Virus record (IMG/VR): IMGVR_UViG_2713896773_000022
Coordinates: 1-13,038 of that record
Direction: 5' to 3' (one strand)
Length of the DNA stretch: 13,038 nucleotides
Source of the DNA: a virus
Lineage: Duplodnaviria; Heunggongvirae; Uroviricota; Caudoviricetes
Shown: piece by piece, positions 1 through 13,038 of the stretch
How the letters are laid out: every line of letters begins with the position of its first letter
Position numbering within the stretch: position 1 is the first letter of the stretch
Notes under the pieces: generated by a model
Seen by the model: only the letters and a program-made list of their open reading frames with translations
Database searches by the model: none
Told to the model about the DNA's origin: nothing
Position numbers and translations under genes: made by a program

Positions 1-216
1 CGTTACTTCTCGCAGCGGGTCGGCATAAGCATTGCCACTATCGAAGCTGACGTTGTTTTTTGCCCCGCCTCCTGACAGCAACCACGCCACCGGCTCTGCT
101 TCCAGCGATGCCAGCGCGATACGCGCCAGCGCCGAAGCCTCACCACATTGAACGTGGTCAGTTTCGATAATTTGCTGTAACTGCTCTTTGGTGAATTCTT
201 TGATAATAGTGCTCAT
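1..216 (-). CDS. Hypothetical protein, partial (start codon at 216..214, 3' end beyond window start)
   Basis: ATG at 216..214 preceded by GAGG; open frame runs to position 1 with no stop (72 codons, MSTIIKEFTKEQLQQIIETDHVQCGEASALARIALASLEAEP...). Same strand as and closely downstream of the 102-aa ORF. No recognisable motif. Confidence 0.4.
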   Translation of the reverse strand, partial: MSTIIKEFTKEQLQQIIETDHVQCGEASALARIALASLEAEPVAWLLSGGGAKNNVSFDSGNAYADPLREVT

Positions 217-226
217 GGGTTAGTCC

Positions 227-535
227 TCAATCCCACTGCAAAACAGATGCGAAATATGCACCGCGACAAGGCTCATTCCGTGGATGATGCCAGCCTGAAT
301 ATCCATCTTGACCGCCTATTGGACTGACCTTGTACCAGCACTGGTAATAGCGAGCGCTACTAGCAAAATCAGCTGCGCCATCAGAGTCGATTACATCCTG
401 ATGCACCGATGCCTGAATAATTTCCGATTCGGTGTAATCACCACGCATGACAACAAATCGGGCATCGTCCGAGCAAAGATAATCACATGAGCCGTCATGT
501 TTACCTTTGGTGGTAGGTTTGATTAATTTATCCAT
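227..535 (-). CDS. Hypothetical phage protein (102 aa)
   Basis: ORF from track; ATG at 535..533 lies 1 nt after the TGA of the upstream gene (539..537), with GGGAGAG upstream (translational coupling). No family recognised. Confidence 0.5.
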   Translation of the reverse strand: MDKLIKPTTKGKHDGSCDYLCSDDARFVVMRGDYTESEIIQASVHQDVIDSDGAADFASSARYYQCWYKVSPIGGQDGYSGWHHPRNEPCRGAYFASVLQWD

Positions 536-536
536 C

Positions 537-1100
537 TCACTCTCCCTTCACGCCAATGCCAGCGGCGGTGGCTGATTCTTCATATGCGCGCTTAGCGGCA
601 TTCAGTATTGCTGCCAGTGGCGTATACCCGCCGTCCATTCGGATTGTGTTGTGGATGGTCGCCATCGTGTCTCTCAGCTTGCTATGACTAGCAGACAGCA
701 CTGCAATCCTGTCCTGATAATCAGCAACCATCCGTCGCACTTGTTCCAGTGGTGTAACGCTGCCACCATCTGGCGGATCCATGTACTGAGTGCCTGGTAG
801 GATTTCGCAGAGGGAATTATCCAGCGCCTCAAGTAACGCCTGTTTATCACGTAGCGCTTCTTCCAGTTCAGCAACATGACATTCGCTATCAATGAGGTTG
901 TTCTCTGCTGCTTCCAACTCATCCAGCATCGCCAGCACGGTAGTGGGGTTTGCTGCGGAGTTCAGCGCGTTCAAGGCAGTGATATCTGCATCNNNNNNNN
1001 NNNNNNNNNNNNNNNNNNNNNNNNNNNNNNNNNNNNNNNNNNGTGCGCCAACTGCTGCCGCTGCGATTTCACGCAGCGCCTGTTTGTCGATGTTGCTCAT
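537..1100 (-). CDS. Hypothetical phage protein, coiled-coil-like, interrupted by assembly gap (possibly Ead/Ea22-like; tentative)
   Basis: ORF spans the N-run 993..1042, so the frame across the gap is not verifiable. Start ATG 1100..1098 overlaps the stop of the upstream 90-aa ORF (ATGA). Ala/Leu/Glu-rich middle (LEEALRDKQALLEALD) suggests coiled coil. Confidence 0.4.
   Translation of the reverse strand: MSNIDKQALREIAAAAVGAXXXXXXXXXXXXXXXXXDADITALNALNSAANPTTVLAMLDELEAAENNLIDSECHVAELEEALRDKQALLEALDNSLCEILPGTQYMDPPDGGSVTPLEQVRRMVADYQDRIAVLSASHSKLRDTMATIHNTIRMDGGYTPLAAILNAAKRAYEESATAAGIGVKGE
993..1042. other. Run of 50 N (assembly gap or masked sequence)
   Basis: Directly visible in sequence; true length and content unknown. 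Confidence 0.99.
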
Positions 1101-1369
1101 TGGGCGGTTCCTTCGTAACCGATGGCTTCTGCAATTTCAGCAAGTGTCTCTGCACTTTCACCCACTGGCTCATTCATCCAGTCGAAGGAAACAAGCTTAC
1201 CGCCTTCGATAACGCCGATGTTGAAATCATCACTACCTTGTGTTTTCAGACCATGCTTGATTGCCTTATCGCGCTTATCGAAGTCAACGCCGTCTGTCGT
1301 GTATTCAACTCCATGGCCTTTCTCGTTGCACCACCAGTACTGCTGAATAACGATGTATGATTTTCTCAT
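1097..1369 (-). CDS. Hypothetical phage protein (90 aa)
   Basis: ORF from track; start overlaps the stop of the upstream 174-aa gene and its stop overlaps the start of the downstream gene (ATGA junctions), indicating an operon member. Confidence 0.5.
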   Translation of the reverse strand: MRKSYIVIQQYWWCNEKGHGVEYTTDGVDFDKRDKAIKHGLKTQGSDDFNIGVIEGGKLVSFDWMNEPVGESAETLAEIAEAIGYEGTAQ

Positions 1370-1890
1370 GACTGCACTCCTTTGCGAATCTGCTCCCTGA
1401 ACAAGCGGGCTGAGACGATGATGTCTCTGATGCGTACTGATTTTTCGTCGAACTGCTCACCACCGTTTTTAATATGCGCATCCAGTTCTGCACTGTGATG
1501 CCGAATGAAAGCGTTGAGGTCATGCGCCCGTACTTCAGCCAGGAAAACATCGGTGGCTGGTGTTTTGGCATTCTCCAACGATGCTATTGAATCCTGAGCA
1601 TCACAAAGCCGTAATAGCGCGTCCATTTGCTCGCCGTCAGCGTCATAGCTGAATAGGGCATAGTCATCATGGTGTGCTTCCATATCTTCTGAGGCATGCA
1701 GTATTCCAGCCTTCAGCCCCGCATTCTCCGCTGCCAGCGCATTAGCACGCACCAATTGCACTTCCAGTTGCGTTGCCAAATCGCTGATCAGCTTTGCCAC
1801 ACTGCGCATATCAACGGCACCACATTCTGCTTTCAGTTCCGAAGCCAACGCATGCCCGGCAGCTACGAGTTCTTTGGTTTTGTTGGTCAT
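1366..1890 (-). CDS. Hypothetical phage protein (174 aa), Ala/Leu-rich
   Basis: ORF from track; ATG 1890..1888 overlaps the stop of the upstream gene (ATGA). No enzymatic motif recognised. Confidence 0.55.
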   Translation of the reverse strand: MTNKTKELVAAGHALASELKAECGAVDMRSVAKLISDLATQLEVQLVRANALAAENAGLKAGILHASEDMEAHHDDYALFSYDADGEQMDALLRLCDAQDSIASLENAKTPATDVFLAEVRAHDLNAFIRHHSAELDAHIKNGGEQFDEKSVRIRDIIVSARLFREQIRKGVQS

Positions 1891-2180
1891 GCCGCGTTCT
1901 CCTGATGAATGATTTCCAGATCCAGCTTTTGAGCCAGAGCGTGTTCCGCTTTTGCGCCTGCTGATTTCTGCCAGCCGGACAGCAGGAAAATGCCGTCAGC
2001 GCAGCGGAGCATAGCGAGACAAATATCCATGTACTCTGGCTGGCTCAGGCCATCGGGAAGCGTCGCAGGGTTTAACACCACATGGCCTTCCGACGACAGG
2101 CGCATAGCCTCAAAATGGAACGCAGGGCGGTTAAATTTCGGGATGCCGGTCATTGGCCCAGCAATGTAAATTTTCATCAA
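1887..2180 (-). CDS. DUF4406 / nucleoside 2-deoxyribosyltransferase-like small protein (97 aa)
   Basis: N-terminal MKIYIAGPMTG is the typical start of NDT-like/DUF4406 Rossmann-like proteins (recognised from memory); gene starts 3 nt downstream of the helicase stop, so same operon. Confidence 0.55.
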   Translation of the reverse strand: MMKIYIAGPMTGIPKFNRPAFHFEAMRLSSEGHVVLNPATLPDGLSQPEYMDICLAMLRCADGIFLLSGWQKSAGAKAEHALAQKLDLEIIHQENAA

Positions 2181-3574
2181 AATTCCCTCTTTTTGTTGGG
2201 TCTGGCATCATTCGCGCGGCGTTTCTGCTCAGCAGCAGCCTGGTCACAGTCGTAGATCGCACCGTTGCGCTGGTCGCAATACACAACGCCGGTCGGGCCG
2301 TGGCGGTTCAGGCGCAACAGCAATTCGGTAGCCGCCTGATCTGCGTTTTCGTCGTATGCGCCTTCGCGGTAGATGCCGATCCAGTAATCACAATCCTGCT
2401 CAATCTGCCCGGTGTCGCGGGAATCACTCGGCATCGGGCGTTTGTTAGTGCGCTTCTCCAGATCACGGTTCAGCTGGGTAAGCAGCACCACGATGCAGTT
2501 CAGTTCCTTCGCCAGGTTCTTCAGCCCCTTCGTGATAATCCCGTAGGCCAGGTCGTTACGGTCAGCCTTGTCGGCGGTCATCAGGGTCAGATAGTCCACC
2601 AGCACCATGCCGACAGCGCCGCGTTCGCGTTTGATGCGACGTGACTCTGCGACGATATGCGCCAGCGTGATCCCGGGCGTGTCGTCGACGTACAGGTTTC
2701 CGTTCTGGGCCAGCCGTCCAGCGGCAGCAAAGGCCATTGCGACTTTTGTGTCGTCGTACCGATCGCCATAAAACACATCGGTATTTACGCGGCTCACCTG
2801 CCCCACCATGCGCTCCACAATCTGCTTATCCGGCATTTCGAGGCTAAACATCAGCGCGGGGAGCTGCTCAACTTCGGCACAGTTGACGGCCAGCTGGCTA
2901 TACAGCGTGGTTTTACCCATCTTCGGACGTGCGCCGATCACCATCAGAGCGCCTTTAACCAGTCCTTTCGGTTGCAGCAGGTCATCCAGCGAGCCAATCC
3001 CCGTCGACAGTCCACGCGTTGCGTCTGAGTCGCTCCAGCGCGCTTCCACCTCGTCCACCCAGTCGCCCATCACTTCCGAAAACTCGCGGAGCCCCCGGCG
3101 GTTACCGGTTTTCGCGTAGTCAGCGATATCAGTGAACAGGGTCTGAATAGCGTCAAACTTCTGGCTGGTGGTCATCCCGTTGCGGGAATACAGCAGCTCG
3201 GTGGCGCTGTTCAGCTTGTCAATGCCGTAACGCTCCATGGCTTTCTCGCGCACCAGCATGGCGTAGTGAACGATGTTCGCCGCGCTGGGAGTGTTTTTGG
3301 ATATCTCGGCCATGTAAGCGAAGCCACCAGCCTGCTCGCCAAGCCCTTTAGATTCCAGCGACTCAATCAGGGTGATCAGGTCGATAGGCTTCTGGTTGGC
3401 TGCCAGCTCCCGCATCTCGGCGAAAATCACCTGGTGGGGGCGGATGTAGAACGATTCTGGTTTGAGCATCGACATGGCGGTCTGGCAGCGATCGCTACCG
3501 CTATCCAGCATCATGCCGCCCAGCACACTTTGTTCGGCTTCGATGTTCTGCGGGATCATGTTCATGTCGGTCAT
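2177..3574 (-). CDS. dnaB: Replicative DNA helicase, DnaB family (phage-encoded, 465 aa)
   Basis: N-terminal IEAEQSVLGGMMLD motif, Walker A GARPKMGKTT, Walker B-like MVLVDYLTLM, overall DnaB architecture; start ATG 3574..3572 overlaps the stop of the O-like gene (ATGA). Confidence 0.9.
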   Translation of the reverse strand: MTDMNMIPQNIEAEQSVLGGMMLDSGSDRCQTAMSMLKPESFYIRPHQVIFAEMRELAANQKPIDLITLIESLESKGLGEQAGGFAYMAEISKNTPSAANIVHYAMLVREKAMERYGIDKLNSATELLYSRNGMTTSQKFDAIQTLFTDIADYAKTGNRRGLREFSEVMGDWVDEVEARWSDSDATRGLSTGIGSLDDLLQPKGLVKGALMVIGARPKMGKTTLYSQLAVNCAEVEQLPALMFSLEMPDKQIVERMVGQVSRVNTDVFYGDRYDDTKVAMAFAAAGRLAQNGNLYVDDTPGITLAHIVAESRRIKRERGAVGMVLVDYLTLMTADKADRNDLAYGIITKGLKNLAKELNCIVVLLTQLNRDLEKRTNKRPMPSDSRDTGQIEQDCDYWIGIYREGAYDENADQAATELLLRLNRHGPTGVVYCDQRNGAIYDCDQAAAEQKRRANDARPNKKREF

Positions 3575-4461
3575 AGCGCTTTCTCCCTGGTTTTCAGCAG
3601 GGTGTCAGAGCGCAACAGATAATCGAAACTGGCGCGCCAGCCTCTGTCGTTCTCACCGAAGTAAAACTTTGGTGCTCGCTCAGCGAAAGCGGCGAAGTAA
3701 TTCTCCACCGCCTCGACGGTTGGCTCTTTCAGTTCGGTCAGCAGGCGTTTGATAGCACGGCGACGTTTGTCGTTTAGTGCCTCTGCCTGGGGAAGGCGGT
3801 CTCCCAGGGTGGTGTTGTATGCAGACAGCACCGCCTGGTAGTCGATCTGAGTTTTCTTTGTGACAGGTTTTTCTTCCTGCCCGACACACTCCCCCTCTGG
3901 GGGTAGGGGGGTATTGTTTATTGTCTTTTGTATATTGTCTTTTGTGGTTAGCAGATCCTGCTTAGTTTTAAAAGCAGATTCTGCTAAGGTTTCACCATCA
4001 TCCTTAGCACCTTCCGCTAATGTTTCCTTAGCACTTTCAGCTAAGTTTTTATTAGCAACTTCCGCTAAAGAATCCTTAGCAGGTTTAGCTAATGTTTTGC
4101 AGAATCCGTTAATCTTTGTTTTCCACTCGATGATGCTGGTATTCATACCCACGCTACGCCCCTCCTGGACCAAGACTTTTTTGGCAACAAGCTGATTTTT
4201 TGCAGTCGAACAGTGTGTGTGATGCTTGGCAATCATCTGCTCAAGCTGGTCATTGCTAACCCAGTCCATCTTCTTGTTGTAGCCGTACGTCTTGCGCCAA
4301 ACAGCGAGGACGACACACAGCTCTGTTTCGCTTAGTCCGGATGCCATGACAGCATCGAGAAGCTCATTAGCAACACGAGTAAAACCATCTTCCAGCTGCG
4401 CCACGCGATGCTCCACGACCTCCAGCGGCGGCCTGTAGTCTGCTAACTTAACGACGCCCAT
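3571..4461 (-). CDS. Replication initiation protein, lambda O-like N-terminal domain (296 aa)
   Basis: N-terminus (FTRVANELLDAVMASGLSETELCVVLAVWRKTYGYNKKMDWVSNDQLEQM) parallels lambda O (LKRQFKVLLAILRKTYGWNKPMDRITDSQLSE, from memory); internal 8-aa protein repeats coincide with DNA iterons; immediately followed by the helicase gene. Confidence 0.85.
   Translation of the reverse strand: MGVVKLADYRPPLEVVEHRVAQLEDGFTRVANELLDAVMASGLSETELCVVLAVWRKTYGYNKKMDWVSNDQLEQMIAKHHTHCSTAKNQLVAKKVLVQEGRSVGMNTSIIEWKTKINGFCKTLAKPAKDSLAEVANKNLAESAKETLAEGAKDDGETLAESAFKTKQDLLTTKDNIQKTINNTPLPPEGECVGQEEKPVTKKTQIDYQAVLSAYNTTLGDRLPQAEALNDKRRRAIKRLLTELKEPTVEAVENYFAAFAERAPKFYFGENDRGWRASFDYLLRSDTLLKTREKAL
3891..3960. 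promoter_or_regulatory. AT-rich tract with a duplicated 12-bp motif, plus a C5-TCT-G5 palindrome, next to the iterons (putative unwinding element of an ori)
   Basis: attgtcttttgt occurs at 3930..3941 and 3944..3955; ccccctctggggg at 3891..3903 is followed by tagggggg. Lies on the downstream side of the iterons relative to O-gene transcription, as in lambda ori. Confidence 0.45.
4001..4096. repeat. Four tandem imperfect 24-bp direct repeats (iteron-like) inside the O-like gene
   Basis: tccttagcaccttccgctaatgtt / tccttagcactttcagctaagttt / ttattagcaacttccgctaaagaa / tccttagcaggtttagctaatgtt at 4001, 4025, 4049, 4073. Lambda ori has the same arrangement of iterons within the O gene. Confidence 0.7.
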
Positions 4462-4612
4462 TTTTCACTCCCGACGTAGCGAGAGCCAGACGGATCACGC
4501 CAACAAGACGTTCGGCGAACGCCCTGTTTTTTGACGCGGCAACCACCAGCCCGTCAGGGGAATCCTGAAGGCGTCGTTCCTCATTTTCCTGGTACTTTTT
4601 GCTCTTTGGCAT
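4448..4612 (-). CDS. Possible small basic ORF (54 aa), uncertain
   Basis: ATG at 4612..4610 with GAGG about 9 nt upstream; ends at TAA 4450..4448, overlapping the O-like start by 14 nt. Arg/Lys-rich (MPKSKKYQENEERRLQD...). Below the length cut-off of the ORF track; could be non-coding leader. Confidence 0.2.
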   Translation of the reverse strand: MPKSKKYQENEERRLQDSPDGLVVAASKNRAFAERLVGVIRLALATSGVKNGRR

Positions 4613-4690
4613 TAGAATTAACCTCGCAATTTACTGACGTTTGTTGCACCTGAGAGCCGCTTGTGTTCGTGCACAGCGGCTTTCGCCTTT

Positions 4691-4945
4691 TCAGAACAGG
4701 CCCGGCTGGGCGTTCCGTTTAACTTTTCGCTTCTCAAAGCGGTCAGCGGGTAACTGCTGCTTCTCCGCCCACAGTTTTGCGTGCCGTAAAACATCATCAA
4801 AAATCTTCCCCTTTCTGCTTACCTGGCTCATGCGCTTGTACATGTCGATAGCCTGGAACGCCCCCCCCTGAGCCACACCCAGAGAGAAACCGAGCTTCAG
4901 CAGTTCTTCACGCACATGCTTTTCGATGAATTCGATATGGTTCAT
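4691..4945 (-). CDS. Hypothetical protein (84 aa) between cII-like and O-like genes
   Basis: ORF from track; ATG 4945..4943 lies 3 nt after the cII-like stop with a GGTGGGA RBS; no family recognised. Confidence 0.55.
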   Translation of the reverse strand: MNHIEFIEKHVREELLKLGFSLGVAQGGAFQAIDMYKRMSQVSRKGKIFDDVLRHAKLWAEKQQLPADRFEKRKVKRNAQPGLF

Positions 4946-4948
4946 GGT

Positions 4949-5269
4949 TTAATCCCACCCCAGCGGCCCCGGCCTTGCCCGTTCGGCTTTCAGCCCGATA
5001 TCAGCGAGCGTTTCGACTGAGGCCAGATATTCACGCGATACCAGCACTGCTTCCGGTGGTGCGGCCTGAATCCCCAGGAAGGCCAGCTCTTTCGCCATGG
5101 TGCTGAAATGCCCTTCGGCTTTACGCCTGCTGGCTGTCGACTCGCTGATGCCCATATGCTCGGCGTAAGACTTCTGGCCCACTGATGCAAGCCGGTTGAG
5201 CAGGACGCTTTCGATCTCAACCGGATTGATAACTGGCGGGTCTAACTTTCGTGCGATTGCGTTCTCCAT
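4949..5269 (-). CDS. cII: CII-like transcriptional activator (106 aa)
   Basis: IESVLLNRLASVGQKSYAEHMGISESTASRRKAE parallels lambda CII IESALLNKIAMLGTEKTAEAVGVDKSQISRWKRD (from memory); sits directly downstream of the cro-like gene as in lambdoid phages. Confidence 0.7.
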   Translation of the reverse strand: MENAIARKLDPPVINPVEIESVLLNRLASVGQKSYAEHMGISESTASRRKAEGHFSTMAKELAFLGIQAAPPEAVLVSREYLASVETLADIGLKAERARPGPLGWD

Positions 5270-5310
5270 GGGTGATAATCCTCATAAAGTGAGTTACGCC
5301 ACTGGTTTGA

Positions 5311-5550
5311 CTAAATGGCGTGGTTATTTGGATGTGGAAAAATGGATGGAAGATCAGGCCGAAATTCGTATGCCTGAATCTCTCCGTTAACGGCATTAAC
5401 AAGGTCTGGGACATGAACAGGAGAAATACGCTTCTTCCCGTTCAACCAATCACAGATCGTTGATTGAGCCTTTCCACAGCGTTTAGCTAACTCTTTCTGA
5501 CTACCGACAAGGGCAATCGCTTTTTCTACTGCGGGGTTCTTCATAATCAC
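5311..5550 (-). CDS. cro: Cro-like / YdaS-family HTH regulator (79 aa)
   Basis: Divergent from the CI-like repressor across an operator region; AIALVGSQKELAKRCGKAQSTICDWLNGKKRISPVHVPDLVNAVNGEIQAYEFRPDL resembles Rac YdaS/Cro-like DUF1019 proteins (from memory). Confidence 0.7.
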   Translation of the reverse strand: MIMKNPAVEKAIALVGSQKELAKRCGKAQSTICDWLNGKKRISPVHVPDLVNAVNGEIQAYEFRPDLPSIFPHPNNHAI

Positions 5551-5565
5551 CTCAGCTATCAGTTT

Positions 5566-5640
5566 AAAGCGATTATGTATATCACTTTAGCGATTGTCAA
5601 TCGCCTATGCGATTCTTTGCCAAACAATCGCCTTGGCGAT
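5566..5640. promoter_or_regulatory. OR-like operator cluster (palindromes built on GCGATTG / CAATCGC)
   Basis: Perfect 15-bp palindrome GCGATTGTCAATCGC at 5590..5604; inverted half-sites GCGATT(5609..5614)/AATCGC(5626..5631); inverted arms ATCGCC-TT-GGCGAT at 5627..5640; isolated half-site AGCGATT at 5568..5574. Located between divergent repressor and cro-like genes. Confidence 0.55.
5572..5600 (-). promoter_or_regulatory. pR-like sigma70 promoter for the cro-like operon
   Basis: On the minus strand: TTGACA (plus coords 5600..5595), 17-bp spacer, CATAAT (5577..5572), about 20 nt upstream of the cro-like ATG at 5550. The -35 lies inside the palindrome GCGATTGTCAATCGC. Confidence 0.55.
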
Positions 5641-5645
5641 ACTAT
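5617..5645 (+). promoter_or_regulatory. Candidate sigma70 promoter for the CI-like repressor (pRM-like)
   Basis: TTGCCA (5617..5622), 17-bp spacer, TACTAT (5640..5645), followed by RBS AAGAGG and ATG at 5673; the spacer contains the operator arms at 5627..5640. Confidence 0.45.
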
Positions 5646-5672
5646 TTAAAGAGGACTTAAAAAGAGGCTTTT

Positions 5673-6365
5673 ATGGGATTCTCAGAACGCTTAGGGCACG
5701 CAATGGACGTCGCTGGATACACGCAGGCTAGGCTGGCGAAAGATGTAGGCATGGCTCAGTCCAGCGTAAATAAGTTACTTAAAGGTGCGAACGGCTCACG
5801 AAAAACAGTAGAGATCGCATCTGTTCTGGGTGTGCGTCCTGAATGGCTTTCAACGGGGCAAGGTGAGATGTTGGAATCTGGCATTCGCGAAGCAAACACG
5901 CTATGCCAAATTAAACCAGTTATGAATGAGGTTTACCGCGTGGATGTGCTTGACGTTAAGGCCAGCGCCGGTCCTGGCTCGCTAGTTACCAGTGATTTTA
6001 TCGAAACCATAAGAGCAATCGAATACACAACTGAACAGGCTCGCGCACTTTTCGGAAACCGCCCCGCAGATAATGTAAAAGTTATCACTGTTAACGGCGA
6101 CAGCATGGATGGAACCATCTCACCAGGAGATCAAATTTTTGTTGATACTGGCGTGACTCATTTTGATGGTGATGGCGTTTACGTATTTGTGTTCGGAAAA
6201 ACTCTGCACGTCAAAAGACTTCAGATGCAAAGAGATCGGCTTGCTGTCATCTCAGACAACCCTATCTACGAGAAATGGTATGTTGAGTCAGAAGACGAAG
6301 ATCAGTTCTACGTAATGGCTAAAGTGCTACTAAGACAATCAATAGAGTACAAGCGCTTCGCATAA
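5673..6365 (+). CDS. cI: CI-type phage repressor: N-terminal XRE-family HTH plus C-terminal S24 (LexA-like) autopeptidase domain (230 aa)
   Basis: HTH region YTQARLAKDVGMAQSSVNKLLKG; S24 domain with Ser in VNGDSMDGTISPGD and Lys in HVKRLQ, and an Ala-Gly bond in KASAGPGS as candidate autocleavage site; lower GC than neighbours; divergent from the cro-like gene. Confidence 0.9.
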   Translation: MGFSERLGHAMDVAGYTQARLAKDVGMAQSSVNKLLKGANGSRKTVEIASVLGVRPEWLSTGQGEMLESGIREANTLCQIKPVMNEVYRVDVLDVKASAGPGSLVTSDFIETIRAIEYTTEQARALFGNRPADNVKVITVNGDSMDGTISPGDQIFVDTGVTHFDGDGVYVFVFGKTLHVKRLQMQRDRLAVISDNPIYEKWYVESEDEDQFYVMAKVLLRQSIEYKRFA

Positions 6366-6366
6366 A

Positions 6367-6389
6367 CCCGGCTTGCCGGGTTTTTTATT
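6367..6389 (+). terminator. Rho-independent terminator after the cI-like gene
   Basis: CCCGG-CTTG-CCGGG hairpin (6367..6380) directly followed by TTTTTTATT; starts 2 nt after the cI stop. Confidence 0.7.
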
Positions 6390-6482
6390 GTTCCTGACCT
6401 GATTAAAATTCCCCCAATTCCTTCGCTAATATCATTTCATCGCACATTTCCCAATCAAATAAATAATCTTATAAATCATAAA

Positions 6483-6555
6483 ATTATCGCTTTAGCTAAA
6501 TAAATTATCGTTTAAGCGATTGACTCAAATAATCGCTTTAGCTATTGTTAGCTCA
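6483..6555. promoter_or_regulatory. OL-like operator repeats sharing the OR motif
   Basis: attatcgctttagcta (6483..), tttaagcgattgactc (6511..), aataatcgctttagctattg (6531..); the tttagcgattg-type motif also occurs in the cro/cI intergenic region at 5586..5596. Confidence 0.45.
6520..6548 (+). promoter_or_regulatory. Candidate pL-like sigma70 promoter
   Basis: TTGACT (6520..6525), 17-bp spacer, TATTGT (6543..6548), embedded in the operator-like repeats and pointing into the downstream plus-strand operon. Confidence 0.4.
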
Positions 6556-6628
6556 TCCAAACAACGCATTCAAACGCGAATGCCCTGGTAAAAGTTCTGG
6601 CAGCCGGGAAGACGGCAAGGGGATGAGA

Positions 6629-6718
6629 ATGGAAAAGGCATACGAGGAATATTTCGAAAGTCTGGCTGAAGGTGAAGTAGCGCTCAGCTTCGCAGAATTC
6701 GTGGAGGCTATTTCATGA
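6629..6718 (+). CDS. Possible very small ORF (29 aa; alternative start at 6623), uncertain
   Basis: MEKAYEEYFESLAEGEVALSFAEFVEAIS; AAGGGG/GGGGATGAGA upstream; its stop TGA (6716..6718) overlaps the ATG of the next ORF (6715), suggesting coupling. Too short to assess coding potential. Confidence 0.25.
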   Translation: MEKAYEEYFESLAEGEVALSFAEFVEAIS

Positions 6719-6915
6719 AAGCTGCTAACCCAGTACCAAATAACGGTCGTGCTGTCGTAATGCGCAACAGCCGCACCGGCGCAGCATGGCAGGTTTCCTA
6801 CGACTACCGCGACGGCACCTACTGGCACGAACCGCAGGGCAACCTGCGCAACATTCGACGCCCTTATGCCTCACGCACCATCGAACCAAATCTTGTGCCT
6901 GCGGGGACTCACTGA
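6715..6915 (+). CDS. Hypothetical small protein (66 aa)
   Basis: Strong RBS GGAGG 8 nt upstream of ATG 6715; stop TGA 6913..6915 overlaps the next ATG (TGATG). No motif recognised; not arginine-rich like N antiterminators. Confidence 0.5.
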   Translation: MKAANPVPNNGRAVVMRNSRTGAAWQVSYDYRDGTYWHEPQGNLRNIRRPYASRTIEPNLVPAGTH

Positions 6916-7112
6916 TGGGAGCCCTGTACGCATTAGTGCTGACCATCACCATGACGAACGGTGATTACCAGGACGCTGTTGTCGGTATTATCGACAATCA
7001 GCAGCAATGTGAAGCGGCAGCGAGTGAGCAAATGGGCGTCACTAACTGCTATCCAGTCGAAGGCATCATTCACGCTGACGAAACGCCAGCGGGTTATGAC
7101 GCGAAATTTTGA
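6915..7112 (+). CDS. Hypothetical small protein (65 aa); resembles small conserved lambdoid-prophage proteins (tentative)
   Basis: In-frame ATG at 6915 with GGGGA RBS, coupled to the upstream ORF; MGALYALVLTITMTNGDYQDAVVGIIDNQQQCEAAASEQMGVTNCYPVEG has a hydrophobic N-terminus and two Cys. The 108-aa track ORF (6786..7112) is judged an artefactual extension because it overlaps the preceding ORF. Confidence 0.5.
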   Translation: MGALYALVLTITMTNGDYQDAVVGIIDNQQQCEAAASEQMGVTNCYPVEGIIHADETPAGYDAKF

Positions 7113-7122
7113 GGGATAAGGG

Positions 7123-7395
7123 ATGTGCAACTGCATTAATGAGGTCGGTGCTCATATCGAAGCGCGACTGAAAGAGAAGGTTCCGGAAGGTGCTGAAGTA
7201 AGCGAAAGCACTTTTGATACCGGTTGGGATAATCAGGTTCTTTCTCTTTCCGAAGGCAAACTGTTTATGATGCTGAAATACAAACTGGCGTACCGGGCCA
7301 AAAAGAAAAACGGCGAAATGGCTAAAAACCTGAACCGCCTAGAAACCAACGTAAAAATGAGTTTCTGCCCGTTCTGCGGTGAATCTCAAGTTTAA
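7123..7395 (+). CDS. Hypothetical Cys-rich small protein (90 aa; CxC near N-terminus and CPFC near C-terminus, zinc-ribbon-like)
   Basis: ORF from track; MCNC...FCPFCGESQV; Lys-rich centre; moderate GC; same strand and spacing as operon neighbours. Confidence 0.55.
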   Translation: MCNCINEVGAHIEARLKEKVPEGAEVSESTFDTGWDNQVLSLSEGKLFMMLKYKLAYRAKKKNGEMAKNLNRLETNVKMSFCPFCGESQV

Positions 7396-7434
7396 CGGTA
7401 TTTTGACTATCAATCAGTTATAAAGGAAATAGCT

Positions 7435-8025
7435 ATGGGCTGCGATATTCATATGATGGTTGAGGTTAAACGCTCAATTAACGGTGAAGAAAAATGGGTT
7501 AATTATGATCATTTCCGTAAAAACCTATGGTATGGAAATGACGATGGCGAACGGGAATTTGAACGTATTGATTTAGAGAGTTCTCGTAATTATGCAGCAT
7601 TCTCCCAACTCTGCGGAGTAAGAGCATACGCTGACGAAACGCCTAAGATATCCGAACCACGCGGTATACCTGACGATGCTTGTGATTACACCAAGCAGGT
7701 ATCAGAAGAATGGGGGTGTGATGGACATTCTCACAGTTACGTCAGTCTTGCCGAAATTCGGGAGTTCAGAACCAACCTTACTCCAATGCCATTCAAAGGA
7801 ATGATTTCAGAAAAACAAGCGGCAGATCTTGATAAGGGTATTAAACCCGATTCATGGTGTGGGTGGACAAGCATGCCAGGCTTTGTTTTCCGGGAATGGG
7901 AAGATACGGTAGATGCTTTAAAAAATATTCATGAATCGCTGGAGAGCAGAGCTCTGGAATTATGGTGGTTAGAGAAAAATATTATCCCTGAAAATATTCG
8001 AATAGTTTTTTTCTTCGATAATTAA
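7435..8025 (+). CDS. Hypothetical protein (196 aa), lower GC, Cys/His/Trp-rich, no recognised family
   Basis: ORF from track; RBS AAGGAAA upstream of ATG 7435; visibly more AT-rich than flanking genes; candidate metal-binding residues (GCDIH near N-terminus, CDGHSHSY mid-protein); followed by an AT-rich intergenic tract. Confidence 0.65.
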   Translation: MGCDIHMMVEVKRSINGEEKWVNYDHFRKNLWYGNDDGEREFERIDLESSRNYAAFSQLCGVRAYADETPKISEPRGIPDDACDYTKQVSEEWGCDGHSHSYVSLAEIREFRTNLTPMPFKGMISEKQAADLDKGIKPDSWCGWTSMPGFVFREWEDTVDALKNIHESLESRALELWWLEKNIIPENIRIVFFFDN

Positions 8026-8104
8026 AAAGCAAATTTTCAATTAATCAAATACAGGCAGCCATTATGGTGCCGGGATTCTTACAACCTTTTTCAGAGGAAT
8101 GGAT

Positions 8105-8272
8105 ATGCAGGCTACGACCAAACAGCAGCAGGCGATGAACCTTATCGCGCTTCTGTGCCTGATGTACAACTTATCGCCAGCTGACCTTGAGGCTATTGCC
8201 CACCAGCTCGCGCACTTCGATGCAGTTTGTGATTACAGAACACAGGGGATTAACAATGCTGCGTGTCATTGA
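8105..8272 (+). CDS. Possible small ORF (55 aa), uncertain
   Basis: ATG 8105 with GAGGAA RBS; MQATTKQQQAMNLIALLCLMYNLSPADLEAIAHQLAHFDAVCDYRTQGINNAACH; stop overlaps the start of the exonuclease gene by 17 nt. Not in ORF track (under 60 aa). Confidence 0.35.
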   Translation: MQATTKQQQAMNLIALLCLMYNLSPADLEAIAHQLAHFDAVCDYRTQGINNAACH

Positions 8273-8927
8273 TACCGAAACGACTGGGCTGGAAGGCGGT
8301 CCGGAAACCGTGGTGGAAATTGCCAGCGTCGATATCGTCGACGGGGTGATCTGCAATCCAATGAGCGACCTCGTTAAGCCAGGCGTGGCGATCGGTTTTG
8401 AGGCCATGGCTATTCACCATATCACCGAAGACATGGTGGAAGGCGCGCCGCTGCTCAGTGAAGTAATTGGCCGCTATCTGGGGGCAGATGCCTACGTCGC
8501 CCACAACGCGAAGTTCGATAAAGCCAAACTTCCTGCAATGAACGCCCCGTGGATCTGTACCGCTAAGCTGGCGCGTTCGCTCCTGCCGGATCACAAGAGC
8601 CACAGCAACCAGTACCTGCGTTACAGCCTCGGACTGAAACCGGAAGTACCTGAAGGGCTTTACGCTCACCGAGCGCTGTATGACTGCTACGTCACCGCCG
8701 AATTGCTGCTCTATATGGGCCGCCTGGCGAAATGGACGATGGGCGAAATGCGCGCCATCTCCAATAACCCTTCCCTGCTGCATGCGCTCCGCTTCGGTAA
8801 GCATAAAGGCGTCTCGTTCGCAGAGCTGGCAAAAACAGAACCGGGTTACCTGCGCTGGCTCGTTGCCAACAGCGAAGACGAAGACGTGCTGTTTACGGCT
8901 GAACACTGGCTGAACGGGGGTAAATGA
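8256..8927 (+). CDS. exoX: DnaQ-like (DEDDh) 3'-5' exonuclease, homolog of host exodeoxyribonuclease X (223 aa)
   Basis: Alignable by eye along its length to E. coli ExoX as recalled: MLRVIDTETTGL (Exo I motif), VAHNAKFDK (Exo II), HRALYDCYVTAELL (Exo III), C-terminal FGKHKG...EPGYLRWL. Start chosen at internal ATG 8256 (RBS CAGGGG) instead of the track start 8187. Confidence 0.85.
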   Translation: MLRVIDTETTGLEGGPETVVEIASVDIVDGVICNPMSDLVKPGVAIGFEAMAIHHITEDMVEGAPLLSEVIGRYLGADAYVAHNAKFDKAKLPAMNAPWICTAKLARSLLPDHKSHSNQYLRYSLGLKPEVPEGLYAHRALYDCYVTAELLLYMGRLAKWTMGEMRAISNNPSLLHALRFGKHKGVSFAELAKTEPGYLRWLVANSEDEDVLFTAEHWLNGGK

Positions 8928-9595
8928 TGGGTACTCCAGTGCTGATCCTAGGTGACTCTGGCGCGGGCAAGTCCTACAGCCTGCGCAACTTCAATCCGGA
9001 CGATGTGATGCTGCTCCAGTGCATTCCCAAAATGCTGCCGTTCAAGTCTGCGGGCTGGAAACTTCACGGCAAGCTGCTGCCAGACGGAAGCAAACAGCGC
9101 GGTAACGTTCTGCGCTCGGATAACTGGGAAACGGTGCTGGACACCATCTATCGCATGGTGCAGTCGAAAACGCGCCGCGTCCTGATCATCGACGATTTCC
9201 AGGTGGTCATGCAGCACGAGAACATGAACCGCGCGTACCAGACCGGCTATGCCAAATTCACCGAAATGGCAGATCACATCTGGCGAATCATCATGGCGGC
9301 CACCGAGCTGCCGGACGACTTCCGCGTTTATTTCCTGGCTCACACCGAAGAGACCGAGGGAAAGATCCGCATGAAGACCACCGGGAAGATGCTCAACGAA
9401 AAGCTGACTCCAGAGGGCTATTTCTCCATCGTGCTGCGCGCCATCAAGAAGGACGGTAAACACGTTTTTCTCATCAAAGGCGATGACAACGACACCGCCA
9501 AAGCGCCGCCCGACCTGTTCCCGGACCAGACGGAAATGGACAACGACCTCCACGCCGTAGACGTGGCTATCACCGAATTTATGACCGAATTGTAA
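8924..9595 (+). CDS. P-loop NTPase, Sak4-like (AAA_24-type, RecA-related) putative recombination ATPase (223 aa)
   Basis: Walker A GDSGAGKS and Walker B VLIIDDF; size and position next to an SSB-like gene match the phage Sak4 plus cognate SSB arrangement (established knowledge, recalled); ATGA overlap with the exoX-like stop. Confidence 0.65.
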   Translation: MMGTPVLILGDSGAGKSYSLRNFNPDDVMLLQCIPKMLPFKSAGWKLHGKLLPDGSKQRGNVLRSDNWETVLDTIYRMVQSKTRRVLIIDDFQVVMQHENMNRAYQTGYAKFTEMADHIWRIIMAATELPDDFRVYFLAHTEETEGKIRMKTTGKMLNEKLTPEGYFSIVLRAIKKDGKHVFLIKGDDNDTAKAPPDLFPDQTEMDNDLHAVDVAITEFMTEL

Positions 9596-9611
9596 CTTTG
9601 AGGATTTAACG

Positions 9612-10343
9612 ATGAACCAACCAATGACTTTTATGTGGAACAACGAAACGGCTGAGATGGCGAAGAAAGCTGGCGCAACAGGCGGGATCAGCGAAACCGG
9701 CGCTTACGAGGGCGAAATCGTTTCTGCGGTGTACACCTTCGGGAAAGATGGCAGCCAATCCCAGGCGCTCGAACTCAGCCTGGACTCGAACGGGGCAAAA
9801 GCAAATTACTTGCGCATTAACTTCCTCGGCAAAGACGGCCAGCAGACTTTCGGCATGGGGCTGGTGTCAGCGCTGATGTGGGTCGCCCAGGTCAAACAGG
9901 CGCAACCGCAACAGGTACAGGGTCAAAACGGCATCGAATGGCACTGCCCGGCACTGGTTGGCAAAAAGGTGGGCCTGTTCCTCCAGAAAGTGCTGTACAC
10001 CAAAAACGACGGCGGTGACGGCTACAAGTTCGAAGTGCGCCACGTTTTCCAGCCGGGAACGCGTAAAACCTACGCCGAGCACGCTGAAAATGCCCCGGCA
10101 GAAGCGATCGCCGCGCTTGAACTGTCGATGAAGGATAAGGACGAACGTATCCACGGCGGCACGCAGTTCTCTGGTCCGCGCAATGCCCAACATGGCGGTA
10201 ACCCTTATGCAAATCAGACTGGAGGCGCACCACAGTCTCGCTTGCAGCAGAACAGCGGTCAGCCACCGGTAGACTTTGACGACGATATCCCGTTTGCGCC
10301 GATCGGTCTTCCATTCCCTTCTCACTCTATCTATGCGTTATGA
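9612..10343 (+). CDS. SSB-like / DUF669-type phage protein carrying the SSB C-terminal tail motif DFDDDIPF (243 aa)
   Basis: RBS GAGGA upstream; Gly/Gln-rich linker followed by PPVDFDDDIPF, nearly identical to the E. coli SSB C-terminal tip (MDFDDDIPF), but here followed by 18 more residues (APIGLPFPSHSIYAL). Confidence 0.65.
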   Translation: MNQPMTFMWNNETAEMAKKAGATGGISETGAYEGEIVSAVYTFGKDGSQSQALELSLDSNGAKANYLRINFLGKDGQQTFGMGLVSALMWVAQVKQAQPQQVQGQNGIEWHCPALVGKKVGLFLQKVLYTKNDGGDGYKFEVRHVFQPGTRKTYAEHAENAPAEAIAALELSMKDKDERIHGGTQFSGPRNAQHGGNPYANQTGGAPQSRLQQNSGQPPVDFDDDIPFAPIGLPFPSHSIYAL

Positions 10344-10498
10344 CGCACACACAGGACGAAATCAGGGTTGGCGCGGTGCGCCTTCCCTGGCTCAAAGAGA
10401 AAAACGGGTGGTTGCTACCGTGGGATGATGTCGTTACCAACCCACTGAAGGCGCAACGACTGGCAGAAGAACTTAACGAAAAGCAGGTGGCTGCATGA
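10340..10498 (+). CDS. Possible small ORF (52 aa) bridging the SSB-like and dam genes
   Basis: ATG 10340 overlaps the SSB-like stop (ATGA) and its TGA overlaps the dam ATG (ATGA): coupled at both ends. MTHTQDEIRVGAVRLPWLKEKNGWLLPWDDVVTNPLKAQRLAEELNEKQVAA. Not in track (under 60 aa). Confidence 0.4.
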   Translation: MTHTQDEIRVGAVRLPWLKEKNGWLLPWDDVVTNPLKAQRLAEELNEKQVAA

Positions 10499-11367
10499 GT
10501 TATTGTGCGGAGATATCGCGCCAAGAGACGGAAACAGAGCCGCGCACTTGGCAGCGCCCGTTCCTTAAATGGGCTGGAGGCAAATATTCGCTGCTGCCGG
10601 AACTGGATCGTTTGATCCCCGCAGGTAAACGCCTTATTGAGCCTTTTGTGGGTGGCGGCTCGGTGTTCCTTAACTCAGACAAGCACGAACGCTTTCTTCT
10701 GGCTGACGTCAACGCTGACCTGATTAACCTGTATCAGATGCTGGCGGTGGTCCCCGACTCGGTGATCTATGAGGCAATGAAGGCATTCAGGCATCTGAAT
10801 GATGCCGAAAACTACACGGTAATTCGTGAAGCATTCAACGCGCAGCGGCTGGATGCGGTTGAGCGCGCAGCAGCGCTCCTTTACCTCAACCGGCACTGCT
10901 TCAACGGGCTGATCCGTTATAACCTGGACGGTTTTTTTAACGTCGGCTTTGGGAAATATAAAGCGCCATATTTCCCGGAAGAAGAGATCAGGGCATTTAA
11001 GCGGAAGGCTCACGCATGCGTATTCATGAATGCAGGCTTCAGGCGCACGATCGCGCTGGCAGGTGATGGTGACGTCGTTTACTGCGATCCGCCTTATGAA
11101 CCGCTGCCCGGCACCGCTGGTTTCACTAACTACGCGGCTGGTGGGTTCTCATGGGATAGCCAGGTAGAACTTACGGAAAGCTGTGTGGCAGCCCACCAGC
11201 GGGGGGCAAAAGTGGTGATCAGCAATTCTACCGCTCCTCGCGTAATTGAACTTTACGAACAGCACGGCTTCACGCTGCACCGCGTCAGTGCTCGCCGGGC
11301 TATATCCAGCAAAGGCAGTACCCGCGAAACAGCGAGTGATGTCGTAGCCACTTTGGGAGTGCAGTGA
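10495..11367 (+). CDS. dam: DNA adenine methyltransferase, Dam family (GATC-specific by homology), phage-encoded (290 aa)
   Basis: FLKWAGGKYSLLPEL, EPFVGGGSVFLN, LYLNRHCFNGLIRYNL, and catalytic DPPY in VVYCDPPYEPL; alignable by eye to E. coli Dam as recalled. Confidence 0.9.
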   Translation: MSYCAEISRQETETEPRTWQRPFLKWAGGKYSLLPELDRLIPAGKRLIEPFVGGGSVFLNSDKHERFLLADVNADLINLYQMLAVVPDSVIYEAMKAFRHLNDAENYTVIREAFNAQRLDAVERAAALLYLNRHCFNGLIRYNLDGFFNVGFGKYKAPYFPEEEIRAFKRKAHACVFMNAGFRRTIALAGDGDVVYCDPPYEPLPGTAGFTNYAAGGFSWDSQVELTESCVAAHQRGAKVVISNSTAPRVIELYEQHGFTLHRVSARRAISSKGSTRETASDVVATLGVQ

Positions 11368-11609
11368 TGATGAAGCTGATTAATCGCAGTAAGCAATCAC
11401 CTATTGGTCGCCGCGCTTGCGATGTTGCGCTGGCAGCTCACTTGCAAACATATGGCGACTATGGGCGAAGCAAGATGAAAGAGACTTATACGGTGAAGGT
11501 TGAAGGCGTGAAAGTCTGGGTGGAGGTGGTGAACCGAAAGGCGAGCTACGTGGCCACAGCGATGACCGGCATGCGCCGTCTCCGCTCCCTGCCCGGGCAG
11601 GTTGGTTGA
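11367..11609 (+). CDS. Hypothetical small protein (about 80 aa)
   Basis: Track ORF starts at GTG 11364; first ATG at 11367 overlaps the dam stop. Basic protein with no motif recognised; the true start may be further downstream (Met at MKETYTVKVEG). Confidence 0.4.
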   Translation: MMKLINRSKQSPIGRRACDVALAAHLQTYGDYGRSKMKETYTVKVEGVKVWVEVVNRKASYVATAMTGMRRLRSLPGQVG

Positions 11610-11650
11610 AAAAGATTTTGAATGGCCCGAACGGGCAACTGGAGAGAGCT

Positions 11651-11848
11651 ATGGATGATATTTTGGTAACGTCAGACCTGACCAGTCGCTACAAAATTTC
11701 ACGCAAAACCCTTTGGTCATGGCAAAGTGCAGACACAATGCCTCGGGGCTTCGTATGCCCGTTCCCACCCCCTGACTGGCCCGGCAACCCTAACCGCTGG
11801 CGCTCTGAGTCAATCAAAGAGTGGGAGGATAAAAAGAAGATAAATTAA
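11651..11848 (+). CDS. alpA: AlpA-family phage transcriptional regulator / excisionase-like HTH protein (65 aa from ATG 11651)
   Basis: [21 protein letters not shown]...[23 protein letters not shown] matches the AlpA pattern (HTH followed by FPxP...RW...EW); RBS GGAGAG before ATG 11651; convergent with and adjacent to the integrase gene. Confidence 0.7.
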
Positions 11849-13038
11849 CTGAAGGGCTCTCCGATGATCTCTTCAAGATGGCTCTGCCAAACGCGGAGCC
11901 AGTGTTTCTGATCATCGATATAGTCATGAAGGTTGTAATGCGCCATAACCCCCACCATCTGATGCCCGAGCAGCTTTTCAATTACGTGCGGCGGGCAACC
12001 TAACTCAGAGAGATTTGTGGCTATCGTCCGCCTCATATCATGAAGCGACCACTCTGCCATACCTGTTCCATTCCAAATAGAACGGGCGTAATTGGATGCC
12101 ACAGGTGAATGAACGGGCGAATCTTTGATCCCGCCATCAATTTTACGTTGTGAAGTCACCAGGTGATTGGTGTTTATTTTCTTGAGGTGATTTCTGACCA
12201 GGTTAACGGCGGCGTCTGAGAGTCCCCTTCTAATATGTACCCGAGTTTTATAACTGCCCGCAGGCACGACCCACTCATTATCATCCAATCGAAACCATGA
12301 TCTCTCACTAAGTCGAATCTCAGCCGTACGGCATCCGGTAAGCATAATAAATTTCACCAGGAAAACGGACTCTATCGACATATGGCTTTTCAACCACTGA
12401 TAGATTTTGCGCAGATCGTCATCGTCCATCCTGCGAGTTCTCTTTTTAGGCTTTTGCCCGACATCAGATGGCAGTAATCCCTCGAGTGGGTTTGAGGCGA
12501 TCACACTTCTGTTAACGCAGAACCTAAACGCCCGTTTGCACAGCGAAAGCATGTAATGAGCCATCACCCTGCTTTCTATAGAATCGAAGACGTTGATCCA
12601 GTGCATTTTCGCTGTGTTATCGACTTTGACATTCTTCATCGGTTCGGCGATATGTTTCTCAAACACCTGGCGATAGTAATCGACTTTAACTAGCCCGTTA
12701 GCGATACAGTGCCTTTCAATCCAGTAATTGAACGCTTCGGCAACGGACATCGCTTCCTGTCGGGTCTGCTTATCCAGCTTCACCTGCTCTCGCGGATCCA
12801 GTCCCTCAGTTAACCAGTTTCTGAATTGTTGGCGACGCTCTCTTGCCTGGGTGATACTCATTGCAGGATAATCACCAACATTGAGTTTTACCGCTTTACC
12901 GGCCCAGCGATACCGATAGAAAAATGATATTTTTCCGGCCTGGCTGATTCTGGCGTTGAGCCCGTGCGAATCAGAAATAATCTCGATATCATCTCTTTTC
13001 TTGCCGAGCTCCTTCCTGAGCTTTGTGTCGGTGATCAT
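11845..13038 (-). CDS. int: Tyrosine site-specific integrase, P4-like family (397 aa)
   Basis: N-terminus [13 protein letters not shown]...[27 protein letters not shown] typical of P4-type integrases; C-terminal catalytic region with LHDMRRT and HxxVGVMAHY (His-x-x-Arg and Tyr). Start codon is the last three bases of the window. Confidence 0.9.

Follow-up and report, generated by a model that had tools for sequence, protein, structure and literature searches.

The DUF4406 gene that follows the replicative helicase in the window, by which we mean the whole 13,038-nt stretch of DNA analysed here, encodes a protein that we propose, with about even confidence, to be an early-expressed N-glycosidase of 2'-deoxynucleoside 5'-monophosphates (dNMPs) that works on nucleotide pools and may in addition be a transferase. 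The reading frame itself is a real and ordinary prophage gene; chance is excluded as its explanation, because 11,826 cluster representatives (clusters at 50% identity) match at E<=1e-3, and the family is also found in 573 phage records. The gene is routine and already catalogued: an identical protein, encoded by the same 291-nt coding sequence, stands in RefSeq under its family name (WP_016243552.1, 'DUF4406 domain-containing protein'). The features that bear on its interpretation are as follows.

1366 to 1890, minus strand: 174-aa gene of unknown function (phrog_492), whose ATG overlaps the DUF4406 stop
1887 to 2177, minus strand: DUF4406 coding sequence, 96 aa plus stop, ATG at 2177-2175 (Pfam, RefSeq, AF2)
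1944 to 1964, minus strand: motif S72-A-G74-A-K-A-E78 (SAGAKAE), predicted 5'-phosphate-binding Ser/Gly and Glu nucleophile
2145 to 2168, minus strand: beta-1 loop Y4-I-A-G7-P-M-T-G11 (YIAGPMTG), aligning with DNPH1 Tyr24...Gly27...Ile29-Arg30-Gly31
2180, minus strand: alternative upstream TTG start, with which the DUF4406 gene would be 97 aa
2185 to 2189, minus strand: Shine-Dalgarno sequence GAGGG within the 3' end of the helicase gene (reverse complement ...AAGAGGGAATTTTGATGAAA)
2177 to 3574, minus strand: phage DnaB-family replicative helicase, 465 aa, PF00772 and PF03796 (DnaB, DnaB_C); TIGR03600 phage_DnaB, 494 bits
3571 to 4461, minus strand: lambda O-like replication initiator, PF04492 Phage_rep_O (E 1.4e-32), phrog_345

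The original prediction of a reading frame at 1887 to 2180 with a product starting MKIYIAGPMTG was confirmed by the ORF list, and its strand, which had been left unstated, is minus. The predicted length of 97 aa holds for the upstream TTG but not for the ATG at 2177-2175, which is the likely start as judged from the letters around it: inspection places GAGGG at a spacing of 7 nt from this ATG, and the product is then 96 aa. A DnaB-type helicase does lie directly upstream, as had been stated, but no 3-nt gap separates this gene from the helicase stop; the helicase TGA (2179-2177) and the DUF4406 ATG share their A in the sequence TGATG, a 1-nt overlap. The DUF4406 stop in turn overlaps the ATG of the downstream gene by 4 nt (ATGA, 1887-1890), and comparison with E. 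coli TOK-001 puts a mosaic breakpoint near 1844, inside the 5' end of that downstream gene. The lambda O-like initiator is the first replication-module gene of the rightward early operon to which the DUF4406 gene also belongs.

Assignment to a DUF4406 family related to nucleoside 2'-deoxyribosyltransferases (NDTs) was upheld by a Pfam search, in which the protein matched PF14359 (DUF4406) over its full length (E 6.5e-35, 119.9 bits, cut-off 22; residues 1-90 against profile positions 1-90 of 91), and by a match to PHROG 355, 'nucleoside 2-deoxyribosyltransferase', at E 6.8e-43. DUF4406 was the sole Pfam family reported; PF05014, the NDT family, gave no match at E<=0.01, and homologues scored 16.6-17.9 bits against it, below the cut-off of 28.8. 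DUF4406 proteins carry a conserved GW motif and are roughly 95-120 aa long. The motif is present here (G68, 88% conserved; W69, 92%, in the set of 149 representatives described below), and since 96 aa is the usual length for the family, the protein is not truncated; the earlier remark on its shortness next to a full NDT enzyme is correct, but is no sign of truncation. NCBIfam gave no match for the protein. None of 10 long family members (235-358 aa) has a second Pfam domain. The labels 'MazG-like' and 'deoxycytidylate deaminase' on actinophage proteins of 110-126 aa were rejected as mis-annotations, these being plain DUF4406 proteins with no fusion. A literature search for DUF4406 or PF14359 returned annotation mentions only, with no assayed or characterised member.

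The AlphaFold (AF2) model of the protein (pLDDT 96.3, pTM 0.88) has four strands, and its chain stops after beta-4 (residues 88-91), 18 residues past E78. Foldseek aligned it over the whole query to 2a0k, 6qai, 8pqt, 4jem, 8qhr and 4jen at TM-scores of 0.70-0.77; the top PDB matches were the T. brucei, Leishmania and Chroococcidiopsis NDTs, the CMP N-glycosidases MilB, BcmB and BlsM, and DNPH1, and the few unrelated structures were weaker and lower in the list. A PDB sequence search with the single protein found no match; the DUF4406 family profile reached T. brucei NDT (TbNDT) by sequence at E 9e-4, over its full length. On this model the protein belongs, at the level of fold, to the N-(deoxy)ribosyltransferase-like superfamily, and the possibility, raised at the outset, that structure prediction would reveal no similarity to NDT-type folds was not borne out.

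Conservation was assessed in 149 representatives that are mutually <=50% identical. G7, F20, P37 and S72 are invariant, G74 and E78 are 99% conserved, and Y49 98%; position 4 is Tyr in 86% and Phe in 13%, G11 is conserved in 94%, and M9-T10-G11 as a whole in 90-94%. With Ser-x-Gly-x3-Glu conserved at 99-100%, the concern that homologues might lack active-site residues falls away, and E78 is the sole conserved carboxylate in the set. E78 lies opposite the nucleophilic Glu of TbNDT (D-C-G-T-A-F-E), and Y4 opposite the Tyr of KIYIAGP. In an hhalign alignment to DNPH1 that is of low confidence (probability 1.4%), S72, G74 and E78 fall opposite Ser98, Gly100 and Glu104 (S98-L-G100-V-G-Y-E104), and Y4, G7 and M9-T10-G11 opposite Tyr24, Gly27 and Ile29-Arg30-Gly31. 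These latter DNPH1 residues orient the nucleophile and contact the 3'-OH and 5'-phosphate, and the 5'-phosphate site itself consists of the Ser98 hydroxyl, the Gly100 NH and the backbone NH groups of Ile29-Arg30-Gly31 (PMC10483697). An equivalent of this 5'-phosphate site is thus predicted in the DUF4406 protein. The triad Asp80 of DNPH1, its general acid/base in helix alpha-2, aligns, again at low confidence and with uncertain helix register, with Cys53, a position occupied by C in 66% of representatives, D in 13%, T in 7% and G in 5%.

The position six residues ahead of the Glu is informative. In the C. thermalis NDT (CtNDT), D82 at this point contacts the nucleoside 5'-OH (PMC10913048), and NDT-fold members that are specific for phosphate lack such an Asp (PMC12884076); in DUF4406 the same position, also D in TbNDT, is the invariant Ser72. 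The C-terminal third of the fold, with the lid segment (Ser128' of DNPH1; D111 and N118 of CtNDT), is absent, because the chain ends after beta-4. In NDTs and DNPH1 this segment reaches into the active site of the neighbouring subunit. Within CtNDT, D111 and N118 are its contributions to the active site and bind base and sugar (PMC10913048); Ser128' from the second subunit of the DNPH1 dimer completes a pocket for phosphate and base. The invariant Pro37 lies opposite a Pro of TbNDT and has no DNPH1 counterpart; a Pro conserved across all known transferases reportedly keeps water out of the site (PMC12884076).

Across lineages, the recurrent partner of DUF4406 is a dNTP pyrophosphohydrolase, fused or adjacent, drawn from four different families. 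One locus (L160) carries an in-frame PF04447-DUF4406 fusion; of 55 Pseudomonas H66-like loci, 51 have PF04447 as the gene directly before DUF4406, as does locus L182. In Mycobacterium phage Halley DUF4406 is fused to a PRA-PH/MazG-like domain, the two being neighbouring separate genes in Courthouse; this pair, fused or adjacent, occurs in 50 phage records. A PF18909 dATP/dGTP diphosphohydrolase gene overlaps the DUF4406 stop in phage 244, the upstream reading frame in locus L164 encodes a dUTPase-fold protein, and BFVD holds fused 'dATP/dGTP diphosphohydrolase' proteins with the fold of the DUF4406 protein. Among the matches listed for the identical protein in E. coli, 6 of 8 loci have PF04447 further along the same operon, 2-3 kb downstream of DUF4406; related enterobacterial loci from IMG/VR have it within 4 kb in only 3 of 80. 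No pyrophosphohydrolase gene was found in the 13,038 nt of the window; the spacing seen in the sister E. coli loci would put PF04447 past its left end. At that edge lies an incomplete gene whose N-terminus resembles PF04447 proteins and whose closest E. coli matches are annotated DUF551.

What the analysis shows is the fold, a conserved motif that aligns with catalytic and phosphate-binding residues, and the partner pattern; from these we infer an activity, a substrate and a purpose. The protein would be a minimal four-stranded NDT-fold enzyme that a lambdoid prophage expresses together with its delayed-early replication genes, and its chemistry is modelled on DNPH1/Rcl and the phage enzyme DmtZ. 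Glu78, set by Tyr4, would attack C1' of a dNMP, with Ser72, Gly74 and the Gly7-Gly11 loop backbone binding its 5'-phosphate; the base would leave and deoxyribose 5-phosphate stay behind or, alternatively, the sugar-phosphate would be handed to another base. Because Pro37 aligns with the TbNDT Pro and not with DNPH1, transfer may outweigh hydrolysis. In many phages the partner pyrophosphohydrolase would supply the dNMP, and during phage DNA replication the pair could irreversibly rid the pool of one given purine dNTP or non-canonical dNTP. It is the partner genes and the Ser-for-Asp substitution that point to 5'-phosphorylated deoxynucleotides as substrates, so the original view that no function can be assigned from sequence was too pessimistic, and the role in nucleotide metabolism that it had allowed for has gained real comparative support. 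Counting against a hydrolase are the triad Asp, which is not conserved, the missing C-terminal segment and the lack of a partner in the window.

Four other explanations were weighed against a dNMP N-glycosidase, two of which turn on the genomic neighbourhood. A non-enzymatic role as an accessory to the phage DnaB helicase is suggested by the TGATG stop/start overlap, by a DnaB-DUF4406 block kept together in 9 complete E. coli genomes and in Citrobacter phage Omnitron, and by diverged DnaB genes (33% and 67% identity) upstream of DUF4406 in loci L071 and L082. We nonetheless consider it very improbable: a census of neighbours in 79 related enterobacterial prophage loci found DnaB upstream in just 8, on which grounds helicase coupling was rejected as a family trait, and a different replication module precedes DUF4406 in 46 of the others. 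Most enterobacterial loci carry, in place of DnaB, a lambda-P-type module with DUF1627 and DUF977 next in order, or have the gene in the other arm; a 70%-identical homologue is flanked by a DNA methylase and xis/int within the opposite early arm. Many phages carry the family next to other genes, in some groups adjoining dNTP pyrophosphohydrolases, methylases or polymerase accessory genes, and a catalytic-type motif conserved at 99-100% is unexpected in a pure adaptor. The TGATG overlap reflects operon packing and timing, with no sign of a helicase-specific partnership, and the functional coupling originally suggested does not stand. (One homologue, P0175, lies on a single short contig with unannotated neighbours.) The methylases seen in this census raise a quite unlikely alternative, an N-glycosidase acting on a different adenine- or purine-containing substrate with a link to DNA methylation, the candidates being methylated dNMPs from modified DNA and S-adenosylhomocysteine. 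Of 80 enterobacterial loci, 18 have a DNA methyltransferase gene directly before DUF4406, of several kinds (Dam, D12, a C5-Dam fusion, MT-A70-like), and a methylase is adjacent or close in Gordonia phage Brylie, locus L183, Pseudomonas H66 and a Brachyspira prophage; a locus search with the single Gordonia homologue as query gave 4 loci only. Such adjacency may, however, merely mirror a common accessory slot in the early-left arm. No methylase occurs within 4 kb in 59 of the 80 loci, the Dam-like gene of the window is ~8 kb away in the other operon, and the idea has neither methylase fusions nor a biochemical precedent behind it.

Two explanations remain. A true NDT, swapping bases between free deoxynucleosides for salvage, is what the name of PHROG 355 and many phage annotations imply; NDT transferases are also the best structural matches, and Pro37 answers to the water-shielding Pro of transferases (PMC12884076). 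We judge this unlikely, given the PF05014 scores below threshold, the invariant Ser in place of the 5'-OH-binding Asp, the lack of the C-terminal residues that complete NDT active sites, and recurrent partners that yield dNMPs and not nucleosides. Equally unlikely in our estimate is a counter-defence protein, a sponge for or cleaver of a nucleotide-derived immune signal or a toxic nucleotide made by a defence system. The small size and wide spread of the protein among phages would suit such a role, as would early expression and its presence in variable accessory slots beside anti-restriction-type genes (Gam, Kil, orphan methylases), and the lid-less pocket of the model could perhaps take a larger ligand. 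Against this, with DUF4406 as its sole Pfam family, it shows no likeness to the sponge families Tad2 (PF11195), Acb4 (PF13876) and Sequestin (PF21825), PADLOC gave no match, the positions at which it is invariant are those used by NDT hydrolases for catalysis and phosphate binding, and its fusions are with dNTP pyrophosphohydrolases, not known sponges. Identity with the sponges Sequestin and Lockin was rejected, PF21825 being an unrelated helical family and the source paper describing no NDT-type fold. Literature searches linking deoxyribosyltransferases to anti-defence, or to mycobacteriophage cytotoxicity screens, yielded nothing usable, and the defence-signal role raised in the original prediction gained no support.

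The dNMP N-glycosidase that we favour can be extended to a wider and, in our estimate, unlikely proposal, in which DUF4406 would be a phage-wide class of lid-less NDT-fold enzymes that form, with interchangeable pyrophosphohydrolases (MazZ/DUF550, DUF5664, MazG and dUTPase folds), a two-step 'nucleotide eraser'. A dNTP would first be converted to the dNMP, and this then to a base and deoxyribose 5-phosphate, so that in phages with ordinary DNA one specific unwanted deoxynucleotide would be irreversibly destroyed. The target could be purine dNMPs, methylated or damaged, that are set free close to phage orphan methylases, or else a nucleotide analogue made by a defence system. If this proposal is true, phages would have in this system their own version of the human pool sanitiser DNPH1, and if the glycosidase reading is true, the dNTP-to-base logic of DutZ and DmtZ in 2-aminoadenine phages extends to ordinary temperate phages. 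The comparative pattern, namely an invariant Ser-x-Gly-x3-Glu, loss of the usual lid and of the general acid, and repeated pairing with four unrelated kinds of pyrophosphohydrolase, offers a concrete and cheap biochemical hypothesis for the whole DUF4406 family, and several misleading annotations in phage records have been corrected along the way.

Compared with known systems, the protein has no feature that sets it apart from the rest of DUF4406 (PF14359; PHROG 355), with which it shares the phage or prophage setting, the typical length of ~96 aa and the GW motif (G68-W69). The NDTs (PF05014; L. leichmannii, T. brucei, C. thermalis) are its best structural matches, with catalytic Glu and Tyr aligned, but differ in the sub-threshold PF05014 score, the Ser in place of the 5'-OH Asp and the absent segment of CtNDT D111/N118. 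MilB, BcmB and BlsM have the same fold, a Glu nucleophile and nucleotide monophosphate substrates, but they are longer, belong to antibiotic biosynthesis clusters and are matched by structure or by weak profile similarity (E 0.5-0.8). DNPH1/Rcl (PDB 8QHR, 4P5E) shares the Rossmann-like fold at a TM-score of ~0.72, and its Tyr, Gly-rich beta-1 loop and Ser-x-Gly-x3-Glu recur at identical spacing, a likeness visible only at profile or structure level. The DUF4406 protein is ~50 residues shorter and, without the C-terminal segment, has no Ser128'; Asp80 is replaced by Cys53 in a non-conserved column, and the invariant Pro37 is absent from DNPH1.

The closest functional parallel comes from DutZ, a dATP/dGTP pyrophosphohydrolase, and DmtZ, an NDT-fold dAMP hydrolase and transferase, a pair that occurs as a fusion in phage Wayne and as two proteins in Ghobes and that jointly converts dATP to adenine (PMC12884076). 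DmtZ, at ~145 aa and five strands, is larger than the 96 aa and four strands found here, and it serves 2-aminoadenine DNA synthesis beside PurZ0, whereas no PurZ was seen in this window. Its authors report no sequence similarity to database entries, which argues against DmtZ being a DUF4406 protein (PMC12884076). DmtZ nevertheless lacks the 5'-OH-binding Asp/Asn and has the transferase-type Pro, the same combination as S72 and P37 here, and its triad Asp is replaced by Asn just as the corresponding DUF4406 position is altered (PMC12884076). Both cases present a phage NDT-fold protein fused or adjacent to a pyrophosphohydrolase, an arrangement that for DUF4406 is seen at the level of the family.

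The product of the DUF4406 (PF14359) gene has the fold of the nucleoside 2'-deoxyribosyltransferase (NDT) superfamily. It matches the DUF4406 model over its whole length (E 6.5e-35), along with PHROG 355, 'nucleoside 2-deoxyribosyltransferase', and the family profile finds Trypanosoma brucei NDT (TbNDT) by sequence (E 9e-4). A very confident AlphaFold2 model (pLDDT 96.3), computed with 51 diverse homologues as input, forms a four-stranded beta-alpha-beta sandwich, for which nearly all Foldseek matches in the PDB are NDT-superfamily enzymes (TM-score 0.70-0.77 over the full query), including trypanosomatid and cyanobacterial NDTs, the CMP N-glycosidases MilB, BcmB and BlsM, and human and rat DNPH1, a dNMP N-hydrolase. 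With 11,826 representatives of clusters at 50% identity (E<=1e-3), DUF4406 is a large family; the 573 sequenced phage genomes that carry it come chiefly from phages of Vibrio, Mycobacterium, Arthrobacter, Gordonia and Pseudomonas. The original prediction of an NDT-like DUF4406 protein hinged on similarity to these folds and on conserved pocket residues, both of which were found, and so it stands.

Among 149 DUF4406 representatives of at most 50% pairwise identity, G7, F20, P37 and S72 are conserved in 100%, followed by G74 and E78 (99%), Y49 (98%), P41 (97%), N16 (96%), G11 (94%), N36 (93%), W69 (92%) and Y4 (86%, otherwise Phe). In the model, every one of these residues maps to the C-terminal ends of strands or the N-termini of the next helices, where the active site of the NDT fold forms. 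In alignments, the motif S72-x-G74-x3-E78 corresponds to D-x-G-x3-E of TbNDT and to S98-x-G100-x3-E104 of human DNPH1, whose sequence was checked against the PDB. In DNPH1 the nucleophile, Glu104, is positioned by Tyr24, the 3'-OH is bound by the Gly27 NH, and the contacts that hold the 5'-phosphate come from the Ser98 hydroxyl and from the main chain at Ile29, Arg30, Gly31 and Gly100 (PMC10483697); E78, Y4, G7, M9-T10-G11, G74 and S72 align with Glu104, Tyr24, Gly27, Ile29-Arg30-Gly31, Gly100 and Ser98, respectively. Glu78 would then be the nucleophile, with the 5'-phosphate probably held by a site made up of Ser72, Gly74 and the beta-1 loop. Nucleoside transferases carry an Asp six positions before the Glu, beside the 5'-OH (D82 in C. 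thermalis NDT, CtNDT; PMC10913048), and phosphate-specific members of the superfamily lack it (PMC12884076); because Ser72 is invariant here, the sequence points to 5'-phosphorylated substrates.

The pocket differs from those of characterised enzymes in three respects. Opposite the triad Asp80 of DNPH1 the DUF4406 protein has Cys53, in a variable column where the helix register is not certain; the triad Asp of CtNDT is not strictly essential, as D62N keeps about 50% of the efficiency (PMC10913048). Known NDT-fold enzymes feed a C-terminal segment into the pocket of the partner subunit, whereas the DUF4406 chain ends after beta-4, without this segment. The invariant Pro37 aligns with a Pro of TbNDT, a transferase, but has no aligned counterpart in DNPH1.

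The window corresponds to the early region of a lambdoid prophage, with cro/cII-like genes and the following features:

1-218 (-), gene truncated at the left edge, N-terminus MSTIIKEFTKEQLQQ...
537-1100 (-), Ead/Ea22-like ORF, interrupted by 50 N at 993-1042
1887-2177 (-), DUF4406 gene
2177-3574 (-), DnaB-family helicase
3571-4461 (-), O-like initiator
5673-6365 (+), cI-like repressor
11845-13038 (-), integrase

The 50-N run, either an assembly gap or a masked stretch, leaves the Ead/Ea22-like sequence incomplete. The early-left arm (8187-11367, +), its genes named via RefSeq annotation of the matching prophage of E. coli strain TOK-001, encodes an ExoX-like exonuclease, an AAA ATPase, a 243-aa protein of no assigned function and a Dam-type adenine methylase, a recombination set that differs from the exo/bet/gam of lambda. 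Long ORFs on the strand opposite the helicase gene and others, e.g. 2153-2644 (+; 163 aa), are unsupported and most likely non-coding shadows of GC-rich sense genes.

The DUF4406 gene is real, although the 97-aa ORF first proposed (1887-2180) used an upstream TTG; translation almost certainly begins at the ATG at 2177, 7 nt downstream of a GAGGG Shine-Dalgarno, for a product of 96 aa. This ATG and the helicase stop overlap by one nucleotide (TGATG), so the gene does not begin 3 nt beyond that stop, as had been thought; with the DUF4406 stop overlapping the next ATG (ATGA), the gene is tightly packed in its operon at both ends. The helicase-DUF4406 block is 100% identical in the TOK-001 prophage, where the protein is catalogued as WP_016243552.1, 'DUF4406 domain-containing protein', so that the gene as a feature is nothing new. 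In TOK-001 and eight other complete genomes, similarity to the window (92-100%) runs from 1844 to the right across the helicase and is lost to the left; this mosaic breakpoint at ~1844, within the 5' end of ORF 1366-1890 (-), implies that the DnaB-DUF4406 block was inherited as a unit while the downstream Ead/Ea22-type genes were exchanged.

Coupling to the replicative helicase proved local. We took the largest same-strand ORF ending <=400 nt upstream in 80 IMG/VR loci whose encoded proteins are 63-98% identical, and found DUF977 (32 loci), DUF1627 (14), a DNA methyltransferase (Dam, D12, C5-Dam fusion or MT-A70-like; 18/80) and DnaB (8/79). The helicase link is incidental, and this census contradicts a helicase accessory role. 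The representative order of the largest group (YdaT, O-like, lambda-P-like, DUF1627, DUF977, DUF4406, Ead/Ea22) places the usual slot where the replication module meets the nin region, regardless of helicase strategy. In a second arrangement the gene occupies the early-left arm, flanked by a methylase and xis/int; neighbours differ again in non-enterobacterial phages, and downstream neighbours are mostly Ead/Ea22-like, as in the window. Methyltransferases (Dam, D12, C5, MT-A70, N6_N4) directly adjoin DUF4406 in many loci (L030-L047 from IMG/VR; L014-L018, L022, L183), which may reflect a functional link or merely a shared accessory slot.

Across unrelated phage groups the recurrent fused or overlapping partner is instead a dNTP pyrophosphohydrolase. 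In Pseudomonas phage H66, gp10 (L003 3333-3995, equivalent to L105 2291-3001) carries a PF04447 dATP/dGTP pyrophosphohydrolase domain (E 1.8e-24) and its stop overlaps the DUF4406 start, so its label 'putative host nuclease inhibitor protein' is likely wrong; a PF04447 gene lies immediately upstream in 51 of 55 H66-like loci and in the divergent L182. Locus L160 encodes both domains in one polypeptide (1888-3327; PF04447 at residues 113-205, DUF4406 at 211-301), and in the near-identical L161 the halves occupy different frames (2132-3109 and 2560-3330), which could reflect sequencing error, recent frameshift or programmed frameshifting. Mycobacterium phage 244 gp114 (PF18909 dATP/dGTP diphosphohydrolase) overlaps DUF4406 gp113. 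Halley gp165 (Cluster J mycobacteriophage) fuses DUF4406 to a PRA-PH/MazG-like domain, Courthouse (Cluster J) splits this fusion into gp159 and gp161, and the pair is fused or adjacent in 50 phage records. The ORF upstream in L164 encodes a dUTPase-fold protein, and BFVD proteins matching the AlphaFold2 model include fusions named for a dATP/dGTP diphosphohydrolase domain. Actinophages also encode stand-alone DUF4406 proteins of 110-126 aa (L004 2974-3354, L023 2492-2824, L005 2968-3345); their labels 'MazG-like pyrophosphatase' and 'deoxycytidylate deaminase' seem to have been carried over from genes fused or adjacent to DUF4406, which is the only Pfam above threshold.

Among the matches listed, eight E. 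coli loci encode the identical protein, and in six of these the operon also includes PF04447, 2-3 kb downstream. No partner pyrophosphohydrolase gene was found inside the window; the truncated gene at its left edge shares 44-48% identity, over 43-50 aa, with N-termini of prophage proteins with C-terminal PF04447, and its nearest E. coli genes at the nucleotide level are annotated DUF551.

From fold, motif conservation, residue alignment and partner pattern we infer a dNMP N-glycosidase that is expressed early and may also catalyse phosphodeoxyribosyl transfer, a reading we consider about evenly balanced: the triad Asp and C-terminal lid are missing, and the window holds no partner gene. A classical nucleoside transferase is disfavoured by the Ser in place of Asp, by failure to reach the PF05014 threshold and by partners that make nucleotides, not nucleosides. 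A counter-defence sponge or signal hydrolase would also fit a protein this small, expressed early and encoded in accessory slots, but we judge it improbable: Pfam finds DUF4406 alone, with no known sponge family, and PADLOC gives no hit. Only the frequent methylase neighbour hints at a methylation-linked substrate, which we likewise consider improbable. As a dNMP N-glycosidase, the protein would act after the pyrophosphohydrolase where one exists; in an ordinary-DNA phage its purpose could plausibly be to eliminate irreversibly, during replication, a purine deoxynucleotide that is non-canonical or unwanted, or else to rebalance the pool.

The interest lies in this family-level hypothesis, which is specific, testable by a simple assay, and would extend to common temperate phages a nucleotide-erasing module that has only just been described in phages. 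In that 2026 study of 2-aminoadenine phages, the dATP/dGTP pyrophosphohydrolase DutZ works with DmtZ, an NDT-fold protein that acts as dAMP hydrolase and transferase, to convert dATP to adenine; phage Wayne has the two as a fusion and Ghobes as separate proteins (PMC12884076), an arrangement that the DUF4406-pyrophosphohydrolase pairing mirrors. DmtZ is reported to have no database similarity (PMC12884076) and therefore represents a different superfamily branch from DUF4406, but its combination of a transferase-type Pro with a phosphate-type pocket (PMC12884076) is the same as that of the DUF4406 protein.

Follow-up and report, generated by a model that had tools for sequence, protein, structure and literature searches.

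Phage early operons are known to contain swap-prone accessory slots, whose cargo is for the most part unexplained. The closest described slot is that of lambda, in which the pL accessory genes or morons (kil, cIII, ral and gam) lie between pL and the recombination genes, are transcribed early under repressor control, and are dispensable, variably present and bounded by mosaic junctions. Among phage enzymes, Acb1 (a 2H phosphoesterase) and Apyc1 (a metallo-beta-lactamase-fold enzyme) destroy immune signalling nucleotides; each is small and stand-alone, has catalytic motifs built on His, occurs scattered over unrelated phages and acts on universal small molecules, not on proteins of particular hosts. 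Here we analyse two genes, encoding proteins of 90 and 196 amino acids, in a 13,038-nucleotide stretch of viral DNA (IMG/VR record IMGVR_UViG_2713896773_000022; hereafter, the window). They occupy the same position as the lambda accessory genes and share their mode of transcription, dispensability, variable presence and mosaic boundaries; in Salmonella phage SW-37, the 90-aa gene directly precedes gam–bet–exo. Unlike the lambda accessory proteins, neither product is similar in sequence or fold to any characterized one, and the 196-aa family reaches far outside the lambdoid phages. With Acb1 and Apyc1 the 196-aa family shares a lifestyle, and the analogy extends to lifestyle only: the protein matches none of the solved structures by sequence or by fold, and these would include both enzymes.

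A signal search recovered the terminator, promoter and operator repeats of a pL-type early-left operon of a lambda-like prophage, in agreement with the preliminary description, which had placed the two genes in such an operon and had given the exact coordinates of both reading frames (Table 1). The sigma70-like promoter (TTGACT-17-TATTGT) lies at 6520–6548, and operator copies related to the oL repeats are found at 5563–5591, in the cro–cI intergenic region. The terminator behind the repressor gene keeps the cI transcript of the lysogen apart from the early-left operon. The search detected no promoter or terminator belonging to either cassette, and an Rfam scan of the window matched no RNA family. 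In Klebsiella prophages, a promoter close to consensus and flanked by operators has the 196-aa homologue as its first gene. Both genes had also been called AT-rich relative to their neighbours, together with the intergenic tract that follows them. This holds for the tract and for the 196-aa gene (GC 0.413, within the lowest 2.3% of equal-size sliding windows), which has the lowest GC3 among the 25 genes of the window (0.35, z = −2.2; flanks, 0.59–0.77). It does not hold for the 90-aa gene, which is no compositional outlier (GC3 0.495, z = −0.8).

Table 1. Coordinates of the early-left operon features and of the two cassettes, numbered from the first position of the window
Feature	Position	Strand	Description
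Intrinsic terminator after the cI-like repressor gene	6364..6383	+	8-bp stem with 5 GC pairs, followed by a T-run
Candidate oL/pL	6481..6548	+	Sigma70-like promoter overlapped by three operator-like repeats of 18 nt; would drive the operon with both cassettes
Cassette 1	about 7082..7417		Segment with the 90-aa gene; missing in a Pantoea stewartii prophage that retains the 196-aa gene
90-aa ORF	7123..7395	+	phrog_7033; small, basic, Cys4 (C2, C4, C82, C85), putative zinc-binding
Cassette 2	about 7389..8119		Replaceable segment with the 196-aa gene and both AT-rich tracts; homology breakpoints, alternative cargos
AT-rich spacer	7396..7434	+	GC 0.31; Shine–Dalgarno-like AAAGGAAA before the 196-aa start codon; no promoter or terminator found
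196-aa ORF	7435..8025	+	phrog_10141; 'MGCDIH...DGHSHS...FDN-end' family, uncharacterized; predicted stand-alone metal-dependent enzyme
AT-rich intergenic tract after the 196-aa gene	8026..8098	+	GC 0.37; in cassette 2; no terminator or promoter match
Conserved downstream flank	8099..10343	+	57-aa ORF, ExoX-like exonuclease, Sak4-like annealase and SSB-like protein (recombination module)

Comparison with related prophages and phages separated the two genes. In Pantoea stewartii L007, homology to the window covers 6728–7081 and resumes at 7418–10395, with about 20 bp in between, whereas in Escherichia coli ET846 and phage SW-37 it ends at 7388 and, in ET846, returns at 8120. The slot of cassette 2 holds LRR-like repeat proteins in ET846, ET791 and LHM10-1, and is empty in the sibling prophage 730V1. 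Each gene also occurs without the other—the 196-aa gene in Pantoea and Klebsiella prophages and in all distant phages, the 90-aa gene in SW-37, ET846 and ET791. Among the IMG/VR viral contigs and loci that carry the 90-aa gene, 6 of 80 have the 196-aa gene, and the position downstream of the 90-aa gene is filled by more than 25 families; the conserved co-occurrence and adjacency of a two-gene operon or functional pair, which we looked for in these loci, were not found. The exoX–sak4 recombination module is present in nine E. coli genomes, four of which carry the 196-aa gene. The locus thus has the hallmarks of morons or accessory cassettes (variable presence between conserved flanks, sharp breakpoints and atypical composition), and the alternative cargos and the empty site accord with the earlier proposal of accessory genes variably present in a lambdoid early-left operon. 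The breakpoints and the co-occurrence data do not sustain the proposal of a two-gene insert: the 90-aa and 196-aa genes are single-gene cassettes that are gained and lost independently, and form neither a functional nor an evolutionary pair. A 16-nt exact repeat was considered as a recombination scar and discarded: its copies are conserved independently of each other, and their flanks share no similarity. A Kil-family gene (phrog_294) lies nearby in sibling prophages.

The 196-aa protein matches phrog_10141 over its full length (E = 8.1e-65; residues 1–196 against profile positions 1–212 of 212) and belongs to a family of at least 1185 clusters at 90% identity. A profile search, free of bias from the MGCDIH and DGHSHS patterns, returned 9223 clusters at 50% identity; almost all of them are about 200 aa long and align over the full length. 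The hosts span many phyla (from those of enterobacterial phages to those of cyanobacterial, actinobacterial and CPR phages), and temperate, virulent and jumbo phages all have members of the family; among plasmids, the family was found in 1 of 72,556. Culturable phages that carry a member include Salmonella phage STGO-35-1, Shigella phage Sf11, Erwinia phage S6 and Paenibacillus larvae phages. Across about 85 loci, there is no conserved partner gene, as no neighbouring family recurs in more than five of them; the contexts are early or DNA-metabolism regions. In one metagenomic phage, the adjoining gene is of the Lar_restr_allev type. No fusions were seen among the top 150 representatives, and longer members differ by loop insertions only, some of which are small Zn-ribbons. 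A literature search on the protein, its family and its context found nothing relevant.

Conservation within the family is concentrated in a near-invariant core composed of MGCDIH, E10, R51-x-Y53, R63, H98, R189 and the FDN-end. Residues conserved at 96% or more across phyla are G2, D4, H6, E10, R51, Y53, R63, H98, E107, R189, D195 and N196, with the proviso that part of the diverse set was collected with the MGCDIH and DGHSHS patterns, which inflates the conservation of those motifs in the alignment (A4). The clusters of potential metal ligands pointed out earlier, GCDIH and DGHSHS, are indeed present and are the most conserved parts of the family; the exact ligand set is uncertain, because the most divergent members do not all keep H100 and D96. 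The AlphaFold2 model is confident (pLDDT 96.2, pTM 0.88). Direct coupling analysis (DCA) of a near-gapless set with about 226 effective sequences, used after a set dominated by gap artefacts had been discarded, gave contacts between beta1 and beta8 (7–190, 9–188) and between beta5 and beta8 (101–192, 105–188), as well as links between R63 and D195 and between R51 and H6. These pairings would place D4/H6, D195 and H98/H100 on one face of the sheet; invariant residues give no covariation signal, and the clustering is read from the positions next to them. We infer that D4, H6, H98 and D195, backed by E10, D96, E107, R51, Y53, R63 and R189, converge on the face of the beta1–beta8–beta5 sheet. The protein has a single domain and is acidic (family median pI 4.9; net charge about −12), and this pI speaks for a small-molecule substrate rather than for DNA binding.

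As the preliminary description had found, neither protein can be assigned to a family, a result that now extends over Pfam, NCBIfam, PADLOC and PDB sequences and folds. Pfam and NCBIfam gave no match for the 196-aa protein or for ten long or divergent members of its family, and among 79 diverse members searched at E ≤ 5, no family was matched by more than two. Searches of PDB sequences with single sequences and two family profiles, and of PDB folds with the AlphaFold2 model, likewise returned nothing for this protein. Its only PADLOC match, to a ThsB/TIR-like family (E = 1.4e-3), covers the 34 residues 150–183; a TIR/ThsB identity was rejected, as the matches are local (150–183 or 150–185; PDB 3h16, E = 0.89) and span one beta-alpha unit, with no match to the TIR fold. 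Calcineurin-like metallophosphoesterases have five ordered motifs (DxH, GD, GNH[DE], H and GHxH) on an alpha/beta/beta/alpha sandwich, and the 196-aa protein likewise has D-x-H (D4, H6) on its N-terminal beta-strand and G-H-x-H (G97-H98-S99-H100) on a later strand. We take these strands to resemble motifs I and V of that superfamily; membership was rejected because the other motifs are missing and the fold does not match. An Acb1-like 2H phosphoesterase would show the H-x-[ST]-x motif twice, at separate places in a 2H fold, which we did not find. HUH endonucleases and relaxases combine an HUH metal motif and a catalytic Tyr with a recognizable Rep/relaxase fold; for these, the 196-aa protein gave a score below significance and no sequence match, its second His is not invariant and it is acidic. 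An Ntn or Cys-protease hydrolase acting through C3 was rejected in the absence of any Ntn or papain-like fold match, and the idea of a C3 nucleophile was abandoned because this residue, 96% conserved, is Thr or Ala in some members.

The 90-aa protein matches phrog_7033 (E = 7e-38; residues 1–89 against profile positions 4–93 of 197) and belongs to a family of 65 clusters, mainly from Enterobacterales phages, with a median pI of 8.6. The split CxC...CPxCG arrangement that had been noticed in the single sequence is conserved across this family, as is a YRAKKKNGEMAKN stretch, and the protein is putatively a basic, zinc-binding protein of the Cys4 type. The AlphaFold2 model (pLDDT 85.5) has one helix and a long beta-hairpin and found no fold match in PDB; Pfam, NCBIfam and PDB sequence searches gave no family. 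PADLOC returned a weak PDC-M01B match (E = 5e-4, residues 54–88), with no fold support. Like the zinc-ribbon restriction-alleviation proteins of the Lar type, the 90-aa protein is small, is encoded in the early-left operon and has a knuckle of the CPFCG kind. It gave no Pfam match to Lar_restr_allev (PF14354) at E ≤ 0.1 and, unlike Lar, its Cys pairs are split to the extreme N and C termini, with the helix and the long basic hairpin between them.

The reading that we favour, tentatively and at a little less than an even chance for the whole, is that of two unrelated pL-operon cassettes, one encoding a metal-dependent enzyme (196 aa) and the other a zinc-binding protein (90 aa). Both lie in a recombination-prone slot between the pL-proximal small genes and the ExoX–Sak4–SSB module, where read-through from pL would transcribe them on induction or infection but leave them silent in the lysogen. 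The layout of the locus, the independence and variable presence of the genes, their place in the early operon, the size and conservation of the 196-aa family and its lack of a known family or fold are observed; the metal site, the catalysis, the class of substrate and the biological role are proposals. In the 196-aa protein, the conserved residues on one sheet face may form a metal-dependent catalytic pocket, and our best guess for the substrate is a small molecule derived from nucleotides, or the end of a nucleic acid, which the enzyme would hydrolyse or modify in the course of early host takeover or counter-defence. The term hydrolase reflects the conservation pattern only, because no link by homology or fold to any enzyme was found; the substrate is probably universal, given that the family is conserved across distant phages and has no fixed partner. 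In the 90-aa protein, the N-terminal CxC and C-terminal CPxCG may jointly bind one zinc ion and present the Lys/Arg-rich beta-hairpin, most likely for binding to nucleic acid or a host protein.

For the 196-aa protein, an anti-defence role is compatible with the evidence, and ordinary phage DNA or nucleotide metabolism fits the neighbourhood equally. A more specific anti-defence proposal, which we consider unlikely as it stands, is a new-fold, phage-restricted metal enzyme, spread over essentially all bacterial phyla and made immediate-early, that destroys or modifies a universal host molecule (an immune second messenger, an NAD-derived signal or an alarmone). A similarly low probability is given to an auxiliary enzyme of replication, recombination or nucleotide metabolism (acting, for example, on DNA ends or nucleotide pools), of a housekeeping type yet dispensable and in no conflict with host immunity. 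The gene lies immediately upstream of ExoX–Sak4–SSB; other members adjoin YqaJ/RecT, RNR/ThyX, a primase-helicase, an SNF2 helicase, an RNA ligase or a dUTPase; and the commonest neighbours over the approximately 85 loci are helicases, AAA_24/Sak4-like proteins, SSB and methylases. The near absence from plasmids would also fit a lytic-cycle function. Against this rival stand the five of the nine E. coli prophages that have the same recombination module without the 196-aa gene, the lack of a conserved partner and the exchange of the gene, in sibling prophages, for unrelated LRR-like proteins at that site. In Sf11 and STGO-35-1, both virulent, the family gene stands isolated on the opposite strand amid packaging genes. 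It is very unlikely that the 196-aa gene is a selfish nuclease gene of the homing-endonuclease kind, free-standing and able to insert itself between the genes of a phage.

That the 196-aa protein has no detectable relation to any enzyme family or fold, and that it is acidic, would also suit a non-enzyme, be it a binder, a sponge or an inhibitor of some universal component of the host, in which the Asp/His/Cys cluster is a structural metal site; small sponges and mimics are frequent among phage counter-defence proteins. Host-protein inhibitors, by contrast, usually diverge fast and are host-specific, whereas this family keeps about 20 polar and aromatic residues (among them three Arg, one Tyr, and Glu, Asp and His) at 96% conservation or more from phylum to phylum, a pattern typical of catalysis, and we regard a non-enzyme as quite unlikely. 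Highly improbable is the defence option of the preliminary description, in which one or both genes would protect the lysogen by prophage defence or superinfection exclusion. The position does resemble lambdoid exclusion-gene sites, and both proteins have the weak PADLOC matches described above, each covering about 35 residues with no fold support. Because they lie behind the terminator and the repressor-controlled pL/oL (6481–6548), with no promoter of their own, both genes are expected to be early lytic genes rather than lysogen-expressed defence; furthermore, virulent and jumbo phages, which never lysogenize, commonly carry members of the 196-aa family.

Under the favoured reading of two independent pL-operon cassettes, the 196-aa cargo stands out for the size and spread of its family and for its enzyme-like conservation, with no precedent in PDB, Pfam, NCBIfam or PADLOC. 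Defined invariant residues and culturable carrier phages make its function directly testable. Knowing its substrate could bring to light an enzyme fold not described before and a step common to early infection by phages, in counter-defence or in the handling of nucleotides or DNA; if the protein is indeed a counter-defence enzyme, it would be among the most widespread yet undescribed in phages.

The window spans a lambdoid prophage's immunity and early region. Over positions 1844-13038 it shares 99.9% identity with a prophage of E. coli TOK-001, whose integration site adjoins kch, and the central part is ~96% identical to Citrobacter phage Omnitron. The TOK-001 match does not extend to the left 1.8 kb (1-1843), which makes a mosaic relative, and not the TOK-001 prophage itself, the source of the window. 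A 187-aa ORF is interrupted at ~990-1045 by 50 consecutive N bases, either masked or unresolved. Replication genes and cII/cro (minus strand) lie ahead of a cI-like repressor, after which a long plus-strand operon carries small ORFs, DUF1482, the 90-aa ORF, the 196-aa ORF, a 57-aa ORF, an ExoX-like exonuclease, a Sak4-like annealase, an SSB-like protein, DUF1317, Dam methylase and DUF4060; a minus-strand integrase follows. Both ORFs under study lie where the preliminary description had placed them. The Dam methylase gene of the sibling prophage in E. coli 730V1 spans ~2.6 kb rather than 0.87 kb and is an enlarged or fused methyltransferase. In E. coli EC2001 and ET791, an insertion divides the exoX-sak4 match in two; the features annotated beneath that match in EC2001 include an HNH endonuclease, suggesting that a mobile endonuclease gene has entered the recombination module.

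Coordinates and base composition of features in the window and in comparison loci (L-numbers, each with its own coordinates)
Feature	Sequence	Position	Strand	GC	GC3
187-aa ORF	window	537-1100	-		
Copies related to 18-nt repeats	window	5563-5591			
cI-like repressor	window	5673-6365	+		
Intrinsic terminator	window	6364-6383			
Three 18-nt repeats	window	6481-6544			
sigma70-like promoter	window	6520-6548			
66-aa protein, phrog_3722	window	6715-6915			
16-nt direct repeat	window	7072-7087, 7628-7643			
90-aa ORF	window	7123-7395	+	0.447	0.495
Spacer	window	7396-7434		0.31	
196-aa ORF	window	7435-8025	+	0.413	0.35
Residues 150-183 of 196-aa protein	window	7882-7980	+		
Spacer	window	8026-8098		0.37	
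exoX-sak4 match	window	8130-9595			
Dam methylase	window	10495-11367	+		
Dam methylase	L102 (730V1)	5866-8436			
Kil-family 66-aa gene	L102 (730V1)	3192-3392			
Kil-family 66-aa gene	L104	2444-2644			
LRR-like/DUF5907	L002	4357-5592			
LRR-like/DUF5907	L103	2548-3423			
LRR-like/DUF5907	L104	2728-3423			
LRR-like/DUF5907	L106	3356-4711			
196-aa family, distant	L076	4419-5243			
196-aa family, distant	L077	430-1239			

Downstream of a strong intrinsic terminator 3' of cI, three 18-nt repeats overlap a sigma70-like promoter, with related copies in the cro-cI intergenic region—the layout that would be expected of oL/pL and oR. No promoter or terminator bracketing the 90-aa or 196-aa cassette was found. 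The 196-aa protein has a 72%-identical homologue in Klebsiella prophages, encoded by the first gene after a terminator, operator-like repeats (ACAGTTTT) and a promoter close to consensus (TTGACA-18-TATTAT). We infer that both genes are early lytic genes silenced by the repressor in the lysogen. The pL-proximal 66-aa gene of sibling prophages is labelled 'cell division protein FtsZ' in RefSeq, which looks like a mis-annotation, as the protein matches the phage Kil septation-inhibitor family (phrog_294, E = 1.5e-28); the corresponding position in the window holds a different 66-aa protein.

Breakpoints and occurrence counts identify the two genes as independent cassettes in a hypervariable slot, not as the two-gene insert first proposed. 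In the E. coli sibling prophage ET846 and Salmonella phage SW-37, blastn matches to the window end at 7388, the end of the 90-aa gene; the ET846 match restarts at 8120, so segment 7389-8119 is replaceable, and SW-37 carries lambda-type gam-bet-exo immediately 3' of the 90-aa gene. In a Pantoea stewartii prophage the match covers 6728-7081 and picks up again at 7418-10395; there the 196-aa gene lies directly 3' of DUF1482, and the 90-aa gene is absent. Four of the nine complete E. coli genomes with the exoX-sak4 module have the 196-aa gene; its slot holds related LRR-like repeat proteins in ET846, ET791 and LHM10-1 (411, 291 and 231 aa) and is empty in 730V1. Across 80 IMG/VR contigs with the 90-aa gene, the gene that follows comes from one of more than 25 families (LRR-like, 14; Gam, 12; ExoX, 6; 196-aa protein, 6), and only those 6 contigs contain the 196-aa gene. 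The proposed accessory position was borne out: both genes are variably present among homologous prophages, and the slot swaps cargo as classic lambdoid pL accessory (moron) positions do.

The commonest alternative cargo of the 196-aa slot, LRR-like/DUF5907 repeat proteins (231-451 aa; 14 IMG/VR loci), shares a C-terminal phrog_20532 domain and had no match in a PADLOC scan. Many sequences of 54-55 aa, from complete genomes such as E. coli LHM10-1, fall in the 196-aa protein's 90%-identity cluster and are possibly truncated remnants left where the cassette was replaced. Both copies of a perfect 16-nt direct repeat, ACGCTGACGAAACGCC, encode ADETP, at the DUF1482 C terminus and inside the 196-aa protein, and the first overlaps the 7081 breakpoint of the Pantoea comparison. 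Flanking similarity between the copies was not found, and each is conserved independently in other loci; the repeat may reflect chance micro-homology or mark a recombination hotspot.

The lower GC content reported for both ORFs holds for the 196-aa ORF, which ranks last of 25 genes in GC3 (mean 0.56, z = -2.2) and falls in the lowest 2.3% of same-size windows, and for the AT-rich spacers, but not for the 90-aa ORF (z = -0.8). Elsewhere in the window, only the 3' part of cI with the cI-pL spacer is as AT-rich as the 196-aa ORF. Across the 196-aa family, gene GC follows flank GC (r = 0.94) and is at least 5 points lower in only 11% of copies; the dip, seen in the window and in Pantoea and Klebsiella prophages, thus points to fairly recent acquisition in this lineage rather than a family property.

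The preliminary description had assigned neither protein to a family, and database searches matched them only to PHROG families of unassigned function. The 90-aa protein matches phrog_7033 (65 clusters, almost all Enterobacterales; median pI 8.6), with conserved C2, C4, C82 and C85 (CPxCG), a TGW motif and a YRAKKKNGEMAKN stretch. Its model (pLDDT 85.5), an N-terminal helix and a long beta-hairpin tipped by the basic stretch, matched no PDB fold. On our reading, one zinc ion may be held by both chain ends, and the basic hairpin may contact nucleic acid or a host protein.

The 196-aa protein matches phrog_10141 end to end, with no match in Pfam or NCBIfam and none meaningful in PADLOC. Its family comprises at least 1185 clusters at 90% identity (word-indexed search), and 9223 at 50% identity, 5331 of them at E <= 1e-10 (exhaustive profile search); nearly all members are ~200 aa and align from residue 1 through the last, and the best 150 profile matches include no fusions. 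Hosts span Proteobacteria, Bacillota, Bacteroidota, Actinomycetota, Cyanobacteria, CPR lineages and others. Members occur in temperate Paenibacillus larvae phages, virulent siphoviruses (Sf11 and STGO-35-1), N4-like podoviruses (Erwinia S6 and relatives) and jumbo phages of Caulobacter, Brevundimonas, Xanthomonas and Klebsiella, and on plasmids in 1 of 72,556; all are annotated 'hypothetical protein'. Any one neighbour family is shared by at most 5 of ~85 loci, and in Sf11 and STGO-35-1 the gene stands alone on the opposite strand, between terminase and portal-side genes.

Over 317 aligned sequences, M1, G2, C3 (Thr/Ala allowed), D4, I5, H6, E10, W21, R51, Y53, F56, L59, V62, R63, G77, P79, H98, E107, G122, P138, R189, V191, F192, F194, D195 and N196 are at least 96% conserved (D96, 94%; H100, <85%); both chain ends lie within the conserved core. 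The AlphaFold2 model is an alpha/beta domain (pLDDT 96.2, pTM 0.88), and two family profiles found no matches among PDB sequences. Mean-field DCA (261 sequences, Meff 226) indicated antiparallel beta1-beta8 (7-190, 9-188) and beta5-beta8 (105-188, 101-192, 103-192) pairing, a parallel contact (73-99/75-101) and R63-D195 and R51-H6 links. In this register, G2/D4/H6, D195 and H98/H100 share one face of a sheet of three strands, beneath helix 84-96. From this we infer a single putative metal-binding catalytic pocket to which the N terminus, the C terminus and the DGHSHS strand contribute; a Tyr and three invariant Arg would lie close by, and a phosphate-bearing substrate would suit this arrangement. 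Members are uniformly acidic (median pI 4.9, net charge ~-12, 97% of them below pI 6), which argues against a sequence-specific DNA binder. In some distant members, the loop that follows beta1 contains small CxxC...CxxC zinc-ribbon inserts, and in one (L076) the DGHSHS strand reads DWHSAS. Residues 150-183 gave weak local TIR matches of one beta-alpha unit in two independent libraries (PADLOC ThsB, E = 1.4e-3; PDB 3h16, E = 0.89), probably spurious given the lack of fold support.

The best-supported reading overall, to which we give somewhat less than an even chance, combines the two-cassette anatomy (near certain) with a stand-alone predicted enzyme (moderate confidence) whose role is assigned with low confidence: a metal-dependent hydrolase or transferase that would be produced as the lytic cycle begins and act on a universal, probably nucleotide-derived substrate. 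Its lifestyle resembles that of Acb1- and Apyc1-type counter-defence enzymes, but assignment to that type fails on sequence and fold, as do metallophosphoesterase, TIR domain and Cys or Ntn hydrolase. For the HUH nucleases the outcome was less clear-cut: the score fell short of significance, there was no sequence match, and the second His is not invariant. A dispensable helper of DNA or nucleotide metabolism is unlikely; family members other than those of Sf11 and STGO-35-1 do occur among early, replication, recombination or nucleotide-metabolism genes.

A non-catalytic binder is quite improbable, and we consider a selfish nuclease very improbable. Defence that protects the lysogen, one option in the preliminary description, is the least compatible and hardly credible, given that the genes sit behind pL and that the family is abundant in virulent phages. 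The finding that description reported is real; its interpretation was right in part, with two independent cassettes in place of a pair. The 196-aa family is large, phage-restricted and enzyme-like, without a recognised fold or function; rather than a demonstrated new system, it is a good experimental lead.

Follow-up and report, generated by a model that had tools for sequence, protein, structure and literature searches.

A lambdoid prophage with an ExoX-like exonuclease gene linked to Sak4 and SSB in its early-left operon

Introduction

Exonucleases of 3'-5' polarity such as ExoX are usually taken to oppose recombination, and deleting them is a way to make recombineering work better. What, then, is an ExoX-like gene doing next to the genes for a phage annealase and a single-strand-binding protein? 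This arrangement occurs in a 41.8-kb lambdoid prophage of E. coli TOK-001, of which we analysed a stretch of 13,038 nt (the window). A preliminary description of the window had placed an ExoX-like, a Sak4-like and an SSB-like gene at 8256-10343, and all three ORFs are exactly as it described them. It had offered three roles for the nuclease: recombination partner, anti-defence nuclease or proofreading accessory.

Results

Operon context

The ExoX-like, Sak4 and SSB genes are in an early-left operon that is repressed by CI. After cI (5673-6365) and just upstream of OL/pL there is a tIMM-like terminator (6364-6383). Three 18-nt operator-like (OL) repeats (6481-6548, + strand), where 0.01 would be expected, overlap a pL-like sigma-70 promoter (TTGACT-17-TATTGT, 6520-6548, + strand), and the cI/cro intergenic region contains ATCGC half-sites related to the OL repeats. 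The layout continues from pL (~6520) through the cassette (8099-10343) to int (11845-13038). No strong terminator-like site was found from OL/pL to 11879; a weak five-pair site at 10914 lies inside dam. An Rfam search of the window gave no match. The locus is a contiguous SSB/nuclease/annealase cluster between cI/pL and int, that is, a lambdoid Rec module in the sense of Zheng et al. (2025).

The ATGA overlap that couples the nuclease and Sak4 genes (8924-8927) is real, but it is not distinctive in this operon: ATGA overlaps also occur at the SSB/DUF1317 and DUF1317/dam junctions, so that it reflects ordinary operon packing and is not by itself special evidence.

The nuclease is of the ExoX family

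The nuclease gene, from 8256 (ATG) to 8927 (TGA) on the + strand, encodes a DEDDh 3'-5' exonuclease of 223 aa with the two-domain ExoX layout: PF00929 RNase_T (7e-20) at residues 4-151 and PF20600 ExoX-like_C (1e-8) at residues 179-206. As had been claimed, it is homologous to host ExoX over its full length. It scores 327.7 bits with the NCBIfam ExoX equivalog NF005937 (cut-off 202), residues 1-220 aligning with positions 1-218 of 220, and it matches PDB 4FZX (E. coli ExoX) at E 4e-48; identity to E. coli ExoX is ~53% in the nuclease domain, with a 3-residue insertion after G15. The DEDDh residues had been named as a point on which this identification might fail, and all five are present: D6, E8, D88, H138 and D143 align with D6, E8, D85, H134 and D139 of E. 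coli. They are kept in 38 of 39 distinct sequences from modules with the nuclease first (ExoX-first) and in 10 of 10 from those with it last (ExoX-last). The product is thus, as judged from these alignments, a full-length ExoX paralogue with predicted intact catalytic residues. The sites by which ExoX engages dsDNA comprise wedge residues (L12, Q13) and complementary-strand residues (R87, K101, R104); in the enterobacterial phage clade L12, K104 and R107 are kept, with E for Q13 and A for R87. The K101 complementary-strand contact is alanine in all ten of the Pseudomonas-type nucleases described below.

In a tree, the phage ExoX proteins form one monophyletic group, with the host ExoX of enterobacteria as its sister. 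Phage ExoX was captured once from an enterobacterial host lineage and then co-diversified with Sak4 and SSB as a tightly abutted unit. The NCBI pipeline calls the prophage gene 'exoX', as though it were the host gene.

A proofreading accessory in phage genome replication, the third of the listed roles, might be suggested by the PHROG label of the nuclease family ('DNA polymerase exonuclease subunit') and by the fold, which ExoX shares with the epsilon subunit (PMC3753628). The protein, however, passes the ExoX equivalog model and falls far below every cut-off of the epsilon and PolC models. Moreover, the prophage has no annotated polymerase gene, encoding an O-like initiator and a DnaB-like helicase, and the nuclease gene occupies the recombination position of the early-left operon, outside the replication operon. 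Such a role is very unlikely, to the point of being scarcely credible.

Sak4, SSB and DUF1317 genes

The next gene (8924 or 8927 to 9595, + strand) encodes a core-only RecA-like ATPase of 223 aa without extra domains, with Walker A (GDSGAGKS, residues 10-17) and Walker B (LIIDD, residues 87-91) motifs. It matches phrog_2872 ('Sak4-like ssDNA annealing protein') at 8e-84, and passes Pfam AAA_24 (PF13479) marginally, with 27.7 bits against a gathering score of 27 and a similar score for AAA_22. A relationship to Sak4 had been the other point on which the preliminary description might fail; the protein is 46-47% identical to HkaL, the biochemically characterised Sak4 of HK620, in an alignment of 219 of 223 residues (tblastn E 5e-58). 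HK620 Sak4 anneals ssDNA and requires its SSB (PMC5928155), and stimulation of annealing by the cognate SSB is known from HK620 only. By homology, the protein is clearly a Sak4 and thereby a putative ssDNA annealase. All Sak4 relatives retain the [AG]xxGxGK[ST] P-loop; an apparently degenerate P-loop in one subclade was rejected as such, its ADSGYGKT fitting the Walker A pattern.

The SSB gene starts 16 nt past the Sak4 stop (9612-10343, + strand) and encodes a 243-aa single-strand-binding protein of the HK620 HkaK type (SSB-2), matching phrog_743 at 5e-45 and 36% identical to HkaK. A PDB sequence search returned nothing meaningful for Sak4 or SSB. An AlphaFold2 model of the SSB has a confident core at residues 30-180 (pLDDT ~86-95), comprising an OB-fold, followed by a disordered tail. 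The top 50 PDB matches listed for this model were all OB-fold SSB, PrgE or PriB, although individual scores were weak (the best, PrgE, at E 6e-4 and TM 0.55). The motif DDDIPF lies at residues 223-228 rather than at the extreme C-terminus, with 15 more residues (APIGLPFPSHSIYAL) after it; this extension is unusual, most SSB relatives stopping exactly at IPF. Of the HMM matches suggested beforehand, the DnaQ-like exonuclease and AAA_24 were obtained whereas DUF669 was not: neither this SSB nor HK620 HkaK nor phiPSA1 gp26 matches DUF669 or any other Pfam family at E up to 0.01, and none of the 120 SSB homologues listed has a precomputed Pfam domain. DUF669 does appear in the UniRef names of two SSB homologues.

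A gene for a 52-aa DUF1317 protein follows (10340-10498, + strand; Pfam PF07026 at 4e-17). It follows SSB in only a subset of the ExoX-first loci, and DUF1317 homologues adjoin or overlap a gene annotated 'exonuclease' (in the lambda-type records listed, of 212 matching). This may be an accessory or module-boundary gene, its cassette membership being uncertain.

A fourth conserved gene

The three-gene module stands, but a fourth conserved gene had been overlooked. A small ORF of 57 aa at 8099-8272 (+ strand; the PGAP start is 8105) overlaps the ExoX start by 17 nt, and an overlap of 13-23 nt is kept among the modules. It precedes ExoX in all 43 ExoX-first modules, in 40 distinct sequences with the motif L..LC..L.PADLE.IAHQLA.FDAV.D, and we propose it as a cassette member. 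We found only close homologues (73-93% identity, 15 clusters) and no family match in Pfam, PHROG, NCBIfam or PADLOC; its AF2 model, a two-helix hairpin (pLDDT 79.5), had zero Foldseek matches in the PDB. It would presumably act as a regulator or adaptor of the ExoX-like nuclease.

All four cassette genes are under purifying selection, with dN/dS of ~0.10 (ExoX-like), ~0.11 (Sak4), ~0.14 (SSB) and ~0.36 (small ORF), which are approximate figures, since dS has reached saturation (about 2). The best explanation of the region is a recombination cassette of four genes (small ORF, ExoX-like nuclease, Sak4 and SSB) expressed early from the CI-repressed leftward operon.

ExoX is strictly linked to Sak4 and SSB

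The synteny survey that had been suggested found the ExoX paralogue strictly linked to Sak4-SSB. A scan seeded with ExoX, using one genome per species, gave 17 loci at least 61% identical, in 17 Enterobacterales species; Sak4 and SSB are directly downstream in 16 of these, and the 17th is cut by a contig end. Three further homologues at 59-71% (from Yersinia ruckeri, Klebsiella and a metagenome) likewise have the cassette right after cI. At 54-55% identity the scan gave four more loci, three of them in Yersinia genomes and the other in an Enterobacterales MAG; they have neither Sak4 nor SSB, and we read these as host exoX.

From the side of Sak4, ExoX is within 4 kb in 34 of 80 loci from viral contigs; these 80 are the top scorers among more than 558 Sak4 relatives, and many of the loci are related by descent, so the proportions are not population frequencies. 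At 68% or higher identity to the prophage Sak4, ExoX is present at all 23 viral-contig loci. The abutment of ExoX and Sak4 (-1 to +3 nt) is kept in 21 distinct junctions. SSB adjoins Sak4 in all but a few of 101 Sak4 loci, the exceptions being mostly at contig ends; a 1.9-kb gap between the two in locus L086 proved to be an IS21-type insertion and was rejected as a module gene.

Other Sak4-SSB modules have Abc2 or Mu-Gam in the accessory position, and none of the 101 Sak4 loci combines ExoX with Abc2 (present at 18 loci) or with Mu-Gam (present at 14). Among Pseudomonas-type Sak4 proteins that are 88-90% identical to one another, the gene that follows is ExoX in one phage and Mu-Gam in another. 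The accessory position next to Sak4-SSB is exchangeable, and Pseudomonas phages separately recruited a distant ExoX analogue, forming an independent second arrangement. We conclude that the linkage of ExoX, Sak4 and SSB is not chance, because it holds at 16 of 16 loci with downstream sequence, recurs in the second Pseudomonas arrangement, and does not overlap with Abc2 or Mu-Gam. Given such strict linkage, recombination partner is much the strongest candidate among the three roles listed at the outset.

The same data bear on the possibility that the nuclease is an anti-defence or other passenger unrelated to recombination, degrading, for example, the nucleic-acid signals or guides of defence systems. 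DEDDh domains do occur in CRISPR-associated and candidate defence proteins, as PADLOC matches to DEDDh (1e-31) and PDC-S48 recall, and early-left operons hold many accessory genes. However, these matches (with a weak one to mad8) are generic domain matches, and we rejected them as evidence of a defence system. Adjacency to Sak4-SSB is strict down to 59% identity, and a passenger would not be expected to show co-diversification, an independent Pseudomonas arrangement and conserved abutment. We therefore consider this role highly improbable.

Chi sites and RecBCD

Over its 41.8 kb the prophage carries 26 Chi sites, 17 of which lie on the terminase-sense strand, and Chi density is 2.3 per 10 kb in ExoX-first loci versus 0.22 in Abc2 loci. 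No recognisable anti-RecBCD homologue was found in the prophage or its early-left operon. Chi enrichment without an anti-RecBCD gene matches a pattern reported in PMC12315714.

Occupying the same accessory position as Abc2 and Mu-Gam and never found with them, in an operon with no other recognisable anti-RecBCD candidate, ExoX might be a substitute for them, managing ends or interfering with the host: long 5' overhangs could block RecBCD loading, or removal of 3' tails could keep RecA off and favour Sak4. The strong Chi enrichment argues instead that RecBCD acts productively on the phage DNA and is not evaded, and in epsilon34 another DEDD nuclease coexists with Abc2. We consider this substitution improbable.

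Discussion

How might a 3'-5' exonuclease serve an annealase? We propose that ExoX is the dedicated 3'-end-processing nuclease of the cassette for single-strand annealing by Sak4 and SSB, a proposal, with its polarity mechanism inferred, that we put a little short of an even chance. ExoX would attack the 3' ends of linear phage DNA, the basis for end processing being that the E. coli enzyme digests duplex ends that are blunt, 3'-recessed or 3'-overhanging; PMC3753628 reports its processing of duplexes with blunt and 5'-overhanging ends. Digestion of 3' ends would expose complementary single strands as 5' tails, which the phage SSB would coat and Sak4 would anneal, stimulated by SSB as in HK620. 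The outcome would be single-strand annealing with a resection polarity opposite to that of lambda Exo/Beta or RecE/RecT and like that of poxviruses, and the cassette would work in a Chi-rich phage that does not inhibit RecBCD. The fuller version of this proposal, a self-contained machine of reversed polarity in which a captured ExoX would resect under the control of the small protein and in a coupling with Sak4, and SSB and annealase would join the 5'-tailed strands, is more tentative, and we would sooner doubt it than accept it.

Several points weigh against the proposal. First, E. coli ExoX is distributive (PMC3753628), so that ExoX would be ill suited to resecting long stretches without stimulation by a partner. 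Second, because K101 is replaced by alanine in the Pseudomonas-type nucleases, dsDNA resection is not obviously a function common to both clades. Third, any 3' tails that RecBCD and Chi make on the phage would be destroyed by a 3'-5' nuclease. Fourth, oligonucleotide recombineering is lowered by the 3'-5' exonucleases of the host, among them ExoX (PMC3434165), and PMC12315714 notes that such enzymes generally inhibit recombination.

In an alternative, ExoX would act after annealing: once Sak4 has annealed the strands, it would trim the 3' tails or flaps left unpaired in the intermediates to allow priming or ligation, with ssDNA supplied by RecBCD-Chi, RecJ or replication. A distributive enzyme suits flap trimming that halts at duplex (PMC3753628); both phage clades keep the DEDDh core while the Pseudomonas clade has lost the dsDNA-specific K101; and RecBCD-made 3' tails are expected in a Chi-rich phage without an anti-RecBCD gene. 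On the other hand, the host already has several 3' ssDNA exonucleases that are redundant with one another, its own ExoX among them, which raises the question why a phage would need one to itself. The enterobacterial clade, moreover, retains wedge residue L12 and complementary-strand contacts K104 and R107, and a pre-synaptic role accords better with the mutual exclusion of ExoX and Abc2 or Mu-Gam, both of which work on dsDNA ends ahead of annealing. On balance we find trimming after annealing unlikely, if worth keeping in mind.

The retention of ExoX with an annealase and SSB across many Enterobacterales, together with the Pseudomonas analogue, implies that 3'-end processing contributes positively to single-strand annealing in phages. 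To resolve this role would shed light on the source of the substrate for RecA-core annealases, and would explain the coexistence of inhibitor-less Rec modules with Chi-rich genomes. The cassette illustrates neatly how prophages can domesticate a repair gene of their host, and may provide a compact new recombineering toolkit. If our reversed-polarity proposal is true, it would be a bacterial-virus counterpart of the poxvirus mechanism, and potentially a portable means of RecA-independent dsDNA recombineering with active RecBCD present.

Comparison with known systems

The closest characterised relative is hkaM-hkaL(sak4)-hkaK(ssb)-abc2 of HK620 (Hutinet et al. 2018, PMC5928155), which shares with the prophage the lambdoid early-left position, a small ORF ahead of the core, and Sak4 followed by SSB. 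HK620 has no nuclease, and its Abc2 redirects RecBCD, whereas the prophage has the ExoX paralogue and no Abc2; HK620-type loci are poor in Chi and ExoX-first loci rich; and the HK620 SSB tail stops at its aromatic tip where that of the prophage is extended. HkaM has no detectable similarity to the 57-aa ORF: their jackhmmer profiles have separate match sets, and the ORF is outside HkaM's PHROG family.

The 3'-5' nuclease module had been put forward as atypical. This variant is real, but DnaQ-like nucleases in lambdoid Rec modules were already reported in 2025, for example in Salmonella phage epsilon34, and the authors judged such genes legitimate Rec-module members (Zheng, Casjens et al. 2025, PMC12315714). 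Like the prophage, epsilon34 has a DEDD-superfamily 3'-5' nuclease tightly packed among SSB and annealase genes in the early-left operon. Its module (Erf, bacterial-type SSB, nuclease, Abc2) was nevertheless rejected as the same on gene content: gp34 belongs to an Rv2179c-like family (PF16473, 2e-73) with no significant similarity to the prophage ExoX, whereas the prophage has a true ExoX, a RecA-like Sak4, an HK620-type SSB and no anti-RecBCD gene. Pocitis76 was likewise rejected, its module being Erf-HNH-SSB. The combination of ExoX, Sak4 and SSB-2 differs from these published prototypes, although the supplementary tables of PMC12315714 may list it.

In Pseudomonas phage phiPSA1 (gp27-gp26-gp25, NC_024365) and its relatives MR13 and MR15, Sak4, an HK620-type SSB and a two-domain DEDDh nuclease are adjacent on one strand, in the order Sak4-SSB-nuclease versus nuclease-Sak4-SSB in the prophage. 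The phiPSA1-type nuclease is 26-28% identical to the prophage ExoX, with DEDDh intact and the K101-equivalent contact lost. This module is without the small upstream ORF, and close relatives of phiPSA1 have Mu-Gam or nothing in the nuclease position.

Lambda Red (Exo/Beta/Gam) and Rac RecE/RecT resemble the prophage in that their early-left operons have the genes for nuclease and annealase directly side by side, and DUF1317 follows lambda-type exo as it follows the prophage module. They pair a 5'-3' PD-(D/E)XK (YqaJ/RecE) nuclease with a Rad52-like annealase, whereas the prophage would pair a 3'-5' DEDDh nuclease with a P-loop RecA-like one. A precedent for 3'-5' resection of duplex ends exposing complementary strands for annealing comes from poxviruses (PMC1802553, PMC9415595): in vaccinia, annealing-based joining is driven by a 3'-5' exonuclease (PMC1802553). 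That exonuclease is an unrelated B-family polymerase domain, in a eukaryotic viral system with no dedicated RecA-type annealase. With E. coli ExoX itself (PDB 4FZX; PMC3753628), the prophage protein has domain architecture, catalytic residues and wedge residue L12 in common; unlike it, it is prophage-borne, forms a separate clade, and is always linked to Sak4-SSB.

Identity of the cassette genes

The gene at 8256-8927 encodes a full-length ExoX, as the preliminary description had it: its product matches the Pfams RNase_T and ExoX-like_C, passes the NCBI ExoX equivalog model (327.7 bits, cut-off 202) and matches the sequence of the E. coli ExoX crystal structure at an E-value of 4e-48. The DEDDh residues are intact, with D6, E8, D88, H138 and D143 aligning with the active site defined in PMC3753628, and the protein keeps the 'wedge' leucine for duplex DNA, as well as two of three contacts with the complementary strand. 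NCBI's pipeline names this prophage nuclease 'exoX', as though it were the host gene.

The ATPase encoded at 8924-9595 is a genuine Sak4, and not a protein unrelated to the Sak4/RecA-like annealases. It matches phrog_2872 at 8e-84, with Pfam AAA_24 barely over threshold and intact Walker motifs, and aligns over its full length at 46-47% identity with HkaL of phage HK620, a biochemically characterised Sak4 (PMC5928155). The ATGA overlap said to couple the ExoX and Sak4 genes exists, but it is not distinctive, the next genes being joined by similar overlaps; weight therefore rests on the conserved abutment of ExoX and Sak4, whose spacing stays within -1 to +3 nt in 21 distinct junctions.

The SSB-like gene at 9612-10343 is likewise real, its product being a homologue of the HK620 SSB HkaK (36% identity; phrog_743, 5e-45). 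The Pfam DUF669 proposed for it was not found; neither this protein nor HkaK itself has a Pfam match, so DUF669 fails as a test. In an AlphaFold2 model the core is confident and the tail disordered; the 50 PDB matches listed for the core are without exception OB-fold proteins that bind ssDNA, each with a modest score. At the C-terminus (10276-10343, plus strand) the canonical tip DDDIPF is internal, with APIGLPFPSHSIYAL after it. In most relatives the protein stops exactly at IPF; extensions past the tip also occur at four surveyed Sak4 loci of unrelated module backgrounds (L015, L027, L080, L082). The extension may change partner binding, because the partners of an SSB usually bind its C-terminal Phe when that residue is free.

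The three genes stand as described, but a fourth had been overlooked. A 57-codon plus-strand ORF at 8099-8272, labelled hypothetical by PGAP, overlaps the ExoX start by 17 nt. Such an ORF lies upstream of ExoX in 43 of 43 collected ExoX-first modules (those with the small ORF and ExoX upstream of Sak4-SSB), in 40 distinct sequences with a clearly conserved motif and a dN/dS of ~0.36. The product, predicted to form a two-helix hairpin, has no recognisable relatives beyond the cassette and belongs to no known family; it is probably the fourth cassette component. Purifying selection acts on each of the four genes, but with dS saturated their dN/dS ratios are only approximate.

Linkage of ExoX with Sak4 and SSB

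The synteny survey proposed in the preliminary description found the linkage of ExoX and Sak4 to be demonstrably non-random in both search directions. The first survey was seeded with Sak4, keeping the 80 best viral contigs; an ExoX-type nuclease lies within 4 kb of Sak4 in 34 of these 80 loci, and immediately upstream in all 23 with a Sak4 that shares 68% identity or more with the cassette's. The second, seeded with ExoX and using one genome per bacterial species, yielded 17 loci at 61% identity or more from 17 Enterobacterales species. Sak4 and SSB directly follow ExoX at 16 of them, and the contig ends at the seventeenth. Sak4 is missing from the four loci at 54-55% identity, three of them in Yersinia genomes and one in an Enterobacterales MAG, and from all more distant ones; these resemble host genes. 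Three additional homologues, from Yersinia ruckeri, Klebsiella pneumoniae and a metagenome (59-71% identity), have the small-ORF/ExoX/Sak4/SSB order right after cI.

Neighbour-joining places the phage ExoX proteins in a single clade, sister to the enterobacterial host ExoX (53-58% identity), and the Sak4 proteins from ExoX-first modules likewise cluster together, a pattern that fits one capture of a host-type ExoX and subsequent co-diversification with Sak4. Together these data establish the identity and integrity of the cassette's parts, and their obligatory linkage. Some cassette copies are interrupted between Sak4 and SSB. At one locus (L086, 6340-8293, Apirhabdus apintestini) an IS21-type element (IstA/IstB) lies there. 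Two E. coli strains match the cassette in two pieces that span ~450 bp more than the query, and in one of these strains an HNH endonuclease is annotated under the match.

Accessory genes at other Sak4 loci

Pseudomonas phage phiPSA1 and its relatives have a second arrangement, in the order Sak4-SSB-nuclease. Their nuclease is only 26-28% identical to the cassette ExoX, but shares its two-domain layout and keeps the DEDDh residues intact. The enterobacterial and Pseudomonas associations probably arose separately, since the enterobacterial phage ExoX clade is far closer to host ExoX than to the Pseudomonas clade.

Among 101 Sak4 loci the Sak4-SSB core is nearly universal and the accessory gene differs: the small ORF and ExoX upstream (43 loci), Abc2 downstream as in HK620 (18), a Mu-Gam-like gene downstream (14), ExoX downstream (10) or no recognisable accessory gene (~16), counts that we treat as qualitative only because they come from similarity-ranked, non-independent samples. 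None of the 101 loci combines ExoX with Abc2 or Mu-Gam. Among Pseudomonas-type Sak4s that share 88-90% identity, the gene that comes next is ExoX in one phage and Mu-Gam in another. A coiled-coil protein of ~370 aa (phrog_1376) recurs beside the Pseudomonas-type Sak4-SSB pair (L003, 2196-3338; also L059, L066, L070 and L080), its gene lying either upstream of Sak4 or after ExoX; it may be another accessory of the module.

Prophage setting

The 2.4 kb at 8099-10498 match E. coli strain TOK-001 (NZ_AP018395.1) at 100% identity. At a coverage of 80% or more, the cassette DNA is present in only 9 of 5,426 complete E. coli genomes, and Citrobacter phage Omnitron has the same DNA at 96.6% identity. 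The window comprises the immunity, replication and early-left region of a ~41.8-kb lambdoid prophage inserted at kch/yciI. Replication genes and cII/cro occupy the minus strand at 2176-5550, and a CI-type repressor gene (5673-6365) is followed by a terminator (6364-6383). Three 18-nt operator-like direct repeats (AAATTATCGCTTTAGCTA-like, 6481-6544) overlap a pL-like promoter (repeats and promoter together, 6481-6548), and related ATCGC half-sites lie in the cro/cI intergenic region (5560-5640); we regard these as candidate OL and OR operators of the prophage's immunity type. Beyond the pL-like promoter a tightly packed plus-strand gene run extends up to 11609, convergent with the integrase gene (11845-13038). 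The cassette sits in this early, repressor-controlled operon, and its early-left placement is the usual Rec-module site of lambdoid phages.

Just upstream of the cassette are two conserved early-left genes on the plus strand, 7123-7395 (phrog_7033, 90 aa, CxxC...CxxC) and 7435-8025 (phrog_10141, 196 aa), whose PADLOC matches are only faint; since they vary among relatives they are probably outside the module. Directly 3' of the module is a plus-strand DUF1317 gene (10340-10498). Its homologues occur in 212 phage records and, among the lambda-type ones listed (21, 434, Stx phages), adjoin or overlap a gene annotated 'exonuclease', which suggests that Rec modules whose nucleases differ widely have DUF1317 in common as a conserved accessory or boundary gene. 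A DNA methyltransferase gene is common after the cassette, its type varying: Dam here (10495-11367, plus strand), MT-A70 or other types in relatives. Between DUF4060 and the integrase, an 80-aa plus-strand ORF without RefSeq annotation (11606-11848) weakly matches the excisionase Xis_Gifsy_1 (E 1e-3), and is probably the prophage's Xis, to judge from sequence.

Chi sites and the role of ExoX

The prophage operon has no recognisable homologue of Gam, GamL, Abc2 or Mu-Gam. Chi (GCTGGTGG) occurs seven times in the window (2596, 3164, 3324, 4543, 8200, 11137 and 11193), versus 0.4 expected from shuffles. The whole prophage (NZ_AP018395.1, ~1299900-1341700, 41.8 kb) has 26 Chi sites, 17 on the terminase-sense strand and 9 on the other, compared with 3 in 19.6 kb of flanking host DNA; Chi density at ExoX-first loci is ~10 times that at Abc2-type loci. 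Zheng, Casjens et al. (PMC12315714) describe the same pattern in lambdoid phages that leave RecBCD uninhibited; the pattern argues that RecBCD is active on this prophage's DNA. A RecBCD-evading role for ExoX or the small protein is thereby weakened, and we give smaller weight to ExoX as an end-protection factor, as we do to ExoX as an anti-defence nuclease or a proofreading accessory.

The observation as first made is real and was correctly read; as to mechanism, we infer that ExoX is the cassette's own end-processing nuclease. In the version that we tentatively prefer, ExoX would resect duplex ends 3'-5', exposing complementary strands with 5' tails that the SSB would coat and Sak4 would anneal. 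Strand invasion that primes synthesis needs 3' tails, a need that is not intrinsic to annealing. Blunt and recessed duplex ends are substrates of 3'-5' resection by E. coli ExoX (PMC3753628), HK620 Sak4 anneals ssDNA (PMC5928155), and duplexes can be joined by way of 3'-5' resection, as the proofreading exonuclease of vaccinia polymerase illustrates (PMC1802553). Against resection, ExoX is distributive (PMC3753628), host ExoX lowers recombineering yields (PMC3434165) and the Pseudomonas-clade nucleases are without one duplex contact. These same points make trimming of 3' tails or flaps after annealing the main rival, although we consider it rather unlikely.

Comparison with known recombination systems

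The Sak4-SSB partnership was already established (PMC5928155, PMC2896510), and Sak4 with Mu-Gam-like neighbours had been noted in Firmicutes (PMC8093625). The phiPSA1 genes are annotated one by one in RefSeq, without comment. In the available portions of the literature, we found Sak4 paired with ExoX or DnaQ nowhere beyond Zheng et al. 2025 (PMC12315714) and an unrelated phage-therapy study. Zheng et al. explicitly count 3'-5' nucleases of the DnaQ-like kind among the likely members of Rec modules, and remark on the paradox. Their named example, epsilon34, differs in having an unrelated DEDD-family nuclease (Rv2179c-like) in an Erf/bacterial-SSB/Abc2 module, and Pocitis76, the prototype of their class with SSB, nuclease and annealase and no anti-RecBCD function, is Erf-HNH-SSB. 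With the general phenomenon already published, the cassette is not categorically new; what sets it apart is a true paralogue of ExoX, together with a RecA-like annealase, an SSB of the HK620 type and a small protein of its own. Inherited stably across Enterobacterales, it is testable and may serve as a tool, and as a concrete Sak4-ExoX cassette it sharpens the paradox of DnaQ-like nucleases in Rec modules.

Follow-up and report, generated by a model that had tools for sequence, protein, structure and literature searches.

The window, that is, the whole stretch of 13,038 nucleotides analysed here, encodes CI, the Cro-side genes, a replication O protein and a DnaB-like helicase. It shares about 96% identity with Citrobacter phage Omnitron and is similar to phi80 in its right part; the prophage is of the phi80/Omnitron-like type. 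An IMG/VR locus (L163) showed protein-level identity to the window in 13/13 genes compared. A recombination module consisting of three adjoining genes lies on the plus strand. Its first gene (8187..8927) encodes a DnaQ/ExoX-like 3′-5′ exonuclease (Pfam RNase_T, E = 1e-19, and ExoX-like_C, E = 1e-8; PHROG 192, E = 3e-54), the start of which is ambiguous, with TTG (8187) and an internal ATG (near 8256) as the two possibilities. At its 3′ end, this gene overlaps the start of sak4 (8924..9595), which codes for a Sak4-like ssDNA annealing protein, a RecA-core ATPase (PHROG 2872 “Sak4-like”, E = 8e-84; Pfam AAA_24 and AAA_22), and sak4 ends 17 nt upstream of the SSB gene (9612..10343). Downstream lies a DUF1317 gene (10340..10498, plus strand; Pfam DUF1317, E = 4e-17), whose ATG (10340-10342) overlaps the TGA stop of the SSB gene (10341-10343) as ATGA in the long SSB allele carried by the window. 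It is followed by genes for a Dam methylase and an integrase and by a small ORF (11606-11848) without any family match. Related loci were collected by scanning a core-only SSB alignment against the viral contigs of IMG/VR. Sak4 and the SSB were paired in 72/72 of them, and an exonuclease homologue was found in 71/72 evaluable loci, none being detected in L199. Sak4 is the expected functional partner of the SSB.

The 243-aa product of ORF 9612-10343 matched PHROG 743, “single strand DNA binding protein”, over residues 5-210 (E = 4.8e-45), and 178 homologues were found. No Pfam family matched it at E ≤ 0.01, so the Pfam SSB model was left unmatched, and neither was there a Pfam match to the DUF669 model, though some sources label homologues as “DUF669 domain-containing protein”. 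The match to PHROG 44, the family of canonical SSBs, was limited to the tail (residues 185-241, E = 1.5e-5). An AlphaFold2 model built on 36 homologues showed residues 31-180 with pLDDT values of 87-95 (means of 10-residue blocks) and residues 183-243 with pLDDT below 50, that is, disordered, and such a predicted disordered tail is as expected for a linear motif. The best Foldseek match of the core was PrgE (E = 4e-4), followed by many bacterial SSB OB folds. According to the family match and the model, the ORF is the OB-fold SSB of the exonuclease–Sak4–SSB module, in which an OB-fold core (aa ~28-180) is followed by a disordered linker, then by the host-like tip in internal position and finally by the extension of 15 aa. 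The otherwise variable linker contains a second conserved short motif, SRLQQ (10236..10250, plus strand; aa 209-213), in which L211 was invariant in the 36-sequence alignment and S209, Q212 and Q213 were at least 90% conserved, while the flanks vary.

Translation of the ORF gave a C-terminal end of ...QSRLQQNSGQPPVDFDDDIPFAPIGLPFPSHSIYAL*, with PPVDFDDDIPFAPIGLPFPSHSIYAL as its 26-mer tail. The stretch PPVDFDDDIPF (10263-10295, plus strand; aa 218-228) includes DFDDDIPF (10272..10295, plus strand), which by translation and PDB comparison is a copy of the host SSB C-terminal tip, and within this the hexapeptide DDDIPF (10278-10295, plus strand). The acidic Pro-Phe motif is thus present, yet it does not form the final residues, since the class-1 extension APIGLPFPSHSIYAL (10296..10340, plus strand; aa 229-243) stands in place of the free C-terminus of the tip. 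The first-pass annotation had located the SSB-tip motif at this position, which the translation and the exact coordinates confirmed; the distance of 18 residues that it gave to the C-terminus proved to be the count from the Ile of IPF, since the Phe is followed by 15 residues. The six-frame translation of the window contains a single DDDIPF, where composition predicts 8e-5, and QPPVDFDDDIPF is identical at 10/12 positions to EPPMDFDDDIPF of Escherichia coli SSB (PDB 1eqq), which together indicate that the tip motif is real and not a chance resemblance. The PDB sequence search matched SSBs of hosts and myosin constructs that bear the SSB peptide as a tag, and no solved chain found by it extends beyond IPF. 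Inspection by eye of the two alternative frames at the IPF codons revealed no nearby stop in either.

An alignment of homologues, which the first-pass annotation had proposed as a check, showed that among 120 homologue clusters 96 terminate exactly at IPF, an AP... extension is found in 13, a single extra Asn in 3, and 8 are fragments or frameshifts. In the 36 aligned sequences the aspartates before IPF were invariant or nearly so and IPF itself was invariant (36/36), which supports the earlier suggestion of an internal SSB-tip mimic; the opposite pattern, uniformly extended homologues with a poorly conserved motif, was not observed. The identical tail is present in a 98%-identical protein cluster (clustering at 90% identity) with 510 member sequences, in Omnitron and in 6 complete E. 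coli genomes, whose annotation includes this ORF, and among 33 prophage loci with an SSB core at least 91% identical to that of the window 27 have the long and 6 the short allele. With this distribution, the sequencing error considered in the first-pass annotation was rejected.

Loci with the long and the short allele share Sak4 proteins that are 98-100% identical, their exonuclease and the downstream DUF1317 gene are unchanged, and no correlation between neighbour genes and SSB allele was found in the related loci. DNA alignment of the window and L131 (long) with L135, L153 and L159 (short) localized the difference to a tail cassette (10260..10343, plus strand) of about 85 nt, in which the end of the linker and also synonymous sites of DDDIPF diverge, while the flanks are near-identical. 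Where the short allele has TGA and an 11-nt spacer before the ATG of the DUF1317 gene, the long allele has the 45 nt of the extension. Because the alleles differ by replacement of the whole cassette, including synonymous changes in DDDIPF, the simple loss of a stop codon, the other mishap suggested earlier, was discarded as well; conservation of the extension at the protein level across unrelated proteins (see below) also contradicts it. On a neighbour-joining core tree of 36 sequences, the extension has been gained or lost at least nine times. These comparisons of alleles and homologues show that the extension is a genuine and selected element, exchanged horizontally as a cassette.

The same kind of extension was found on other proteins and elements. 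Closely similar extensions of the pattern AP[IV][GT]L[PQM][FY]PxHx[IL][YH]x[IL] stand directly after IPF on four protein scaffolds unrelated to one another, which are distributed over five phage groups and conjugative-plasmid SSBs of Enterobacterales. The scaffolds are PHROG 743 (the SSB of the window), the canonical SSB of PHROG 44, the two-OB SSB-like protein of PHROG 4477 and the primase/helicase of PHROG 239. PHROG 44 is represented by the SSB of mEpX2, which adjoins Erf and has the C-terminus ...MDFDDDIPFAPVTLPFPRHAIHAI*, and by the extended SSBs of Cronobacter phage JK004 and of Hanrivervirus (Drexlerviridae). In Vequintavirinae, both the SSB-like protein of PHROG 4477 (406 aa in KPP-1; C-terminus ...DFDDDIPFAPIGLPYGRNFIHCI*) and the primase/helicase of PHROG 239 (C-terminus ...DDDTPFAPIGLQYAKHAIYVI*) carry it. 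Bas52_0087, which had been a candidate carrier, was rejected, as this gene terminates at IPF (...SFDDDIPF*); it represents the short form within Vequintavirinae, and the primase/helicase of the same phage ends with ...EDDETPF*. The plasmid form is exemplified by the SSB of the IncN plasmid pNDM-ECS01 (C-terminus ...DFEDDIPFAPVTLPFPNHAIHAL*), and 104/140 of the matching PLSDB records were typed conjugative. A phmmer search with the last 35 residues against 1.84 billion representatives gave 13 matches, mostly fragments, one of which, an acidic repeat protein of 1098 aa without relation to the SSB (HADFDSDIARVPIGSDFS), was spurious.

The class-1 tail occurs in 44 distinct nucleotide versions, many of which differ only synonymously. 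Along a minimum spanning tree of these 44 tails, pN/pS was about 0.005 for DDDIPF and about 0.22 for the extension, the latter value being biased low since the pattern used to select the sequences predetermines several positions of the extension. The best-conserved positions of the extension are those of the N-proximal A-P-x-x-L-P, not those of its end. When IMG/VR was searched from the side of the extension with APIGLP[FY]P, 103 C-terminal 15-residue extensions were recovered, and IPF stood directly before the extension in 100/100 evaluable cases. This means that the extension does not occur alone and that IPF and the extension form a conserved unit. The acidic triplet, in turn, is relaxed in the extended tails, being DDD in 43/100 and DDP, EDD, SDD, DDQ, DDN or others in the rest.

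Continuation beyond the tip is not restricted to class 1. Among the matches listed, 116 FDDDIPF sites lie on viral contigs, of which 84 end at the Phe and 32 (28%) continue; 19/32 of the continuing sites start with Ala-Pro and most of the others have a Pro within a few residues. A class survey, in which the scan was forced to DDDIPFAP, yielded the enterobacterial 15-mer, a 9-mer AP[LMH]HHL[AN]G[A/V/S], APEWR, AP[AV][WR]LI and others. Contigs with class 1 have a GC content of 0.35-0.56 and those with the 9-mer class (APLHHLAGA) of 0.55-0.65. The 9-mer is found both on canonical OB SSBs and on a PHROG-743-type SSB, and its OB-type carriers match mainly Pseudomonas phages and look like Pseudomonas SSB. 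The class of extension tracks GC content and host clade and not the scaffold, the link to host clade being based on GC content, a few named phages and the likeness to Pseudomonas SSB.

Comparison with known tails underlines both the familiar and the unusual part of the structure. The C-terminal tip of E. coli SSB (...PPMDFDDDIPF-COOH) is the hub for SSB-interacting proteins. The tail of the window resembles it in having the whole DFDDDIPF after an OB fold and a disordered linker (Gly/Gln-rich in E. coli), but the Phe of E. coli SSB is terminal and that of the window is not, so the contact to its carboxylate, such as that made by Arg132 of RecO, cannot form. The T7 proteins gp2.5 and gp4 have acidic, phage-specific C-terminal tails that end in a terminal Phe and bind the phage polymerase. 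The Vequintavirinae pair resembles them, since the SSB-like protein and the primase/helicase are both tip-ended, with or without extension. Unlike the T7 tails, the extended tail copies the host tip, adds a conserved segment to it and occurs also in phages and plasmids without a polymerase. The closest system is the SSB of HK620, which, like that of the window, adjoins a Sak4-type annealase in a lambdoid early-left operon and has an acidic tail with a host-tip-like aromatic Pro-Phe; loading and stimulation of Sak4 depend on NDYPPF, the six residues at the end of this tail (Hutinet et al., 2018, PMC5928155). However, NDYPPF ends the HK620 protein, whereas the window has an exact copy of the host tip (DDDIPF) at an internal position, with 15 conserved residues after it, and stimulation of Sak4 was shown for the HK620 SSB, while that of the window is known from sequence and a model. 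Bas52_0087, a Vequintavirus SSB-like protein of PHROG 4477 with an FDDDIPF tip, is described in passages of a preprint as the trigger of the DRT10 defence system and is proposed there to perturb host ssDNA metabolism and SbcB (bioRxiv 10.64898/2026.04.29.721553). It is the short form ending at IPF, whereas other PHROG 4477 members carry the class-1 extension, and extended tails are not mentioned in these passages of the preprint. In the literature on the host SSB tip, HK620 SSB, plasmid SSB tails and DRT10, we found no description of residues beyond IPF. The extension is a variant of the SSB-tip docking motif for which no earlier description was found in the literature searched.

The invariance of IPF, the relaxation of the acidic part and the small residue and Pro placed after the Phe led us to propose that tip and extension constitute a composite disordered docking motif, which retunes the choice of SSB-tip-binding proteins engaged. 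We give this reading a probability of roughly one half. In known complexes of the tip, the Pro-Phe is buried in a hydrophobic pocket and the terminal carboxylate held by an arginine. In RecO, this arginine is Arg132 and hydrophobic contacts dominate (PMC3152348). In the extended tail, IPF would still insert into the hydrophobic pocket of an SSB-tip-binding protein and the contact to the terminal carboxylate would be lost; the small residue and Pro (Ala-Pro) would lead the chain out of the pocket, and the proline-rich, hydrophobic extension could make added contacts beside it. In this way, the partner choice and affinity of the SSB of the mobile element may be changed compared with the host SSB or the short allele. 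The complexes of ExoI, RecQ, chi and PriA require the free carboxylate of the Phe. This counts against the docking model, as the extension would be predicted to weaken the canonical binding rather than retune it. A function that is weak, or needed only under certain conditions, would likewise agree with the success of both alleles beside the same neighbour genes.

As to the side on which the partner is encoded, ORFs of five carrier phages from five groups (Omnitron, mEpX2, Vequintavirus EI-SP-GF, Hanrivervirus vB_EcoP_06 and Lederbergvirus MS2 LVA) were compared by all-against-all BLASTP. No protein family common to all five was detected apart from the tail-bearing proteins, a search in which remote homologues could be missed. 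The lack of another shared phage protein, the existence of plasmid carriers and the indifference of Sak4 and the exonuclease to the allele favour a host-encoded partner, which on this comparative evidence seems more likely than a phage-encoded one. Host proteins that recognise the SSB tip, either ssDNA nucleases or factors of replication restart, would be the obvious candidates. The idea of the first-pass annotation that a phage SSB tail could compete for or recruit host SSB partners remains plausible. A bolder version, which we consider less likely than not, is that temperate and virulent phages and conjugative plasmids of Enterobacterales share a dedicated, host-clade-specific second-site peptide. 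Through this peptide the tip would bind one protein of the host SSB interactome with high affinity and hijack or inhibit it; the target might be an exonuclease acting on ssDNA (SbcB/ExoI, for instance) or a sensor on which defence systems rely.

The docking model has to be weighed against several other explanations. The extension might be a masking cap that serves only to remove the free carboxylate, so that the SSB would coat ssDNA without recruiting ExoI or RecJ and spare 3′ tails for single-strand annealing. The anchoring of the terminal carboxylate in known tip complexes (e.g., by RecO Arg132; PMC3152348), the relaxed acidic part, the same Sak4 and exonuclease working with both alleles, and the existence of several unrelated extension classes would all agree with this. 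A mere cap, however, needs neither a 15-residue sequence conserved across four scaffolds and plasmids nor an IPF that is invariant in 100/100 extended tails, and it does not account for the pN/pS of 0.005 of DDDIPF within these tails, which makes it unlikely. We regard as still less probable that the extension is a handle for a phage partner, binding Sak4, the exonuclease of the module or, in Vequintavirinae, the phage DNA polymerase. There, the SSB-like protein and the primase/helicase are both tailed and adjoin the polymerase gene, which parallels T7, where the acidic tails of gp2.5 and gp4 share one polymerase site, and recruitment of Sak4 by the SSB tail of HK620 provides a further precedent (PMC5928155). 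Yet identical Sak4 and exonuclease accompany both alleles, the carriers have Sak4, Erf or no annealase, the five phages compared share no family beyond the tail-bearers, and the extended tail occurs on conjugative plasmids, too.

Comparably improbable is a proteolytic role, in which the extension with its hydrophobic, His/Arg-containing end would be either a C-terminal degron of the ClpXP or Lon type that limits the SSB level or a pro-peptide whose timely cleavage exposes IPF-COOH. In favour of this, the disordered tail closes with hydrophobic residues after a basic one, loosely resembling the C-terminal tags of MuA (RRKKAI) and SulA. But the last residue can be L, I, V, M or G, and an extra Ser is present in some homologues (…YAIS, …YAQS), which speaks against recognition tied to the exact terminus, and conservation peaks at the N-proximal A-P-x-x-L-P instead of the terminus. 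ClpX tags of the ssrA/MuA type have LAA-COOH or RRKKAI-like residues at the exact C-terminus, while the ends found here are YAL, HAI, YVI, HCI, YAIS and YAQS; besides, a degron gives no reason for the invariable fusion to IPF, and the five carrier phages compared by BLASTP share no protease. The likeness of P-I-G-L-P-F to the QLxLxh-type hexapeptides that could link the SSB to the sliding clamp of the host carries even less weight, and we consider a beta-clamp-binding motif highly improbable. PIGLPF, PVTLPF and PIGLQY are hydrophobic at positions 2, 4 and 6, as expected from the clamp-binding pattern (Hda QLSLPL, Pol IV QLVLGL; consensus QL[SD]LF / QLxLxh), but position 1 is an invariant Pro and not Gln, the hydrophobic positions fit in class 1 only, the Pseudomonas-type APLHHLAGA misfits although the clamp pocket is conserved across these hosts, and the conserved xHx[IL][YH]x[IL] half is left unexplained. 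Finally, that the tail is an artefact, that is, the result of an error in sequencing or assembly or of a stop codon that mutated recently, with meaningless read-through, has practically no chance of being true, as nothing more than the initial oddity of an internal tip speaks for it, and it is contradicted by the same ORF end in hundreds of independent sequences, by a cassette replacement instead of a point change between the alleles and by an extension whose amino acid sequence is conserved while its codons vary synonymously.

Genome maintenance in bacteria has its central docking site in the C-terminal tip of SSB, and by common understanding the terminal Phe of this tip has to be free. Conserved extended tips challenge this free-carboxylate rule, and internal tips make up a sizeable share of those on mobile elements (32/116 viral FDDDIPF sites among the matches listed). 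Internal tips are continued by conserved, clade-specific extensions, which pass as cassettes from one unrelated protein to another. This implies either a second mode of tip binding or the deliberate selection or blocking of host partners by phages and plasmids. This may bear on recombineering, through the compatibility of annealases with SSB tails, on how defence systems watching over ssDNA metabolism are triggered or evaded, and on drug efforts directed against SSB-tip pockets. If the hijacker reading were true, the extension would represent an unrecognised class of portable anti-host peptide modules, and Pseudomonas and other clades would have modules of their own, analogous to it but not the same.

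The end of the SSB, the 243-aa product of the 9,612–10,343 (+) ORF, carries the host-like tip DFDDDIPF internally, and the DDDIPF sequence was found in viral contigs (IMG/VR loci L011–L130 and L211–L308) to be trailed by several extension classes beyond the enterobacterial 15-mer. One of these, AP[LMH]HHL[AN]G[x], occurred in GC-rich, Pseudomonas-like contigs, and others had the forms APEWR(G), AP[AV][WR]LI, xxPYRxxxxL[IV][IV], M[RW]HG...WRAM and APCM. Among the matches listed from viral contigs, approximately 28% of the FDDDIPF sites were extended. The acidic triplet upstream of IPF was often degenerate in extended tails (DDP, EDD, SDD, DDQ, DDN, DEP, DNP or DGN in loci L321–L430), and IPF and the extension remained fixed where the triplet varied. 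These sequences suggest that the extended tails rely less on the acidic residues preceding IPF. The phmmer search with the last 35 residues of the SSB also matched P0123, a 1,098-aa protein containing seven repeats of HADFDSDIARVPIGSDFS, which was rejected as an unrelated acidic repeat protein.

The alignment of 36 sequences revealed, besides the tip, a further short conserved motif in the linker, (V/I)P-x-SRLQQ, whose SRLQQ part (aa 209–213) is encoded at 10,236–10,250 bp of the window. L211 was invariant and S209, Q212 and Q213 were conserved in at least 90% of the sequences; the surrounding linker of the PHROG-743-type SSBs is Gly/Gln/Asn-rich and elsewhere hypervariable. Like the tip, this motif may serve as a linear docking site, with Sak4 as one conceivable partner.

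The stop of the exonuclease ORF (8,187–8,927) overlaps the start of sak4 (8,924–9,595), and the SSB stop likewise overlaps the start of the DUF1317 gene (10,340–10,498, +). These overlaps suggest that genes of the module are translationally coupled. The exonuclease start is ambiguous (TTG at 8,187 or an in-frame ATG near 8,256). The D12-class, Dam-type adenine methylase gene (10,495–11,367) is intact and encodes 290 aa; the corresponding DNA of phage phi80, 97% identical, bears the annotation of a damL pseudogene with a frameshift. The run of 50 N at 993–1,042, inside the Ead/Ea22-like ORF (537–1,100, −), is a masked stretch or an assembly gap.

In the region 2,006–3,354 of the record of the IncN plasmid pNDM-ECS01, the ssb also has an extended tail. 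The convergent neighbour of this ssb is an SprT-family zinc metalloprotease gene, and the block that holds them includes several anti-restriction genes, ArdR among them.

SSB-tip-like C-terminal tails were likewise found in primase/helicases of Vequintavirinae (L003:506–2,581, L311:1,024–3,078 and L432:1–1,691). In Mydovirus and Seunavirus the tail reads DDDTPF followed by the extension; in Vequintavirus Bas52 it is EDDETPF, at the very C-terminus. Within a single phage, the helicase and the SSB-like protein therefore have a docking tail in common, a pair recalling gp2.5 and gp4 of T7.
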